NCBI GenBank assembly: GCA_024654445.1
Contig: JANLHP010000013.1
Coordinates: 26,528 to 90,527, forward strand
DNA length: 64,000 nt
Direction: 5' to 3'
Source of the DNA: Candidatus Curtissbacteria bacterium
GTDB taxonomy: Bacteria; Patescibacteriota; Microgenomatia; Curtissbacterales; GWA2-41-24
Position 1 is the first letter of the stretch; every line of letters starts with the position of its first letter. A program made the position numbers and the translations under genes. Under the pieces are notes generated by a model. The model did not search any database. It was not told the origin of the DNA and worked only from the letters and a program-made list of their open reading frames with translations. Shown piece after piece: positions 1-64,000 of this stretch.

Positions 1-946
1 GTATGCTTTGGGCCCGACTCATGAAGAAGTAATCGTGCCGATCGCGACAGAGTTTGTAAAGTCGTATAGAGATTTACCATTTTACGTTTACCAAATACAA
101 AACAAGTTTCGCGACGAACCAAGAGCAAAAGGTGGGCTTTTACGGGGACGTGAGTTTTTAATGAAGGATTTATATTCGTTCCATGCAACAGAAGCTGAAA
201 TGTTGGAATATTACGAGGTTATGAAAGGTGCATACAAAAAGGTTTTTGAAAGAGTCGGATTGGACGCTATTGAAACGAGGGCTGACGGAGGGACTTTTTC
301 GGAATTTTCCGACGAATATCAAGTTATTTGTGAAAGTGGCGAAGATGAAATCATTTATTGTCCTGGGGGAGATTATGCGGAGAACTCTGAAATTGCTCAA
401 GCCAAAGAAGGTCAAGAATGCGTTTTGGGTCACGGATCCTTGAAGCGGGCAAAGACTATTGAAGTTGGAAATATTTTTCCGTTAAGGGATAATTTTTCTA
501 AAACTTTTGGCCTCACTTTTAAAGATAAAGATGGAAAAGAACAGCCTGTGATGATGGGTTGTTACGGTATCGGGATTTCCAGGCTGATGGGGTCGATCGT
601 TGAGGTTTTCAATGATGACAAAGGGATTACTTGGCCAAAAGGGGTTAGTCCTTATGACGTTCATCTTGTGCATATTGAAGATCCGGGAACTGAGCAATGG
701 GCAAAAGAAACTTACGAGAAATTAACTAAATCCGGAATTGATGTTTTATGGGATGACAGAGAAGATGCTAGTGCAGGACAAAAATTTGCAGATGCTGATT
801 TAATTGGGATTCCAGTAAGACTTATTGTTTCCAAGAAGACTGGAGGAAGTAAAGTTGAATGGAAAGAAAGAGCGTCCAAAGATAGTGAATTAATAAGTCT
901 GGATGAAGCCGTTAAGAGAATAAGCAGTTCTGGCCAGCCTCGTTAG
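1..946 (+). CDS. proS: prolyl-tRNA synthetase, C-terminal part (5' end lies outside window)
   Basis: Reading frame is open to the window start. Class II aaRS catalytic motifs (FRDEPRAKGGLLRGREF, GCYGIGISRL) are followed by an anticodon-binding region. TAG stop at 944-946. Confidence 0.85.
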   Translation, partial: YALGPTHEEVIVPIATEFVKSYRDLPFYVYQIQNKFRDEPRAKGGLLRGREFLMKDLYSFHATEAEMLEYYEVMKGAYKKVFERVGLDAIETRADGGTFSEFSDEYQVICESGEDEIIYCPGGDYAENSEIAQAKEGQECVLGHGSLKRAKTIEVGNIFPLRDNFSKTFGLTFKDKDGKEQPVMMGCYGIGISRLMGSIVEVFNDDKGITWPKGVSPYDVHLVHIEDPGTEQWAKETYEKLTKSGIDVLWDDREDASAGQKFADADLIGIPVRLIVSKKTGGSKVEWKERASKDSELISLDEAVKRISSSGQPR

Positions 947-984
947 ACTTGTTGTAAGCACTTAGTGTAAAATCTTCCTTTAAT

Positions 985-2097
985 ATGTCGTATCAAGTAA
1001 CAAAAGGTGCAAAAGGCAAAGTGGACGTAAAAGTCGATGTTCCAAAGGACGAATTTGACCAAACTTACGACCAAGTTCTTGCTGCTTTAGGACGAGATGC
1101 AAAAATAGCAGGATTTAGGCCTGGTAAGGCTCCTAAGGATGTTCTTGTTGGACATGTTGGTGCGAACAAAATTCTCAATGAAGCAGCCGGTTTTTTGATA
1201 AACAAACACCTGGGAGAAGTTTTCGAAAAGGAAAAGTTTTTCCCAATAGATTCGCCTAAAATTTCGATTTCGACCCTGGCCCCAGGTTCTGCTTTTTCTT
1301 TTACGGCCTCTTTTACTCAGAAACCCCAAATTAAAATTGGTGATTGGAGAAAGATAAAAATAGAGAAGGTTAAGCCCAAAGCGATTGCGAATACGGACGT
1401 AGACGAGTCGATTAAAAATATTTTTGAAGCATGGAAGAAACAAAAAGCTTCAAAGGAGCCAAAAGAGCCAGAGGAGTCAAGAAAGTTTATTTATGACGCG
1501 CGAGGCGAGAAAATATTTTTGAAAGATGAACCAAAGAAGTCAGAAAAAAGTGGAAGTCCTTCGACTAAAGCTCAGGACAAAATTGATGACAATTTCGCAA
1601 AAGCGATCGGAGCGAGAGATCTAGCGCACCTAAAAGAACTTGTCAGGAAAGATCTGGAGACTATTGTTACGGATCAAGTGGAAGCGAAAGTGGAGCAAGA
1701 GCTTTTTGAAAAGTTGGTCGAAATGACTGAAGTTGAGGTGCCGGAGATATTAGTTGACGACGAACTCAATAGGATTTTAGTGAGGCTTTCTTCGCAACTA
1801 GAACAGCAAGGAAGGGATTTAGATTCTTATCTTAAAGAAGAGAAAACGACGATTGATGAGCTTAAAACTAAATGGAGAGAACAAGCAGAAAAGAATGTTA
1901 AAACGACACTGGTAATGGATAAGATCGGGAGAGATGAGAAAGTTTCTGTCTCTCAAGAAGAAGTTGAGACTGCACTCAGAGGGGTTGGAGAAGCAAATTT
2001 GACCGACGAACAAAAAGCGGACATGGAAAGATACGTAACGCTTTCTATATTCCAAGCAAAGACTTTGGACTTGGTTAAAAAAGCAGTAGCTTTATAA
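985..2097 (+). CDS. tig: trigger factor (short form)
   Basis: N-terminal ribosome-binding signature GFRPGKAPKDVL, 370 aa. Sits next to proS. Confidence 0.85.
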   Translation: MSYQVTKGAKGKVDVKVDVPKDEFDQTYDQVLAALGRDAKIAGFRPGKAPKDVLVGHVGANKILNEAAGFLINKHLGEVFEKEKFFPIDSPKISISTLAPGSAFSFTASFTQKPQIKIGDWRKIKIEKVKPKAIANTDVDESIKNIFEAWKKQKASKEPKEPEESRKFIYDARGEKIFLKDEPKKSEKSGSPSTKAQDKIDDNFAKAIGARDLAHLKELVRKDLETIVTDQVEAKVEQELFEKLVEMTEVEVPEILVDDELNRILVRLSSQLEQQGRDLDSYLKEEKTTIDELKTKWREQAEKNVKTTLVMDKIGRDEKVSVSQEEVETALRGVGEANLTDEQKADMERYVTLSIFQAKTLDLVKKAVAL

Positions 2098-2139
2098 ATT
2101 CCCCCTAAAATTGATTCAAGGTGTATAATTAGCCTCCAA

Positions 2140-2994
2140 ATGAGAGAAAGGGTTGGGCCATTTTTAAGGAATCCAAGGAGAGTTGCGTTCAGCTCTGGGG
2201 TTCTTGCCGCAGCGTTTTTCTCAGGCTGTGTTGACTCAGACGCACCGGATAATAAGGTATCAACGCCTACATAAACCCCAACGGCAGGTCGACAATTCGA
2301 GAGAGCAACTTCTACTCCTGAGCCCACCGTGGTCACAAAAACCCCAACTGTTGTTTCACCGAAAGCATCACCTGAGCCCCAAGCAACTGCTTTGGCAGGA
2401 AACGATAGCGGAAGAGCATTGGAATTGGACGGTTTTGGCGACGATGCGGTCAAGTTTAACGGAGAGGGTTATGATTTCACTGCTTTGCCTGTTCGAGTAG
2501 AAGCAAGAATCAAACTCAACGAATCACTTACACCTGGATTGTCTAGGTTCGAAGGCGATACCGTGCTTGCAAAAGACGAAGCGATTGCTTTTTTTGCTGC
2601 CTTAGCTGCTTGTCCTGATGCAGGAATGGCTTTAGTTATTGATGACGGAGATCCAGTTTGCGGGCCAAAGGTCCAACGTGGCGTTTGGAAGGACATTGGT
2701 TTTGTTTACGACGGGGAAACTGTCACTTTTCTTCAAGGTGGAAAGGAAGTTGAAAAAAGAGATTGGCAGAGCCAGGTTCCCCTTGAGAATGGATTAGTAG
2801 TTATCGGAAGGAGTTCTGAAGGAATTACTCCTAAGATATGGAATGGGTTTATGGACTTTGTTTGGGCGGCAAACAAAGATGGGGTTATTTTTATGGTGGT
2901 TTTTGATAGAGATTTTTACGATTCGGTGAAGAATAGAGCTGGGACACCTGAAGGAGACGCAAAGATTGTTACAGTAACGGATAATTTACCTTGA
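2140..2994 (+). pseudogene. putative lipoprotein interrupted by an in-frame TAA (2272-2274); pseudogene, sequencing error or readthrough
   Basis: ATG at 2140 encodes a signal peptide with a lipobox (VAFSSGVLAAAFFSGC), then a TP-rich linker. A single TAA follows, and the same frame stays open through the 2329..2994 ORF (a T/P/S-rich linker continues). An extended -10 (TGTATAAT) lies at 2122-2129. Confidence 0.4.
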
Positions 2995-3058
2995 TAAAAA
3001 CAAGCTAAAGTTTTAGAATGAAGAGTCGATTCGATGGCAACTAGGTTGTCTGAGTTCC

Positions 3059-3137
3059 GTCATTGCGAGAAGCGGAGCGACGAAGCAATCTAATTAGAGT
3101 TTGAGATTGCCACGCTCATATATTCGCTCGCAATGAC
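3059..3137. repeat. structured palindromic intergenic element (copy R1): outer 11-bp inverted repeat GTCATTGCGAG/CTCGCAATGAC with a nested 7-bp inverted repeat GCAATCT/AGATTGC
   Basis: Perfect inverted repeats read directly from the sequence. Related copies at 50951-51097 (inside ychF), 39099-39167 and 12711-12896. Confidence 0.6.
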
Positions 3138-3178
3138 AAAGAATTATGCTTGAATTAGAGAGGATGTGCATTACTTGA

Positions 3179-4018
3179 TTGGCAAAAACCATTGTTACCC
3201 ATTTTTCTCCAGATTTTGACGGAATACCCGCGATTTGGTTATTGAAAAAATTTCATCCCGATTTTAAAAACGCCAACGTCGTCTTTTGCCCTGCAGGAGG
3301 GACTTACAATAACGAGTCGGTAGACTCTAATCCGGACATTGTTCATGTCGACACAGGCATGGGGAAGTTTGACCATCATCAAACGAATGATTTTACTTGT
3401 GGAGCTCAGCTTGTTTACGAGCATTTAGTCAAAGAAGGATATGTAGCAGAAGATGATGAGGCCTTGGCTCGAATGGTCAAGATTTTTACCGAGGTAGATC
3501 ATGCATGGGACGTTTACAAATGGCCAGAACCGGAAAGTGACAGGTGGGAATTTGGGTTGCCGAGCATTTTAGTTGGTTGGAAGGTCAATTTTCCGAAACA
3601 AGACGAAAAGTACGTTGAGTGGATGATGTCGCCGCTGGACGCGATTTACAGGATTATGCAGTTTAAAGTGAAGGCGGAAAAAGAATTAGAAGAGGGTAAG
3701 GAATTTAAGACGCGCTGGGGAGAAGGAATTGCGATGTATACGCCAAACGACGCGGTTTTGGATGCCGCTATTAAAAAAGGGTTCGCGCTTGTTGTCAGAA
3801 AAGACCCAAAAAGAGGTCATGTGCGAATAACTGGTTCCAATAATCACAAGGTCGACCTAACGCGCGCGTACGAAATGTTTCAGAAGAAAGATCCCAACGC
3901 AACGTGGTTTCTGCATGCCTCCAAAGTTTTACTTAGAAACGGGTCGACCAGAAATCCCACTATGAAACCGACTAACCTTGGGATAGATGAAGTAGTTGAG
4001 GTTCTGGAAAAAGCGTAA
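3179..4018 (+). CDS. DHH-family phosphoesterase (NrnA-like)
   Basis: Motifs HFSPDFDG and FDHHQTN (DHH), 279 aa. Confidence 0.7.
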   Translation: MAKTIVTHFSPDFDGIPAIWLLKKFHPDFKNANVVFCPAGGTYNNESVDSNPDIVHVDTGMGKFDHHQTNDFTCGAQLVYEHLVKEGYVAEDDEALARMVKIFTEVDHAWDVYKWPEPESDRWEFGLPSILVGWKVNFPKQDEKYVEWMMSPLDAIYRIMQFKVKAEKELEEGKEFKTRWGEGIAMYTPNDAVLDAAIKKGFALVVRKDPKRGHVRITGSNNHKVDLTRAYEMFQKKDPNATWFLHASKVLLRNGSTRNPTMKPTNLGIDEVVEVLEKA

Positions 4019-4019
4019 T

Positions 4020-4412
4020 ATGCTTAAAAAAACTAAATGGTTAGTCAAAGAAGGAGCTTTACGAGTTAAATATATGACCACAAAAGATTGTATTTTTTGC
4101 AAAATAGTAAGCGGAGAAATTAAATCTAATTTGATCGCTGAAACTAAAAAGGCGATTGCTATTCATGACATTAACCCTGTTGCTTCAACTCACATTCTTA
4201 TTATTCCAAAAAAGCATATTGATTCGGTTTTGACAGTAAGCGAGGAAGACAGCGGGGATATAATAGAGTTATATAGAGTTGCGAAAAAGATAGTGGAAGA
4301 TAAAAAACTTGATGCTTTCAGACTGACTTTTAATGGCGGGAAATATCAACATGTGCCCCATTTGCACATGCATTTGATATCAGGAAGTAAAGTAGAATGG
4401 TCAAGACTTTAA
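4020..4412 (+). CDS. HIT-family (histidine triad) protein
   Basis: Histidine-triad motif HVPHLHMHLISG and CIFCKIV N-region. Start placed at ATG 4020 (TAATATG junction with the upstream gene); ATG 4074 is also possible. Confidence 0.8.
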   Translation: MLKKTKWLVKEGALRVKYMTTKDCIFCKIVSGEIKSNLIAETKKAIAIHDINPVASTHILIIPKKHIDSVLTVSEEDSGDIIELYRVAKKIVEDKKLDAFRLTFNGGKYQHVPHLHMHLISGSKVEWSRL

Positions 4413-4448
4413 AGAAAATCATTATATGCGAGAGGAAGGTGATTTTAT

Positions 4449-4637
4449 ATGGCTACTAAAGTCGTAGCACAACCAGGCGAATCAGTAGATTCACTAATTA
4501 GAAAATTTAACAAAAAGGTCCAAGCCGAAGGAATTTTAATGGAGCTTAAAAAAAGAGAGCATTATCTAAAGCCTTCTTTAAAGAAGCAACAAAAAATTCA
4601 GATGGCTCGTAAAAAATTTATTAAGAGAAAGATTTAA
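4449..4637 (+). CDS. rpsU: 30S ribosomal protein S21
   Basis: 62-aa basic protein with an S21-like sequence (SLIRKFNKKVQAEGILMELKKREHYLKPS). Confidence 0.85.
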   Translation: MATKVVAQPGESVDSLIRKFNKKVQAEGILMELKKREHYLKPSLKKQQKIQMARKKFIKRKI

Positions 4638-5086
4638 TGTCACTTTTAGATACTATCAATTCTGATTTGACTGCCGCAATGAAGGCGAGGAACCCGACTG
4701 TGGTTTCCTCCCTTAGAATGGTGCTTTCAAACCTTAAGACCGCTGCAATTGCCAAGGGTGCAGACTTGGAAGACGACGAAATTGTTTCGGAGATATCAAG
4801 AGTGGCGAAGCGACACAAAGAATCGATTCAAGCTTTTGAAAATGCAGGTCGAGCGGAACTTGTTGAAAAAGAAAAAAAGGAACTGGCAGTAGTTTCTAAG
4901 TACTTGCCTGAACAAATGAGCGATGAGGAAGTAAGTAGGATTGTAGATGAAGTTATTGCCCAGACGGGTGCCGCGACGATTGCAGATTTGGGCCGTGTAA
5001 TGAGCAGCGCAATGATTAAGATAAAAGGCCAAGCTGATGGTTTCGTTGTTTCTGCCTTAGTTCGCGAAAAATTATCCGCTAAGTAA
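4637..5086 (+). CDS. yqeY: GatB/YqeY-domain protein
   Basis: Start overlaps the rpsU stop. YqeY-like N-terminus (LLDTINSDLTAAMKARN). Confidence 0.8.
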   Translation: MSLLDTINSDLTAAMKARNPTVVSSLRMVLSNLKTAAIAKGADLEDDEIVSEISRVAKRHKESIQAFENAGRAELVEKEKKELAVVSKYLPEQMSDEEVSRIVDEVIAQTGAATIADLGRVMSSAMIKIKGQADGFVVSALVREKLSAK

Positions 5087-5090
5087 TTTT

Positions 5091-5492
5091 ATGTTGACTG
5101 TTTTGATTCGGACTGATACCCGATATCCTGTTAATAGAAAGGCTATAAGAAAGGCAGTTTTTGACACTTTTCTGAAGCATGGAATTGTCTCCAGTTGTGA
5201 GGTCTCTGTTTTTATTGTGGGGGAGCGAAAAATGAAAGAGCTTTCAGAGAAATATTATGGTGATAGCGATCTTCACGAAGTATTTTCGTTTCCGCTCGAG
5301 GACTCTGAATCCTCGTCAGAAAATAGGGGTTTTGTTAATTCGCCTGATGACAAATTGAGACTGGGTGATATAGTGTTATGCTGGCCGCAGGTTGTTATGC
5401 TTGCCGGCCAGGAAGGCATAATGGTGGACGAAGAAATTTCCTTCTTAACCGCTCACGCTGCCGAGCATTTACTTGGAATTCATCACGAGTAA
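5091..5492 (+). CDS. ybeY: endoribonuclease YbeY (rRNA maturation factor)
   Basis: Metal-binding motif HAAEHLLGIHHE (H-x3-H-x5-H) at the C-terminus. Confidence 0.85.
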   Translation: MLTVLIRTDTRYPVNRKAIRKAVFDTFLKHGIVSSCEVSVFIVGERKMKELSEKYYGDSDLHEVFSFPLEDSESSSENRGFVNSPDDKLRLGDIVLCWPQVVMLAGQEGIMVDEEISFLTAHAAEHLLGIHHE

Positions 5493-5507
5493 CAGGATCT
5501 ATTTAAC

Positions 5508-7112
5508 ATGACCGTTTTCTACCGTAAATACCGACCGCAGAAATTTTCTGACCTTGTCGGTCAAGAAAATATAAAAGAAATACTTTTGGCACAGTTGTCA
5601 TCTGGCAAGATAAGTCATGGATATTTATTTTCCGGGCCAAGAGGTACGGGGAAAACTTCAACTGCTAGAATTTTTGCAAAGGCCGTAAACTGTCAGGCCT
5701 ACCAGAAACCAGTTACCAGAAACCAGAAACTGAATTTTGGTGAGCCTTGCAATAAATGTATTTCGTGTAGGGCGATTGTTGATGGTTCGCACCTTGATCT
5801 GATTGAGATTGACGCCGCTTCCAACCGGGGCATCGAAGAAATACGAGACCTTCGGGAAAAAATTAAACTTTCGCCTGTTTTTTCCCAGTTTAAAGTGTAC
5901 ATAATAGACGAAGCGCACATGTTGACGACCGAAGCGTTCAATGCGCTTTTGAAAACTTTAGAGGAGCCTCCTGCACATGCAATTTTTATTCTCTGTACAA
6001 CAGCTGTTGAAAAGTTGCCTCAAACGATAATTTCCAGACTTTCCAGAATAAAGTTCGCAAGAGCAAACAATGAATCGATAATTCGTGCACTCGAAAAGAT
6101 TGCCAAAAGCGAAGGAATAAAAGTTGACCGTGATGCCCTTGTCGCAATTAGTAGAGTAGCAGATGGTTCTTTTAGAGATGCAATTTCAATTTTCGATCAG
6201 GCTGCTGCAAGTGGGCTAGGTGTTACCGCGGAGCAGATAACAAAATCGATCGCAGTTTCTGGCTGGAACCAGACTTCAGAAATTGTCGGTTTTCTGATGC
6301 ACAAAGATTTGAAGGCCGCGATCGTTTTGATTGATGATTTTGCCAAAGAGGGAGGGGATGCCCAGCTTTTAACTAGAGAAATTATTGCAGTTGTTGAAAA
6401 AATTCTCTTTTTAAAAATCGGAGTTGCCGATACTCTTTCAGACTTAGATTCTGCGCGCAGAGAAAAGATAAACTCACTTTCCGAAGACATAAGTTTTGCG
6501 GATGCTCAAAATCTGCTCAAGTTACTTTTAATTGCAGAAGGCGAAATGAAACTTTATCCGCTGCCAAAAATTTCTCTGTTTCTAGCTTTGTGTAAATATT
6601 GTGGTGATAACCTTCCTCAAGAGCAGCTTGCAGTCAAAAGAAATGAAAGAGTTGCTGAAGAGCCCAATTTGGAAGAGAAAAAATCAGGGAAAGAAAAAGT
6701 TGAAGTAACTGTTGATACTGGAGGGGATTCTGGCGAGATAAAATTAAGTGCAAAAGGTAAGGTGGGGTCACTATCTAACATAGAAGATAAGTGGAAGCAC
6801 TTTTTGGAGAAAGTGCGGCCCGCAAACGCTCATCTTGTTGCGCTTCTTCGTTCAACTAGACCGATGGAGTTTGATGGTGTTAATCTAGTACTAGAGGTTT
6901 TTTACAAATTTCACAAGGAGAAGTTAGAGGAACCCAAGATAGCAAAATTGCTTGAGGAAACGTTATCTGACGTGTACGGTCAAAAGATCAGTCTAAGAAC
7001 AGTGCTTGCACAAAAAAGGTCAAAGTTACCCACACCGGTTGAAAAAAGTGACGTTGTTGATGTTAGCAGCGAAGATCTCTCTAAACTTGCCCAAGAGATA
7101 TTTTCTAAATGA
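5508..7112 (+). CDS. dnaX: DNA polymerase III subunit gamma/tau
   Basis: Walker A GPRGTGKTS, AAA+ clamp-loader sensor motifs, zinc module NC..PCNKCISC. A tandem-repeat insertion lies at 5699-5731. Confidence 0.9.
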   Translation: MTVFYRKYRPQKFSDLVGQENIKEILLAQLSSGKISHGYLFSGPRGTGKTSTARIFAKAVNCQAYQKPVTRNQKLNFGEPCNKCISCRAIVDGSHLDLIEIDAASNRGIEEIRDLREKIKLSPVFSQFKVYIIDEAHMLTTEAFNALLKTLEEPPAHAIFILCTTAVEKLPQTIISRLSRIKFARANNESIIRALEKIAKSEGIKVDRDALVAISRVADGSFRDAISIFDQAAASGLGVTAEQITKSIAVSGWNQTSEIVGFLMHKDLKAAIVLIDDFAKEGGDAQLLTREIIAVVEKILFLKIGVADTLSDLDSARREKINSLSEDISFADAQNLLKLLLIAEGEMKLYPLPKISLFLALCKYCGDNLPQEQLAVKRNERVAEEPNLEEKKSGKEKVEVTVDTGGDSGEIKLSAKGKVGSLSNIEDKWKHFLEKVRPANAHLVALLRSTRPMEFDGVNLVLEVFYKFHKEKLEEPKIAKLLEETLSDVYGQKISLRTVLAQKRSKLPTPVEKSDVVDVSSEDLSKLAQEIFSK

Positions 7113-7522
7113 TCAAAAAGCTTTACCTTATAGTTTTTATTATTTCTCCGCTTGTTCTTTCCGGTTGTCTGCCTAAGATTGGTGGGGGAGAGAAAAAGGC
7201 AGAAGCTGATCAATTTGTTCAAGGTTCGGTGGTTCCGAGTTTTCCTCAGACTGTCCCTTTATATAAAGATGCTAAGACCGTCGAGTCTTTTGAGAGCATG
7301 GATTCTTGGGGAGCGAGTTTTGTAACAGAGGAAGATTTAAATAAGGTGGTTGAATTTTATGGAACGAGCCTGCCTGCTCTTGGTTGGGAGGCAGATCTTA
7401 AAAAAAACGCTTCTTATTTTACTTACAATATAAAAAATGAGCAGTACGTTGGTACAATTGTTATAAATAAGGCGTCTGACGGCAAGCGGACCGCAATATT
7501 AGCTTCTCTTACTACCAGATAA
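7109..7522 (+). CDS. lipoprotein
   Basis: ATGA overlap with the dnaX stop. Signal peptide with lipobox LVLSGC. Confidence 0.55.
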   Translation: MIKKLYLIVFIISPLVLSGCLPKIGGGEKKAEADQFVQGSVVPSFPQTVPLYKDAKTVESFESMDSWGASFVTEEDLNKVVEFYGTSLPALGWEADLKKNASYFTYNIKNEQYVGTIVINKASDGKRTAILASLTTR

Positions 7523-7564
7523 AATTTGACGGCCAATTTTTGGGTTGATAAGATTGAATTGTCC

Positions 7565-8182
7565 ATGAAGAAGGTATTTCTTTTGCCCCTTTTCGTAATT
7601 CTCCTTGCTGTTTTCTCTTTTGATGCGTTTGCAATTTCCAACGACCAGTCTGTTGGGAAAATGGGGGAGAGGCTTGAGGAGTTAAGGCTAAAGAGGCAAG
7701 AGATCCGCGACAGGAATTTAGAAAAAAGACAAATGTTGCAGGAGAATTTACAAGAGAATAGGGAAGCGAAGAAAGAACAGTTCAAAGGCGAGGCGGCTAC
7801 AAGGATTAGAAATGCCTTTGCAGTAATCCTTAGGCGTTATAATGCAGCTCTTCTGAGATTAGACAAAATATCCGAAAGACTTGCTTCGAGAATTGACAAG
7901 CTTAAGGCCAAGGGGGTTGACACGTCAAAGGCGGAAGCCGATCTAGCAGCAGCCGAGGCAGCCGGGGCAGAAGCGCAAGCTGCAATAGACGCCGCCCAAA
8001 CTGCTGTTGACTCGATAGATACGTCGTCTGGTGATGTAAGAAGTGTGGTTTCTGCGGCTAAAGATGCGGTAAAAAACGCGAAAGAATCTCTTAAGAAGTA
8101 TCATAAGGCATTAGTCCTTGTAACCCGAGACCTAAAGGCATCGGCTGACTTAAGAAGCGAAGAAGGTGAACATGCAAACTAG
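7565..8182 (+). CDS. secreted coiled-coil protein (start probably ATG 7565; ORF track starts at 7526)
   Basis: Signal peptide MKKVFLLPLFVILLAVFSFDAFA. Remainder is charged, Ala-rich and helical. Confidence 0.5.
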   Translation: MKKVFLLPLFVILLAVFSFDAFAISNDQSVGKMGERLEELRLKRQEIRDRNLEKRQMLQENLQENREAKKEQFKGEAATRIRNAFAVILRRYNAALLRLDKISERLASRIDKLKAKGVDTSKAEADLAAAEAAGAEAQAAIDAAQTAVDSIDTSSGDVRSVVSAAKDAVKNAKESLKKYHKALVLVTRDLKASADLRSEEGEHAN

Positions 8183-8438
8183 AAAATCTGGGCTTTTAAA
8201 TTTAATAATACTTATTTCGGTGGCGGTTGTTGGTGCTGCACTGTTAGTGTTTGGTGTTTTAGACTTAGGAGACTTCAAGAAAAATAGTGGCATAAGCCAA
8301 GATGAACAAGTTAGACGGTTAGAGACCTTAGGAGGGTCGGACGAGGTTGACGATATAGAAGTTTATCTTAATGACACTGATGTTGAGAATGTCGACAGTG
8401 AGTTAAGCGAGGTAGACGAATCTCTTCAAAGTCTCTGA
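8166..8438 (+). CDS. small membrane-anchored acidic protein
   Basis: One N-terminal TM segment and an acidic C-terminus. Overlaps the upstream gene. Confidence 0.4.
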   Translation: MNMQTRKSGLLNLIILISVAVVGAALLVFGVLDLGDFKKNSGISQDEQVRRLETLGGSDEVDDIEVYLNDTDVENVDSELSEVDESLQSL

Positions 8439-8485
8439 ACCCAGCACACTCTCTTGACAAAGTCCTATAGTTAAGATACCATTCG

Positions 8486-9133
8486 TTGATTATGGCAATG
8501 AATTACATTGAAGCCCCCAGAGGAGCTTCAAAAGCAAATCTTGAACAATATGCCAATGGTATTGGCCAAATGGAGCAACTTGCCCGAAGCCTTCAATCTC
8601 AAGAACTACTTCCAGAAAGATTTGCACCAGAACCATCAAGGCTACGCACTTCTCTAGAAGGTAGAGTCCGTCAGGAAACCCTTACGATTGGCGGTAAAAC
8701 TTCACAAGAACTTTTAGGAGCACTAACTCAAGGTGGTTTTAGAATCGGCTCTTATGCCAGAAGCATGATGGAAAGTCCTGCTTTCACCACTTTGCCGGAA
8801 CCTCAAGAAATAGACCTAGTTCGCTTACAAGTTAAAGACTTAGGAATCAGCAAAAACATACCCACAACCGATGAAATATACGCAAAAGCTCAAGAATTAG
8901 GTCTTGACCTTTGCCCTGCCGAAGTCGGCCCTCAATTACGTCTTAAATATAAGGATCAACCACGCGGAGAATGGGTTACTATAGGAATGAAGCAAATTCC
9001 TGCTTCCGATGGCTATCCTAATGTGTTTGAAGTTGGTCGCCATGGTCGTGGGTTATGGCTCCCTAGCCGTTGGACTAGGCCTGACCTCTGGTGGAATCCC
9101 GGCGATCAGTTTGTTTTCAGTCTCCGCAAGTAA
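8486..9133 (+). CDS. hypothetical protein
   Basis: 215-aa ORF with no recognisable motif. Convergent with the Fic gene. Confidence 0.5.
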   Translation: MIMAMNYIEAPRGASKANLEQYANGIGQMEQLARSLQSQELLPERFAPEPSRLRTSLEGRVRQETLTIGGKTSQELLGALTQGGFRIGSYARSMMESPAFTTLPEPQEIDLVRLQVKDLGISKNIPTTDEIYAKAQELGLDLCPAEVGPQLRLKYKDQPRGEWVTIGMKQIPASDGYPNVFEVGRHGRGLWLPSRWTRPDLWWNPGDQFVFSLRK

Positions 9134-9160
9134 TCTTGGCTTCTTAAACTCTTAAGTTCT

Positions 9161-10195
9161 TTATTTTTCCTTTAAAACATAATAGGTTGCCCGTCCACGA
9201 CCTTTTCTCTCAATTAACCCAAGCTCAATTAGTTTTTTAAAATCAAGCGCTCTTGTTGCTTTTGCACGGCTTGTGAGCTTTGCATAAGCCGGGTCGGCAA
9301 TAAAGCCTTTTTCGCGAATGTACTCAAGCATTTTAAGGTGGTATGGTTGCAGCTCATTATCAGGATTTACCGCAGACTGCGGAAGCATTTTCTGAACCCG
9401 CAAGAGTTCGTCAATAATCCCTTCTGTAAAATATTCAAGCCAATTAGTAAAGTCTTGCTTGTCAACAATCTCGTAATAATTACCAAATTCTCCAACCGTC
9501 TGAAAGTATCTTGTGACATTTTTGTTGTAATAGTTTTCAAAGCTAAAAAGATTAAACGTATTGAGTCCTAAAGCCGCCAGTAAAACTTTTGTAACAAGTC
9601 TGGTTGTTCTCCCGCTTCCATCCATAAACGGGTGAATTACAACCATTTGTTTATGAAATACACCAGCAAGAATTAGAGAGTCAATTACATTTATATTTTC
9701 ATTTATGAACTTGATTAAATCCTCAAGTAGCAACTCCACATCTTTGACATCAGGAGGAAGATATACCGTCTGTCTTGTTCTTGAATCATTTACAACAACT
9801 GCTTTTTCTCTAAGCTGCCCTGACTCAAAAGACGGAAGCAAGCCTGCTGTTATTTGTTTTTGAATGTTAAGAATGAGACTTATAGATATTTCTATCGTTC
9901 CTTCGGCAAGCTTTCTGTTTAGGTCTTGCAGCGCTTGATTGTAATTTAATACTTCGCGCTCACTGTCCCGAATATGGGAAGGTTTTGATTTAAGAATCTT
10001 TTTGACCTCTGTTAGTGGTAACGGATTTCCCTCAATGCTTGTTGAAGCATAACTTGAGACTTCACGCGCACTTCTCTCAAGTTCAAGAAGTACTACGTTT
10101 GAGAAATGTTTATTATTGAGATTGGAAACTAAAGAGTCAATTCTTTTGATGTTTGCTAAAAGCTTGTCTGTGATCGTATATCGAGGCTGAAACAT
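9161..10195 (-). CDS. Fic-family protein (AMPylase-type; N-terminal inhibitory motif, C-terminal wHTH)
   Basis: Fic active-site motif HPFMDGSGRTTRL. Inhibitory-helix motif STSIEGN ([ST]xxxE[GN]). C-terminal winged-helix-like KGRGRATYYVLK. Confidence 0.85.
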   Translation of the reverse strand: MFQPRYTITDKLLANIKRIDSLVSNLNNKHFSNVVLLELERSAREVSSYASTSIEGNPLPLTEVKKILKSKPSHIRDSEREVLNYNQALQDLNRKLAEGTIEISISLILNIQKQITAGLLPSFESGQLREKAVVVNDSRTRQTVYLPPDVKDVELLLEDLIKFINENINVIDSLILAGVFHKQMVVIHPFMDGSGRTTRLVTKVLLAALGLNTFNLFSFENYYNKNVTRYFQTVGEFGNYYEIVDKQDFTNWLEYFTEGIIDELLRVQKMLPQSAVNPDNELQPYHLKMLEYIREKGFIADPAYAKLTSRAKATRALDFKKLIELGLIERKGRGRATYYVLKEK

Positions 10196-10202
10196 ATTAG
10201 TA

Positions 10203-10235
10203 TATAGACGAATTATAGACGATTATTAGACGATT
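10203..10235. repeat. 3 x 11-bp tandem direct repeats (TATAGACGAAT / TATAGACGATT / ATTAGACGATT) immediately upstream of the Fic start
   Basis: Read directly from the sequence. Located 8-40 nt upstream of the Fic start codon (minus strand). Confidence 0.5.
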
Positions 10236-10367
10236 TGTAATAGTTGACTAATTAAAGAGTCAGGGGTCACCGATAGATGGAAAGTAGAATAAAACCAGTC
10301 ATTCGATAAAAGAAGAAAATTCTGGTATTAAACGTAGTGGAAACTTGATATATAATTTGGTAATATT

Positions 10368-10976
10368 ATGGAAAGTTCAGAAGCGGCTACTCAGCTGCTT
10401 AAAAACAAATATAATCTTCATAAAAGCCCAGAAGTAGATAACGCTGCGAAGCGTACAAAAGCACACACAGGCGAGAGAATTCCCCAAGACCCATTACTTC
10501 GTATTCAAAACTACTTGAATCGTTTTCACGAAATTACAGATCGACCTGACGCAGACGATCGTGAACACGGCATGGATGCTGCAAAAAGATTTCTTCACTC
10601 AAAGTATGTCATTAAACCAGATGAGGTCCCAGAAGGATATTTTGAAAACCAGCAACGCCAGGCACGCGAACTTGGACATGGGGATATTGAAATAACAGGT
10701 GACATGCGAACTCAATTAACAGATGTTCTTGTCGCAGATCAAAAATCAAGTCTTGATAAATGGGTTGATTATCTTTCCTCGCCGGACGCTCCCTACCCTG
10801 ATAGTTTAAAATATTTTACCCTCAGAAGCATTCTTACGATGGGTGATTACGATAAAGAAAGACACGCATTTACGCAAAGATCAAAAGGCACGGTTAAACC
10901 ATTTCCAGACCTCAACCGAGAGGCACTTGCCTACGGGTATAAGTGCCCTTTTTGCTTATTGACACGGCTTCTATAA
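10368..10976 (+). CDS. hypothetical protein
   Basis: 202-aa ORF. A TATAAT-like box lies just upstream. Confidence 0.5.
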   Translation: MESSEAATQLLKNKYNLHKSPEVDNAAKRTKAHTGERIPQDPLLRIQNYLNRFHEITDRPDADDREHGMDAAKRFLHSKYVIKPDEVPEGYFENQQRQARELGHGDIEITGDMRTQLTDVLVADQKSSLDKWVDYLSSPDAPYPDSLKYFTLRSILTMGDYDKERHAFTQRSKGTVKPFPDLNREALAYGYKCPFCLLTRLL

Positions 10977-11038
10977 AAGGTTTATTACAAGACTAGTTTA
11001 AATCCAAAACAATTTTCGTATTTTAACAACCAAAAATT

Positions 11039-11518
11039 ATGCGAGCTGCCCGTGCAGTTTTTCGCACCCTAAAAATTAAAATGAAGGAGAAATTACAGCA
11101 CACAAAACGCAATAATCTAAAGGTAAACTGGAGAACTGTTTGGTACTCTGTTTTGATTTGGCTGATGGGAATTATTGTTGGCGGATTTGTTGTTTTGCCT
11201 TGGTATTATTTAGTTTTCCCCTTAATTGTTTTATGGACTACTGTTGTTTACTTTAACAGCAAAAGGTCCGAAAAGAGTTTCAGGGCTGGTCTTTGGATTT
11301 CTTTGTTTTGGTTTTTTTCTATTTGTACTTTAGATTTTATTGAGATCATTGGTCCTTATTACTTTGATGTGCCATTCTATTTTTCGGATTCAAGAAACTG
11401 GTTGAAATATCCCTTAATTCTGCTTGTGCCCGTAATTTACAGTTTGGTTTTGGAATCTTCAAGATTTAGAAAGCCCCCGCGCCGTGTCCTTGCGCCAAAG
11501 TTAAGTGCGGATATTTAA
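11039..11518 (+). CDS. integral membrane protein
   Basis: Four predicted TM segments. Confidence 0.5.
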   Translation: MRAARAVFRTLKIKMKEKLQHTKRNNLKVNWRTVWYSVLIWLMGIIVGGFVVLPWYYLVFPLIVLWTTVVYFNSKRSEKSFRAGLWISLFWFFSICTLDFIEIIGPYYFDVPFYFSDSRNWLKYPLILLVPVIYSLVLESSRFRKPPRRVLAPKLSADI

Positions 11519-11583
11519 ATCTCTTGCTGTTGATTCGACGCTTTGAGGTATGTTAACCTTAATTTTAACGAAATCCCCAAACA

Positions 11584-12141
11584 ATGCGAGATCTTTCGAA
11601 GACACAATATCGTGATCACAATAAGCTTGCTTCACTCAAAAAATACGGGAAAATTTTTATAATCGTTGCTTTTATACTTGGAGTTTTCTTCGCTGTTACT
11701 TCTACTTTTAATATTTCAACACCTGGTGGCTCCGCGGTGGTATTGAGAGAAGCCCCTAGAGGACTTACTCCCGTTGGAGGCAGTAGCGAACTTTCAGGTG
11801 TTGCGGAGGGTGGCGTAGAGCTTACCAAACAGACGGCAACATTACAGGATGTGGAATATGGTGGAGAAGCAAGAGGAAGTGCAACAAGGTCTTTTGGTGG
11901 TGGAACGTATATCCTTACTGTTTCTGCAACGCTTCCGGATCCGACCAATAACTTATACCAAGTATGGCTTGCAAATGGAAGCCAAGCACTACCAATCGAT
12001 TATATGAGTGGTTCCAAAAATAGTTGGAGCCTGTCACTTCGAGATACAGATAAATATTCCAACTATCGGGAGATCTGGATTACAAGAGAAATAACAAAAG
12101 ATTCAAAACCCGAGTTACACGTATTGGAAGGCTCCTTTTAA
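11584..12141 (+). CDS. membrane-anchored extracytoplasmic protein
   Basis: N-terminal TM (IFIIVAFILGVFFAV) followed by a Gly/Ser/Thr-rich domain. Confidence 0.5.
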   Translation: MRDLSKTQYRDHNKLASLKKYGKIFIIVAFILGVFFAVTSTFNISTPGGSAVVLREAPRGLTPVGGSSELSGVAEGGVELTKQTATLQDVEYGGEARGSATRSFGGGTYILTVSATLPDPTNNLYQVWLANGSQALPIDYMSGSKNSWSLSLRDTDKYSNYREIWITREITKDSKPELHVLEGSF

Positions 12142-12232
12142 CGTTCATAGTTGATCGTATATCGTTCATCGCAATTTAAGTTTCTTCTTTGATTGACTAC
12201 TCCCCATCAACCATTTACGATTAACGATTAAC

Positions 12233-12652
12233 ATGAAGCGAGTGATGGTTTTCGGCGCATTTGACGGATTGCACCCCGGCCACATTAATTTTTTTAACCA
12301 AGCCATAAAGCATGGTGATTATCTGATTGTTTCTGTTGGAACTGACAAAAACGTTTTTAAAATAAAAGGCAAGAAACCCTTGTTCTCTCAAAACGAAAGG
12401 CTATCGCTTGTGGAAAACGTCGCCTTGGTGGATAAAGCAGTTCTTGGTGCGGAAGAAGATTTTTACGGAGAACTAAAAAAATACGAACCAGATTTTATTT
12501 GTTTGGGCTACGATCAGTGGGCGAGTGAGGAAGAGGTTAGTCACGGTTTAAAAAAAGCTGGCCTTTTAAAAACTAAAGTCGTAAGACTTAAACCCTATAA
12601 AGAAACTAAAGCTAAGTCAACTCATTTGAAAAAGCGCTCAGTAGATTTCTAA
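12233..12652 (+). CDS. cytidylyltransferase-like nucleotidyltransferase (TagD/RibL-like HxGH family)
   Basis: N-terminal motif VFGAFDGLHPGHINF, 139 aa. Confidence 0.7.
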   Translation: MKRVMVFGAFDGLHPGHINFFNQAIKHGDYLIVSVGTDKNVFKIKGKKPLFSQNERLSLVENVALVDKAVLGAEEDFYGELKKYEPDFICLGYDQWASEEEVSHGLKKAGLLKTKVVRLKPYKETKAKSTHLKKRSVDF

Positions 12653-12710
12653 GCATTTTCAAGGTGATAAAGTTCTGGTGTTGCTTTCGCTGCCAGAATA
12701 ACATTATCAT

Positions 12711-12896
12711 CTTGTCATTCCAGCGAGAGCTGGAATCCACTTCGAGTAAGGGGGAATCAAAATATCAAGGTCTTCAGGTCGGCGAGTAATTCATTTATGG
12801 ATTCTGAATCTAGTTCAGAATGACGGAGGTCCCTCGAGGAAACCTCGGGTTCCTCTTAAAGTTCTAGTAGGGTGGAAAGGTCGAGGTGGCTCGACA
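12711..12896. repeat. cluster of hairpin-forming repeat modules sharing submotifs with the R1/R3 family
   Basis: Stems ATTCCAGC/GCTGGAAT, TTCTGAA/TTCAGAA, palindrome CCTCGAGG, GTCGAG/CTCGAC. Shared motifs CTTGTCATTC and CTTCGAG. Confidence 0.45.
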
Positions 12897-12897
12897 T

Positions 12898-13251
12898 TTA
12901 GAAAGGAAATCTTTTAGCAATTTTTGTTACGATTCCTTCTTTGTGCTGTTTGGAAATTTTTTTCTCCTTAACTTTGACGAGAAGTCTCTTCATTCGTTCA
13001 ACTGCTTTATCTATGGCTTTGTCCACCGAGTGTTCAACGTCTACAATCGAAAGATTTTTTCCTGGTATGTCTATTTCTATCTCACAATAGTAATCTTGTT
13101 CTTTGTCGCGATGAGATTTTTGTGATATCAAACGGACTTCAATTAGGTCTATTTTGGAGTGGAATTTAGCTAACTTTTTTACTTTTTCTTTTGCGTATTC
13201 TTCTACTTCTGGGAATTCTTTGAGGTGAATGCCGGAGACTATTATATTCAT
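12898..13251 (-). CDS. hpf: ribosome hibernation promoting factor (RaiA/HPF, S30AE family)
   Basis: Typical HPF sequence MNIIVSGIHLKEFPEVEEYAKEKVKKLAKF, 117 aa. Confidence 0.85.
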   Translation of the reverse strand: MNIIVSGIHLKEFPEVEEYAKEKVKKLAKFHSKIDLIEVRLISQKSHRDKEQDYYCEIEIDIPGKNLSIVDVEHSVDKAIDKAVERMKRLLVKVKEKKISKQHKEGIVTKIAKRFPF

Positions 13252-13368
13252 TGTGGTAATTTTATATTAACAATTGACAATTAACAATTAACAATTTACC
13301 ATTTACTTCGATATGTTTGATCCTTCTTCGTCAAGATTTAGGAGGACAAGTAAGTTAGGAGTATAAAG

Positions 13369-13653
13369 ATGTTTGACAAGTTACAACAATTAAAAGAACT
13401 CAAAAAGATGCGCGATGACGCGATGCGGATTCAGAAGGCGCTCGACGAGGAAGTCGTAGAAATTGAAAGAAATGGTGTTAAGGTCAAACTAACACTCGCT
13501 CAAAGATTTATCGAAATCAATGCAAATGGTCATGACGATAGCGATGTCGTTGAAGCTGTAAACGAAGCTGTAAAAGAAAGCCAAAAAGAGGCAGCCAAAA
13601 AGATGCAAGGCATGGTTGGTATGGATGGCCTCAAGGGCATGTTCGGGCAGTAA
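13369..13653 (+). CDS. ybaB: nucleoid-associated protein YbaB/EbfC
   Basis: 94 aa. QQLKELKKMRDDAMRIQKAL ... MQGMVGMDGLKGMFG. Upstream of recR. Confidence 0.85.
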   Translation: MFDKLQQLKELKKMRDDAMRIQKALDEEVVEIERNGVKVKLTLAQRFIEINANGHDDSDVVEAVNEAVKESQKEAAKKMQGMVGMDGLKGMFGQ

Positions 13654-13676
13654 TTGTTTGATATACTTCTTTCTGA

Positions 13677-14273
13677 GTGAAAGTTCCAAAAAGTGTTGCT
13701 AATTTAATCGAAGCTTTTGAAAGCTTGCCTGGGATTGGCCCAAAGACCGCGGCGAGGCTTACTTACTATCTTCTGCACGCTCCGGACTCGCTTTCCGAAA
13801 AACTTTCGGAAGCCACACGCGATTTAAAAACAAATACTAAAATTTGTTCTATTTGCCAGAATATTACAGAACATGACCCGTGCGAGATTTGTGAGGATGC
13901 CGATCGCGATCAGACGATTATTTGTATCGTGGAGGATCCGCTGGATGTTTGGGCGATAGAAAAATCCGGAAGTTTTGGAGGTTTATACCACGTTTTGCAT
14001 GGAGTAATTGCGCCTCTTGAGAATGTTGGTCCAGAAGACCTTAGAATAAATGAACTTTTGAGTCGACTTAAGGATGAAAAAGTAAAGGAACTTATTATGG
14101 CAACAAACCCGTCGATGGAAGGTGAAGCAACAGCAATGTACATTCAAAGATTAGTAAAACCTCTGGGATTAAAAGTTACGAGAATCGCCAGGGGAATTCC
14201 TATCGGTGCAGAGTTGGAATACGCAGACGAGGTTACAGTCCGCAGAGCTCTCGAAGGTCGCAAAGACTTTTAA
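13677..14273 (+). CDS. recR: recombination protein RecR
   Basis: HhH LPGIGPKTAARL, C4 zinc finger CSICQN..CEIC, Toprim domain. Confidence 0.9.
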   Translation: MKVPKSVANLIEAFESLPGIGPKTAARLTYYLLHAPDSLSEKLSEATRDLKTNTKICSICQNITEHDPCEICEDADRDQTIICIVEDPLDVWAIEKSGSFGGLYHVLHGVIAPLENVGPEDLRINELLSRLKDEKVKELIMATNPSMEGEATAMYIQRLVKPLGLKVTRIARGIPIGAELEYADEVTVRRALEGRKDF

Positions 14274-14353
14274 GATGAATAACGAATTAAGAATTATGAA
14301 TTAAGGTTTCAAACCATAATTCATAATTCAAGATTATACGCTACAATGGAATC

Positions 14354-14863
14354 ATGGGTGACGGCGACGGATTTGGTTCCCAAATTTTAGATACTGTAGG
14401 TGAAGTTGGTGGGGCAGTTGGGTCTGAACTTAAAAAATTCGGCAAAAGTGCTGCATCTCAGGTTACGGGTGGTCAAGACTCTTCTTCTAATTCGACAAAT
14501 AATTCCGCAAAAAATAAATCGAGTAGCCCTGGTGACAATCCCGTAGGTGAATTTAAAAAGGTAGGCCAATCTATAGTTGGACAGATAAGCGGGCGAGAGC
14601 CAAGGCACGATGAAATAGCCGAAATGAAAAAGAATGACGATGAATTTTCGGAAGCCGAACATTCTGCTGTTGCTGTCAGAATTCAGCAGATTTATGAGGA
14701 ACATGCGGCCAAAAGGGCAAGTGAAGCAAAAAAAGAAGAGATGGTAGAGGGGCGAAAAGAAGAGGTGAAGGCTGAGAATCTAGAAGTGCAAAAGAAACAA
14801 GAATTCACTAACAGCGCAATCCAAAAAACACGCGCAGAGATCAAGAATTATGGAGCGGAGTAA
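14354..14863 (+). CDS. hypothetical low-complexity protein
   Basis: Gly/Ser/Lys/Glu-rich 169-aa ORF with no TM segment. Confidence 0.4.
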   Translation: MGDGDGFGSQILDTVGEVGGAVGSELKKFGKSAASQVTGGQDSSSNSTNNSAKNKSSSPGDNPVGEFKKVGQSIVGQISGREPRHDEIAEMKKNDDEFSEAEHSAVAVRIQQIYEEHAAKRASEAKKEEMVEGRKEEVKAENLEVQKKQEFTNSAIQKTRAEIKNYGAE

Positions 14864-14915
14864 TTTTTGCAAGGCCGACTTTACTTAGAGCGTAATAAAA
14901 ACTAAAATTTGACCG

Positions 14916-15134
14916 ATGACACAGGAGAGAAGTGGTGAAAGACTACAAGGGAAAGGCCAAAACGGTGTCCCCGGCGGCGGATTATCGCCAGAATTAAGAG
15001 ACATATTGGAAGGTCAAAGTCTGGAAGCTGAAGTCGATGCAGCCATAGATGCAGTACTTGAAGAAGGATATCAAATGGCACGGGAAGAAATGTTAAAAGT
15101 AATTCAAGAAATGAAAAAAGATCCAAGCAAATAA
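14916..15134 (+). CDS. small hypothetical protein upstream of Fic (possible Fic partner)
   Basis: 72 aa. Contains AVLEEGY, which resembles but does not fully match the Fic inhibitory motif [ST]xxxE[GN]. Confidence 0.35.
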   Translation: MTQERSGERLQGKGQNGVPGGGLSPELRDILEGQSLEAEVDAAIDAVLEEGYQMAREEMLKVIQEMKKDPSK

Positions 15135-15139
15135 ACCTG

Positions 15140-15997
15140 ATGCAAAATCTTGAAGGTTCAGAGAATCTGTCTTTGTCTGAGGATGGTGAAAAGAGAAAAA
15201 TAGCAGAAGGTGGGATGTTAGCGGCGCATTTCGTTAGAAAAGTGTCAATGGGGAGAAAGGTGGATGGCAGGAGATACGGTTTTGATGGTGATTACGTAAG
15301 GGCAATTAATAAAAGGGTGGCCGCCGGTGCTGACTGGGGAGGTCGGCTTAGGGAGGAGAATTTAGGTATAGATGAATTTGATGCCGTAAGCTGGCATGAG
15401 GTGCCGACAAGATTTTATTTGTATTCTAACTGGTTGGACACTCAGATGAGAGAGGTTACATCCAACCCTGATGATATTGTTCTTGCTCTCGAGACTGCTG
15501 CAGCTGCACATTACGGGCTTACTCAACCAGAGCTCCATCCTTTTGCGTTTGGAAATGGTAGAACTGCAAGGGCTTTGGTCAATGGAATTTTAATGACCTG
15601 TGCTGATGAGCTTAGGCTCTACAAAATAGCTCTCCCTCCAATTCCAATTCTTCGAGATTACAATGAGGATCGAGATCGGAGATATATAAAAGCCTTAAGG
15701 TCTGTCAGGGAAACTGGAACACTTAATCCCTTAATGACTGTTTTGGCCAACAGATGGTCTCAAAATTTAGGAGAACTTTTGGAAAGAATCCACAAGGAGC
15801 TTGGGATTCCTAAAAATCCAGCTGATAAAAGAATGATCGAAACCTTGGAGAGGAGAAAAGATAGGCTCGATGAATTTGCTGGTCATTCCGAAAGCTCGAA
15901 TAAAAATGTACAAAAAAAAATGAAGAATGGTTATCATCAGTACTGGGTTCCCAATTACTTTGATCCGGTTTGGATGAAGGGTGGTAGTGGCAATTAA
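15140..15997 (+). CDS. Fic-domain protein
   Basis: Fic motif HPFAFGNGRTARALVN. N-terminal KIAEGG is inhibitory-motif-like. The 3' end overlaps the cysS start by 17 nt. Confidence 0.8.
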   Translation: MQNLEGSENLSLSEDGEKRKIAEGGMLAAHFVRKVSMGRKVDGRRYGFDGDYVRAINKRVAAGADWGGRLREENLGIDEFDAVSWHEVPTRFYLYSNWLDTQMREVTSNPDDIVLALETAAAAHYGLTQPELHPFAFGNGRTARALVNGILMTCADELRLYKIALPPIPILRDYNEDRDRRYIKALRSVRETGTLNPLMTVLANRWSQNLGELLERIHKELGIPKNPADKRMIETLERRKDRLDEFAGHSESSNKNVQKKMKNGYHQYWVPNYFDPVWMKGGSGN

Positions 15998-17408
15998 GCT
16001 TTATAATTTTCTCCCCAAAAAAGTAGAAGAGTTTAATCCGATCAATGCCAAGAGCGTCGGGATGTATACCTGTGGCCCGACGGTTTACGACTATGTCCAC
16101 ATTGGCAATTGGCGTACCTTTGTTTTTGAAGACGTTTTAAAGCGTGTTTTGAGATTTAATGATTTTGATGTGACGCATGTTATGAATATAACCGACATCG
16201 ACGACAAGATAATTAAAAAAGCCGCTGATGAAGGAGTCGACTATAAGAAGATAACAGAAAAATTCGAAGAAGCGTTTTTTGATGATTTTGAAAAATTAAA
16301 TATAGAATCCGAAGAGGATGCACCGAGAGAAGTTCGTAGAGAAACAAATATGTTCGAACAGTATCCTAGGGCAACCGAGAGTATTGACGCAATGATAGTC
16401 CTGATCCAAAAACTTCTCGAAAAAGGTGTTGCCTACAAAGGGGACGATGGAATTTATTTTTCGGTTGAAAAATTTCCAAATTACGGTAAACTTTCTGGGC
16501 TTTCTAAAGGTAATTTGAAAAAGGGCGCGAGGGTTAACGCTGATTTATACGATAAAGAAAGCTGGGCGGATTTCGCGCTTTGGAAGTTCCCTTCTTCGCC
16601 AAAGGCTTCGGGAGGGCAAGTAAAAAAGGAGCCCAGTTGGCCGGCGCCATTTGGAGAAGGTAGACCGGGTTGGCATATCGAGTGTTCTGCTATGAGCATG
16701 AAAGCTCTTGGCGAAACGTTTGATATCCATGCCGGTGGTGTAGATTTGCTGTTTCCTCACCACGAAAACGAAATTGCGCAAAGTGAGGCGGCGACCGGGA
16801 AGAAATTCGTTAATTATTGGATGGAGGGTGAGCATCTACTTGTTGAGGGAGAAAAGATGTCTAAAAGCTTGAACAATATTTATACGCTTGCCGATATTTC
16901 TGAAAAAGGATTTGATACTCTCGCGCTCCGCTATTTGTTTCTGACGGCACATTACAGGTCTAAACTTAACTTTACTTGGGAAAGTCTACAGGGTGCGGGC
17001 AATGCGCTGAACAATTTGCGGGAGGAAGTCGCCAGTTGGAATGAGGTCGAAAAGGAGGCGTGGGAAGGTTTACCTGATTTTGAAAAAGATTTTAAAAACG
17101 CGATCAACAACGATTTGGACATGCCGCGAGCAGTTGCTGTGATGTGGGATATGGTTAAAAGCGATAATCCAACTGTTCGAAAGCACGAATCAATTTTGGT
17201 GATGGATAAGGTTTTGGGGCTTGGGCTGGAGAGAATTAAAAAAGCAGAATTGCCAGAAGGCGCGAAAGAACTAATTGAAAAAAGAGAGGCAGTGAGGAAG
17301 ACGGGAGATTTTGAAGAGTCGGATAATATGAGGGGAGAGTTAGCAAAGATGGGGGTTGAGGTTGAGGATACACCGCAGGGGCCAAAGTGGAAGGTCAAAC
17401 AGCGATAA
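15981..17408 (+). CDS. cysS: cysteinyl-tRNA synthetase
   Basis: Class I HIGH-type motif HIGNWRTF and KMSKS. Zinc-binding Cys residues present. Confidence 0.9.
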
Positions 17409-17479
17409 CTTCACAGGACGAGACCACTCTATTACTCTAGAGTATTAGAGTGATTTATACTGCATGATAGTTCATAGAA

Positions 17480-18151
17480 ATGATTGATGTCGTTAAAGTT
17501 AAAAATCGAAATGAGGGGCAAGACAAGGCGCATGATCTTTTAAAAAGGTTAGTCGATGATAAAACTCTGCTGGCCCTTAGCGGGGGAACTTCTCCTGATT
17601 ATAAACGAATGATTGTTAAGCCAGGCGATATTAGACCTGGGGCAATTTGCGTTGTAGACGATCGGTTTGGAAAACCATTCCATAAAGACAGCACGGAGTT
17701 TCTTCTAAAAGAATCAGGCGTCAAAGATTGTGCAGACGACTATTGCATGGAAGCTCACAAGATTTTAAAGGGGGAAGATCTAATAACAACCGGGAAAATT
17801 TATGCGGAAGAAATCGAAGAATTATTTGGAAGGTTTAGTAAAAGGGTCGGTCTAATGGGGGTTGGGACAAATTTACATACTGGTGGAATTTTTCCTTACA
17901 GTTTGGCTGCAAAATCTCCGGAGCTTGCCGTTGGGGAAACAGTTGATGATAAATACAAGAAGAGGGTTTCAATAACCCTAAAAGCATTGGGGCAATTTAC
18001 TGGCTTTATAATTTTGATGTTTGGAAAAGAAAAAAAAGATGCAATTAAAACAATGCTAGATGAAGCGGAAAATGATATGCAAAAGTATCCTGCGATTTTT
18101 TACAGAAAATCGAAAATCAAATCTTACTTAATTACAGACCAAAACGTATAA
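17480..18151 (+). CDS. pgl: 6-phosphogluconolactonase
   Basis: LALSGGTSP motif (SGGSTP-type sugar-phosphate isomerase/lactonase fold). Adjacent to zwf and gnd. Confidence 0.7.
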   Translation: MIDVVKVKNRNEGQDKAHDLLKRLVDDKTLLALSGGTSPDYKRMIVKPGDIRPGAICVVDDRFGKPFHKDSTEFLLKESGVKDCADDYCMEAHKILKGEDLITTGKIYAEEIEELFGRFSKRVGLMGVGTNLHTGGIFPYSLAAKSPELAVGETVDDKYKKRVSITLKALGQFTGFIILMFGKEKKDAIKTMLDEAENDMQKYPAIFYRKSKIKSYLITDQNV

Positions 18152-18235
18152 ATATTCTTCGAGTGAGCGTAGCGAATCGAGAAGTTTTTATTAAAGTGAG
18201 TTCTCGACAAGCTCGAATAATATTATTAATATAAA

Positions 18236-19186
18236 GTGATGAAACTTGGATTCATAGGCCTAGGCAAAATGGGTAACAGAATGGTCATTAAACTTCTTGG
18301 TGAAGGACATGAAGTTGTAGTTTGGAATAGAACAAAGGCGAAGGTCGATGAGCTAAAAGAGGAAGCTGCTAGTAATTGGAAACTTTCTGACGCTGAATCA
18401 GTTGCTGACCTAGTTAAAAAAGCTGGCGGAGATGAGCCGGGGCCAAGAATTATTTGGTCGATGTTACCAGCAGGGGAAGCGACCGATGAAATTCTTGAGG
18501 AAGTTGGAAAGCATGTAAAAGAAGGCGACATTGTAATTGACGGAGGGAACTCTAAATTCACAGATACTGACAGAAGATTTGGCGAATTTACATCAAAAGG
18601 AGTTGAATATTTGGGTATTGGAGTTTCCGGTGGAATTATAGCAGTAGAAGAGGGTTATCCTCTGATGGTTGGCGGAAGTTTGACTGCTTACGAATATATC
18701 GAGCCGATTTTAGATTCTCTGGCAAAACCTGGGGGCGGACATCAATATTTTGGAGAAGGTGGAGCGGGGCATTTTGTGAAGATGGTTCATAACGCAATTG
18801 AGTATGGGATTATGGAATCTATTGGTGAAGGATTTGGGCTGTTGGCCGAGTCTCCACACAATTTGGATTTATTGAAAGTAGCACAGCTTTACCAAAAAGG
18901 GACACTGGTTTCTGGTTTTATGATGGCGAGGACAATTGAAGTTTTGCAAAACGATCCAGAACTGAAAACTATTAAAGGAATAATAGGCAAGGCTTCGTTT
19001 GAGACTATTTGGGCTGTCGAGGAAGCGAAAAAGAGGGATTTGATTTTTGACATTATTGAGAGATCCCTTGAAATTAGAAACGAGTCCGAAAAAGATCCTA
19101 AAATTCAAAAATCTGTTGCTGCCAAGATAGTTGCCGGCCAAAGAGATGCTTTTGGTGGTCATGGTGTAGAAAAGGAAGAGAAATAA
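18236..19186 (+). CDS. gnd: 6-phosphogluconate dehydrogenase (decarboxylating), short form
   Basis: N-terminal Rossmann GFIGLGKMGNRMV, 316 aa. Confidence 0.8.
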   Translation: MMKLGFIGLGKMGNRMVIKLLGEGHEVVVWNRTKAKVDELKEEAASNWKLSDAESVADLVKKAGGDEPGPRIIWSMLPAGEATDEILEEVGKHVKEGDIVIDGGNSKFTDTDRRFGEFTSKGVEYLGIGVSGGIIAVEEGYPLMVGGSLTAYEYIEPILDSLAKPGGGHQYFGEGGAGHFVKMVHNAIEYGIMESIGEGFGLLAESPHNLDLLKVAQLYQKGTLVSGFMMARTIEVLQNDPELKTIKGIIGKASFETIWAVEEAKKRDLIFDIIERSLEIRNESEKDPKIQKSVAAKIVAGQRDAFGGHGVEKEEK

Positions 19187-20680
19187 TTAAATCTTACAGA
19201 TAGTGAGAATCGGTTGGAGCCACTCGCGGCCATCTTTTTTAAGAATTTCTTCTGCTTCTTCGGCCCCCCATGTTCCAGGTTTATAAACGGTTAAAGGTAC
19301 TTCGTTTTTGCTCCATGCTTCCTCTATAGGATCTATGACTTTCCAACTTTCTTCTATTTCTTCCTGAGAAATAAATAGGCTTTGATTACCAAGTATTACG
19401 TCAAGCAGTAGTCTTTCGTATGCTTCTGGTTGCGGGGTATCGAATGAAGTTTTGTAGCAGAACTCCATAGCAACGGGTTCGAATTCGCTGGTAAGCCCTG
19501 GTTTTTTGGCGGTGAGCCTGATGCCGATGCCTTCATTGGGCTGGATTTGAATAGTAATCGTGTTAGGAATATTTGGATTTTCGAAACCTTCAAATATTTT
19601 GTGTTGACGATCTTTAAATTGAAGAATGATCGAGGTTACCTTTCCAGTTAATCTTTTTCCAGTTCTTAGGTAAAAAGGGACTCCTTGCCATCTTTCATTT
19701 TCTATAAATAACTTTGTCATAGCATATGATTCCGTTTTTGAGTTTGGTTCTATGTTTTCTTCTTCCAGATATCCTTCGTACTGTCCTCTTACTGTGGAAG
19801 TTTTGATTTCTTCGGGGGTTAATTTTTTAATGTTTTTAATTACCTCTAATTTTTTTTCTTTTATCGATTTGGACGATGAGTCTTCTGGCTCTTCCATTGC
19901 AATTAGCGCAAGAAGTTGAATAATGTGGTTTTGGATAATATCTCTTAATGCTCCTGTTTTATCGTAAAACGCACCACGTTTTTCGACGCCAATATTTTCT
20001 GCCGTCGTTATTTGGATGTGGTCTATGAACTTGTTGTTCCAAAGAGATTCAAACAGTTCATTTGCAAATCTGAAGGCGAAAATATTTTGGACAGTTTCCT
20101 TGCCAAGATAATGGTCTATTCTGTAGATTTGATCTTGGACAAAATATTTAGAAAGGACTTGCGCTATTTTTTGCGCAGATTTTAAATCTTGTCCGAAAGG
20201 TTTCTCGACAATTACAAGCGGCTTATTGTCGTTATGGTTTTGACACGCGAGGTGCAGACCATTTTTCCCTAAATTCTCGACCGCTTCTTCCAAGATGGTT
20301 GGAGAAATTGCCATGTAATAAATTCTTTTGACGCAGCCTGCAGCCTCTTTTTCAAATTCGCTGATGGCATTTGTTACTTCTGTTAGGTTTTTGTCTTCTG
20401 CAACATCCAAGGGGACATATTGGATCTTTTCAAAAAACGATGGGATTTTCTCTTTATCAACAGCGCTTAGTGATTCGTCAACAATGGCCCTGAAATTTTC
20501 GGAAGAATGTTCGGTTCTTGCTGCCGCTATTATTTTGAAAGCGGTTGGTAAAAGATTCGCCTTGTAAAGCTTAAAAAGAGCCGGAAAAATCCTCTTTCTT
20601 GCAAGGTCTCCAGTTGCGCCAAAGACTACAAATGTAGCTGGGGACTTTTTAATATTTTCGATCTCGGATGTGGTTGGCAT
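19187..20680 (-). CDS. zwf: glucose-6-phosphate 1-dehydrogenase
   Basis: N-terminal FVVFGATGDLARKRIFPAL and active-site region RIDHYLGKE. Confidence 0.9.
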   Translation of the reverse strand: MPTTSEIENIKKSPATFVVFGATGDLARKRIFPALFKLYKANLLPTAFKIIAAARTEHSSENFRAIVDESLSAVDKEKIPSFFEKIQYVPLDVAEDKNLTEVTNAISEFEKEAAGCVKRIYYMAISPTILEEAVENLGKNGLHLACQNHNDNKPLVIVEKPFGQDLKSAQKIAQVLSKYFVQDQIYRIDHYLGKETVQNIFAFRFANELFESLWNNKFIDHIQITTAENIGVEKRGAFYDKTGALRDIIQNHIIQLLALIAMEEPEDSSSKSIKEKKLEVIKNIKKLTPEEIKTSTVRGQYEGYLEEENIEPNSKTESYAMTKLFIENERWQGVPFYLRTGKRLTGKVTSIILQFKDRQHKIFEGFENPNIPNTITIQIQPNEGIGIRLTAKKPGLTSEFEPVAMEFCYKTSFDTPQPEAYERLLLDVILGNQSLFISQEEIEESWKVIDPIEEAWSKNEVPLTVYKPGTWGAEEAEEILKKDGREWLQPILTICKI

Positions 20681-20724
20681 TAACTCATTTTACAACACAA
20701 AGGTGATCGGGGGACGAGTGGCGT

Positions 20725-21270
20725 TTAATTAAACTTGATGTGTACGATTTGGAGGTGTTGTGAAGAACCGTCGTGGCCTGAAGGACTAAAAACCTCTACT
20801 GTTCCTGTAGACGTTGTTGAAGGTTCAAAAACTACTGATGCTTCGAACGGGCACGCGTCGTAGTCCATGCAAGCAGTGGCGCTTCCAAGACCTAGAATAT
20901 TGCCCTTTGCATCTTTTACTCTAATTTGTACATTCCCCTCGAAAACATTGGCCTGCCCTGATACCTTGACTGGCGAAGAAACTACTGATTTTGACAGGGG
21001 TAGATTAACTGTTATGCCGACATTTCTAACTTCTTGAGTGTCTGAGCCGGTTGCCGGTTGTGACGGTGGTGTTGTTCCCGCGATTGGAGTAGGAGAAACC
21101 ATATTGCCAAAGCCACCCGTGGGTGATGGAGTTGCGACTACTAGTGGTGTAGGTGTGGGACTTTTGGGCTTGTTAAGGACCCTGCTTCTGAAAAGTTGGA
21201 AAACGCCAATTGAAGCAAGGATAAGAATTGCTATTACTACTAACCCGACTTGGAAACTTCTTACATTCAT
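20725..21270 (-). CDS. secreted Thr/Pro-rich protein
   Basis: N-terminal TM/signal peptide and a TP-rich linker. Folded C-terminal domain containing cysteines. Confidence 0.5.
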   Translation of the reverse strand: MNVRSFQVGLVVIAILILASIGVFQLFRSRVLNKPKSPTPTPLVVATPSPTGGFGNMVSPTPIAGTTPPSQPATGSDTQEVRNVGITVNLPLSKSVVSSPVKVSGQANVFEGNVQIRVKDAKGNILGLGSATACMDYDACPFEASVVFEPSTTSTGTVEVFSPSGHDGSSQHLQIVHIKFN

Positions 21271-21338
21271 ATCAAATTAAAGGGGACAGAGGAGCAGTCG
21301 AGTGGCATTTTATACCAGGATGTTATCTAAAATCAAGA

Positions 21339-21695
21339 TTAGGCAGCTTTAACGGGGAACATTACGAAATGAATCAATGTGCTGATGAGCCAAAGAACAA
21401 CAGCGGCGAGCAGGGCTGGGAGCCACCCGTCGATTGCAAAACCTGGGACAACAAGAGAAACTCCATATATCAAAGCCGCATTAATAACGAAGGTGAAAAG
21501 CCCTAGAGTGACCATATTTATGGGTAGGGTTAAGACAACGAGAATGGGTTTTATGAAAGCGTTAACTACTCCGAGGGCTAAAGCTACGACTAAAGACGTA
21601 ACGAAGTTGTCGACATGAATCCCTGGAAGATAAGACGCAACGAGAAAAATTGCTAGTGCGGAAAGTAACCAACTTGCGAGAATGCTTACCATCAA
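21339..21695 (-). CDS. phage-holin-4-2 / DUF360 (YvlD-like) family membrane protein
   Basis: LPGIHVD ... IKPILVVLTLPINMVTLGLF ... VPGFAIDGW pattern. Four TM helices, 118 aa. Confidence 0.6.
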   Translation of the reverse strand: MMVSILASWLLSALAIFLVASYLPGIHVDNFVTSLVVALALGVVNAFIKPILVVLTLPINMVTLGLFTFVINAALIYGVSLVVPGFAIDGWLPALLAAVVLWLISTLIHFVMFPVKAA

Positions 21696-21768
21696 ATTTA
21701 GTATAGCACTCCATTAATTCCTTGCAAATATTGCGCCTTTTTTGCCGTAGGAGTAGAATTTTAAGTGC

Positions 21769-22125
21769 ATGAAAGCCGATTCCTCTTTGATTCGCACCCT
21801 CTATCTTTATGGTTTTTCTCTCGTCGGTCTTGTTCTAATTGTAATCGGGACGGTAAGGCTTATTGATTTGGGTCTTAAAACATACTTGTTTAAACAGGCG
21901 GATACTTTTGTTGCATATCCAGCATATCCTCCAGAAAAAGTGGGAGAAGATTCCAGGGAGATGACTGAAGAAGAAAGGGTAAAGCTTAAACGTGAACAGG
22001 AAGAGGCGGAAATTAAAAATGCTAAAAGCAGAAAACAGGCCACGGCATCAAGTTCGATTGCAATGATAATAGTTGGTGCTCCGCTTTTTGCGTATCACTG
22101 GCGCTTGGCCCGAAAAACTTTCTAA
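21769..22125 (+). CDS. small membrane protein
   Basis: Two TM segments flanking a charged loop. Confidence 0.45.
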   Translation: MKADSSLIRTLYLYGFSLVGLVLIVIGTVRLIDLGLKTYLFKQADTFVAYPAYPPEKVGEDSREMTEEERVKLKREQEEAEIKNAKSRKQATASSSIAMIIVGAPLFAYHWRLARKTF

Positions 22126-22138
22126 TTATTTTTCAACA

Positions 22139-22615
22139 ATGACAAGAGAAGGTCTTCCAAATGGTTCTGACTTAGCTGACGATCTGGACACTCTTTTTAG
22201 GGGTGGCGGAAAATTAGAAGAGTTTAAACAGACAGCTAGTGCTTCGGAGAATGGAGAATCATATCCTTTAGACCCGTTTATCGATAGTTTTCTGGACGGA
22301 CAGTTTCACCCCCTCCATTCTTTTATGAGTATTAGAGATGAAGTGGCAAGACTAATTGAGGCTCTTCCGCGATGGAAGGAGGAAAAGATGGCTCATTTAA
22401 TTAAGAGCGGAGATACTGAAAACGCTCAAAGAGTTGGGGATATTTCATATTCTTCGATTGAAGAAAGAGCTAATCGTCGCCGCGAATTACAAGCAAGACG
22501 TATGGGGGTGATTCCAGATAGGTCGAGTCGAGAGTACGAGAATTTGAGAAGAACGGCGGACTTTTACGACAAGGTCAGTGAAATTGCGAGGGGTGCAAGA
22601 GAAGAGAGCGCTTAG
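22139..22615 (+). CDS. hypothetical protein (start moved to ATG 22139 to avoid overlap)
   Basis: ORF with no recognisable motif. Confidence 0.45.
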   Translation: MTREGLPNGSDLADDLDTLFRGGGKLEEFKQTASASENGESYPLDPFIDSFLDGQFHPLHSFMSIRDEVARLIEALPRWKEEKMAHLIKSGDTENAQRVGDISYSSIEERANRRRELQARRMGVIPDRSSREYENLRRTADFYDKVSEIARGAREESA

Positions 22616-23113
22616 AGGTTCCCGCAAGCGACGTAAGTGTTAACTTCCTGTTGAGATTTGTGCACATTGATTGCCAGCGGTTTCTGGCTTTTTAGTTTCT
22701 CCATTGTTGTGTTGAGTACTGTATTCGATTCTCCGTCGACAACGTTTGCTAGGGAGTAAACAATTGCGCCTGGTGTGGGACAGGAGCCGCTATGAATGTG
22801 GGCGGGTTGGGGTGTTGTATCGGGCGGCACCAACCATGTTTATATTTACGACGACCTTGCCGTTTTCTTCATCCAGCGTTGCTATTCCTACTTCACCCGA
22901 GTTGTTTTGTTCGGCAAGTCTTACGATTTCTATGTCGACAACGCTGCTTTGCGCGTTATCTACCTGCTCTGAAGTTTTCTCGCCGAGATCTTCTGTTATT
23001 CCCATAAAGTTTCCTCGTGTGCCTGTCATGTAACCAATAATCAGAGCAAGGATAACAAATACTATCGTAACTAAACCGCTAACCGTTCTCATGTGAACAG
23101 TGTAATGTTTCAT
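22612..23113 (-). pseudogene. membrane-anchored CHRD-domain protein split by a +1 frameshift near 22815-22835
   Basis: ORF 22790-23113 gives a TM anchor plus ...GEVGIATLDEENGKVVVNINMVG. The overlapping ORF 22612-22833 continues with PAHIHSGSCPTPGAIVYSL. Together these reconstitute the CHRD-domain signature (aHIHxGxxGxxG). Confidence 0.5.
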
Positions 23114-23235
23114 TTATTTAATTCTTGTAAAATTTGAGTATTAAAATTGTAATGACGGTTGATTTTTGGCTCACTTTCGGGTATTTATTAATCACCCCAT
23201 TGTAGCAAGCACAATGGGGATCCCATAATCGCATT

Positions 23236-24552
23236 ATGATAAGTGGCGATGATCTTTTCAGTAATACAAATACAGAGAATGTTCCTTTGGCAGACAGGAT
23301 GAGACCTCAAAGCCTTAAGGAGTTCTTTGGGCAAGAACATTTGGTCGGAGAAGGAAAAATTCTTCATGAAGCATTAGGCGCGGATAAGTTATTTTCTGCC
23401 ATTTTTTGGGGTCCACCAGGAAGTGGAAAAACGACCCTTGCGCAAATAATTGCCAATGAAACAAATGCGGATTTTGTGAAGATTTCTGCCGTTGTTTCTA
23501 ACGTTAGTGAAATGAAGAAGATAATTGAAGCGGCGAAGGAAAGAAGTAACCTCTATTCCAAAAAGACAATTTTATTTATTGACGAAATTCACAGATTTAA
23601 TAAAGCCCAGCAGGATATTTTGCTTCCTCATGTAGAGGGCGGGACGGTAACTTTGATTGGGGCGACGACCGAAAACCCGTCGTTTGAAGTCATTGGGCCA
23701 CTGCTTTCTAGATCTCGCGTTCTGACCCTTCAGCCACTTACGGATGATCAAATAAAGAAAATTATTAACCTAGCACTCAAGGATGCTAAAAGAGGCCTTG
23801 GTAAAAAGAAGTTCAAGGTTGAAAAGGATGCTCTTAACACTCTTGCGCTTGCAGCAAATGGTGATGCACGATTTGCGCTGACGACTCTTGAAATTGCCGC
23901 TGATATTTCGAAGAGCGGTGTTATAAAGCTTGTGAATATTAAAGAAGCAATGCAGAGAAAGGTTGCTGCTTACGACAAAAAGGGTGATTACCATTACGAC
24001 ACAATTTCGGCTTTTATAAAAAGCATGAGAGCGGGCAAGACGGATGCTGCGATTCACTATTTGGCACGGATGATTGATGCGGGTGAAGACCCTATTTTTA
24101 TTGCGAGAAGGATGGTAATTTTCGCGAGTGAAGACATAGGTAATGCTCAACCGACGGCTTTGGTTCTTGCAACAAGTACGATGCAGGCGGTGCATATGAT
24201 CGGCATGCCGGAGGCTGCTTTGATTTTGGCTCAAACTGTTGCCTATCTTTCAGAAGCACCAAAGAGTATTTCTTCGACAGAGGCGATTTCTGCCGCTATT
24301 TCAGATGTACAAAAACTCGGGCTTGATCCAATTCCACTGCATTTGAGAAATGCTCCAACTAAACTTATGAAAGAGCTGGGATATGGCCGAGGTCATGTTA
24401 GGTATCCCTGGAGGGACGATGAAAACGCTGGAGGCAACGAATATATGCCGAAAAATTTAGTTGGTAAAAAATACTATATCAGCCCTCGCTCACGCTCGTC
24501 TGATGTAACTTCTCGCTCCGCTCACAGTTATAAAAATCTCCGAAAAGCTTAA
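23236..24552 (+). CDS. rarA: replication-associated recombination protein A (AAA+ ATPase)
   Basis: Walker A FWGPPGSGKTTLAQIIAN, Walker B ILFIDEIHRFNK, MgsA C-terminal domains. Confidence 0.9.
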   Translation: MISGDDLFSNTNTENVPLADRMRPQSLKEFFGQEHLVGEGKILHEALGADKLFSAIFWGPPGSGKTTLAQIIANETNADFVKISAVVSNVSEMKKIIEAAKERSNLYSKKTILFIDEIHRFNKAQQDILLPHVEGGTVTLIGATTENPSFEVIGPLLSRSRVLTLQPLTDDQIKKIINLALKDAKRGLGKKKFKVEKDALNTLALAANGDARFALTTLEIAADISKSGVIKLVNIKEAMQRKVAAYDKKGDYHYDTISAFIKSMRAGKTDAAIHYLARMIDAGEDPIFIARRMVIFASEDIGNAQPTALVLATSTMQAVHMIGMPEAALILAQTVAYLSEAPKSISSTEAISAAISDVQKLGLDPIPLHLRNAPTKLMKELGYGRGHVRYPWRDDENAGGNEYMPKNLVGKKYYISPRSRSSDVTSRSAHSYKNLRKA

Positions 24553-24556
24553 AGCC

Positions 24557-24850
24557 TCAATCAATCTGCAATCCAATTGAGTTTACCTTGGGAAGATATA
24601 ATTTTACTTGTTCTCTGAATTTATCAGCCAGATTCGAAGAATACCTTCCGTAACCGCTGCTTTCACTTTTACTACAAAGCCGATTTTCATATTCTTGAAC
24701 TATATCTAAGATTTTTTGTCCTTCGTCGTTGAATTGTTTTTGATATTTTTGAGGCTCGAGTGTGTAATGATCATGAGTATTTTTGAAGCTTTCAAAAGCC
24801 TTCTTGTGATCGTTTAGCATCAGTTCAAAATATTGTTTATATTTAGACAT
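24557..24850 (-). CDS. small hypothetical protein
   Basis: 97-aa ORF. Stop abuts the rarA stop. Confidence 0.35.
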   Translation of the reverse strand: MSKYKQYFELMLNDHKKAFESFKNTHDHYTLEPQKYQKQFNDEGQKILDIVQEYENRLCSKSESSGYGRYSSNLADKFREQVKLYLPKVNSIGLQID

Positions 24851-25090
24851 ATTGGATAAACTTCCTACGGCAATAGAGCCTTTAGTATGTCTTTAAAGTT
24901 TACAAGAGCGAGCAGAAAAAATCACCTTCTTTGCTGTTGGTATCTCGGAAGTATGTAATCGCTTTTCGCATTCATCCATGGTTAAGAGTCAGTGGTGTTC
25001 TGCGAGCGATTATAAATATACGGTACGTAGTACTAATATACTTCGCCGCCATCTTATATTTTTATAACCTCTTTGTGATATCTTTAAGTT

Positions 25091-25837
25091 ATGCTTCGAA
25101 CTGCCCCAAAAAAGTCGTCTTCAACTGTACCATTTTTATCTGATTCAGTTGAGGACATTTTAAAACTCGGAGAAAAAAATCAGTTTTCTAACTCACTATT
25201 TTCTCAACTTGTAAAACTTATTGCAACCGTCATAGTTTTAATATCCGTTCTTGTTATGTACGGATGGATTCTGAATGTGGAGCTTTTGAAAAGTTTTCTT
25301 CCGGACCGCGCGTTGATGAATTTTATAGTCGCAACCCTTTTTTTTGTGAGCGGGATCGAACTGTTTTTTATTACAAGATCTGTCCAGGGACATAAAGAAG
25401 TTTCGCAGGTAGTTTTTCCTGCAACAAGCATTTTTATTTTGCTAATTGCTTCAACGATTTTGACTGCTTCAGTTATAAAAATCCAAACGGGCATTGAAAC
25501 CTTGCTTCTTGATGATTCCCAAATTAGTGCGGATGTTACGGTTTCCAAGGTTCAAGAAGTTCCAAGTATGATCAGCTTTATAATTTTTGCGCTTGTTGGG
25601 ATTTTAACTTTAATGAATTTTAGGAGGTTGAATTTAGTCTATTTTTTTGCAGGCTTCCTTTTCTCTATTTTGGGGATTTTGGCAATTTTGGGACATTTAT
25701 TTAACGTAACCCTTCTTTATTATAATGCTCCCGGTATTAGTGCACCGATGTCTGTAAGTGTTGCGGTTATGTTCATTTTACTCGGGATGGGGTTAGTTCT
25801 TACTGCTTTGGAAAGTAAAAGAGCTACTTTGAGATGA
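25091..25837 (+). CDS. polytopic membrane protein (possible sensor partner of the downstream kinase)
   Basis: About 7 TM segments. ATGA overlap with the downstream histidine kinase. Confidence 0.55.
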   Translation: MLRTAPKKSSSTVPFLSDSVEDILKLGEKNQFSNSLFSQLVKLIATVIVLISVLVMYGWILNVELLKSFLPDRALMNFIVATLFFVSGIELFFITRSVQGHKEVSQVVFPATSIFILLIASTILTASVIKIQTGIETLLLDDSQISADVTVSKVQEVPSMISFIIFALVGILTLMNFRRLNLVYFFAGFLFSILGILAILGHLFNVTLLYYNAPGISAPMSVSVAVMFILLGMGLVLTALESKRATLR

Positions 25838-27723
25838 TAAAGCTAAATCTTCGGCTACTTTTGATTTTTCTTGAGATTGCAATAATTCCGGTTGCGCTTA
25901 TTAGCTATCTTGCGCTTTTTAATACTAAAAGCGCGATCACAACCCAGGTACTGAATCAACTCGACCAGCTTGCAGCTATAACGAAAAATAGGGTCAGGAG
26001 TGCAAATGTTCAAAACCTGGAACTCTTAAGTGATGTAATCAATAGTGCGAGTGGGGGGCGGCCCATTTCTGAGTTTAAATCTCTTATTGATCCTGAGAGT
26101 GACATAAGAAGTATTTCCATTACGGATGTTGGCGGAAAGGTTACGTCTTCAACGGATCCAGAGAAAGTTGGCCGCAATTTTGGCTCTGAAGAATTCTTTC
26201 TGAAAGCAAGAGTCAGTAGACGCGCTACAACGTTTTTGCAGGGCAAAAACAGAGAGCTTTTAATCGTTGTCTCTGGCCCAATCACCCGCGACGGAGAACT
26301 TATAGGGGTTGCGATTGTCGAAAAGAATGGTGCGAGTTTCTTGTCTATTTTTAATGAAAATGTTGGACTTGGTACGAGTGGGGAAATTCTCTTGGTGGCC
26401 AGAGACAGAAACGGGGGCTCCGTTTATATCACTCCCTCCAAATTTGACCAGCTAGGTCCTCTTTCTCGTAGTACGCCCAAGGATGACTTTAGCCAAGCCG
26501 CAACTCAAGCGCTTTTAGGACGCGAACAAACTTTCGACAGTAGTATTGATTACCGTCAGGAAAAAGTTCTCGCCTCCACTCGTTATATTGAGGAAGCAGA
26601 TTTGGGTGTGATTGCAAAAATTGACCAGAAGGAAGCGTATCTTTCGATTGCCAAGTTGAGTGGGCTTTTGACTATCGTCTCTCTAGTTTCGGTAAGCGTT
26701 ATTGCACTTATATCTCTTTCGGCGGCAACTTCTATTGTTGCCCCTATTAAAAAACTTATTAATATGACAAATAAAATTTCTGGTGGAGATTTTTCGCATC
26801 GTGCTGTTGTTGAATCGAGGGACGAAATAGGGCAGCTGGAACTTTCCTTTAATATTATGGCGATGAAACTAAAGCGGTCGTATGAGGGACTTGAGCAAAA
26901 AGTAAGAGAAAGAACGAAGGAGCTGGAGGTCAGCACAAGGAACCTCGAAATTGCAAACGCTAACCTTAAAAACTTGGACAAACTTAAAGACGAGTTTGTG
27001 TCCATAGCATCTCATGAACTCCGAACTCCGATGACGGCGATTAAGGGCATGGTTTCGATGATTGTTGACGGTGATTATGGAAAGGTCGAGAAAGGGCTCC
27101 ATGAACCACTTGCGGATATTGCTAATTCTACTGACAGGTTAATTGTCCTTGTTAACGAACTCTTGAATGTTTCAAGAATCGAGGCGGGGCGACTTAAATT
27201 TGAACTCAGCGACTTTGCAATCCAACCTGTTATTGGCGAAGTTGTTACGTCTCTGATCCCGCTTGCAAAAGGGAAAAATCTTTACCTGGATTTTAAGTAC
27301 GACGGACTTACGTTTGTGCAAGGAGATACCAATAAAATCAGGGAAGTTTTAAGTAACTTAATTGGCAACTCGCTTAAATTTACAGAACGTGGAGGCATAA
27401 CAATAAGCTTAGAGGAAGACGGAGATCTATTGAAGGTGTTTGTTCAGGATACCGGAATTGGTATTAGTTCTGAGGACCAGGTTAAATTATTCGGTAAATT
27501 TAAACAAATAAGTAGTTATCAGGTTGGAAGACCAGCGGGTAGCGGGCTGGGTCTTTATATTTCCAGAGAATTGACAAGAAAGATGGGTGGAGATCTTTGG
27601 ATTCAGAAATCGGAACCTCAACAAGGATCGACTTTTGTATTTTCGCTTCCGCTTGCAACTTCAGAACTTGCCAAAAGATTGAGAGAAGTCGTGAAACAAC
27701 AATCACAAGAAGTACAGCTTTAA
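25834..27723 (+). CDS. sensor histidine kinase (periplasmic sensor, HAMP, HisKA, HATPase)
   Basis: Two TM segments bracketing a sensor domain. H-box SHELRTPMTAIKG. G-boxes GSGLGLYISRE. Confidence 0.85.
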   Translation: MIKLNLRLLLIFLEIAIIPVALISYLALFNTKSAITTQVLNQLDQLAAITKNRVRSANVQNLELLSDVINSASGGRPISEFKSLIDPESDIRSISITDVGGKVTSSTDPEKVGRNFGSEEFFLKARVSRRATTFLQGKNRELLIVVSGPITRDGELIGVAIVEKNGASFLSIFNENVGLGTSGEILLVARDRNGGSVYITPSKFDQLGPLSRSTPKDDFSQAATQALLGREQTFDSSIDYRQEKVLASTRYIEEADLGVIAKIDQKEAYLSIAKLSGLLTIVSLVSVSVIALISLSAATSIVAPIKKLINMTNKISGGDFSHRAVVESRDEIGQLELSFNIMAMKLKRSYEGLEQKVRERTKELEVSTRNLEIANANLKNLDKLKDEFVSIASHELRTPMTAIKGMVSMIVDGDYGKVEKGLHEPLADIANSTDRLIVLVNELLNVSRIEAGRLKFELSDFAIQPVIGEVVTSLIPLAKGKNLYLDFKYDGLTFVQGDTNKIREVLSNLIGNSLKFTERGGITISLEEDGDLLKVFVQDTGIGISSEDQVKLFGKFKQISSYQVGRPAGSGLGLYISRELTRKMGGDLWIQKSEPQQGSTFVFSLPLATSELAKRLREVVKQQSQEVQL

Positions 27724-27774
27724 CCTTTGTGGATTTTCCCTGGTGAGCTTTTTTTGATATATAATATGTAACAA

Positions 27775-28149
27775 ATGGCAAAAGTACTGCTAGTAGAGGA
27801 CGATCAGTTCTTACAGAAAATGTATCAGAAAAAATTCCAGATTTCTGGATTTGAGGTAGAAATCGCAAAGGACGGGGAGGAAGGTCTTTCTAAAATGAAG
27901 GCCCTAAAGCCAGATATAGTGCTTATGGATATAATGATGCCGAAATTGAACGGAATCGACGCGACTGCGGCAGCAAAATCAGATGAGACGACGCGTAATA
28001 TTCCGATTATCATACTTACTAACTTATCAAGTACAGAGGACGCCCAAACTGCGGTCAAGAAAGGTGCGGTCGATTTTATGGTGAAGTCGAACTTTACTCC
28101 AGCCCAAGTTGTTGAAAAGGTCAAACAGGTTCTGGCGTCTGGCAAGTAA
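27775..28149 (+). CDS. single-domain response regulator (CheY-like receiver)
   Basis: Receiver motifs LVEDD, MDIMMP, K near the C-terminus. 124 aa. Confidence 0.85.
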   Translation: MAKVLLVEDDQFLQKMYQKKFQISGFEVEIAKDGEEGLSKMKALKPDIVLMDIMMPKLNGIDATAAAKSDETTRNIPIIILTNLSSTEDAQTAVKKGAVDFMVKSNFTPAQVVEKVKQVLASGK

Positions 28150-28219
28150 AGCTTTTTAACGCTCTCTTTTTAATGCTAAACTAGTTGTAGGCGGGATATT
28201 TTATTCTGCTTGGAATTAC

Positions 28220-29893
28220 GTGATTTCTGACAACGACCTATACCAACTTTTACTGAAGAATCAATACCTTTCCGAGGACGATTTGAAAAGGGTTGCTTCT
28301 TACGCAAAAGACAAAAGTGTCTCTCTCTATGATGCAATTGTCGAGAACGATTTGGTTTCTGATGAGAATTTAGGAAGTCTTGTCTCTGACTTTTTAAAAA
28401 TTCCCATGATTTCCCTTTCGAAAGTCGAAATTTCTCCTGAGGCTTTAAATATAGTTCCCGAAAACGTGGCAAGAGCTCAGAAAATGATAGCTTTTTCCGT
28501 GGAGGGGGATAGTGTAAAGATAGCAACTTCCAATCCTGACAATAGGGAAACTATAGATATGATCTCGCGAAAGGTCGGGAAAAAGGTTTATGTTTATCTG
28601 ACGACGGATCGGGACATTGCAAACGCGCTCAGTCTTTACAAAAAGGAACTGCAAAAAACATTTGACGAGATTTTGGTTGAACAGGTACAGGAAGCTGGAA
28701 GGTCGGCGAGTAAAGAGGCACCTGTCGCTAAGATTGTTGATACGTTAATTGAATACGCTTATGACAATAAGGCGTCTGATATTCACATCGAACCCGGTGA
28801 AGAAGATTCCTTGGTCCGTTTTAGAATCGACGGAGTATTGCACGATGTTTTAAAACTGCCCAATGATCTACACGATCAGGTTGTATCTCGGATTAAGGTT
28901 TTGTCGCGGCTCAGAACGGATGAGCATATGAGTGCTCAGGACGGCAAACTTTCGATGAAAGTTCACGAGGAAGAGCTCGATATTAGGGTTTCAATCGTGC
29001 CGATTGTTGAAGGAGAAAAGACAGTTCTTAGATTGCTAACATCCCACTTTAGGCAATTTGGGCTGGCTGATTTAGGGATGAACGACCGTGATCTCGCAAA
29101 AGTTAAAAATGGTTTTATGAAACCGTATGGGATGGTACTTTCGACGGGGCCAACGGGTTCGGGGAAAAGCACTTCGATGTACGCAATTTTAAAGATTTTA
29201 AATACGAGGGAAAAAAATATTGCGACCATAGAAGACCCTGTTGAGTATACGATAGACGGTTTAAATCAAATTCAGGTAAATGCAAAAACCAACCTGACTT
29301 TTGCAAACGGACTCCGTTCACTTCTGCGACAAGACCCCGACATTATATACGTGGGGGAAATAAGAGATGAAGAGACGGCCGACATTGCAATAAACAGTGC
29401 TATGACGGGGCATTTGGTTCTTTCTACGCTTCACACAAATGATGCCGCGACGGCTTTACCAAGGCTTATTGATATGCATATCGAACCTTTTTTAGTTGCC
29501 TCAACTGTAAACGTTATTATTGGTCAAAGGCTTATTCGTAAGATTTGCGAGAAATGCAAAACGTCGTTTACAAAAAAGCCGGAAGAGCTTACGAGCTTAA
29601 TAAGTATTGAGGAGGTTAAAAAGCATTTTGGTCAAAGTGGTGAGATAAGAATGTATCATGGGAAAGGATGTTCTATGTGCCACATGACAGGTTATAGGGG
29701 AAGAATAGGCATTTTTGAAGTTCTCGAAGTAAGTGCAGCTATACAGGAATTAATCAATCAGAAAGCTGACAGTGATGTTATCGTTAAACGTGCTGTGATT
29801 GAAGGTATGATAACAATGATCGAGGATGGTCTCGATAAGGTTCAGCAAGGAATTACGACAATTGAAGAAGTGCTGCGAGCCACAAAAGAGTAA
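28220..29893 (+). CDS. pilB: type IV pilus assembly ATPase (GspE/PilB family)
   Basis: Walker A GPTGSGKST, Asp/His boxes, C-terminal tetracysteine CEKC..CSMC. Confidence 0.9.
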   Translation: MISDNDLYQLLLKNQYLSEDDLKRVASYAKDKSVSLYDAIVENDLVSDENLGSLVSDFLKIPMISLSKVEISPEALNIVPENVARAQKMIAFSVEGDSVKIATSNPDNRETIDMISRKVGKKVYVYLTTDRDIANALSLYKKELQKTFDEILVEQVQEAGRSASKEAPVAKIVDTLIEYAYDNKASDIHIEPGEEDSLVRFRIDGVLHDVLKLPNDLHDQVVSRIKVLSRLRTDEHMSAQDGKLSMKVHEEELDIRVSIVPIVEGEKTVLRLLTSHFRQFGLADLGMNDRDLAKVKNGFMKPYGMVLSTGPTGSGKSTSMYAILKILNTREKNIATIEDPVEYTIDGLNQIQVNAKTNLTFANGLRSLLRQDPDIIYVGEIRDEETADIAINSAMTGHLVLSTLHTNDAATALPRLIDMHIEPFLVASTVNVIIGQRLIRKICEKCKTSFTKKPEELTSLISIEEVKKHFGQSGEIRMYHGKGCSMCHMTGYRGRIGIFEVLEVSAAIQELINQKADSDVIVKRAVIEGMITMIEDGLDKVQQGITTIEEVLRATKE

Positions 29894-30936
29894 TGAGCGT
29901 CACACTGTCCAAGAAAGATAAATTGATGCTTATCAGCAATTTGGGAACGATGCTGACGGCTGGTATTCCGATCTTGGAAGCCGTAGAGTCACTTGCTTCA
30001 GACTCAAAAGGGAATCAGAAGAAAATCATCGAAACTCTACACGCAGATCTTAATCAGGGAAGAACCATCTCAAGTTCGTTTGCTAAATTTCCAAAAGCTT
30101 TTGACCCTGTTACTGTAAATTTAGTTAAGGCGGCAGAAGAGTCGGGCACGCTTGATTCTTCGTTAAAAGATTTAACGGTTGGTATCAAGAAGGACATGGA
30201 GTTTACGGAAAAGGTAAAGGGTGCGATAACTTATCCTGTTTTTGTAATTATTGTTTTTGTCGGCGTGCTTCTTTTGATACTAACTTTTGTTATCCCGCGT
30301 ATATCTAGTGTGTTTAGCAGGCTTAATGTTGACTTGCCTCTTCCTACAAGAATTCTTATTAATTTTTCAGATCTCCTTTTGGGTAAGACAATTCCAGTGA
30401 TTGCTGTGTTGGCTGTTCTTGTTGTAGGTATAGTCTTTTTGTACAAAACGAGGAAGAAAACGCTATTAAATGTTATTTTGTCCTTGCCAATTTTAAAGCG
30501 GCTTGCGAGAGATATTGATTTAACAAGGTTTTGCCGCAGCATGTCACTTCTTCTGACATCTGGTATTCCGATTACCGAAGCCCTTGATCTGTCGAGTAAT
30601 GTAGTAACAAAAAAGGAAGTTTCCAGAGCGATAGAAACTGCTAAAAAATTTGTCGCTGCCGGCAGAAAACTTTCGGAGAGCTTTAAGGAAAATTCAAAAG
30701 TTATTCCAAGCATTATGATCAGAATTACAGAAGCCGGAGAGAGGAGTGGGACACTTGAAAAGTCTATGCAGGACATTTCGGAATATTTTGAAGGTGAAGT
30801 TACGAGAAGACTCCGAACTCTGACGTCACTACTCGAACCGTTAATGCTAGTCTTTATTGGACTATTGGTCGGTGGCATGATGCTTGCAATTATCGCGCCA
30901 ATTTACGGGCTGATCGGTAATATTGGCGCAAGATGA
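29893..30936 (+). CDS. pilC: type IV pilus platform protein (GspF/PilC family)
   Basis: Two GspF-type repeats and three TM segments. ATGA overlap with pilB. Confidence 0.85.
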   Translation: MSVTLSKKDKLMLISNLGTMLTAGIPILEAVESLASDSKGNQKKIIETLHADLNQGRTISSSFAKFPKAFDPVTVNLVKAAEESGTLDSSLKDLTVGIKKDMEFTEKVKGAITYPVFVIIVFVGVLLLILTFVIPRISSVFSRLNVDLPLPTRILINFSDLLLGKTIPVIAVLAVLVVGIVFLYKTRKKTLLNVILSLPILKRLARDIDLTRFCRSMSLLLTSGIPITEALDLSSNVVTKKEVSRAIETAKKFVAAGRKLSESFKENSKVIPSIMIRITEAGERSGTLEKSMQDISEYFEGEVTRRLRTLTSLLEPLMLVFIGLLVGGMMLAIIAPIYGLIGNIGAR

Positions 30937-31424
30937 GCCTACTTTCTAAAAAAAAGAGAAAATTCGGCTTTACTCTCGTTGAGGTCATCATAGTTGGTGG
31001 ACTCTTTGCTCTTGTTGCTTCTTTTTCCGCAATTAACATCTTAAGAAGTCAAACGCACAGCACCTTGGTCTCGCAAGTTACAATTTTTGTTTCTGATAGT
31101 AGGTCACAGCAAGTGAGAGCAATGGCGGGGGATTCGCAAGGACAATCGACTTCAGGTGATTGGGGGATACACCTAGAGAATAACAGGTATGTCTTATTTC
31201 GCGGATCAACATATTCTGCGGGAGATGGTGGGAATTTTATCGTCAACCTAGGCTCTACTATGGCCATCAGTTGGACATTGCCAACGGCGGACATAGTTTT
31301 TGTCAAAAGGAGCGGAGAGGTAGTTTCATACACCGAAGGTGCCAACACCGTTACTTTCACCAATAGCGCAAGTGGCGAACATGCGCAACTGACAATTAAT
31401 CGCTACGGGAGTATTTCGAGATGA
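30933..31424 (+). CDS. pseudopilin (prepilin-type N-terminal cleavage/methylation domain)
   Basis: N-terminus KFGFTLVEVIIVGGLFALV. Confidence 0.7.
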   Translation: MSLLSKKKRKFGFTLVEVIIVGGLFALVASFSAINILRSQTHSTLVSQVTIFVSDSRSQQVRAMAGDSQGQSTSGDWGIHLENNRYVLFRGSTYSAGDGGNFIVNLGSTMAISWTLPTADIVFVKRSGEVVSYTEGANTVTFTNSASGEHAQLTINRYGSISR

Positions 31425-33313
31425 TTATGCACTTTTCAAAAGGGCAATTTTTGGTTGAACTGTTGGTCGCAATTGGGCTGACGTCTGTGATATTGCCGGC
31501 GCTTTTGACTGGCTTTGTGGCGTCTCGGGAAGGAAGGGACCAGGAGGGGCAGAGATTGGTTGCCACGGGTCTTGCGCGTGAAGCGCAGGATGCGACGAGG
31601 AGTGTGAGGAGTAGGACGAACGGTTGGGATTACTTTACCAATGGGACATATTACCCTCGAATATCTGGAAGTGTCTGGGAGCTTGCTGCGGGAGTTGAAA
31701 CTATCGGTGATTTTACAAGACAAGTGGAAATAAGCGATGTCAGGCGTGATTCGGCTGGCATCATTGTTTCATCCGGCGGCACAATAGACCCATCTGCTAG
31801 AAAGGTTGTTATCCGAGTCTTGTGGGAAAAACCGCGTTCTTCAAATGTTACCTCGACGTTTTATGTAACGCGTTATTCAAGTTTGGTTTTTGTTGATACG
31901 ACAGACGCTGAATTCAACGCAGGGGTACGAAACGGTACAGTCGTTACGAATACTGCGGGGGGTGAAGTAACGCTTGGAGCTGGCGGTGGTGGAGATTGGT
32001 GCGCTCCTAATTTATCGATAAACCCTCTTGATTTACCCAAAAACGGTGTTGCTAATGCAATTTCTGCAATAGAAGGAAAGGTGGCAGCGGGAACGGGGGA
32101 GAATTCTTCTGGTGTTGCTTTTGCAAGTATTGGTGTTGCGAATACTAATCCGCCGACTTCTCAGGTGTCGGGAACTTTCGATGGATACAAAACGAACGGA
32201 GTTTTTACAGAAACAAACTATGCGTACCTCGCAACCGACAATAACTCGAAAGAAGTGGTAATTATTGACTTAACTCAACAAGTTGGTGGTAAATATGTCG
32301 AGGTTGGGTATTTTAATACGCCGAGTAGCAACGCGGATGGTTTAAGCGTCTATGTTGCTGGCAACATCGGATTTCTTACGACCGGTAGTCGACTTTATAC
32401 TTTCAATTTAACGAGCAAAACCGGTTCGAGAGCGCAACTTGCTAGTATTGCTCTGCCTGCAGCAGGAACAAAAGTCGTAGTTGTAGGTCAATACGCATAT
32501 ATTTCAATTGCGGGGCATACAAAAGAGTTACAAATTGTAAACTTCAATGGCGCCGGGACAACTCTCGCGAACCATGGTTACTCAGATGTAAATGGTGAAG
32601 CGGCATATGATGTTGCTGTCAATTTAACAGGTACTAGGGCTTATCTTGCGACAGCTGCATCAACAAGTCTTCGGGAGTTTTTTATAATCAATACAACAAA
32701 TAAATCATCGTCAAATCCTTCTCTGCCCCAGGTTGGTTCTTATGATGCAAGTGGTATGAGTCCGAAAGGGGTCGCAATTACCACCGGTAATAGAGCAATT
32801 TTGGTGGGAACCTCAGCAGAGGAGTATCAGGTGATTAACATTGCAAATGAAGCCACACCTGTAAGATGTGGAGGATTGCAGCTAGCAAATGGCGTAAATG
32901 ACGTGGCTGCGGTTCTGGAAGCAGACGGAGACGCTTATTCATATATCATCACGGGTGATTCGTCAAACGAGTTAAAAATCATAGAAGGGGGACCAGGTGG
33001 CACGTTTGTTACTTCCGGTAGCTTTGAATCCAGAACTTTTACGATGAGTGAGGAGATTGCTTTAAATCAACTTACCTTCACCGCAACCGAACCTTTGAGC
33101 ACGGATGTTAAGCTCCAAATTGCCATAAATGGCGATAACAGCACTTGGAGTTATTTTGGTCCGGACGGAACAGGGAGCACTTTTTTTCAGACTCAATCAC
33201 CGATCCCGCTCTCTTTGATTAATGGAACATATGTTCGTTATAAGGCTTTTTTGGAAGGTGACGGATTGTCTTCACCAATACTTTCGGATGTCAACATTTA
33301 CTATTCACCATGA
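31421..33313 (+). CDS. large pilin-like protein (630 aa), candidate tip adhesin/minor pilin
   Basis: Prepilin-like N-terminus KGQFLVELLVAIGLTSVILPALLTGF, followed by a long Gly/Thr/Ser-rich beta-type region. Confidence 0.65.
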   Translation: MIMHFSKGQFLVELLVAIGLTSVILPALLTGFVASREGRDQEGQRLVATGLAREAQDATRSVRSRTNGWDYFTNGTYYPRISGSVWELAAGVETIGDFTRQVEISDVRRDSAGIIVSSGGTIDPSARKVVIRVLWEKPRSSNVTSTFYVTRYSSLVFVDTTDAEFNAGVRNGTVVTNTAGGEVTLGAGGGGDWCAPNLSINPLDLPKNGVANAISAIEGKVAAGTGENSSGVAFASIGVANTNPPTSQVSGTFDGYKTNGVFTETNYAYLATDNNSKEVVIIDLTQQVGGKYVEVGYFNTPSSNADGLSVYVAGNIGFLTTGSRLYTFNLTSKTGSRAQLASIALPAAGTKVVVVGQYAYISIAGHTKELQIVNFNGAGTTLANHGYSDVNGEAAYDVAVNLTGTRAYLATAASTSLREFFIINTTNKSSSNPSLPQVGSYDASGMSPKGVAITTGNRAILVGTSAEEYQVINIANEATPVRCGGLQLANGVNDVAAVLEADGDAYSYIITGDSSNELKIIEGGPGGTFVTSGSFESRTFTMSEEIALNQLTFTATEPLSTDVKLQIAINGDNSTWSYFGPDGTGSTFFQTQSPIPLSLINGTYVRYKAFLEGDGLSSPILSDVNIYYSP

Positions 33314-33810
33314 AGAAACTAAATTTGCTTTTTAAACCCGGTTACAGCTTAGTAGAGTTTTTGATGTATTTTGCACTGATTTCGATATTTTTGATTGTGC
33401 TTACACAAATGTTTGTTTCGATTCTCGAAGTACAAACCGAATCGGAAGCAACGTCTTCCGTCGACCTCGACGGTCGCTTCATTCTAGCAAGGTTGATTTA
33501 TGATATTTCAAGATCTACAACGGTAACTACTCCCCAAAACCCAGGTAATAGTTCTTCTAGCTTGCTTTTAGTTATTGGTGGAGCGAACTTTACCTATAGC
33601 GAAAGCGGAGGAGCTTTTGTGCTCACTAACAATTTGGGTGCCGGGAATTTAAACAGTTCCGAAACACAAATTTCGGCGCTAAATTTTACAAAGCTTGGAG
33701 AAGCCGGCGGAAAAGAAACGATAAAATTTACTTTTACGTTAAGTAGCCGTGTCCAGAGGCCTTCCGGGCCCGAGGTGAAAACTTTTGGGACAACCGTTGA
33801 AAGGAGATGA
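33310..33810 (+). CDS. pseudopilin
   Basis: N-terminus GYSLVEFLMYFALISIFLIVLTQ. Confidence 0.65.
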   Translation: MKKLNLLFKPGYSLVEFLMYFALISIFLIVLTQMFVSILEVQTESEATSSVDLDGRFILARLIYDISRSTTVTTPQNPGNSSSSLLLVIGGANFTYSESGGAFVLTNNLGAGNLNSSETQISALNFTKLGEAGGKETIKFTFTLSSRVQRPSGPEVKTFGTTVERR

Positions 33811-33902
33811 ATTAATTTCTAATTCAAAATTTCTAATTTCTAATGAATGTTTGAATTATTTAATTATTAAAACATTAAAGAATTGATTAAAAATTAAGAA
33901 TT

Positions 33903-34325
33903 ATGAATGTTCTCGATTTCTCTCGAACAAGAAAAGGTAGACAAGTTCTCAAATCTCGGAGTGGGATGGTTCTTGTGACCCTGCTTGTTTTCATGGCAGT
34001 GGGAATTATAATCACGTCGGCAGCTGTTGTTATCGTCCTTGTTAATTCGCAGGCGACCTCACGTTTTTTCCTAGGAGAGGAAGCATATGCCGCTGCTGAA
34101 TCCGGAGCGGAAAACGCGATTTTGAGGTTGCAGCGGGATCCCAATTATGCGGGAGAATCGGGTATGATAATAGGAAGAGGAACGGCGAATATTACAGTTT
34201 CGGGATCATCGACCAAAACAATTGTTTCCGAATCAACAGTCGGAAGTTATAAGCGGAAAATACAAGTAGTGGGAAATTACCAAAATTTTATATTTACCCC
34301 TACGAGTTGGGTAGAGATTAACTAA
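33903..34325 (+). CDS. pseudopilin (PilX-like)
   Basis: N-terminal hydrophobic segment GMVLVTLLVFMAVGIIITSAAVVIVLV. Confidence 0.6.
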   Translation: MNVLDFSRTRKGRQVLKSRSGMVLVTLLVFMAVGIIITSAAVVIVLVNSQATSRFFLGEEAYAAAESGAENAILRLQRDPNYAGESGMIIGRGTANITVSGSSTKTIVSESTVGSYKRKIQVVGNYQNFIFTPTSWVEIN

Positions 34326-34329
34326 AATT

Positions 34330-35034
34330 ATGTTTTTTGGCGGCGGAAGATTTATCGTTTATGTTAGAAGTAATGCAATAGTCCTTGGTGTTAAAGGGAT
34401 GTCGGATCAGAGTTTACCTCTGGGCGCTGATGTTGTTAAGAATTTGGACGTTTTAGACCCTGATAAATTTGCAAAACTTGTTGGCGATTTTTTTGGCAAG
34501 TATAAACTAAAAGGAAAGAAGGCAGTTATAGTAATAGGGGCCGACTTGGTTTTTGAAAAAATAATTGTGAGTAGCGCTGACGATTTGGTGGCTGCCGAAA
34601 AATTTTTTAATGAGGTTCCGACTGATGCTAAAAATATTTCTAAAAAGATAATCAAAGAAGGCAAAAATGTAAGGTTGGTTGCTGTAAATGGTGGTTTTTT
34701 TACTCCGGTAGTCGCGTCACTCAGGAGCCTTGGCGCAGAATCTGAGGTTGTTTTGCCTGCTACTGTTTTGGGTTTAGGAAATGAGGCAGTGGGAGCAGGC
34801 GATATTGGCAAAATTACAAGCAATAAGATGGCGATGTCGAGCGCTAATTTTTTGGATCGTGGAAAGGAAGAAAAACCTAAGAAAGAAGAACTCTTGAAGC
34901 CTGTTGAAGCTGGCAACAAAGAGGGAGAAATTGAGAGCCTGAGAAAAAATCAACTCGTGCTTTTGGCTTTAGGAGTTATTTTGGTTCTAGGCGCGGGCTT
35001 GCTTTTTGCATACGCGTTTGGATTTTTTAGTTAA
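34330..35034 (+). CDS. putative pilus assembly protein with C-terminal TM (PilM/PilN-like)
   Basis: Position within the pilus operon. C-terminal TM LVLLALGVILVLGAGLLFAYAF. Confidence 0.4.
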   Translation: MFFGGGRFIVYVRSNAIVLGVKGMSDQSLPLGADVVKNLDVLDPDKFAKLVGDFFGKYKLKGKKAVIVIGADLVFEKIIVSSADDLVAAEKFFNEVPTDAKNISKKIIKEGKNVRLVAVNGGFFTPVVASLRSLGAESEVVLPATVLGLGNEAVGAGDIGKITSNKMAMSSANFLDRGKEEKPKKEELLKPVEAGNKEGEIESLRKNQLVLLALGVILVLGAGLLFAYAFGFFS

Positions 35035-35048
35035 TTTTCTTTTGCCTA

Positions 35049-35588
35049 TTGACAAGCATTTGGTGTTTATTAAAAAATGAGAGAGTAGTACAAAAAATGA
35101 TCCTGCCTAAATACAGAAACGCACAAGGTTTCACACTCATTGAGCTTTTAGTCGTTATTGGTATTCTTGCTATTCTTCTCGCGATAGTCTTAGTCGCGAT
35201 TAACCCCGCCAGGCAATTTTCTCAGGCCAACAATACTCAGAGGAAGAGTGATGTAAACGCGATACTTAACGCGATTCACCAGTATGCTGTTGACAACAAT
35301 GGTAACACTTCTGCACTGGGTATTGATGGGACGGTGAGAACTATTACGTCAACTGTGGGAGCGACAAATGTTAATCTTTGTGAAGCTAATGAATTAGTAC
35401 CGACTTATATCGCGGATCTTCCGCTTGACCCACAAGATGGTACGGAGGATCCTGCTAGGTCTGTTTGTACCGATGTTGGAGCAACATACAATACAGGATA
35501 TACTGTAGTTGTGAGTGCGACCGACAATAGGGTAACTGTAGCTGCTCCGGGGGCAGAACTTTCCGAAATTATAACGGTTACCAGATAA
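35049..35588 (+). CDS. pilA: type IV major pilin
   Basis: Class III signal with G/F cleavage site: AQGFTLIELLVVIGILAILLAIVLVAINP. Confidence 0.8.
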   Translation: MTSIWCLLKNERVVQKMILPKYRNAQGFTLIELLVVIGILAILLAIVLVAINPARQFSQANNTQRKSDVNAILNAIHQYAVDNNGNTSALGIDGTVRTITSTVGATNVNLCEANELVPTYIADLPLDPQDGTEDPARSVCTDVGATYNTGYTVVVSATDNRVTVAAPGAELSEIITVTR

Positions 35589-35857
35589 GACTTCCGTTCT
35601 TTCCATCTTCTTTAGGCTCCACAGGCTTTTGTTGAGGACCACAAGAACTGTTACTAAGTTCTTTAGACCCGCAGATCTACTGAGTAGATCGAGGATTGCA
35701 AGAATTTGTTACCAGGTTCTTACAATCTTTTGATGATTTCTTAATGTATGTTTCGTATCATACGTGTCAATGTCCCATTACATTCGGCCAGTATCTACAC
35801 ACGACAGAAGTCCCCCATAAGACTCAGCCACCCGAGGTATTAATAAAAAAACATTAC

Positions 35858-35880
35858 TCCGCCAAAAGCGGATTTTTTTT
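35858..35880 (+). terminator. Rho-independent terminator (TCCGC-CAAAA-GCGGA followed by T8)
   Basis: Hairpin plus poly-T read from the sequence, 270 nt downstream of pilA. Confidence 0.7.
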
Positions 35881-35920
35881 GATGCTAAAATAAACAACAT
35901 GTATGCAGAGGAGGTGAGGC

Positions 35921-36304
35921 TTGATGGATAGTGTAGTTCATTTTGAAATACCGACAGATGATTTAGCGAGGGCTAATAAATTTTATAGTTCAGCTTTTGG
36001 CTGGAATATGATTTCGGAGACTGGACACGATTACGTGCTCGTTATGACTGCTGAAAGTGACGAGAAAGGTCCGAAAGAGCGAGCGAGGATAAACGGGGGA
36101 ATGTTAAAGAGACAGGGGCCGATTACCAACATAGTAATTACTATAAATGTGGACGATATCGACGAAGCGCTTCGTAAAATAGAAGAGGCCGGAGGTAAGA
36201 CGATTCGTGGGAAGCAGCCGGTTGGGGAAGCGGGGTTTGCCGCGTATTTTACTGACACCGAAGGGAACGTCGTTGGCCTTTGGGAGAACGCAAGCAAAAG
36301 TTAA
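35921..36304 (+). CDS. VOC-family (glyoxalase/bleomycin-resistance fold) protein
   Basis: HFEIPTDDLARANKFYSSAFGW ... GNVVGLWE. Confidence 0.75.
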   Translation: MMDSVVHFEIPTDDLARANKFYSSAFGWNMISETGHDYVLVMTAESDEKGPKERARINGGMLKRQGPITNIVITINVDDIDEALRKIEEAGGKTIRGKQPVGEAGFAAYFTDTEGNVVGLWENASKS

Positions 36305-37647
36305 CTTTTTTCTCTCGCCCGAGGCTTTAGGATGTCTTCCCAGTAAAGCTTTGCAACGTTCTTATAAGGTAGGGGCAAAGAACTTTCAGATAAACCAAGT
36401 TCCTTAAGAGCCGGGAGCGACCTATGGTCGAGTATCGCTGCCTCATTCAGATAACCCTTGCCTGCTTTAACTAATTTTTTATCAAGCAGCCATCCGAGTA
36501 AGTATGACAGATCTTTAGTCATCGCGAATTTCTTTGTATTTTTCGTATTTATATGTCCTCGCATGACCCGATAGGTTGTTTTCCAAGCGCTTTCGAGGGC
36601 TTTTTCCCAAGACTCATCATCAATATATTTTGGTAGCTTTTGACTTGTTGGAATCTTTAATTCTGTTCTTAAATGGCGTTCAATTTGGTCTTCGAAAATT
36701 TTAAAGAATGATTTTCCATCTTGGGCCATTTGAGTCGCGAAAACAAAGAAAGGCTTAGGTGTACCGGATTCTTCTCCAAAGAATTCCAGTCTGAAGGCTT
36801 CGTCGTATCTTTTTGCCAGACCTTCATATAATTCTTCTGAATCAATTTTTAGATTGCTCCCGCCTACTGCGAATAGCAATTGTCCATTAACTGATTGCCT
36901 TGAATGGCCTTCAACTTCGTGCCCGATAAGCTCTAGTAGCTTGTCGCCAGTTACTTCTCTGTCTGCGGGTATAGAAATTCTGGGGCCGGTTTTGGATTTG
37001 TCACGAACATCAATCGAAGTCGAGGTCTTGCTTATTGAAACTCTGAATGCCGGCCCATTTTGTTTTTCGTCTTGTAAGATTCCGTATTCTGCCAGTGCCC
37101 ACTCAAAAGCTTCTTTTATTTGTCTTGCATTTAACTTTAAGTTTTTTAGATATTCCTGCTCGTCGTGTGTAAGTAGTGCTTTTTGCACGGGTAGAGCACT
37201 TTGGGGTGACGTCAATCTTTCGTAGCTTTTATTTGCGACCCTAATTAAATTCTTAGTCAGACGAGGATACTTTTGAGAAAAAGCTTTTGCGATTTTACTT
37301 TCGTCTTTTTGTTTTATTCCTTCTATTAGAAGACAGTTGGAAAGATTGTCTTCTATATTCAGATACAGGATTCGCTTAACCACTTTTTCGAGGGATGATT
37401 TCGGCTTCAGGCTCGCAACTTCGTCTTTAAGCTTAAGGAGCAGTCTTTTATTTTTTGCTACCTTGAGCGTATTTGCGTGAGAATAAGTAAATTTTGGGTT
37501 ATAAGATTTATCTTTCCCGAATGCAGCAAATACTTTTTCTTTCTCTTTTTTCAGTGAGGTTGGGTCGGGAGTATAGATTTCGACAGGGTTCCACATTCCC
37601 GAAATTCCAGAGACCTTTCTTGTAATTTTTGCTAAATCACCTGACAT
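36301..37647 (-). CDS. HExxH-motif protein resembling the DUF1704 (QEGLA-motif) family; putative metallopeptidase-like
   Basis: IGHEVEGHS (HExxH) and YEGLAKRYDE. 448 aa. Confidence 0.6.
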   Translation of the reverse strand: MSGDLAKITRKVSGISGMWNPVEIYTPDPTSLKKEKEKVFAAFGKDKSYNPKFTYSHANTLKVAKNKRLLLKLKDEVASLKPKSSLEKVVKRILYLNIEDNLSNCLLIEGIKQKDESKIAKAFSQKYPRLTKNLIRVANKSYERLTSPQSALPVQKALLTHDEQEYLKNLKLNARQIKEAFEWALAEYGILQDEKQNGPAFRVSISKTSTSIDVRDKSKTGPRISIPADREVTGDKLLELIGHEVEGHSRQSVNGQLLFAVGGSNLKIDSEELYEGLAKRYDEAFRLEFFGEESGTPKPFFVFATQMAQDGKSFFKIFEDQIERHLRTELKIPTSQKLPKYIDDESWEKALESAWKTTYRVMRGHINTKNTKKFAMTKDLSYLLGWLLDKKLVKAGKGYLNEAAILDHRSLPALKELGLSESSLPLPYKNVAKLYWEDILKPRAREKS

Positions 37648-37796
37648 AAGAATTTAATTGCTGAATTGCTGATTGTTAGATTGTTAAATTGACTGGATGG
37701 CATTTATAATTTTAACAAGAATCTAAAGAGATTTTCTTTCTGACTTATTACAGCTCTTTAATTAAATTTCTAAAATGATTTGTATCATTTTAAAAA

Positions 37797-37970
37797 ATGG
37801 CTAAGTATAGCAAGAAAGCACAGGAGCAGGCTGGTGAAGCCATGCATAAAATGAAGCATGGCAAACTTAAGAGCGGGAAAAGTGACAAAACTGTAAAGAG
37901 CAAGAAACAAGCAATAGCAATTGGGCTTGAGGCGAGAAAAAAAGGTGCCAAGGTACCTTCTCCAAAATAG
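37797..37970 (+). CDS. small basic protein (57 aa) of a widespread family ending ...AIAIGLEARKKGAKVP
   Basis: Hand translation gives MAKYSKKAQEQAGEAMHKMKHGKLKSGKSDKTVKSKKQAIAIGLEARKKGAKVPSPK. It is below the ORF-track size cut-off and on the strand opposite the track's 37790..37996 ORF. Confidence 0.55.
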   Translation: MAKYSKKAQEQAGEAMHKMKHGKLKSGKSDKTVKSKKQAIAIGLEARKKGAKVPSPK

Positions 37971-37999
37971 GTGATATAATCGAGACCACTTTTCAATCC

Positions 38000-39049
38000 A
38001 TGCGTATTTTTGTTGCTGCCATTATTACTCTTGTTGTCTTGATATCGGGTTTCGTTCTTTATTCTAGAGTTGATCGTTCAGCTGGTGATATTACTGTTCT
38101 TCTGACAGACGAGTTAAACACCGATGACAATATGGGGGAGGCAGAAGTCGGGCTGCACGAGCTTTCGATAGAAGGACTGAGAGGCGGCGAGTATCCAGGA
38201 AGTGACATTACGATTGAGCAGGCGCTTGACCCGGGTTCTAACTATCAGCGATACATTGCTTCTTATAGATCGGAAGGTTTGAAAATTTACGCCCTTTTGG
38301 CAATCCCAAACGGGCCGAAACCTCGAGGGGGATATCCTACAATTATTTTTAATCACGGATATATTCCACCAGCTCAATACAGAACGACGGAACGATATGT
38401 TGCGTACGTGGATGGGTTTGCAAGAAATGGATACATAGTTTTTAGGTCCGATTACCGAGGACATGGAAATTCTGAAGGTAGCCCTTCAGGAGCGTATGGG
38501 TCGAATGACTACACGATAGATGTATTAAATGCGGTTGCATCTCTTAAAAAGCACCCAGATGTAGACGAGAGCAAAATCGGTATGTGGGGACATAGCATGG
38601 GAGGGCATATTACTCTCAGGAATATGGTTGCAAAGAGTGATGTTAAAGCGGGAGTTATATGGGCGGGTGTTGTAGCTTCTTATCCGGATCTTATAAACAG
38701 GTGGAGAAGGGGGAACAGGCCGTCTCCAACACCACTGCCCGGTGGTGCGAGAAGGTGGAGACAACTACTCGTGGAACAATATGGTGAGCCGGAAAAAAAT
38801 CCGCAGTTCTGGAATTCAATTTCTGCCAACTCATACCTTGCCGATATTTCAGGCCCGATACAGCTTCATCACGGTACACATGATACTTCTGTACCAGTTG
38901 AATTTTCGCAAAAACTGGACGAGCAATTAAAAGCGGTGGGCACAGTGTCGGAACTAAACGTATATCAAGGAGACGATCATAATTTAAGCGCTAACTTTAA
39001 CACTGCTATGCAAAGATCTATTGAGTTTTTCGACCGATACCTGAAGTAG
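38000..39049 (+). CDS. membrane-anchored alpha/beta hydrolase (S9/dienelactone-hydrolase-like), paralog A
   Basis: N-terminal TM, nucleophile elbow GHSMGG, catalytic Asp/His region DDHN. Confidence 0.75.
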   Translation: MRIFVAAIITLVVLISGFVLYSRVDRSAGDITVLLTDELNTDDNMGEAEVGLHELSIEGLRGGEYPGSDITIEQALDPGSNYQRYIASYRSEGLKIYALLAIPNGPKPRGGYPTIIFNHGYIPPAQYRTTERYVAYVDGFARNGYIVFRSDYRGHGNSEGSPSGAYGSNDYTIDVLNAVASLKKHPDVDESKIGMWGHSMGGHITLRNMVAKSDVKAGVIWAGVVASYPDLINRWRRGNRPSPTPLPGGARRWRQLLVEQYGEPEKNPQFWNSISANSYLADISGPIQLHHGTHDTSVPVEFSQKLDEQLKAVGTVSELNVYQGDDHNLSANFNTAMQRSIEFFDRYLK

Positions 39050-39098
39050 AGTAAAAGGGGATAGAGTTTAGGGTTAAGAATTGGATAGCGTTCAAGGT

Positions 39099-39167
39099 GA
39101 GATCCTTGTCATTCAGTGCCATGCGGTCCTCGTCCTTCGGACTGCGGACCTAAGGGGTCTCACTTGG
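39099..39167. repeat. structured repeat (copy R3): CAAGG-TGAGAT-CCTTG hairpin plus a GTCC-TTCG-GGAC (UUCG tetraloop) module
   Basis: Shares CAGTGCCATRCGGTCCTCGTCCYTCG with the ychF-internal copy. Contains the reverse complement of ATCTCACCTTG. Confidence 0.5.
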
Positions 39168-39174
39168 GCTTAAT

Positions 39175-40278
39175 CTAAAGGGAGTTTAATGCTTCCTGGG
39201 CTTCTTGAAGGTTTCTATTGTAGATTACTGCTTTTTCGAACTCTTGTCGAGCGAGTTCTAGGTTTCCTTGCTTCTTATAAATTTCCCCACGAATAAGATA
39301 AAGCTCGGAAAAGGCTCTGTTGTGATTATTAAGAACCTTGTCCGTTATGGCGAACACTCTCGGGTAATTTCCCAATTCGTAGTACGCTCGTATTGGTTCG
39401 ATTTGGTACCAAAGAGTTCTGAAAGGGAGCTGATTTTCGACTTCTTCAAACTCGCGGACCGATTCTTGGTAGTCGCCGGTGTTGTAGAGCGCGACTGAAA
39501 GGTTGAAACGAGAATAGATGTCGCTCGGGTTGTTCACAAGTTCATTTTGCGAGAGCTCTGCCGCTTTTCTCCAAGCAACTTGCTCGTCCGAGTTCTCACC
39601 AAGAATCGCTTTGGCTATATGCTCTTTTTCGGGTGGTACAAGAACGAGATATTCGTAGTTAAATTTTTTCCAAACGGCGTTAAAGTCACTATACGAATAG
39701 CGTAAATTTTTGCCCTGCAAGGAATCGTCTTGGATGATCTGTCCTGTTGTTTCGTCGTAACCTTTAATAATTCTGTAATGGCCAATGTCGTCGTCTACTT
39801 TAAGCAAGGTTCTTGCAATGACGGGAATGTCATAAGTAATAAAAAGTTTTACTTCCTCCATACTCCCAGTTGGGCGATGATACGGAATAAGTTCGTAGTC
39901 CTTTGATTTTTCTCCCAACTCTTCGAGGGTTACGGATTTGTCGTCGTTATCTCCCTGGGGATTTTGGTAGGGTCTAAGTTCTTGACCCAAGGTTTGTTGG
40001 CTAACGTTTATTCCGTAGTAAGAAAGAGCCATCGAAAGAGCTGCCGGGCCGCAATTATTGAAGGTTTGAAAAACGTGATAGTCATTTGCAAGTATTTTCT
40101 GAGCGGGTGGGTTTTCCAGCGTGAGTTTTGGGGAGGGGGAAGGTCCCGTTAGTTGACGTTGTTCTTGAGATAAATTGTCCGTTGAGGTGTTGTCTGACCA
40201 GCGATCAAATGCAGCCAGGCTGCCGATTGTCACAATAATTAAAAAAACGATTATAAATACAAGCTTAAACATAAGCAT
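39175..40278 (-). CDS. secreted C39-like papain-fold peptidase domain protein with C-terminal TPR repeats
   Basis: Signal/TM, motif FNNCGPAALSMALSYYG, C-terminal TPR-like repeats. Confidence 0.65.
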   Translation of the reverse strand: MLMFKLVFIIVFLIIVTIGSLAAFDRWSDNTSTDNLSQEQRQLTGPSPSPKLTLENPPAQKILANDYHVFQTFNNCGPAALSMALSYYGINVSQQTLGQELRPYQNPQGDNDDKSVTLEELGEKSKDYELIPYHRPTGSMEEVKLFITYDIPVIARTLLKVDDDIGHYRIIKGYDETTGQIIQDDSLQGKNLRYSYSDFNAVWKKFNYEYLVLVPPEKEHIAKAILGENSDEQVAWRKAAELSQNELVNNPSDIYSRFNLSVALYNTGDYQESVREFEEVENQLPFRTLWYQIEPIRAYYELGNYPRVFAITDKVLNNHNRAFSELYLIRGEIYKKQGNLELARQEFEKAVIYNRNLQEAQEALNSL

Positions 40279-40339
40279 ATTTTACCACTCCGATTTGACA
40301 TGGTATTTTTCACAAAGGTAGAATTATGTTTACCGCCAA

Positions 40340-41998
40340 ATGCAAAACATTGCTCTGGGAGCTTTTGTTTTAGTAGTTTTCTACAATCTCCTTTTCTATA
40401 AAATCCCTCTTGGGCTAGGAGTAGGTTTTTGGTTTTTAATTCTCAATCTTTTTTTTATTGCAACGGCGAAAGTTGATTCCCGACGAATTTTAACTGGTGT
40501 TGGCTTTTCTGCTGCTTCTGTATTGTTCGCCTTTTTATTCTCATTAAGATCTAATTTTCTTGTTCAAGTCGTAGATTTAGTTTTGGCGGTTCTTTTTACT
40601 ACTGCTGCCATTTATGCTTACAGGTCACAAAAAGAGCCAAGATTTGAGCTTCCTTATTTTCTTACCTTGCCATTAAAACTCGTTGGCAACTCAATTTTTT
40701 ACTTTGGTAGCAATCTTAAAAATTCGGAGTTTTCTTCCAGTAAAATTTCTGCGGGAAAAGTTTCATATATAGCCCGTGGAATTCTTATTTCGGCTCCCAT
40801 ACTTGCAGTTCTTTTTATATTGCTTTCGGTAGGAGATCCAATCTTTGGTCGAGTTGCCCAACTTTTTTTCAAAGATATAGGCTTAAGGCTTTTAATTTCG
40901 GTCACCATTTTTGCAGCGTTTGTCGCTTTAGGGATTGTTAGAGCCGAAAAACCGGATGACAGAGAAGACACGCAAAAGGTGGTAAGTTCAAAAGCTTACG
41001 AACTATCGACGATAGTGGGTGGTATAGTTTTTCTTTTTGCGATTTTTATTGGGGTGCAGTTTAGGTATTTATTTACCGGAGTGGGGGAAAGAGAACTACA
41101 TAATTTAGGTATACAAAGCTTAACTTATTCGGAATACGTGAGGAAGGGGTTCTTCGAACTTATAGCGGCCTCTGTTCTTGCAAGCAGCGTTGTTTTATAT
41201 GTTTTGCGCTTTATTCACAAATTTCACGCTAAAGAGAAGATATGGGTTCAGGGGTTAACAGGCACGTTAATATTTGAAATAGGTCTAGTTCTACTGTCGG
41301 ATTTTCAGCGTTTGAATTTATATCAGGCGACGCATGGTTTAACTAGGGCACGTGTTTTTGGGTTTGTTTTTTTGGTCTGGCTTTTAGCGATGCTTTTGAT
41401 TTTGGTTTGGCGTGTGTTTGTTAAAACTGAAAGCCAGAGGATTTTTATCGCCACACTTTCTGTCAGTCTAGTGACTGTTTTGACGATAAATATTGCCAAC
41501 ATTGATAGCTTGATTGCAAACGATTTCAAACCAACGGTCAATAGTGAAATAGACTATTCTTACATCGCTTCTCTATCTACTGACGCAGCTGGTAGCTGGC
41601 CCGAAATAATCCGTGAAAGCGAAAAAATCTTGGATGAAGTTGCGGTGACTCCGGAAGATATTAAGCCGGACGAAAATAGGAAATTAACGCTCACGTATCT
41701 TGCACTTAATCGTCTTGATACGAAAATTGCTTTTTTGATTTCTAAATATGGGTCAAATGATTTGTATTACGATTGGACCGGTGGTGGAAATTTAAGGGAT
41801 TTTAATTCGCGCAAGTGGCACTCGTTTAACTTTAGTCAGTATTTGGCGTTTAAGAAGATAGAAGGTAACTATGAGGATTACAAAAAGGTTAAACATTTAA
41901 TCGCAAGAACCTCGGCGCTGCAATCTAGCGTCAAGCCGGAAGTGCAAAAAGACACACAGTTAGATCGCCCAATTGAACCACCTCTTGTTACAGATTAA
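40340..41998 (+). CDS. polytopic membrane protein with C-terminal soluble domain
   Basis: About 10 TM segments, 552 aa. Confidence 0.6.
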   Translation: MQNIALGAFVLVVFYNLLFYKIPLGLGVGFWFLILNLFFIATAKVDSRRILTGVGFSAASVLFAFLFSLRSNFLVQVVDLVLAVLFTTAAIYAYRSQKEPRFELPYFLTLPLKLVGNSIFYFGSNLKNSEFSSSKISAGKVSYIARGILISAPILAVLFILLSVGDPIFGRVAQLFFKDIGLRLLISVTIFAAFVALGIVRAEKPDDREDTQKVVSSKAYELSTIVGGIVFLFAIFIGVQFRYLFTGVGERELHNLGIQSLTYSEYVRKGFFELIAASVLASSVVLYVLRFIHKFHAKEKIWVQGLTGTLIFEIGLVLLSDFQRLNLYQATHGLTRARVFGFVFLVWLLAMLLILVWRVFVKTESQRIFIATLSVSLVTVLTINIANIDSLIANDFKPTVNSEIDYSYIASLSTDAAGSWPEIIRESEKILDEVAVTPEDIKPDENRKLTLTYLALNRLDTKIAFLISKYGSNDLYYDWTGGGNLRDFNSRKWHSFNFSQYLAFKKIEGNYEDYKKVKHLIARTSALQSSVKPEVQKDTQLDRPIEPPLVTD

Positions 41999-42045
41999 AG
42001 TTAACAAATTTGTGGTAATCTTAAGTTAGAGAGGGGGTGAATGTG

Positions 42046-42186
42046 ATGTTGAATATTACAAACTTAAGTCCTCTTACTGCCTTACTTTTTGGAATACTTA
42101 TTCTTGTCTTTCCAAAATTCCTAAATTATTTTGTGGCAATTTATCTTATTATCACTGGTATCTTGGGACTGGGACTGATTAGTTAG
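42046..42186 (+). CDS. small membrane protein resembling the DUF3096 family (46 aa)
   Basis: Hand translation gives MLNITNLSPLTALLFGILILVFPKFLNYFVAIYLIITGILGLGLIS. GAGAGGGGG RBS-like upstream. Below the ORF-track cut-off. Confidence 0.5.
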   Translation: MLNITNLSPLTALLFGILILVFPKFLNYFVAIYLIITGILGLGLIS

Positions 42187-42574
42187 TGAGTTTTTCAATC
42201 TTTTCAATAAGCTCGTCCATTTCGAAGGGCTTGGAGAGAAAATCCTCCGCTCCCGCGTTCTTGTATGTGTCTTTAACGTCTGGATGGGCGGAGACGATGA
42301 TAACCGGAACATTCTTAGTTATCTTTCTATTTTTTAACTCCTTGCAAACTTCTCGGCCGTCCTGGCCGGAGAGCAAAACATCAAGCAGAATAATATCAGG
42401 CAGGTCCTTCTTTTCAAGCTTGGGCGAAAGCAAAAAGTCGGCGTCCGAAAAAGTCGTTACATCGTAATCGTTGGCTTCGAGCATTGCTTCAAAAGCATCT
42501 AAAATGTCTGGATCATCGTCTACAACAAAGACCCCTCGATGTTTCTCAGGACTGATAGCTTTCTTTTTCATCAT
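42179..42574 (-). CDS. single-domain response regulator (receiver)
   Basis: Receiver motifs VVDDD, LLDVLL, Lys near the C-terminus. Overlaps the downstream kinase stop. Confidence 0.8.
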   Translation of the reverse strand: MMKKKAISPEKHRGVFVVDDDPDILDAFEAMLEANDYDVTTFSDADFLLSPKLEKKDLPDIILLDVLLSGQDGREVCKELKNRKITKNVPVIIVSAHPDVKDTYKNAGAEDFLSKPFEMDELIEKIEKLTN

Positions 42575-44304
42575 AGAGCGCTTTGGTTTGGTGTCGTAAG
42601 GTGAGGATCTATGTCAAGGTTTTTAGCTCTTTTTTCGGGTAGACTGAAGTAAAAAGTAGAACCTTGACCGATATTACTTTTAACCCAAAACTTGCCACCG
42701 TGGTGCTTGATAATTTCAGATGATATGTAAAGGCCGATGCCAAGTCCGGGGAAGGTTTTGTCCGTGGTGTCGTAAACTCTGTAGAAACGCTCGAAGATTT
42801 TACCCAAATGCTCTTCTTGCATTCCTATACCGAAATCTTGAACCGCTACTTTTACATGATCCTTCTTGGCTGATAATCTAATCACTACCTTGTCTGCCTT
42901 GGGTGAATATTTAATTGCGTTTGATATAAGATTTTCCAAAACTTGGCCAATACGTTCTTCGTCGCCAAAGATTTTTTTATCTGTTTTTCCCTTTATTACC
43001 AGTTTGTGTTTTTCCTCCGATTGTTGGAGTATGTCCATGATTTCATCGACAGCTTTGTCAAAATTAAAAAGTTTACGCTTAAACTCGAGGCGGCCTGCTT
43101 GTATTTTAGAAATATTCAACAGGTCATAAATTAGCTCCGTTAATTTGTTTATCTGTCTGTCCATTTTAGAAAGATGATCGGCTGCTTTTTGATCTCCGAT
43201 TTGTTCGGAGTGTTTTTTGAGAATTTGTGTGAACATTTTTACGCTAGTAACCGGAGTTTTAAGTTCGTGAGACGCAACCGCGATAAAGTCGTCACGAAGG
43301 CTGATTGCTTCTTGGGAGCCTTTATAAAGTTTGGCGTTTTCGATGGAAATTGATGCTCGCAGTCCTAACTCTTCTGCCATAACTAAGTCTGCAGGATTGT
43401 AGTGTCTTTTTGTATCGCTTGTAACGAAGCTGATCGTGCCGATCGGGCTTTTTTGGGAAAAAATTGGGACGGTTATTGCGGAAGTAAACCCAACCTTTCG
43501 AAGAAGCTTTAGGTCTTTTTTGTTTTTTGCAACCGCAACAAGCATATCGTCGGTGATACTAGGGTAGATTTCGGATTTACCCGTTCTTAAAACGTTAGGA
43601 GTACCGGTTGGATCGTTCATATCCGGTGGCCGAACTTTCCTTAGTTCCTTTGCCCATTTAATTTTCTTGGGGTCTTTATGTGCTAGTGCAACTTGCTTCA
43701 ACTCACCGTTGTCGTTAAGTAATTCAATTGTGCACCAATCGCCAATTTCGGGAACGGCCAGAACCGCGATTGTGTTCAAGGTTGTTTGATAATCAAGAGA
43801 AGATGAGAGTATGCGGCTTGCTTCTGCCAGATAGATGAGGTTTCTTTCTATCAGCAGTCTTTCTCTGTGATACGTGAAGGCTATTTTAGAAGAGAGAGTG
43901 TCTATGAACGTTCCGATTTTCTGACTCATTTCATAGTAATCGTCTACGGACATGTCTTTTAACAGGCCTTCTCTTTTTAGATCTGTCCAGATTGCTTGTT
44001 TAAGAAAGATAGTTCCGTCTATCGCTTCTTCCAGGGTCAGCCCGTCTTGCACCGAATCTTTCGCGAGCTTTTCCCCCAGGTCTCGAAACAGGTTCGCAAC
44101 CGCCTTCATGTTGCCGTTTTCAAGATTATTAGCCAGGACATGAATTAAGGCGATATGGTTGTTTTGATATTTATCTACGAATTCAGTGCGTAAGCTGTGG
44201 CTTCCTAGGTACTTTTTGTGAAGCCGTGTTGCCTCTTTTTGTATGGGGTCAGCATTCTTGAGCAAAAATTGCCTGATCTTTGCAAATTTTTCCTTCTTTT
44301 TCAT
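42571..44304 (-). CDS. cytoplasmic GAF-domain sensor histidine kinase
   Basis: No TM segment. GAF-like region, H-box ASHELKTPVTS, HATPase GLGIGLYISSE. Confidence 0.85.
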   Translation of the reverse strand: MKKKEKFAKIRQFLLKNADPIQKEATRLHKKYLGSHSLRTEFVDKYQNNHIALIHVLANNLENGNMKAVANLFRDLGEKLAKDSVQDGLTLEEAIDGTIFLKQAIWTDLKREGLLKDMSVDDYYEMSQKIGTFIDTLSSKIAFTYHRERLLIERNLIYLAEASRILSSSLDYQTTLNTIAVLAVPEIGDWCTIELLNDNGELKQVALAHKDPKKIKWAKELRKVRPPDMNDPTGTPNVLRTGKSEIYPSITDDMLVAVAKNKKDLKLLRKVGFTSAITVPIFSQKSPIGTISFVTSDTKRHYNPADLVMAEELGLRASISIENAKLYKGSQEAISLRDDFIAVASHELKTPVTSVKMFTQILKKHSEQIGDQKAADHLSKMDRQINKLTELIYDLLNISKIQAGRLEFKRKLFNFDKAVDEIMDILQQSEEKHKLVIKGKTDKKIFGDEERIGQVLENLISNAIKYSPKADKVVIRLSAKKDHVKVAVQDFGIGMQEEHLGKIFERFYRVYDTTDKTFPGLGIGLYISSEIIKHHGGKFWVKSNIGQGSTFYFSLPEKRAKNLDIDPHLTTPNQSAL

Positions 44305-44408
44305 GCCACTTCCATATTAAAATTCACCCAAACGGGGAATTGTACTTAAATTAAGTAAGAAAAATGTAAGAATTATGTAGTAGGTTTGTTAGTATTTAGA
44401 AGTCGAGG

Positions 44409-45020
44409 TTAATTGCTGTAACTTTCGCAGGCGGCTTTTGCTTGTGGGTCTGTTATCTGAGCGCACATTGAGTTGGAAGTGCCGGGGCTTGCAGTAGCGG
44501 GGCTTTGAGTCTGCTCTTGAGTTTGTGTTAAGTCCATGAATTGTACGTCAGACGGTGGGGTGAACTTGGAATTGTCTGGCGACCAGGAAGAACATTTCAT
44601 ATCGACTTCTTTGTTTACATCGAAATCCTGGTTTTGATCTTGTGTCTGCTCAGTCGCCGCGCTGTTTTTAATTTTTACTCCTTGACCCATTACTGGTGTC
44701 CATGTATATGTGTACTCGCTGTCGTTGATCATAGAACTGTGCATCTCCGTTCCGTTCGGGTCTGTCATGGTAAAGTCGCCTCTTACTTTATTACCAGAAA
44801 CATAAATAGTACCTTCTGTTGACTGGCCGGGATATTTAACAGTGCAGGTTTGGTTTTTGCCAAAAAGTCCGGCTATTGTTCCTTTAACTTGTGTTTGGGC
44901 TTCAGGTGACCCGGGTGTAGTGGTTTCTGTCGATTTGCCTCTATTAAAAACAAATGCTCCGATTCCTATTACTGCAACAAGTGCTATTGCGCCGGCAGCA
45001 ATTTGAAGATTTCTTGACAT
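44409..45020 (-). CDS. membrane-anchored extracytoplasmic protein
   Basis: N-terminal TM. Thr/Gln-rich, with C-terminal Cys pairs. Confidence 0.5.
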   Translation of the reverse strand: MSRNLQIAAGAIALVAVIGIGAFVFNRGKSTETTTPGSPEAQTQVKGTIAGLFGKNQTCTVKYPGQSTEGTIYVSGNKVRGDFTMTDPNGTEMHSSMINDSEYTYTWTPVMGQGVKIKNSAATEQTQDQNQDFDVNKEVDMKCSSWSPDNSKFTPPSDVQFMDLTQTQEQTQSPATASPGTSNSMCAQITDPQAKAACESYSN

Positions 45021-45031
45021 TTCTTTTTGAG

Positions 45032-45060
45032 AGTATATTCCTCTGTGTTAATTTTGTCAA
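45032..45060 (-). promoter_or_regulatory. sigma70-like promoter for gene 44409-45020 (TTGACA-17 nt-TATACT)
   Basis: On the minus strand, TTGACA (45060-45055), a 17-nt spacer, then TATACT (45037-45032). The ATG at 45020 lies 11 nt downstream of the -10. Confidence 0.5.
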
Positions 45061-45175
45061 AATTTAAGGTATGACACCTCTTCGAGTCTGAGCTTGAAAG
45101 CTCATCCCTCAGAGTCGAATGACTTTCGATGACTCAAGGTTGCCACCTTAAATCACGAAGAATCTCACCTTGACT
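45053..45175. repeat. palindromic repeat element R4 (~87-bp imperfect palindrome bounded by TTTAAGGT/ACCTTAAA), followed by the ATCTCACCTTGAC motif
   Basis: Core 45064-45150 is the reverse complement of core 45830-45915. Flanks TTAATTTTGTCAARATTTAAGGT are in the same orientation at both loci. Confidence 0.65.
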
Positions 45176-45812
45176 TAACTTTTTTGACTTGCCAAATTAG
45201 TGCAGTGAGCGGAAGAGAGAGAAGAATTAATATCCATATCAAGTAGGAAAGGTCGATTCCGAAAGGCGCCCACTTTTGGATATCCAGGTTCTGCGCAATG
45301 TCGTAAACTCTCCACGGCGGTTTTTTTAGAACATGCATAAAGTACTCCCTTAATATCGAAGGTATTAAAAGGGCTACTATAATAATGAAGACACTTATTC
45401 TAGATGTAAAAAGTTTCTGCTTTTTGGTTAGGCGCACAAACAGCAGGTAAAAGATAAAAAAGTTTTCAAAAAAATTGGGAAAGAATATAAGCAAACTTCT
45501 ATTGCCAATTAGCGGAAACAGAATAGCTCCTGTAAGTCTGTACAAAAATGAAGATACAGCGATTTTTCTTGCTAATTGGTCCTTCCATGATAGGGAGGTG
45601 AATGCGGCAATGGCAAGATAATAAATATCGAAGATCTTGTCCCACAATTGGTATGCTTCACGCTCTCCGTTGTTTGCAAAAGGCAGGAAATTAAAATCAT
45701 AAACATCTATAAAGATAGATGCAAACAATCCAAAAAGCGGCCATTTTAAAATAGAGAATCCGGCTACGAGGCGAATAATAGAGAGAACGATATATGTTTC
45801 CAGAAGAGACAT
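45165..45812 (-). CDS. polytopic membrane protein bracketed by repeats R4 and R5
   Basis: 215 aa, about 6 TM segments. Its stop codon lies within the ATCTCACCTT motif. Confidence 0.55.
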   Translation of the reverse strand: MSLLETYIVLSIIRLVAGFSILKWPLFGLFASIFIDVYDFNFLPFANNGEREAYQLWDKIFDIYYLAIAAFTSLSWKDQLARKIAVSSFLYRLTGAILFPLIGNRSLLIFFPNFFENFFIFYLLFVRLTKKQKLFTSRISVFIIIVALLIPSILREYFMHVLKKPPWRVYDIAQNLDIQKWAPFGIDLSYLIWILILLSLPLTALIWQVKKVKSR

Positions 45813-45815
45813 TTT

Positions 45816-45965
45816 AATTTTGTCAAGATTTAAGGTGGCAACCTTGAGTCCTCGAAAGTCGTTCGACTCTGAGGGGTGAGCTTTTAAGCTCAGACTCGAA
45901 GAGGTGCCCTACCTTAAATCATAATGTTCAAGGATGAGACCTTAACAAGGATCTCACCTTAACTT
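45816..45965. repeat. palindromic repeat element R5 (core inverted relative to R4), plus a tandem duplication of the CAAGGATSWSACCTTAAC module
   Basis: See R4. 45925-45964 holds two tandem copies of about 18 bp ending in ATCTCACCTTAAC. Confidence 0.65.
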
Positions 45966-46529
45966 TAATTTAAGAATTTGTTTGAGTTGACCTTCAATTG
46001 CTGGATCGTTTATTGGCCCAAAACTAATTAAAGCGTTATCTCCGTTTCTGATTTCTCTTTGCAAAAAGTTATCTACTTTCTCTTCGTTAACGTAAAACTT
46101 GAGTGATTTTGTAGTAGATTCACAAAAATTTTGACCTGTGCCAGTTACTAAGCAGCCATAATCGACGTACATGGGTAGGGTTGCGAAGAACTCGCCCCAT
46201 GTAGTATTTGGCTTTTTAACCACGACGTGGTTGGGGTTTGATGCTTCTATGTAAACATCAGGAGAAACGTTGTGGTATTTTTTGGTTGTAAATTCTCTCT
46301 CTGTGCCTTCTGTAAAGATCAAAAACGACGCTTTTGTATCAGCATTGACCTGTGTAGTTGTAGGGGTCGGGCTTGATGTTGTGGTAAGCGGCAACTTTTT
46401 GTCGCAGGCGGAAAGCACAAAAGGGCTGATCAAAATCAATGCTAATACTCTAAAGCTGTACACGTATTCAGAATAACATTTCCTGTTTGATTTGTGGTGA
46501 ACGCAGCGGTTTGTATATAATCTGCACAC
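45954..46529 (-). CDS. putative lipoprotein (true start probably GTG near 46463)
   Basis: Lipobox FVLSAC after a hydrophobic stretch. The ORF-track start at 46529 abuts the divergent SPFH start, leaving no promoter space. Confidence 0.5.
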   Translation of the reverse strand: MCRLYTNRCVHHKSNRKCYSEYVYSFRVLALILISPFVLSACDKKLPLTTTSSPTPTTTQVNADTKASFLIFTEGTEREFTTKKYHNVSPDVYIEASNPNHVVVKKPNTTWGEFFATLPMYVDYGCLVTGTGQNFCESTTKSLKFYVNEEKVDNFLQREIRNGDNALISFGPINDPAIEGQLKQILKLKLR

Positions 46530-47285
46530 ATGGAATTGATGCTGATTGTCATTTTGGTTCTCTTGCTTTTTGTTTTGCTTATTTCGATTAAGCAGGTAAA
46601 TCAGTACGAACGGGGAGTAAAGTTTCGATTTGGGAGATTTGTAGGAGTGTTGGAGCCAGGATGGAGAATTATTTTGCCGATTATCGAAGGATGGAAAAGA
46701 GTCGATATTCGAGTTAAGGCGGTCGACGTTCCGGACCAGGAAGCGATAACTTTAGATAACGTAAGTGCTAGAGTTAATGCTGTCATTTACTACAGAATAG
46801 ACGTTGCCCAAAAGGCTATTTTGGAAGTCGAAGATTACTTCTTTGCGGTTTCTCAGATGGCGCAAACCACAATGAGAAACGTGATTGGCGAAACTTCTCT
46901 TGATGATTTACTTTCGAAGCGGGATCAGGTTGCAGACAGAATAAAAACAATTATAGATAAGGCGACAGACGCATGGGGAATAAAGGTTGAATCGGTCGAA
47001 CTTAAAGATATTATCATGCCCGACGAAATGAAAAGGGTGATTGCAAGACAGGCGGAGGCAGAACGCGAAAGACGCGCGATTATTATTAAGGCAGAAGGGG
47101 AAAAGGCTGCCGCACAAAATATTTCCAGCGCTGCGAGTACTCTTTCCAAAACGACGGGCGGGCTTCACATAAGAACACTTCAAACTCTATCTGAAATTTC
47201 GGGTGATAAAAATAATACAATTGTAGTTGTGACTCCGCTTGAAGTTCTGCGAGCCTTCGAAGGCCTCGCCAAAAAAATTAAGTGA
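46530..47285 (+). CDS. SPFH/band-7 (stomatin/prohibitin-like) protein
   Basis: N-terminal TM, SPFH core, C-terminal coiled coil QAEAERERRAIIIKAEGEKAAAQ. Confidence 0.85.
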   Translation: MELMLIVILVLLLFVLLISIKQVNQYERGVKFRFGRFVGVLEPGWRIILPIIEGWKRVDIRVKAVDVPDQEAITLDNVSARVNAVIYYRIDVAQKAILEVEDYFFAVSQMAQTTMRNVIGETSLDDLLSKRDQVADRIKTIIDKATDAWGIKVESVELKDIIMPDEMKRVIARQAEAERERRAIIIKAEGEKAAAQNISSAASTLSKTTGGLHIRTLQTLSEISGDKNNTIVVVTPLEVLRAFEGLAKKIK

Positions 47286-47287
47286 GA

Positions 47288-47605
47288 CTATTTTCCCGAA
47301 TTAAGTTGTAAGCGCTGGAAGTGAGCAACATCGTAGATTGCGGTTATTAGCGAGGCACTCCCGGGTCCAACGTCTCTGAGACCTATTATTGAGTTTCTAT
47401 CCCTCTCCAATAATTTATCTATTGTGTCAATCTTGTTTTTTATGATCAATGTTCGAACCGGGCCGGTGATGACCCTTTCCGAGAGTTGAGGAATGACTGC
47501 GAGCACGGAGTTGTCGTCGTACCATTTGAATTGGGCTTTACAGAGTTGTTGCCAAGATTTATATGCTCCTGAACTATACCTTTTCCAGGTTGGATATTCT
47601 TCCAA
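47288..47605 (-). CDS. hypothetical protein (possible helix-hairpin-helix fold)
   Basis: 105-aa ORF. IIGLRDVGPGSASLITAI is HhH-like. Weak evidence. Confidence 0.4.
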   Translation of the reverse strand: MEEYPTWKRYSSGAYKSWQQLCKAQFKWYDDNSVLAVIPQLSERVITGPVRTLIIKNKIDTIDKLLERDRNSIIGLRDVGPGSASLITAIYDVAHFQRLQLNSGK

Positions 47606-47804
47606 TTCTGCTGCGAGTTTTGATTGGGCTTCTTTCAGAGTTTGCGGGGGCGTTTCGGTGAGAGTTGTTGGTGGGTAACTCTATCTATTTCCGGTCTTTG
47701 TCGTTCTGCCATTAAAGAGTAAAGTTATCAGAAAGAGTGGAGCAGATCAATCTCTAGATTTTGGGTGCGCTTGTTTGGTAAACTGAAAAAAATCTCCCCA
47801 AAAA

Positions 47805-48854
47805 ATGATATCGCGCCGGATTTTCATTATTATCACTATTGCCGTCGTCGGAGCCGCTGGAGCTCTCGTTATTATAAGGAGAGATGGGACGGAATTAGTT
47901 CGATCGATTTTGCCGGATGTTCCTGGAGCAGTTAATCCCACGCCAAGCCCCTTTCCTTTTCAGGAATTGACGATTCCGTATCTGAAAAGCAGAAAATATG
48001 ACAGTAATTTAGGAAGTCTGGAAAGGGTAAGTGAGAACGCAAACTATATTTCATATTTAACAAGTTATGAGTCTGATGGTCTAAGGATTAATGCTCAGTT
48101 AACGGAACCTAAGGGTCCAAGACCTGAGGGAGGTTGGCCAGCGGTTATCTTTATTCATGGCTACATTCCTCCAGGGCAGTATCAAACGCTCACGAATTAT
48201 TCATCTTACGTTGACTATCTTTCCAAAAACGGGCTTGCGGTTTTTAAGATAGATCTTAGGGGACACGCAAATTCGGAAGGAGAACCAGGTGGGGCCTATT
48301 ATTCTTCGGATTACGTAATTGATGCCCTGAACGCTTATTCTGCTTTGCAGAAAGCGCAGTTTGTTAATCCTGACAAAATTGGTTTGTGGGGACACAGTAT
48401 GGCGGGCAACGTGGTCTTTAGGAGTTTAGCCGCAAAACCGGAAATTCCGGCGGTCGTGATTTGGGCGGGTGCGGGATACACATATTCGGATATCCGGGAG
48501 TTCGGAATTGACGATGACAGTTACCGGCCTCCGCCAAGCGATACGGAGAGGCAAAGAAGAAGAAGGGAGCTATTTGATACTTACGGAGATTTTAACGCCG
48601 AGAGTTCTTTTTGGGAGCAGGTTGCACCGACCAATTATTTGGGGGAGATGAAAGGGGCTGTACAGCTTAACCACGCGACGAACGACAACGTTGTCAGTGT
48701 TCGATATAGCCGGAATCTGACAAATCTTCTTAAGGATGCCGGAGTTCGTCACGAATTGCACGAGTACGGTGGTGGTGGGCACAATTTTTCCGGTGCTTCA
48801 TTTAATGCTGCTATGCAGAATACAGTTACTTTTTTCCAAGAGAACCTTCGGTAA
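47805..48854 (+). CDS. membrane-anchored alpha/beta hydrolase, paralog B of 38000-39049
   Basis: Same architecture and clear sequence similarity to paralog A. Nucleophile elbow GHSMAGN. Confidence 0.75.
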   Translation: MISRRIFIIITIAVVGAAGALVIIRRDGTELVRSILPDVPGAVNPTPSPFPFQELTIPYLKSRKYDSNLGSLERVSENANYISYLTSYESDGLRINAQLTEPKGPRPEGGWPAVIFIHGYIPPGQYQTLTNYSSYVDYLSKNGLAVFKIDLRGHANSEGEPGGAYYSSDYVIDALNAYSALQKAQFVNPDKIGLWGHSMAGNVVFRSLAAKPEIPAVVIWAGAGYTYSDIREFGIDDDSYRPPPSDTERQRRRRELFDTYGDFNAESSFWEQVAPTNYLGEMKGAVQLNHATNDNVVSVRYSRNLTNLLKDAGVRHELHEYGGGGHNFSGASFNAAMQNTVTFFQENLR

Positions 48855-48993
48855 TCTCTTAATAATTTCTTACAAACCTCTAACCTCAATCTAAAAATTT
48901 TGATCTAGAATACGCACAATCGGTAATTGTGCTTTTGAATATTCTCACCTTGATTTTTTGGATCATCGGTCAGAGTAACTAAGCAAAAAGGAG

Positions 48994-49283
48994 GTGATAG
49001 ATAGTTGGTGGACATTAGTAATCATTATAGACATTACTTATGAACGATATTGGAAGGACGCTTATTATTTTTGGATTTTTAATCTCATAGGAATTTTGGT
49101 GAGTGTTTCAGGCAAAATCCCATTAATTGGCCGATTGCCTGGAGACATTATTATAAAAGGGAAGGTTTTACATTTTATTTTCCGTTAACAACCTCGCTAA
49201 TCCTCAGTATAGTTTGTCCCTCGTTCTTAGATTTTTTAATAGATAGATTACGTTCAGCATATGTTCGCAACACGCAGATATGA
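48994..49283 (+). pseudogene. DUF2905-like small membrane protein with an apparent frameshift at the A-run near 49160-49166
   Basis: Frame 0 gives ...GKIPLIGRLPGDIIIK then stops. The +2 frame continues with (E)GFTFYFPLTTSLILSIV..., matching the second conserved half of the family. Confidence 0.5.
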
Positions 49284-49780
49284 GTCGCGAATTTTTGGAA
49301 GTGATACGAGACGTAGAAGCACTTGCAAGTGAACCTCAAGGTTTTGGCTTTGAAGGGGAATGGAGTAGCCGTTTGCAGCCGGTTCTGGTGCAAAATCAGC
49401 CGGGTGAGAGGCTACACAGCCATAAAGAAAGGACAATGGCCATTCCTCGCAGGCCAACGCGCGGCCGGATTTATCATGCCGGTTCAGGCAACAGCGGCCA
49501 TTTTTGGAGAAAAAAAGTGGGAACTTTTTGCGATTGATACTGGATACCAACTCGTTGCAGTTCTTGCGATGGGTGTTGTTCTAGCTATCTTATGGCAGGT
49601 GAAGAGGGACATTGGTTTGCAAATGCTGATCCTAAAACACCGGGAAAAACAGGAGATCGAGCTTTCTTTATTGATGAAACAGGTGTGATCCGCGCGACAG
49701 AAGGCGGAGAAGCAACTCCTGGCAGTAAACCCCTCGAGAACTAAGTATCTTCTTTTTGTTAAACTATTTCTTATGAATTT

Positions 49781-50254
49781 ATGAACAAACAACTTAAGCA
49801 CGAGGTTACGCCTTTGGGAATGCTAAATAATGCAAAGGTTTGGTACGTTTTGTACAGACAGAACATTTATTTGGGGACCCATCACAAAATAATAGCTATA
49901 TACTGCTTGTTGATTAGCTTTGAAATGTTTCTCAAGTCTTACCTAATTTATTTAAATAAAATGGAGTATTCCTGCGATTCAAATTTAGAGAAGCTAGGAC
50001 ACAAATTTGGAAATATTGTTAAGGCTATTAAAAAAGAAAAAGATGCTAGATTATCACCTCGGATAGACAGTCTTATTAAGAAGTATGATCTTATGTCTAT
50101 AGATACAAATAATCTTAGATATCCAAGAAAAGGTGACGAATTTTTAATCCATGCGGGATATCTTAGCCCACATAATGAATTTGACGAGTTGTTAGATGCT
50201 ATTGGAGGAGAGGTTAGTGGAGGTATTGTTGATAAATTTTACGATGAAACTTAA
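49781..50254 (+). CDS. HEPN-domain protein (orphan, with no adjacent nucleotidyltransferase partner)
   Basis: Helix with FEMFLKSYL (cf. HEPN AxExxLKAxL) and the C-terminal motif NLRYPRKGDEF (HEPN-type SRYPD). 157 aa. Confidence 0.55.
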   Translation: MNKQLKHEVTPLGMLNNAKVWYVLYRQNIYLGTHHKIIAIYCLLISFEMFLKSYLIYLNKMEYSCDSNLEKLGHKFGNIVKAIKKEKDARLSPRIDSLIKKYDLMSIDTNNLRYPRKGDEFLIHAGYLSPHNEFDELLDAIGGEVSGGIVDKFYDET

Positions 50255-50287
50255 TCCATCATTTTTAATGAAGGGGAAAGTAAGAAT

Positions 50288-51496
50288 ATGAACCTATCTG
50301 TCGGTATTGTTGGACTACCCAACGTGGGGAAAAGCACGCTTTTTAATGCGCTTTTAAAGAAGCAGGTGGCTGACGCGCAGAATTATCCGTTTACGACGAT
50401 TGAACCAAACGTCGGCGTTGTTGAAGTTCCAGACCCACGTCTTTTCAAACTTGCAGACGTGGTAAAGAGCAGTGAGGGTTTAGCTCCGAATTTTAAGATA
50501 ATTCCAGCGGTTGTTAAGTTTGTAGATATTGCTGGTCTTGTTAAAGGTGCAGCAAGCGGCGAAGGATTAGGGAATCAATTTTTGTCGCATATTCGTGAGG
50601 TTGACGCGATTGTTTTTGTGTTGAGGGATTTTAGTGGAGAAGTTATTCGGGTGGGAAGTGAGAATCCCCAGGAAGATCTTGAGGTTCTAAAAACTGAACT
50701 TTTGATTAAGGATCTTGAGACTATTGATAAGCGAATTGATAGTTTAGGTAGGGAGTTGAAACCTCTTGGGCACCAAGATCCTAAGCATCAAGTTTTGGTG
50801 ACGATGCAAAAAGCGAAACAACTTGCTGAAGAGGGGAAGTGGCTGGGAGAAAATATGGACGAGGAAGAACTGGCGAAAATCCGTGAATTGCAGCTGCTTT
50901 CGACGAAGAAAACAATTGTTGTATTAAACACAGATGAGGGTAATCTCTCTGTTATTGCGAGTGAATCGAAGCAATCTCCAGATTCTGGATATACAGTGCC
51001 ATACGGTCCTCGTCCCTCGAGGACTCAGGACTCCGGGCCTAAAAGCCAGGATGACAAAAAAGAGATTGCCGCGGGCTCTTCGAGCCCTCGCAATGACAAT
51101 TATGTAAGGATAAGCGCGAAACTAGAACAGGAACTTTCGGACCTTGATGAGGAAGAGCAGGGAGAATACCTAAAAGAGCTTGGGATTGGCGAACCCGGAT
51201 TAAATCGTTTAATTAAAAATGCGTATGAAACTTTGGGGCTTATTACTTTTTTTACTGCCGGGCCAAAAGAAGTGCATGCGTGGACGACAAATAAAGGCGT
51301 ACTTGCACCGCAAGCTGCAGGAGTAATTCATACGGATTTTGAAAAAGGATTTATTGCTGCAGAAGTTATAGATTGGGAAACTTTAGTTGATGTGGGTGGA
51401 TGGCAGGCGGCAAAAGGGAAGGGACAAGTTAAGACTATCGGAAAGACAGAAGAAGTAAAGGATGGAATGGTTGTGGAGTTCAGGTTCAGTAACTAA
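50288..51496 (+). CDS. ychF: ribosome-binding ATPase YchF (Obg-family GTPase) carrying a 49-aa internal insertion
   Basis: G1 [17 protein letters not shown] domain at the C-terminus. 402 aa, versus about 363 for canonical YchF. Confidence 0.9.
50951..51097. repeat. composite structured repeat inserted in frame (147 bp) within ychF: R1-type outer/inner inverted repeats enclosing an R3-type module
   Basis: GTTATTGCGAG...GCAATCT...[CAGTGCCATACGGTCCTCGTCCCTCGAGGAC...]...AGATTGC...CTCGCAATGAC. Compare copy R1 at 3059-3137 and copy R3 at 39099-39167. Confidence 0.6.
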
Positions 51497-51876
51497 TATG
51501 CAATATTGCCGCTGTTGAATACACGGAGAGCTTTACCGTCTCGATTTTGGAAACGGGTAACGTAGGAGCCGTCTTCTTGGCGTTGGTAAGCAAACGAAGT
51601 TACATTGAGAAAAGGTCTTAATTCCCCTGTGCGAGAATTTTTGCCGGAAACTGTAAGCCTGATAGTACCTGTCTCTTCTTGAGAAGGTGGTTTGGAAACT
51701 TCGAAAGTGTAGAGTCCTTTGCCTGTAAAAAGATACCTTCCTTCCAACATTTTTCCTTGCCATGCGGGTAAGAGTCGTTGGAGTTCTGCCGGGTCGAACT
51801 CGCTAAGGTCCATCGTGGTAGATTTTTTATCCTCTGTGGTGGTAGCGCCCTTTATTTCTGCTTGTTCCGTTGTCAT
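51493..51876 (-). CDS. hypothetical protein
   Basis: 127-aa ORF with no recognisable motif. Confidence 0.4.
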   Translation of the reverse strand: MTTEQAEIKGATTTEDKKSTTMDLSEFDPAELQRLLPAWQGKMLEGRYLFTGKGLYTFEVSKPPSQEETGTIRLTVSGKNSRTGELRPFLNVTSFAYQRQEDGSYVTRFQNRDGKALRVFNSGNIAY

Positions 51877-52001
51877 TGAAGGAATTTATATCATTTCAGA
51901 CCTTGCCAATCAACTATCGAGGTTGAAGTTGAGGCTTATGTCTGATATCATTTCCCATACAGTTTTGCAGCCTCGAGCTGCATTTTAGTACTAATGTAAA
52001 T

Positions 52002-52475
52002 ATGGCATACGAGTTAATGGTGATTGGAAGCAGTTCCGCAGATGTCGACTCTCTTTTCAAAAAAGTTGAGGGGTTGGTTAAAGGTGTAAATGCAACCGAA
52101 ATTGTTTCGCAAAAATTGGGCAAAAAGCCTTTAGCGTATCCAATCAAAAGACAAACAGAGGCAGAATATTTTCTTTTCAATTTCGAGGTAGAAGGTGAAG
52201 CTGTTACTTCTATTTCCGAATCCTTAAGGCTTGAGCAGGAAGACGTTTTGCGTTACGTTATACTTAAGACAAAGGTAAAACCGGCTGATGCAAAAGGCGC
52301 AAAACTTGCAGTTGTTTCTGGTGGTGAAGCAATAGAGCCTCCAAAGAAAACCGAAAAGGTTAAGGTAGAAGTTAAAGCAAAGGAAGTAAAAGTATTACAA
52401 GTACCACAAGTATTAAAGGTAAAAGAGACGAGCACTAATTCGTCAGTGAAAACTGTGAAAGGAAAGAGTAAATAA
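52002..52475 (+). CDS. rpsF: 30S ribosomal protein S6 (with a Lys/Val-rich C-terminal extension)
   Basis: YELMVIG...LGKKPLAYPIK. Conserved rpsF-ssb-rpsR order. Confidence 0.85.
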   Translation: MAYELMVIGSSSADVDSLFKKVEGLVKGVNATEIVSQKLGKKPLAYPIKRQTEAEYFLFNFEVEGEAVTSISESLRLEQEDVLRYVILKTKVKPADAKGAKLAVVSGGEAIEPPKKTEKVKVEVKAKEVKVLQVPQVLKVKETSTNSSVKTVKGKSK

Positions 52476-52478
52476 CCA

Positions 52479-53003
52479 GTGGGTAGCCGAGCTTCTCTAA
52501 ACAAAGTTTTATTGATAGGAAATCTGACAAGAGATCCGGAATTAAGGTATACGCCTTCGGGTGCTGCCGTTTGTTCTTTTGGAATTGCCACGAATAGGTT
52601 TTATGTTGCTGCCGATGGTACCAAAAAGGAAGAAGCAGAATTTATAAAAATAGTTTCCTGGAATAAACTTGCAGAACTTTGTTCTCAACTTCTTTCTAAA
52701 GGTAGAAAAGTCTACGTTGAGGGAAGACTGCAAACTAGAAGTTGGGAAACGCCAGACGGGCAAAATCGCCAAACGACAGAAGTAGTTATTGACGACATGA
52801 GAATTTTAGATTCGAGACGTGATGGCGAAGGTGGAGATTATGCAGATGTTGGGGCATCAGCTCCTTCAGCCGGACCCGAAACGGCGGCAGCAGCCCCGAG
52901 CGTTGAGGAACCGAAAAGTAATAAAAGCGAGGATAAGCCAAAAGCGCAGAAAAAGGAAGCAGCAGCCGAAGACGAAGTAGATCTCGATGATCTCCCGTTT
53001 TAG
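52479..53003 (+). CDS. ssb: single-stranded DNA-binding protein
   Basis: OB-fold N-terminus LNKVLLIGNLTRDPELRYTPSG. Acidic tail ending DLDDLPF. Confidence 0.9.
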   Translation: MGSRASLNKVLLIGNLTRDPELRYTPSGAAVCSFGIATNRFYVAADGTKKEEAEFIKIVSWNKLAELCSQLLSKGRKVYVEGRLQTRSWETPDGQNRQTTEVVIDDMRILDSRRDGEGGDYADVGASAPSAGPETAAAAPSVEEPKSNKSEDKPKAQKKEAAAEDEVDLDDLPF

Positions 53004-53132
53004 AAGTTATAAGTTATAAGTCACAAGTTATAAATAATAATGCAAAAATTTAAATCAGTAGATCAATAAATTGCTCTCTGATATAAATCTTTTTTAAAAC
53101 AAAATTTATTATAATTGGATTAAGGTAGTTTT

Positions 53133-53360
53133 ATGCAAAAATTTATTAAGAAACAAAGAAAAGCTAAAAATTGTCCGCTTTGCGCGACAAATACGACCAT
53201 CGATTATAAAGATGGTGTTTTACTGAGGCGTTTTATTTCTGAAAGAGGTAAAATTCAAGGTAGGGCTAGAACCGGAGTTTGTGCTAAGCACCAGAGACAA
53301 GTTACAAGGGGAGTTAAGCTAGCAAGACACATGGCAATCTTGCCGTTTGTTCAATCTTAA
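53133..53360 (+). CDS. rpsR: 30S ribosomal protein S18
   Basis: [35 protein letters not shown]. Confidence 0.9.
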
Positions 53361-53371
53361 AGATTAAATTC

Positions 53372-54628
53372 ATGCCCATAATAACACCAGGCAACATTCT
53401 TCCCAACCAAAATAAAGGTTCGGGTATTATTTCCTTTATCGCTCAGTTTGCAGTCGTCGCAATTATCTTTTTTGGAATCGGTTTTATTGCCGGCCAAAAG
53501 AAGATAGAAATCACCAACAGAAACTTCGTTCCTCATATAACTGTCCAAAATAAATTACCGCCCAAAGAACAAACTGTAGATTTCTCTCTTTTCTGGCAAG
53601 TCTTTGAAACTTTACCGGAAACATATCTCGATAAGAGCGCAATAGACGCGCAAAAAATGGTAAATGGCGCAATCGCCGGAATGGTAAGGTCTCTTGGTGA
53701 TCCTTACACTGTCTTTTTGGATCCAAAACAAAATGAGGCAATAAGAAGTGAGTTGTCTGGAACTTACGAGGGTGTTGGAATTCAACTTGGGTTTAATAAA
53801 GAAAAAAGGCTTGCGGTTATTGCTCCTCTTTCGCAAACTCCTGCAGAGCGTGCTGGGGTTTTACCGCAAGATTTGATTTTGAAAATTGGGGACAGAGAGA
53901 CGTTTGATGTGACGCTTCCGGAGGCTGTCGATTTAATTCGCGGACCCGCTGGAACGAAGATTAAGCTTCAAATTGCAAGAGAAGGGCAGACTGAACCTAT
54001 CGAGCTTGAGATGCAAAGAGAAAAAATCACAGTCAAAAGTGTAGAAGTTAATTTTAGAGACTTTGAAGGTAAAAAAGTTGCAATTCTTAAAGTATCACGG
54101 TTTGGTGAAACGACAGACAGCGAGTGGGACGAAGCGGTAAATAGGGTACAACTCGAAGGTGCAAAGGCTGTTGTTGTTGACATGAGAAATAACCCAGGCG
54201 GATTGCTTTCGTCTTCAGTACATCTTGCTTCGGAATTTGTGGGCGGCGTAATTGTTAAACAGCAATTTTCGGATGGAAGTGTAAGAAACTTGGACGAGGA
54301 TCATAACGGGGAACTTTTGAATATTCCTCTGGCGGTTCTAGTAAATGGTGGTTCGGCTTCGGCTGCCGAAATTTTTGCGGGAGCAATTCAAGACAAAAAT
54401 AGAGGGCAAATTGTAGGGGAGAAGACATTCGGCAAGGGAACAGTCCAGGACGCTTTAGAACTGCCTGGGAATGCTGGACTTCACGTTACCATCGCAAAGT
54501 GGCTTACACCAAAAGGAAATTCGATCCACAATGAAGGCATTACCCCGGATGTTACAATAGAGCCACCTCAGGGCCAAATGGGCCAAAGAGACGACCCCCA
54601 ACTTAATAAGGCACTCGAGGAATTGTAG
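53372..54628 (+). CDS. ctpA: carboxyl-terminal processing protease (S41 family) with PDZ domain
   Basis: N-terminal TM, PDZ domain, catalytic region GGSASAAEIFAGAIQD. Confidence 0.85.
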   Translation: MPIITPGNILPNQNKGSGIISFIAQFAVVAIIFFGIGFIAGQKKIEITNRNFVPHITVQNKLPPKEQTVDFSLFWQVFETLPETYLDKSAIDAQKMVNGAIAGMVRSLGDPYTVFLDPKQNEAIRSELSGTYEGVGIQLGFNKEKRLAVIAPLSQTPAERAGVLPQDLILKIGDRETFDVTLPEAVDLIRGPAGTKIKLQIAREGQTEPIELEMQREKITVKSVEVNFRDFEGKKVAILKVSRFGETTDSEWDEAVNRVQLEGAKAVVVDMRNNPGGLLSSSVHLASEFVGGVIVKQQFSDGSVRNLDEDHNGELLNIPLAVLVNGGSASAAEIFAGAIQDKNRGQIVGEKTFGKGTVQDALELPGNAGLHVTIAKWLTPKGNSIHNEGITPDVTIEPPQGQMGQRDDPQLNKALEEL

Positions 54629-54749
54629 AATAAAGTGCCTTGCGATAAGCAGAGCTTGCGATCCTCATTCTGCAATAGCAGAATTGCGGTTCTAAGTTCC
54701 ACACTATCGTGTGTATAACTATCTAAAGGCTCTTGAAGTTTTAAAATAA

Positions 54750-55865
54750 ATGTTTGACAGATTAAAGTTAAAAAACTTAACGGCTTTTCTGGTTATTGGT
54801 GCATTATGGGTACTGACTATCGTTGCGGCGCTCAGAGTTTTTGACGGCAACCTTGCCAACTTAAATATAGGCAATGGAAAACTCTCCCAAACCCAAAGAT
54901 TGGTCGAGGAGGAATCTGTTGTTATCGACGTTGTAGAAAAGGCTTCTCCGTCTGTTGTTTCAATTGCCATCGAGAATAGGCAACTCTTTACTCCATTTGG
55001 GGCGCGAGGCGAGAAAGAATCCGGAATAGGAACAGGCTTTGTTATTTCCAGCGACGGCTTAATTCTTACCAATCAACATGTTGTTTCTTTGGAGAATGAA
55101 AAATATATAGTCATTGTTACCAACGAGAAGGGTGACGAAAGAAAGCTTGAAGTAAAAGAAATTCACAAAGATCCGTTCAATGACCTTGCCATTATTAAAG
55201 TAGACGCAAATGATCTGGCGCCAATAGAGCTCGGAGACTCTGATCAAATCAAAGTTGGCCAAAAAGTCATTGCTATTGGAAATGCGCTGGGCATGCTTCA
55301 GAATACGGTTACAACAGGTGTTGTCTCGGGTCTTGGTCGTGGAGTCTCGCCCGTTGATCCAACGACGGGGATTGCAGAAAGACTTGAGGACCTGGTGCAA
55401 ACAGATGCTGCAATTAACCCAGGCAATTCGGGCGGGCCGCTTGTTAATTCTGCCGGCCAAGTTATTGCCATTAACACAGCTGTTGCTTCCGGTGAAAATA
55501 TCGGTTTTGCAATTAAGATTAATATCGCAAAACAGTTAATTGAAGATTTCAATAGATCGGGGGGCAGAATATCGAGACCTCTTCTTGGAATTCGTTATAC
55601 ACACGTTTCTCGCGACGTCGCAATTTTAAACGAGGTTCCTGAAGGTGAGCTGGTGCAAGAAGTTGTAAGTGGGTCGGCTGCAGCTGATGCTGGAATAAGA
55701 GTAGGGGACATTATCACTCATTTTGACGGGCAAAGACTTTCGGAAGAAACGAGACTTGCCCAAATTATCAGAGGTAAAAAAGTTGGAGAGAGTGTGAGTA
55801 TTCGAGTTTTTCGAGACGGGCAAACGATTGATCTGACGGCAACTTTAAAAGAAGCTTCGCAGTAA
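54750..55865 (+). CDS. htrA: HtrA/DegP-family serine protease with PDZ domain
   Basis: N-terminal TM. Catalytic triad context H (TNQHV), D, GNSGGPLVN. C-terminal PDZ domain. Confidence 0.9.
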   Translation: MFDRLKLKNLTAFLVIGALWVLTIVAALRVFDGNLANLNIGNGKLSQTQRLVEEESVVIDVVEKASPSVVSIAIENRQLFTPFGARGEKESGIGTGFVISSDGLILTNQHVVSLENEKYIVIVTNEKGDERKLEVKEIHKDPFNDLAIIKVDANDLAPIELGDSDQIKVGQKVIAIGNALGMLQNTVTTGVVSGLGRGVSPVDPTTGIAERLEDLVQTDAAINPGNSGGPLVNSAGQVIAINTAVASGENIGFAIKINIAKQLIEDFNRSGGRISRPLLGIRYTHVSRDVAILNEVPEGELVQEVVSGSAAADAGIRVGDIITHFDGQRLSEETRLAQIIRGKKVGESVSIRVFRDGQTIDLTATLKEASQ

Positions 55866-55870
55866 ACTTT

Positions 55871-56356
55871 TTAAATTATTCTTTCTAAGACTTCCTTAAA
55901 AAACCTGCCAATTACAAAGTAAATATTGGCCCAGATAAATGCGGCGATTGCCGTGTAGAGCCAGAACACCCTGTATGTTACTCCGAAAGTGCCAGCGACA
56001 ATTGGTGTTACAATCCTGAGTCCCGGGATAAGTCTGCCTATAACTATTGCTACTCCACCTCTTTTTTCAAACCATTTTTCTATCCGCTCAATTTTATTGG
56101 GAGTTATTTTTGTGTACTTGCTAAATTTTAGCAAAATCATATGACCAAAACGTCTTGCGAGGGTAAACAATATCGTTGAGCCACAGATGGTTGCGGCTAC
56201 AGTTGTTGCGATAATGAACAGGTAGTTGGAAGATGGGAGAGCTGCGGTTGTCGCGATGAAAATATCACCAGGGATTGGAAGAGGAATGCCTCCTTCTTCT
56301 AGAAAAAGGATAACGAAGAGGCCCAAATAGGAATAGCTTTCTAAAAAATTTAGCAC
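55871..56356 (-). CDS. DedA/VTT-domain membrane protein
   Basis: FLEEGGIPLPIPGDIF ... RLIPGLRIVTPIVAG. Confidence 0.75.
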   Translation of the reverse strand: MLNFLESYSYLGLFVILFLEEGGIPLPIPGDIFIATTAALPSSNYLFIIATTVAATICGSTILFTLARRFGHMILLKFSKYTKITPNKIERIEKWFEKRGGVAIVIGRLIPGLRIVTPIVAGTFGVTYRVFWLYTAIAAFIWANIYFVIGRFFKEVLERII

Positions 56357-56544
56357 TTGTCGGTTAAATTATATTACCAAATAATTTAGTCTCGTGCTTT
56401 TTCAAGATCTTCTATGACGCGGTCAAACTTAACATTAACAATTTCTTCAAGATTATGCCCCACCAAACCTTACTTCAATCCTTTTTTGATACTATTCGTA
56501 TACGGATTGAAGAGCAGTTAAGGTGGGTAGGCAAGATTTATTTG

Positions 56545-57456
56545 TTAAGCTTCCTGACTGCTTTCTAAATCCGACACTATTTTATTGAGGTTTCCGTCTA
56601 AAATGGACTGAAGGTTTCCCCATGACTTTTTAATCCGATGGTCTGTGATGCGATCTTGGGGAAAATTGTAGGTTCTTATTTTTTCACTCCTGTCGCCACT
56701 GCCAAGCTGTAGTGCTCTCTCTGAGCTTGCACTCGCCGCCTTCTTTTCTTCTTCCATCGCAAAAAGTCTGGCTCTTAAAATTTGCATTGCAATTTCCCGG
56801 TTTTGACCCTGAACTCGTTCTGTCGAGGCTTTAACAACTAGACCAGTTGGTTTATGTTTGATCCTGACCGCGGTCGAAACCTTGTTGACGTTTTGTCCTC
56901 CATGGCCACCAGAACGGAAAGCTTCAAATTCGATGTCAGTTGGGTTGATGACAACTTCTGTCGGGCTTACTTCTGGGAGGATAGCAACGGTTGCGGTTGA
57001 CGTATGGATTCTGCCGGAGCTTTCGGTTTTAGGAACACGTTGGACCCTGTGAACTCCGGATTCCCACTTAAGTTTATCCCAAGCACCACGCCCGATAATT
57101 TTGGCTGTTACTTCTTTTAAGTTTCCAATGCCGCCTTCACTTTTATCGAGTTCTTCAATTTTCCAGTTTTGAGATTGGGCGTATCTTTGGTACATTCTGT
57201 AAAGGTCGCCTGCGAAAAGTCCTGCCTCGTCTCCGCCTGCTGCTGATCTAACTTCCAAGATTACGGAATTGCCACCAACTGGCGAGTCTTGATCCGAACT
57301 CTGATTAAGTGAGCGTTCAAGGTCTGACTTTTGTGCTTTTAGATCTGCAATTTCTTGTTTTGCTAATTCTTCCATAGACGGATCGTCCAAGAGCTTTTGG
57401 GCCTCGGCAATTTTTGCGTCTATTTCTGAGATTTGATTTTTAAGATAATCGCTCAT
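56545..57456 (-). CDS. prfA: peptide chain release factor 1 (short N-terminus)
   Basis: GGQ motif ([12 protein letters not shown]) and RF1-type tripeptide region VPKTES (PxT). Confidence 0.85.
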
Positions 57457-57500
57457 ACTGATAGTTTAATAGAGATTATAGTTGTGGAGTAAAGGGTAAT

Positions 57501-57812
57501 CTAAGAAGAGGCTTGCTTTTTGGCAAGCTCTAACATTTCACGAAGCGATTCTGGACGTTTTTGTTCCTGTCTTTTCGCAACGATTGTTTGCTTTTGAGCT
57601 TGAACTTCTTTTGCCTTTTGTCTGGATTTTTCGAATTTTTCTACTTTACCTAATGTGTCCACGTACTTCATTTCACCCGTAAAGAATGGGTGACACTTGC
57701 TGCAAACTTCGACACGTATTTCGGGCACAGTCGCGCCCGTTGTAAACGTATTTCCGCAGACGCATGTTACTTTGGCGTCGTCGTAATATTGGGGATGTAT
57801 TCCTTGTTTCAT
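57501..57812 (-). CDS. rpmE: 50S ribosomal protein L31 (with C-terminal basic extension)
   Basis: [10 protein letters not shown]...CVCGNTF...[10 protein letters not shown]. Confidence 0.85.
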
Positions 57813-57842
57813 TGCTCGAGTATTTTAGCATTTTAGCCTTGT

Positions 57843-58742
57843 TTACTCAAGCCGCTTGTGGAGCGGGTGGTTGCGGCGTTTATGCTCTGCAAGTATTACG
57901 GCAATTGTAATCAGAAGACCCCCGACGATTAACTCACGCGTTAATTTTTCCCCGAGCAGGATTATTGCAAGGATTGCTCCTGTTATTGGGTCGATGTAAA
58001 AGAAAAATGATGCTTCTCCTGCCGGGAGTCTTTTGAGTCCTTCCATCCAGGCCCAATATGCGGCCAAAGACGCCAAGACGATTCCATATACAAGGCCAGC
58101 GAGCCCTATGGAATTAACGCTTGCGATCCAATTAGGAATTGTTACAAATTCCCAAACTACAAAGGGTACAAAAGTTAAAGCTCCAATCAAAAGGGTATAA
58201 AAAGTGACTGTTGTCCCGTCGTAAATTTTTAGAAGTTTTTTGGCTACGATGCTGTGAACAACGCCAGTTATCGATGCAAGCATCAGCAGAATATTTCCGA
58301 GCAAATGCCCAGATGAAGACCCTGCTTGAGGTTTACCAATTATGACAACTACACCTGCAAGTGCAGTAAGACTTGCGAGAATTAGTTTTGCTGTTAATTT
58401 TTCTTTGAGAAAAATGCTTGACGCGAAGAGCGTAAGAATAGGAGTTGCTGCGATTAGGAGTGCGGCATTAATCGCATAAGTAAGTTTTAGGCCGATAAAG
58501 AAAAATGCCAAATTTAATGTAACGCCAAAAAGAGCGGCAAGTATAAACATGCTCAGGTCCTGCTTTTTAAAATGAAGTGATTTTAACGCGAAAGGGAGCA
58601 TCAGAAGAGACGCTAGAAACATTCTTAAAAATGCTAGGGAGAAAACTGGTATTTGGGTAAGGGTCAACTTCATAATCGCAGGCGCTCCGCCCCAAATAAA
58701 AACGGCAATAAGAATGAGTACGTAAGGGGATTTTAATTTCAC
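57843..58742 (-). CDS. EamA/DMT-family transporter
   Basis: 10 TM segments in two EamA repeats. GTG start in a GTGA overlap with the upstream stop. Confidence 0.75.
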   Translation of the reverse strand: MKLKSPYVLILIAVFIWGGAPAIMKLTLTQIPVFSLAFLRMFLASLLMLPFALKSLHFKKQDLSMFILAALFGVTLNLAFFFIGLKLTYAINAALLIAATPILTLFASSIFLKEKLTAKLILASLTALAGVVVIIGKPQAGSSSGHLLGNILLMLASITGVVHSIVAKKLLKIYDGTTVTFYTLLIGALTFVPFVVWEFVTIPNWIASVNSIGLAGLVYGIVLASLAAYWAWMEGLKRLPAGEASFFFYIDPITGAILAIILLGEKLTRELIVGGLLITIAVILAEHKRRNHPLHKRLE

Positions 58743-59653
58743 TCTATACTTTCAACAAGTCGGTCTACTCCAAACGAAAAGCCGACTGCCGGAATATCTT
58801 TTTTGGCAAACATGCCAACCAAATTGTCGTATCTGCCACCAGAGCCGATGGAGAGACTTTCGATATTTTTATTTGGCTTTAACTCAAAAATAGTACCGGT
58901 GTAATAGTCCAATCCGCGGGCGAGCGAGTTATCGAAAATGTAATCATCTTCGGCTAGTTGATGTTCGACCTTGAGGGCAGAAAAAATATTTTCAAGTTCT
59001 TCCGTAGGTTTTGAATTTAGTATTTTGTTTAGGTGCTCGTCTATGTCAGTTTGCGAATAACCTTTGTCTTTTAGTTCCGCCTCGACGCCTGCGCGTTCTA
59101 TTTTGTGAATTTTATCAAGAGCTACGACAACGTCGTTGGGTACACCTTCAAAATTTTTTCTGTCGTTAATTATCATAACCGCGGTTTTTAAGCCTACTGC
59201 CTTTGTGGCTTTGATTGCTGCTGCAATTATCTTCGCGTCTTCTTTTACATCCGCTTGTCCTACAGTATCAAAATCAAATTGAGTGAACTCGCGGTATCTG
59301 CCGTGCTGTGGATTTTCTCCACGAAACACTTGACCGATTTGGTAACGCGAAAAGGTTGGTTTAAGTAGCTGCTGGTTGTTGGCAACATATCGAGCTAAGG
59401 GAACTGTGAGGTCGTAACGAAGGGCAAGGTCACGGCCGCCGCGGTCGGTAAATTTGTAAATAAGTTTTTCTTCCTCGCCGTATTTGCCAGTTAAGGTTTC
59501 TGCGAATTCAACTGTCGGAGTTTCTATTGGTACGAATCCAAACTCTTCAAGAACGTCCGCTATTTTATTTATTGTCGTACGTCTCTTTTTAGCAACGTCG
59601 GGGTCTAGGTCTCGAAAACCTTTGGGTGTAGGTGGAGCTTTTTGCATATTCAA
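58739..59653 (-). CDS. hisS: histidyl-tRNA synthetase catalytic domain only (no anticodon-binding domain; HisZ-like architecture)
   Basis: Class II motifs KGFRDL, FRGENPQHGRYREFTQ, GGRYDNL...GFSFGVDRL. The ORF stops about 10 aa after motif 3. Confidence 0.75.
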   Translation of the reverse strand: MNMQKAPPTPKGFRDLDPDVAKKRRTTINKIADVLEEFGFVPIETPTVEFAETLTGKYGEEEKLIYKFTDRGGRDLALRYDLTVPLARYVANNQQLLKPTFSRYQIGQVFRGENPQHGRYREFTQFDFDTVGQADVKEDAKIIAAAIKATKAVGLKTAVMIINDRKNFEGVPNDVVVALDKIHKIERAGVEAELKDKGYSQTDIDEHLNKILNSKPTEELENIFSALKVEHQLAEDDYIFDNSLARGLDYYTGTIFELKPNKNIESLSIGSGGRYDNLVGMFAKKDIPAVGFSFGVDRLVESIE

Positions 59654-59676
59654 CTTTATGATACCAGAAATTGAGC

Positions 59677-60597
59677 CTAAAGTATGTGTATGAGGGCTAC
59701 ATTGTTCTTGTCAGATGAAGTTGTGAAGAAAATAATTGCTGTTTTGTCTTTTGCAATATCCGCACTTTTGGCAGTTTGGCCACCGAGGGTGATTTTTGAA
59801 TCTTTAGTTAGCGTGAATTCTATTAATTTTCCGTCTTGATTATTTTTTAGCGAAAAAAGATTTTGGCGAACAGGAGTGAGGATAACTCCAGTTGCATATG
59901 CTTTGGTCACTTGCGGTTTATTATCCCGAATTACTTCGAATTTTTTTGCAACGATCGAATCACTTTCTGTTTCTTCGCCTACTGCAACAGCATAATCACC
60001 AACTCTTATATTTTTGACTGGTTCCTTGGATTCTTCCTCTTCGTCTTCAGCTTGTGGCATGGTAAATTCTGTTGAAGTGGAAGTTCTTACATTTTGGTCA
60101 CCTGCTTGAGTAGTTATGGTTACAAGGGAATCAAAAATAGTTTTAACGGGGCCCGCAAAAACTGAATCACCTTTAGAATCCTTTAGTACAAAAAAGGTGA
60201 GTGATGCTTTTTGACTGTTTTGATCGTCAACCTTTAGGCTGCTTGCCAAAGATAGGATATTTACGAGGTTTAAGCCGTCTTGAAGTTTTGCTTCTTTTTC
60301 AAAGTTGCCATCTTTGTCGGCAACTACCACTTCTTGAAAGTAGTTGGAGTAGATGAGCACGTAGTTGTTGGGGTTAGTTTTTCCTTTAAATGTAGCAGTT
60401 GGTGAGCTTAAGACCGTCTGATCGGAGGGAGTGACATCGAACCCTTCTTTTTTGTTTTCTATTCCTAAATTTGTTTTTACTTCGCTCTTTATTTGTTCTC
60501 GATTGGCCTTTGGTTGTCTTTGCCAGAGCCAAAAAATTCCGCCAGCAATTACTGCTAATATAATAAGGAAGGTGCTGAGTTTTGCGGTTTTTTGCAT
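59677..60597 (-). CDS. membrane-anchored extracytoplasmic protein (start set at ATG 60597; ORF track extends to 60738)
   Basis: From Met48 the N-terminus is MQKTAKLSTFLIILAVIAGGIFWLW (TM). The upstream extension would overlap the divergent gene. Confidence 0.5.
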   Translation of the reverse strand: MQKTAKLSTFLIILAVIAGGIFWLWQRQPKANREQIKSEVKTNLGIENKKEGFDVTPSDQTVLSSPTATFKGKTNPNNYVLIYSNYFQEVVVADKDGNFEKEAKLQDGLNLVNILSLASSLKVDDQNSQKASLTFFVLKDSKGDSVFAGPVKTIFDSLVTITTQAGDQNVRTSTSTEFTMPQAEDEEEESKEPVKNIRVGDYAVAVGEETESDSIVAKKFEVIRDNKPQVTKAYATGVILTPVRQNLFSLKNNQDGKLIEFTLTKDSKITLGGQTAKSADIAKDKTAIIFFTTSSDKNNVALIHIL

Positions 60598-60707
60598 AAG
60601 GTAAGTGGCGACAAGGAGAGACCGTGTTAGATTATCATAGATCCTAAAATATGGCAATTGGCGGTCATTGAAGTGGAATTTCTTGTGTGCTATGATTTTT
60701 ATCCAAC

Positions 60708-61367
60708 ATGGTAGACGTTTGGTTTCATGGACAGGCATGTGTAAGACTTAAGGGCAAAAATGCCACTGTCGTTTTTGACCCTTATGACAGCGAATTTACT
60801 GGACTTCCACCACTTAAGCTTGCAAGCGACATTGTTTGCATAACTCACGATCACAAAGACCACAATAATGTAGACGCAGTCGTCCCGGCAACAGACGAGC
60901 TGAAGCCTTTTGTTATTTACGGCCCCGGCGAATATGAAATACGTAGTGTAAATATCGTTGGGGTGCCAAGTTACCACGACGATAAGCAGGGTGCGGAGCG
61001 AGGTAAAAACACAATTTATCACGCAACATTGGACGAAGTTAATTTTGTACACCTTGGTGATTTAGGGCAAAAGAAATTAACACAAGAACAAGTAGAAGAA
61101 CTTTCGACTTGTGATGTTTTGTTTATTCCCGTTGGGGGCGTTTATACAATTTCCGCAAAAGATGCTCCGGATATCATTGCGCAAATCGAACCTAAGGTAG
61201 TAATCCCGATTCATTACAAGTTGCCAGGTCTAAAGTTTGACCTTGAGCCTCTCGACGCTTTTCTTCAAGCAATGGGCAAAGAGAAACAGGAACCAGCACA
61301 GAAATTTTCTATTAGCCGAGAAAAACTTCCGGAGGAACCAGAAGTCGTTATTCTCGAAAAGCAGTAG
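60708..61367 (+). CDS. MBL-fold metallo-hydrolase (UPF0173-like)
   Basis: Motif CITHDHKDHNN (HxHxDH). Confidence 0.75.
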   Translation: MVDVWFHGQACVRLKGKNATVVFDPYDSEFTGLPPLKLASDIVCITHDHKDHNNVDAVVPATDELKPFVIYGPGEYEIRSVNIVGVPSYHDDKQGAERGKNTIYHATLDEVNFVHLGDLGQKKLTQEQVEELSTCDVLFIPVGGVYTISAKDAPDIIAQIEPKVVIPIHYKLPGLKFDLEPLDAFLQAMGKEKQEPAQKFSISREKLPEEPEVVILEKQ

Positions 61368-61385
61368 AGCTGCCCCAATAAGATT

Positions 61386-62753
61386 TTGCAAATGGCAACG
61401 CAAACGACAGGTCATGTACCACCTAACGATCAGGACGCCGAAAGATCAATCATCGGAGCCATTCTTCTTGATAGCGAATCTTTAACTTCAATAATCCAAA
61501 TACTAAAAGCGGAACATTTTTATAAAGAGGGTCACAGTAATATCTTCAGCGCGATAATAGATCTTTATGAAAAACGTGATCCGATTGATTTGGTAACGCT
61601 TACAGCGCAGCTTAAAAGCCGTGGGAATTTTGATAAAGTTGGAGGCACAGCGTACTTGGCGTCTCTTGCTTCTGGGGTTCCAACTGCCGCAAACATTGCC
61701 CACTACGCCAGAATAGTTCGTGATCACTACGTAAAGCGCCAGTTGATCGCAACCGCTGCAAAGATTTCTCAATCCGCCTTTGACGAAACAGGGGATATCA
61801 GGAAGATTCTGGATGACACGGAGCAAACGGTTTTCGGTTTGTCTCAGTCGCAGATGCAGCAAAATTTCATTCCTTTGAGGGATGCTCTTGCCGAAAGTTT
61901 TGACAGACTCGATGAGCTGCATAAAAAGGCAGGAGGTTTACGTGGAGTGCCGACCGGTTTTTGGGATTTGGATGGCAAACTTGCGGGAATGCAAGATTCT
62001 AACCTTTTGATACTTGCCGCAAGACCCGGTCAGGGTAAAACCTCTTTTGCTCTTAATATTGCAAGGCACGTTGCAGTAAGGGAAGGTTTGCCTGTTGGAA
62101 TATTTTCGCTGGAGATGAGTAAAGAAGAGCTTGTCGACAGGTTGCTCGTTGAACAATCGGATGTCGATGCTTGGAAGCTTAAGACGGGAAAACTGGATGA
62201 TGAGGATTTCGACAGACTGCAGGAGGCGATGGGGATTTTGGCAGACGCGCCGCTTTTTATCGATGATATGCCAGGCGCCAACATTCTGGAAATGAGGACG
62301 AAAGCAAGGAGGCTTCAAGTTGAACACGGACTTTCTTTTTTGATCGTCGATTATTTGCAGCTTGTTCATGGGCGGAATTTGGAAAATAGAGTTCAAGAGG
62401 TTTCCGAAATTACTCAGAGTTTGAAGAATTTGGCAAGAGAGCTTAAGATTCCGGTTCTTGCGTGTTCGCAGCTCTCAAGAGCAGTTGAGCAGAGAGGAAC
62501 GAGAAGACCCCAGCTTTCGGATTTGAGAGAAAGTGGCTCAATTGAACAGGAAGCGGACGTCGTGATGTTCCTGTGGAGGCCGGATCCGGATAAAAATGAA
62601 GAGGTAAAGCTTGATATTCAAAAGCACAGAAATGGTCCGACGGGGGAAATTGATTTGATGTTTAAGGCAGAACGCGTGAAGTTTTATGGTATGGAAAAAA
62701 GAAGAACTAAAGATGCTCCGGCGGAAGAAACTGGTCAAGCGGTTGGAGCTTGA
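61386..62753 (+). CDS. dnaB: replicative DNA helicase
   Basis: N-terminal ERSIIGAILLD, Walker A ARPGQGKTSFALNIA, RecA-like C-terminal domain. Confidence 0.9.
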   Translation: MQMATQTTGHVPPNDQDAERSIIGAILLDSESLTSIIQILKAEHFYKEGHSNIFSAIIDLYEKRDPIDLVTLTAQLKSRGNFDKVGGTAYLASLASGVPTAANIAHYARIVRDHYVKRQLIATAAKISQSAFDETGDIRKILDDTEQTVFGLSQSQMQQNFIPLRDALAESFDRLDELHKKAGGLRGVPTGFWDLDGKLAGMQDSNLLILAARPGQGKTSFALNIARHVAVREGLPVGIFSLEMSKEELVDRLLVEQSDVDAWKLKTGKLDDEDFDRLQEAMGILADAPLFIDDMPGANILEMRTKARRLQVEHGLSFLIVDYLQLVHGRNLENRVQEVSEITQSLKNLARELKIPVLACSQLSRAVEQRGTRRPQLSDLRESGSIEQEADVVMFLWRPDPDKNEEVKLDIQKHRNGPTGEIDLMFKAERVKFYGMEKRRTKDAPAEETGQAVGA

Positions 62754-63072
62754 GGGTCAGACCTCTCTTTGAGTTCGCGGGAGTTTTGATCTTTTTCATC
62801 CCAAATCTTAAGGATGTTTTCAGTAGGAACGTGAAGGTTCCTCATCGCATTGACCCAAAGAAAAGTAGATTCTAATCTCCCAACTAACTGCTGCTGATAC
62901 AAATTGACTCTCGTGCTTTCTTCTTCGATCCTTCGCGAGAATTCACCTTCAACGTCAAATTTTCCTGCTTCTGTCATATTTTGTTATTTTTATTGTTCAA
63001 GATTTTGCTTTGTGCCGTGGGAGAGATAAACCGTTTTTGCTATCGCAAAAAAAGCGAACTCTCAATTTTGTG

Positions 63073-63156
63073 TGCCGAGAGAGGGGGTCGAACCCTCACG
63101 ATCTTGCGATCATAGGTTTTTGAGACCTACGCGTCTGCCGGTTCCGCCATCTCGGC
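63073..63156 (-). tRNA. tRNA-Leu (anticodon CAA), long variable arm
   Basis: Reverse complement reads GCCGAGA-TG-GCGGAACCGGCAGACGC-GTAGGT-CTCAAAA-ACCTAT-(variable arm GATCGCAAGATCGTGA)-GGGTTCGACCCCC-TCTCGGC-A. 7-bp acceptor stem, anticodon-loop positions 34-36 = CAA. A hairpin terminator lies downstream at 63027-63048. Confidence 0.8.
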
Positions 63157-63257
63157 TCAGAGCTAGATATTTAGCCTCGAATATTATATCATTTCCTAAA
63201 GCTCGACTAATTGTCTAACGTCAATAGACTATCGACAACTGGCGATCAACAATTAAT

Positions 63258-64000
63258 ATGACTATTCGTGACATATATGAACTTGCCGTTAAGATGGGAA
63301 TGGACGCCGACCCAAGGGGTAAAGACGGCGTAAAGTCACATCTGGCGAGAATGGAAAAGTTATACCAGGATCTACCGAAAACCAAAAAGGCAGAGTTTGA
63401 CCTCGAAACTTTAAGAAACCCATATTCCGATACAAGAATTTTGTTTGGGAGTCCTTCGGTAAACGTAGACGCCGTAATGGCGGGAATTGATGCTGGCGGA
63501 ACAGAAGTTTTGCTTACCGACCGGCTTAATCAGAAGGGGGAGGGCATTGACCTTTTGATTTCTCACCATCCAAGTGGACACGCACTGGCATCTTTGCACG
63601 AAGTTATGGACTTGCAGGTAGAAACTTTTGCTAATGCGGGTGTACCGGAAAACGTGGCGCAAGCGCTTCTTGCGGATTCAATGGGTTATATAAAAAGACG
63701 TTTTGGACCGCTCAATCATTCCCAGACTGTTGACGCCGCGCGACTTTTAGGTGTGCCCCTTTTGGCTCTTCATACCGTTTGGGACAACATGGGGGACGCT
63801 TTCATGAAGAACTATCTAGCTGATAAAAAACTGACTACAGTCGGTGACGTGATGGAGGTAATTTGTGAAATTCCGGAGTTTAAAGAAGCAATAAAAGGGA
63901 AAGCGGGTCCGAGCATTGTCTCTGGAGGTGAAAAAAGTAGAGTCGGCAAAATACTGATTACTTTAACTGGTGGCACTAACCCCCAAAAAGATCTTTATAT
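63258..64000 (+). CDS. Nif3-family dinuclear-metal-centre protein (3' end outside window)
   Basis: MTIRDIYELAVKMG ... LLISHHPSGH (NIF3 HHP motif). Reading frame open to the window end. Confidence 0.75.
   Translation, partial: MTIRDIYELAVKMGMDADPRGKDGVKSHLARMEKLYQDLPKTKKAEFDLETLRNPYSDTRILFGSPSVNVDAVMAGIDAGGTEVLLTDRLNQKGEGIDLLISHHPSGHALASLHEVMDLQVETFANAGVPENVAQALLADSMGYIKRRFGPLNHSQTVDAARLLGVPLLALHTVWDNMGDAFMKNYLADKKLTTVGDVMEVICEIPEFKEAIKGKAGPSIVSGGEKSRVGKILITLTGGTNPQKDLY

What the first reader, a model, noticed from the sequence alone, without database searches (positions are those of the whole stretch)
50951..51097. Composite repeat element inserted in frame (147 bp = 49 codons) inside the essential GTPase gene ychF
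Segment 50951-51097 carries the R1 outer inverted repeat (GTTATTGCGAG / CTCGCAATGAC, 1 mismatch) and inner inverted repeat (GCAATCT / AGATTGC). Between the inner stems sits an R3-type module (CAGTGCCATACGGTCCTCGTCCCTCGAGGAC..., compare 39107-39150). Its length is exactly a multiple of 3. It accounts for the roughly 40-aa excess of this YchF (402 aa) over canonical YchF, as a low-complexity Ser/Pro/Gly/Asp loop ([41 protein letters not shown]) in the helical domain between the G domain and the TGS domain. An intergenic-type structured repeat embedded in a conserved CDS in a translatable form is unusual. It resembles MITE or REP exaptation, or an RNA structure within the mRNA.
Basis: partly seen in the sequence, partly recalled or inferred. 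Interest (0 to 1): 0.75.

Follow-up and report, generated by a model that had tools for sequence, protein, structure and literature searches.

The report
Nested palindromic repeats translated inside ychF
A 147-base stack of three small hairpin-forming "selfish" DNA repeats sits in frame inside the essential ychF gene of an uncultured Curtissbacteria (CPR) bacterium, adding a floppy 49-residue loop; this is the Rickettsia "palindromic element" phenomenon in a new bacterial lineage, so it is a nice example, not a new principle.

Summary
Window 50951-51097 (147 nt, 49 codons, no stop) lies in a genuine ychF (50288-51496, 402 aa). It carries both arms of repeat R1, whose intact intergenic copy is at 3059-3137. 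An R3 module sits inside it; other R3 copies are at 39118-39154, 35661-35705 and 54645-54695.

The window's YchF is identical to a protein annotated as Candidatus Curtissbacteria. Its nearest orthologues (359-366 aa) lack the segment. Other Curtissbacteria YchFs carry a different repeat (R2), or only half of R1, in the same loop.

R1 occurs on 60 IMG/VR contigs and R3 on 46 groundwater metagenome contigs. Both are mostly intergenic, but some copies lie in frame in real genes.

R1 and R2 have the architecture of CGTC/TGTC-tagged REP dimers (Di Nocera 2013), the superfamily that includes Rickettsia RPE-4 and RPE-6.

AlphaFold2 predicts the insert as a disordered loop in the G domain just after the G4 motif, not in the helical domain.

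Best reading: a tolerated selfish-repeat insertion in a permissive, recurrently hit loop. I found no evidence of function. It is a new member of a known kind. The CPR host and the three-layer nesting are the new parts.

The parts
50288..51496 (+). Host gene ychF (redox-regulated ATPase YchF), 402 aa.
   Evidence: TIGR00092 scores 369 bits against a cut-off of 279. Pfam finds MMR_HSR1 and YchF-GTPase_C. The best PDB sequence match is E. coli YchF 8kie at E 9e-88. The AF2 model has TM 0.87 to 8kie. The protein is 100% identical to a Candidatus Curtissbacteria MAG protein.
50951..51097 (+). Composite 147-nt in-frame insert, coding V222-D270.
   Evidence: Absent from the nearest orthologues. GC 53% against 43% for the rest of the gene. 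Folds as one nested hairpin at -58.6 kcal/mol, z -5.6. pLDDT is below 50 for residues 225-269.
50951..50978 (+). R1 left unit: GTTATTGCGAG-TGAATCGAA-GCAATCTC. The head tag is degenerate (TGTT instead of C/TGTC).
   Evidence: The external R1 profile hits 50951-50986 at E 2e-4. Same architecture as 3059-3090 and as 59 IMG/VR copies.
51061..51097 (+). R1 right unit: AGAGATTGC-CGC-[GGGCTC TTC GAGCCC]-TCGCAATGAC. It has a small GC hairpin in its loop (51073-51087). The next base, A, completes a TGTC tag on the other strand.
   Evidence: The external R1 profile hits 51057-51098 at E 7e-5. The predicted fold shows the side hairpin.
50980..50989 (+). 5' half-stem of an R2-type CGTC REP unit (AGATTCTGGA).
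   Evidence: Together with 51043-51057 it matches 25 of 26 bases of AGATTCTGGACAAGCCAGAATGACAA, the right unit of R2 in L083, L086 and L087. It pairs with 51046-51052 in the predicted fold.
51043..51057 (+). 3' half-stem and head of the R2-type unit (AAGCCAGGATGACAA).
   Evidence: CCAGGATGAC at 51046-51055, one mismatch to the R2 end.
50990..51044 (+). R3 module (TATACAGTGCCATA-CGGTCCTCGTCCCTCGAGGACTCAGGACTCCGGGCCTAAAA) sitting in the loop of the R2 unit.
   Evidence: The external R3 profile gives E 5.5e-11. It is 83% identical over 40 nt to 39100-39139. The same 5' variant, TATACAGTGCCATG, occurs in metagenome locus L185.
3059..3137 (.). Intact intergenic R1 copy (79 bp), CGTC-tagged, lying between two + strand genes.
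   Evidence: E 1e-14.
12714..12824 (.). Canonical CGTC-type REP dimer, between convergent genes. Unit 1 is TGTC-ATTCCAGC-GAGA-GCTGGAAT-CCA. Unit 2, inverted, is CGTC-ATTCTGAA-CTAGA-TTCAGAAT-CCA.
39100..39165 (+). Intergenic R3 copy inside a GTGAGATCC/GGGGTCTCAC hairpin, between convergent genes.
   Evidence: E 5.6e-8.
35661..35705 (-). Weak R3 variant with a swapped inner hairpin (GATCTAC/GTAGATC).
   Evidence: (E 0.0018).
54645..54695 (+). Weak R3 variant with a swapped inner hairpin (ATTCTGC/GCAGAAT), starting 17 nt after the stop of ORF 53372-54628.
   Evidence: (E 0.021).

Best explanation
The 147-nt segment is a stack of three small, non-coding, hairpin-forming repeat families that landed in ychF and is tolerated there.

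Anatomy:
- The outer layer, R1, is an inverted dimer of CGTC/TGTC-tagged REP-like units. This is a REPIN/RPE-like palindrome.
- The R1 spacer holds a single R2-type REP unit.
- The loop of that unit holds an R3 module.

Why it can persist:
- The total length is a multiple of three, and phase 0 of these elements is open (V-I-A-S ... K-Q-S ... E-I-A ... P-R-N-D). The gene therefore stays intact.
- The insert is most likely translated into a disordered Ser/Pro/Gly/Asp-rich surface loop. The loop lies between two beta-strands of the G domain, four residues after the G4 motif.
- This loop is naturally variable in length in Curtissbacteria.
- Only insertions in such permissive places, in an open phase, survive selection in an essential gene.

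Shown:
- repeat-family membership of each layer
- absence of the segment from the nearest orthologues
- recurrent hits of the same loop by different elements
- in-frame copies of the same families in other real genes
- predicted disorder of the insert.

Inferred:
- the mobility mechanism (no transposase identified, no target-site duplication)
- actual translation of the insert
- neutrality of the insertion.
For: Host gene and position of the extra segment:
- The host is a real YchF.
- The extra segment maps between query residues 218 and about 272.
- The nearest orthologues, P0002-P0005, are 75-77% identical over aligned columns and 359-366 aa long. They have a 12-residue loop there, for example NSDEGDLRKPVPVVGGVRI.

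The R1 family is real:
- The window holds an intergenic copy.
- IMG/VR holds 59 full copies on 60 contigs. They are 64-112 bp long and have the same four-block architecture.
- 49 of 54 distinct copies carry [T/C]GTC...GAC[A/G] tags.
- Profile E-values for both ychF arms are significant.

The R3 family is real:
- It occurs on 46 metagenome contigs.
- It has a conserved two-stem hairpin, with compensatory changes at 5 of 11 pairs.

In-frame copies in other real genes:
- R1 in the prfA-type release-factor gene of L082: 111 bp, VIAS..KQS..EIAAS..TRND.
- R1 in a phage portal ORF.
- R3 as KQSLRSSSFxELRTAGLK inside Fic, TatD, aldo/keto reductase, S1, Fpg and MGMT genes.
- R3 in another Curtissbacteria ychF at a different site.

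The same YchF loop is hit repeatedly:
- It carries R2 in P0013 and P0029, and separately in the distant P0025. It carries an R1 right half in P0007.
- R2 is 88% identical between L086 and L087. The flanking ychF DNA is only 64-69% identical, and third codon positions about 50%. The elements are therefore younger than the genes, or are constrained.

Structure and composition:
- AF2 gives pLDDT below 50 for residues 225-269 within an otherwise confident YchF fold (pTM 0.79; TM 0.87 to 8kie).
- Three of the six frames of the insert are open.
- The GC and folding-energy outlier status of the segment marks it as foreign to the gene.

Literature precedent:
- Intragenic CGTC REPs, including RPE-4 and RPE-6, encode 20-30 aa as dimers and 43-82 aa as clusters (PMC3733652).
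- RPEs of about 150 bp lie in frame in Rickettsia genes (PMC10969869).
Against: - There is no exact empty-site allele. The nearest orthologue is only about 77% identical, and about 6 native loop residues are missing, so the event was not a clean insertion or was followed by a deletion.
- Copy number in this genome is low: two R1 copies in 64 kb.
- No transposase was found and there is no target-site duplication, so mobility is inferred from distribution only.
- Translation of the insert is not demonstrated.
- The window's protein is a singleton from a single MAG contig. I could not check the reads.
- The strong sequence conservation of the element arms could also reflect a function.
Confidence: 0.8

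Rival explanations
1. Exapted element. The insert has acquired a function. It could act as a new surface loop of YchF, for example modulating ribosome or partner binding next to the nucleotide-specificity motif. Or the -58.6 kcal/mol hairpin in the mRNA could slow or regulate translation or mRNA decay.
For: The arms are almost perfectly preserved: 10/11 and 8/8 pairs. The elements are far better conserved than synonymous sites of the host gene. The insertion lies four residues after the G4 motif. The same loop carries repeat-derived inserts in several lineages.
Against: The inserts in that loop belong to different families and code for unrelated peptides: VIAS..PRND, VILGSE..FWTSQND, EIASSQAPRND. 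R3 is read in different frames in the window and in P0055. Most Curtissbacteria YchFs, about 33 of 61, keep the short 12-residue loop. The peptide is predicted to be disordered and low-complexity. Conservation of the arms is a property of the whole family, including intergenic copies. It is not specific to ychF.
Confidence: 0.1
2. Intervening sequence. The hairpin is removed after transcription, or bypassed by the ribosome, so that the mature protein is a normal-length YchF.
For: The segment is a very stable, self-contained hairpin whose ends pair with each other. CPR rRNA genes are known to carry intervening sequences (own knowledge, not tested here).
Against: No intron or ribozyme family matches, even at E up to 10. 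All intragenic copies examined are multiples of three without stops in the host frame: 147, 111, 66, 63 and 102 nt for R1 and R2, and the R3 cases. An excised element would not need this. Cut-and-rejoin of bacterial mRNA at a plain hairpin has no known machinery.
Confidence: 0.04
3. Ancient native YchF loop. The segment is an old lineage-specific loop that only resembles the repeats by chance, or the repeats derive from it.
For: HMMER aligns the window's KEIAAG to E. coli REIAAKEG. Empty-site orthologues have ..KEPPIAGG.. (ATTGCC) at the same place. A few bases of the right inner repeat could therefore be native, or could have provided microhomology.
Against: Both arms, the R2 unit and R3 each match independently derived external profiles or consensus sequences at the nucleotide level. 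The nearest relatives lack the segment. Composition and folding energy are outliers within the gene. R1 and R3 occur in unrelated contigs and genes.
Confidence: 0.02
4. Assembly artefact. The MAG contig is chimeric at repeat copies, and the real ychF lacks the insert.
For: The protein is a singleton seen on one contig. Its gene could not be retrieved from the contig index. Repeats are classic sites of misassembly.
Against: Both flanks belong to the same gene, in the same frame, and continue the YchF alignment without loss except for the loop. Analogous in-frame inserts occur in independent assemblies from ENA, NCBI and Logan. A chimera would not give an exact multiple of three with nested symmetry.
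Confidence: 0.03

Closest known systems
CGTC-tagged REP super-family (Di Nocera, De Gregorio & Rocco 2013, PMC3733652), which includes Rickettsia RPE-4/RPE-6 and Neisseria dRS3
   Same: - Terminal CGTC or TGTC tag.
- Stems that start with A-T.
- Units paired as inverted dimers with variable spacers.
- Preference for positions between convergent or co-directional genes.
- Occasional intragenic, in-frame copies that encode 20-30 aa, or 43-82 aa for clusters.
- No dedicated transposase known.
- Peptides ending in ..RND, as in R. conorii DSRFCRND.
- The window's 12714-12824 dimer and the R2 right unit fit the published geometry (7-8 bp stem, 4-5 nt loop).
   Different: - R1 units have only a 5-bp intra-unit stem (ATTGC/GCAAT) and long loops of 7-26 nt that often hold an extra GC hairpin. 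The strongest pairing is between the two units.
- The host phylum (CPR/Patescibacteria) is not among the phyla surveyed in 2013.
- The R1 core ATTGC/GCAAT does not occur in the main text of that paper. The figures with the family consensus sequences are not held. R1's full terminal words brought up no paper on bacterial repeats in the text search.
Rickettsia palindromic elements, especially RPE-1 (Ogata et al. 2000 Science; Ogata et al. 2002 Genome Res; summarised in PMC10969869)
   Same: - A palindromic element of about 100-150 bp inserted in frame in unrelated housekeeping genes.
- It adds a peptide of about 45-50 aa at a place compatible with the protein fold.
- The host has a small, reduced genome.
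   Different: - Different sequence family and a different host phylum.
- Here the insert is a three-family nest, not one element.
- Copy number per genome appears much lower.
- Sequence homology to the RPE consensus sequences could not be tested, because no RPE sequences are available in the tools.
REPINs, that is REP doublets forming hairpins (Bertels & Rainey 2011, PMC3116915)
   Same: Two inverted REP units plus a spacer fold into one long hairpin. The element is non-autonomous and dispersed.
   Different: REPINs are GTAG-type and are tied to a RAYT transposase gene. No RAYT or IS200-like gene was found in about 190 kb of Curtissbacteria DNA. That is not a whole genome.
Bacterial MITEs with intragenic in-frame copies (ERIC/RU elements, Delihas 2007 PMC2759123; Coxiella QMITEs PMC5896051; Anabaena MITEs)
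   Same: Small size, terminal inverted repeats, no coding capacity of its own, and occasional in-frame fusions with host ORFs.
   Different: No consistent target-site duplication among 52 R1 copies. The flanks often continue the inverted symmetry instead. No parent IS with the same ends was identified.

Membership tests
CGTC-tagged REP super-family (Di Nocera 2013) | Unpaired terminal CGTC tag (often TGTC or CCTC) at the head of each unit. | tested here: met
   49 of 54 distinct external R1 copies have [T/C] before GTC and [A/G] after GAC. Window 3058 reads CGTC. The ychF right end reads TGTC on the other strand. The ychF left end is degenerate (TGTT). R2 reads CGTC/TGTC in L086 and L087.
CGTC-tagged REP super-family (Di Nocera 2013) | Stem of 8-9 bp that begins with A-T at positions 1 and 2, and a loop of 4-5 nt. 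| tested here: inconclusive
   The A-T start is met by all units: ATTGC.., ATTCTGG.., ATTCCAGC... The geometry is met by 12714-12736 (8 bp, 4 nt), by 12801-12824 (8 bp, 5 nt) and by the R2 right unit (7 bp, 5 nt). It is not met by R1 units, which have a 5-bp stem and 7-26 nt loops.
CGTC-tagged REP super-family (Di Nocera 2013) | Units mostly organised as inverted dimers with a spacer. | tested here: met
   All 59 external R1 copies were selected as inverted dimers. The window copies at 3059-3137 and in ychF, and R2 in L083, L086 and L087, are also inverted dimers. P0007 carries a single unit.
CGTC-tagged REP super-family (Di Nocera 2013) | Dispersed multi-copy family, mainly intergenic. | tested here: met
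   R1 is on 60 IMG/VR contigs, with up to 7 matches per contig. 51 of 59 copies lie outside long open frames. Within this window there are only two copies.
Rickettsia palindromic elements (RPE) | A palindromic repeat of 100-150 bp inserted in frame in ORFs, leaving the host protein intact. | tested here: met
   The insert is 147 nt, in frame, and folds as a nested hairpin. The YchF domains on both sides are intact and confidently modelled.
Rickettsia palindromic elements (RPE) | Sequence homology to one of the RPE-1 to RPE-10 consensus sequences; genus Rickettsia. | not testable with these tools
   No RPE consensus sequences are available here. The host is Curtissbacteria. Only the shared CGTC-type tag and the ..RND peptide ending link it to RPE-6/CGTC-1.
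REPIN | Associated RAYT (REP-associated tyrosine transposase) in the genome. | tested here: inconclusive
The whole genome was not available.
MITE | Terminal inverted repeats flanked by a target-site duplication. | tested here: not met
   Terminal inverted repeats are present. There is no consistent direct repeat among 52 copies. A small excess of 2-nt matches (8 observed, 1.7 expected) has no consistent motif. Many flanks extend the inverted symmetry.
Intein or self-splicing intron | Recognisable splicing domains or ribozyme structure. | tested here: not met
   Pfam finds only YchF domains. Rfam finds nothing credible at E up to 10. 49 aa or 147 nt is too small for either (established knowledge).

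The most novel reading that the evidence does not exclude
CPR/Patescibacteria genomes carry a so far undescribed set of small structured repeats (R1, R2, R3 and others such as the FAKASxGQAG-coding element). These repeats would:
- insert preferentially at the apex of existing hairpins, giving nested palindromes
- repeatedly colonise the same permissive loops of essential genes
- be moved by a mechanism that is neither RAYT- nor classical IS-dependent.

They would then be a major source of the lineage-specific loop insertions seen in CPR core proteins.
Probability: 0.3. Interest if true: 0.65.

Novelty: new member of a known kind. Interest (0 to 1): 0.42.

Why it matters
[quoted passage not shown] There it hits translation-associated and repair genes: ychF, prfA, S1, fpg, ogt and tatD.
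- Annotators and structural modellers of CPR proteins should expect repeat-derived, disordered inserts. Peptide signatures are VIAS..KQS..EIA..RND, VILGSE..FWTSQND and LRSSSFDELRTAG. These should not be read as lineage-specific functional domains.
- The nesting pattern and the recurrent use of one YchF loop give a concrete handle on two questions: whether these repeats target hairpin loops, and how CGTC-type REPs, which have no known transposase, move.
- A search of the available literature found no paper linking CPR to REP/RPE-type intragenic repeats. That library is incomplete.

Tried and rejected
Searches that gave nothing useful:
- Protein-level searches with the 51-aa insert peptide found nothing. 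It is too short and low-complexity.
- The look-up of the window's own protein contig failed. No read-level or whole-MAG census was therefore possible.
- R2 and R3 patterns are absent from IMG/VR.
- Rfam has no family for the insert, the 39100 copy or the 49000-49850 region.
- A literal text search for the repeat termini in papers returned only unrelated primer hits.

Ideas considered and rejected:
- Intrinsic terminator inside the gene. The scan flags only a weak 5-bp hairpin at 50936-50949, at a rate expected by chance. The big hairpin is not followed by a T-run.
- Classical MITE. There is no target-site duplication.
- Six of the 8 "in long ORF" R1 copies in IMG/VR lie in ORFs with no Pfam match on GC-rich contigs (62-67% GC). 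They may be spurious frames. Only the two portal ORFs, on contigs of about 50% GC, are convincing.
Full report
**1. The observation**

Window 50288-51496 (+) is a 402-aa ORF.
- It is YchF. TIGR00092 scores 369 bits, Pfam finds MMR_HSR1 and YchF-GTPase_C, and E. coli YchF 8kie matches at E 9e-88.
- It is 100% identical to a protein annotated "Candidatus Curtissbacteria bacterium". The window therefore comes from a CPR/Microgenomates MAG.
- The flagged 147 nt (50951-51097) code V222-D270 in frame.
- The stated inverted repeats are present: outer 10/11 and inner 8/8 complementary.
- The 27-, 31- and 37-nt pieces are unique in the window at up to 3 mismatches. The similarity to other copies is therefore modular, not a simple duplication.

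**2. Is the repeat signature real?**

Yes, for all layers.
- R1 has an intact 79-bp intergenic copy at 3059-3137, with the same four blocks: GTCATTGCGAG .. GCAATCT .. AGATTGC .. CTCGCAATGAC.
- The terminal 11-mer at up to 1 mismatch occurs 5 times against 0.72 expected.
- A pattern for the first three blocks finds 60 IMG/VR contigs and 59 full elements of 64-112 bp.
- A profile built from those external copies hits both ychF arms (E 2e-4 and 7e-5) and the intergenic copy (E 1e-14).
- For R3, 50980-51019 is 83% identical to 39100-39139, and nhmmer gives E 6e-5 to 2e-4.
- A pattern for the R3 core finds 46 groundwater metagenome contigs. A profile built from them hits 50996-51044 at E 5.5e-11 and 39118-39154 at E 5.6e-8. 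It also finds two weaker variants at 35661-35705 (-) and 54645-54695.
- R3 has a conserved two-stem hairpin with compensatory changes at 5 of 11 pairs.
- The insert folds as a single nested hairpin at -58.6 kcal/mol (z -5.6). This is the most stable 147-nt stretch of the whole window.
- Its GC content is 53%, against 43% for the rest of ychF.
- No Rfam family matches.

**3.

Between the R1 arms, AGATTCTGGA (50980-89) and AAGCCAGGATGACAA (51043-57) match 25 of 26 bases of AGATTCTGGACAAGCCAGAATGACAA. That sequence is the right unit of a second element, R2, seen in orthologues. The anatomy is therefore: R1 dimer, then one R2 unit in the R1 spacer, then R3 in the loop of that unit. Relatives show similar apex insertions.
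- L083 has a 36-nt GC hairpin in the loop of the left R2 unit.
- The R1 copy in L082 prfA has GC hairpins in both arm loops.

**4. Is it an insertion?**

The nearest YchFs (P0002-P0005) are 359-366 aa long and 75-77% identical over aligned columns. They have a 12-residue loop between NSDE and VRI.
- The window has 4 + 49 + 2 residues there. This is a net gain of 42-43 aa with about 6 native residues lost.
- Of 61 Curtissbacteria-type YchFs, about 33 keep the short loop.
- The same loop carries R2 in P0013, P0025 and P0029: GTCATTCTGGGGAG..CCAGAATC..GATTCTGGACAAGCCAGAATGAC, 63-102 bp, peptide VILGS..TPES..FWTSQND.
- P0007 carries only an R1 right unit there (EIASSQAPRND).
- On a rough NJ tree, P0025 is far from the P0013/P0029/P0007 group, and the window sits on its own branch. 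Short-loop sequences lie next to each of them. This points to at least three acquisitions in the same loop.
- R2 is 88% identical between L086 and L087. The flanking ychF DNA is 64-69% identical and third codon positions about 50%. The elements are younger than the gene lineages, or are constrained.
- I could not obtain an exact empty-site allele, because no close strain exists in the collections.

**5. Where in the protein?**

AlphaFold2 with a 61-sequence alignment gives pTM 0.79 and a model that matches YchF structures (TM 0.87 to 8kie).
- Residues 225-269 have pLDDT below 50 and no secondary structure.
- They connect strand 208-215, which ends in the G4 motif N-T-D-E, to strand 272-275.
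- This is after the coiled-coil helices 127-181. The insert is thus a disordered loop of the G domain, not of the helical domain.

**6. What kind of element?**

R1 and R2 ends carry CGTC/TGTC tags (49 of 54 external R1 copies).
- Their stems start with A-T.
- The units are inverted dimers with variable spacers.
- There is no consistent target-site duplication. Flanks often extend the inverted symmetry.
- The intergenic copies in the window lie between convergent or co-directional genes.
- This is the description of the CGTC-tagged REP super-family of Di Nocera et al. 2013. That family includes Rickettsia RPE-4 and RPE-6. Its intragenic, in-frame copies code for 20-30 aa as dimers, or 43-82 aa as clusters. 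The authors found no dedicated transposase for it.
- The window also holds a textbook CGTC dimer at 12714-12824.
- R1 departs from the published geometry, with short intra-unit stems and long loops. I therefore file it as a related variant, not a proven member of CGTC-1 to CGTC-4.
- No RAYT or IS200-type gene is present in the window or in 8 Curtissbacteria loci, about 190 kb in all.

**7. Other genes with these elements in frame**

- R1 is in the release-factor gene of L082: 111 bp, VIASIAPPAGRAGKQSNDEIAASPPTSNEVVAGTRND.
- R1 is also in a phage portal ORF (L119) and in a portal/Mu-F ORF (L136).
- The other six "long ORF" R1 cases lie in ORFs with no Pfam match on GC-rich contigs, and may be spurious frames.
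- R3 appears as KQSLRSSSFxELRTAGLK inside Fic, TatD, aldo/keto reductase, S1, Fpg and MGMT genes.
- R3 also lies after residue 148 of another ychF, P0055, where it is read in a different frame from the window copy.
- Curtissbacteria YchFs show at least six insertion sites with repeat-type peptides.

**8. Mechanism and rivals**

The best-supported reading is passive. A selfish, REP/RPE-like palindrome, later or already nested, landed in a loop that tolerates length change. It survives because its length is 3n and its phase is open.
- Three of the insert's six frames have no stop.
- In phase 0 the conserved ends read VIA... and ...RND in either orientation.

I rate this reading at 0.8. The rivals are:
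- exaptation as a protein loop or as an mRNA structure (0.1)
- post-transcriptional removal (0.04)
- misassembly (0.03)
- an ancient native loop (0.02).

The reasons are given under each rival. One detail is open. The window's KEIAAG resembles the native KEPPIAGG of empty-site orthologues and E. coli REIAAKEG. A few bases of the right inner repeat may therefore be native, or may have offered microhomology.

**9. Novelty**

In-frame palindromic repeats are established for Rickettsia and for REPs in several phyla (PMC3733652, PMC10969869). The principle is known.
- The host lineage (CPR), the host gene, the three-family nesting and the recurrent use of one YchF loop are new.
- These are new as far as the searchable literature shows. 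That library is incomplete.

Verdict: a real feature, a new member of a known kind, of moderate interest.

Noticed in passing
window 35661-35705 (-), 39118-39154 (+), 54645-54695 (+); metagenome loci L150-L195: R3 is an oriented, structured repeat family. Its consensus is [TAAGCAAAGCTTG or TATACAGTGCCATG]CGGTCCTCGTCCYTCG-N7-CTCRGGACTGCGGGCCTAAAA. The inner hairpin is swapped wholesale in some copies, which is compensatory. Copies usually sit just after stop codons, between convergent genes, in low-GC (36-46%) groundwater contigs. It may act as a 3'-end or terminator-like RNA element in CPR. No Rfam family matches.
   Followed up: partly
L151, L163, L167, L177, L180, L192 (metagenome contigs): R3 is translated in frame as KQSLRSSSFxELRTAGLK inside Fic, TatD DNase, aldo/keto reductase, S1-domain protein, Fpg/MutM and MGMT genes. 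In each case the Pfam domain match spans the insert.
   Followed up: partly
L082 17707-17817 (inside the release-factor gene, 16975-17994, - strand): A 111-bp R1 copy with GC hairpins in both arm loops lies in frame in the N-terminal part of a PCRF/RF-1 release factor of another Curtissbacteria MAG.
   Followed up: partly
YchF orthologues P0030, P0041, P0087, P0113 (after residue 27); P0055, P0089, P0103, P0110, P0111, P0113 (after residue 69); P0041 (after residue 187); P0087 (after residue 370): Curtissbacteria YchFs carry further repeat-type inserts at other sites. FAKASVGQAG/SAKASAGQAGH comes from a CCGC..GCGG hairpin. EILNQVQDD comes from a canonical TGTC-ATCCTGAA-CTTGA-TTCAGGAT unit. There are also NDKRGW-type segments. 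YchF seems to be a frequent landing place.
   Followed up: partly
window 12825-12860: Directly after the CGTC REP dimer comes another GC hairpin, GGAGGTCCCTCGAGGAAACCTCGGGTTCCTC. It shares GTCCCTCGAGGA with the R3 part of the ychF insert (12829-12840 against 51012-51023).
   Followed up: no
IMG/VR loci L100, L129, L130, L133: Some putative viral contigs carry 3-7 R1 matches each, and the R1 flanks continue the palindrome (atcc..ggat, gcact..agtgc). R1 contigs range from 34 to 68% GC, so the family crosses very different hosts or is carried by phages.
   Followed up: no
window 51493-51876 (-): A 127-aa ORF without a Pfam match lies between ychF and rpsF, overlapping the ychF stop by 4 nt. L081, L085, L087, L148 and L149 have ychF directly followed by rpsF. 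L082 and L086 have other genes there. This intergenic position is therefore also variable.
   Followed up: no
window 49175-49780: The roughly 600 nt upstream of ychF have only overlapping short ORFs on both strands and no Rfam hit. The stretch contains the third most stable 147-nt fold of the window (-53.2 kcal/mol at 49351). One frame ends ...AFFIDETGVIRATEGGEATPGSKPLEN, which looks like a gene remnant.
   Followed up: no
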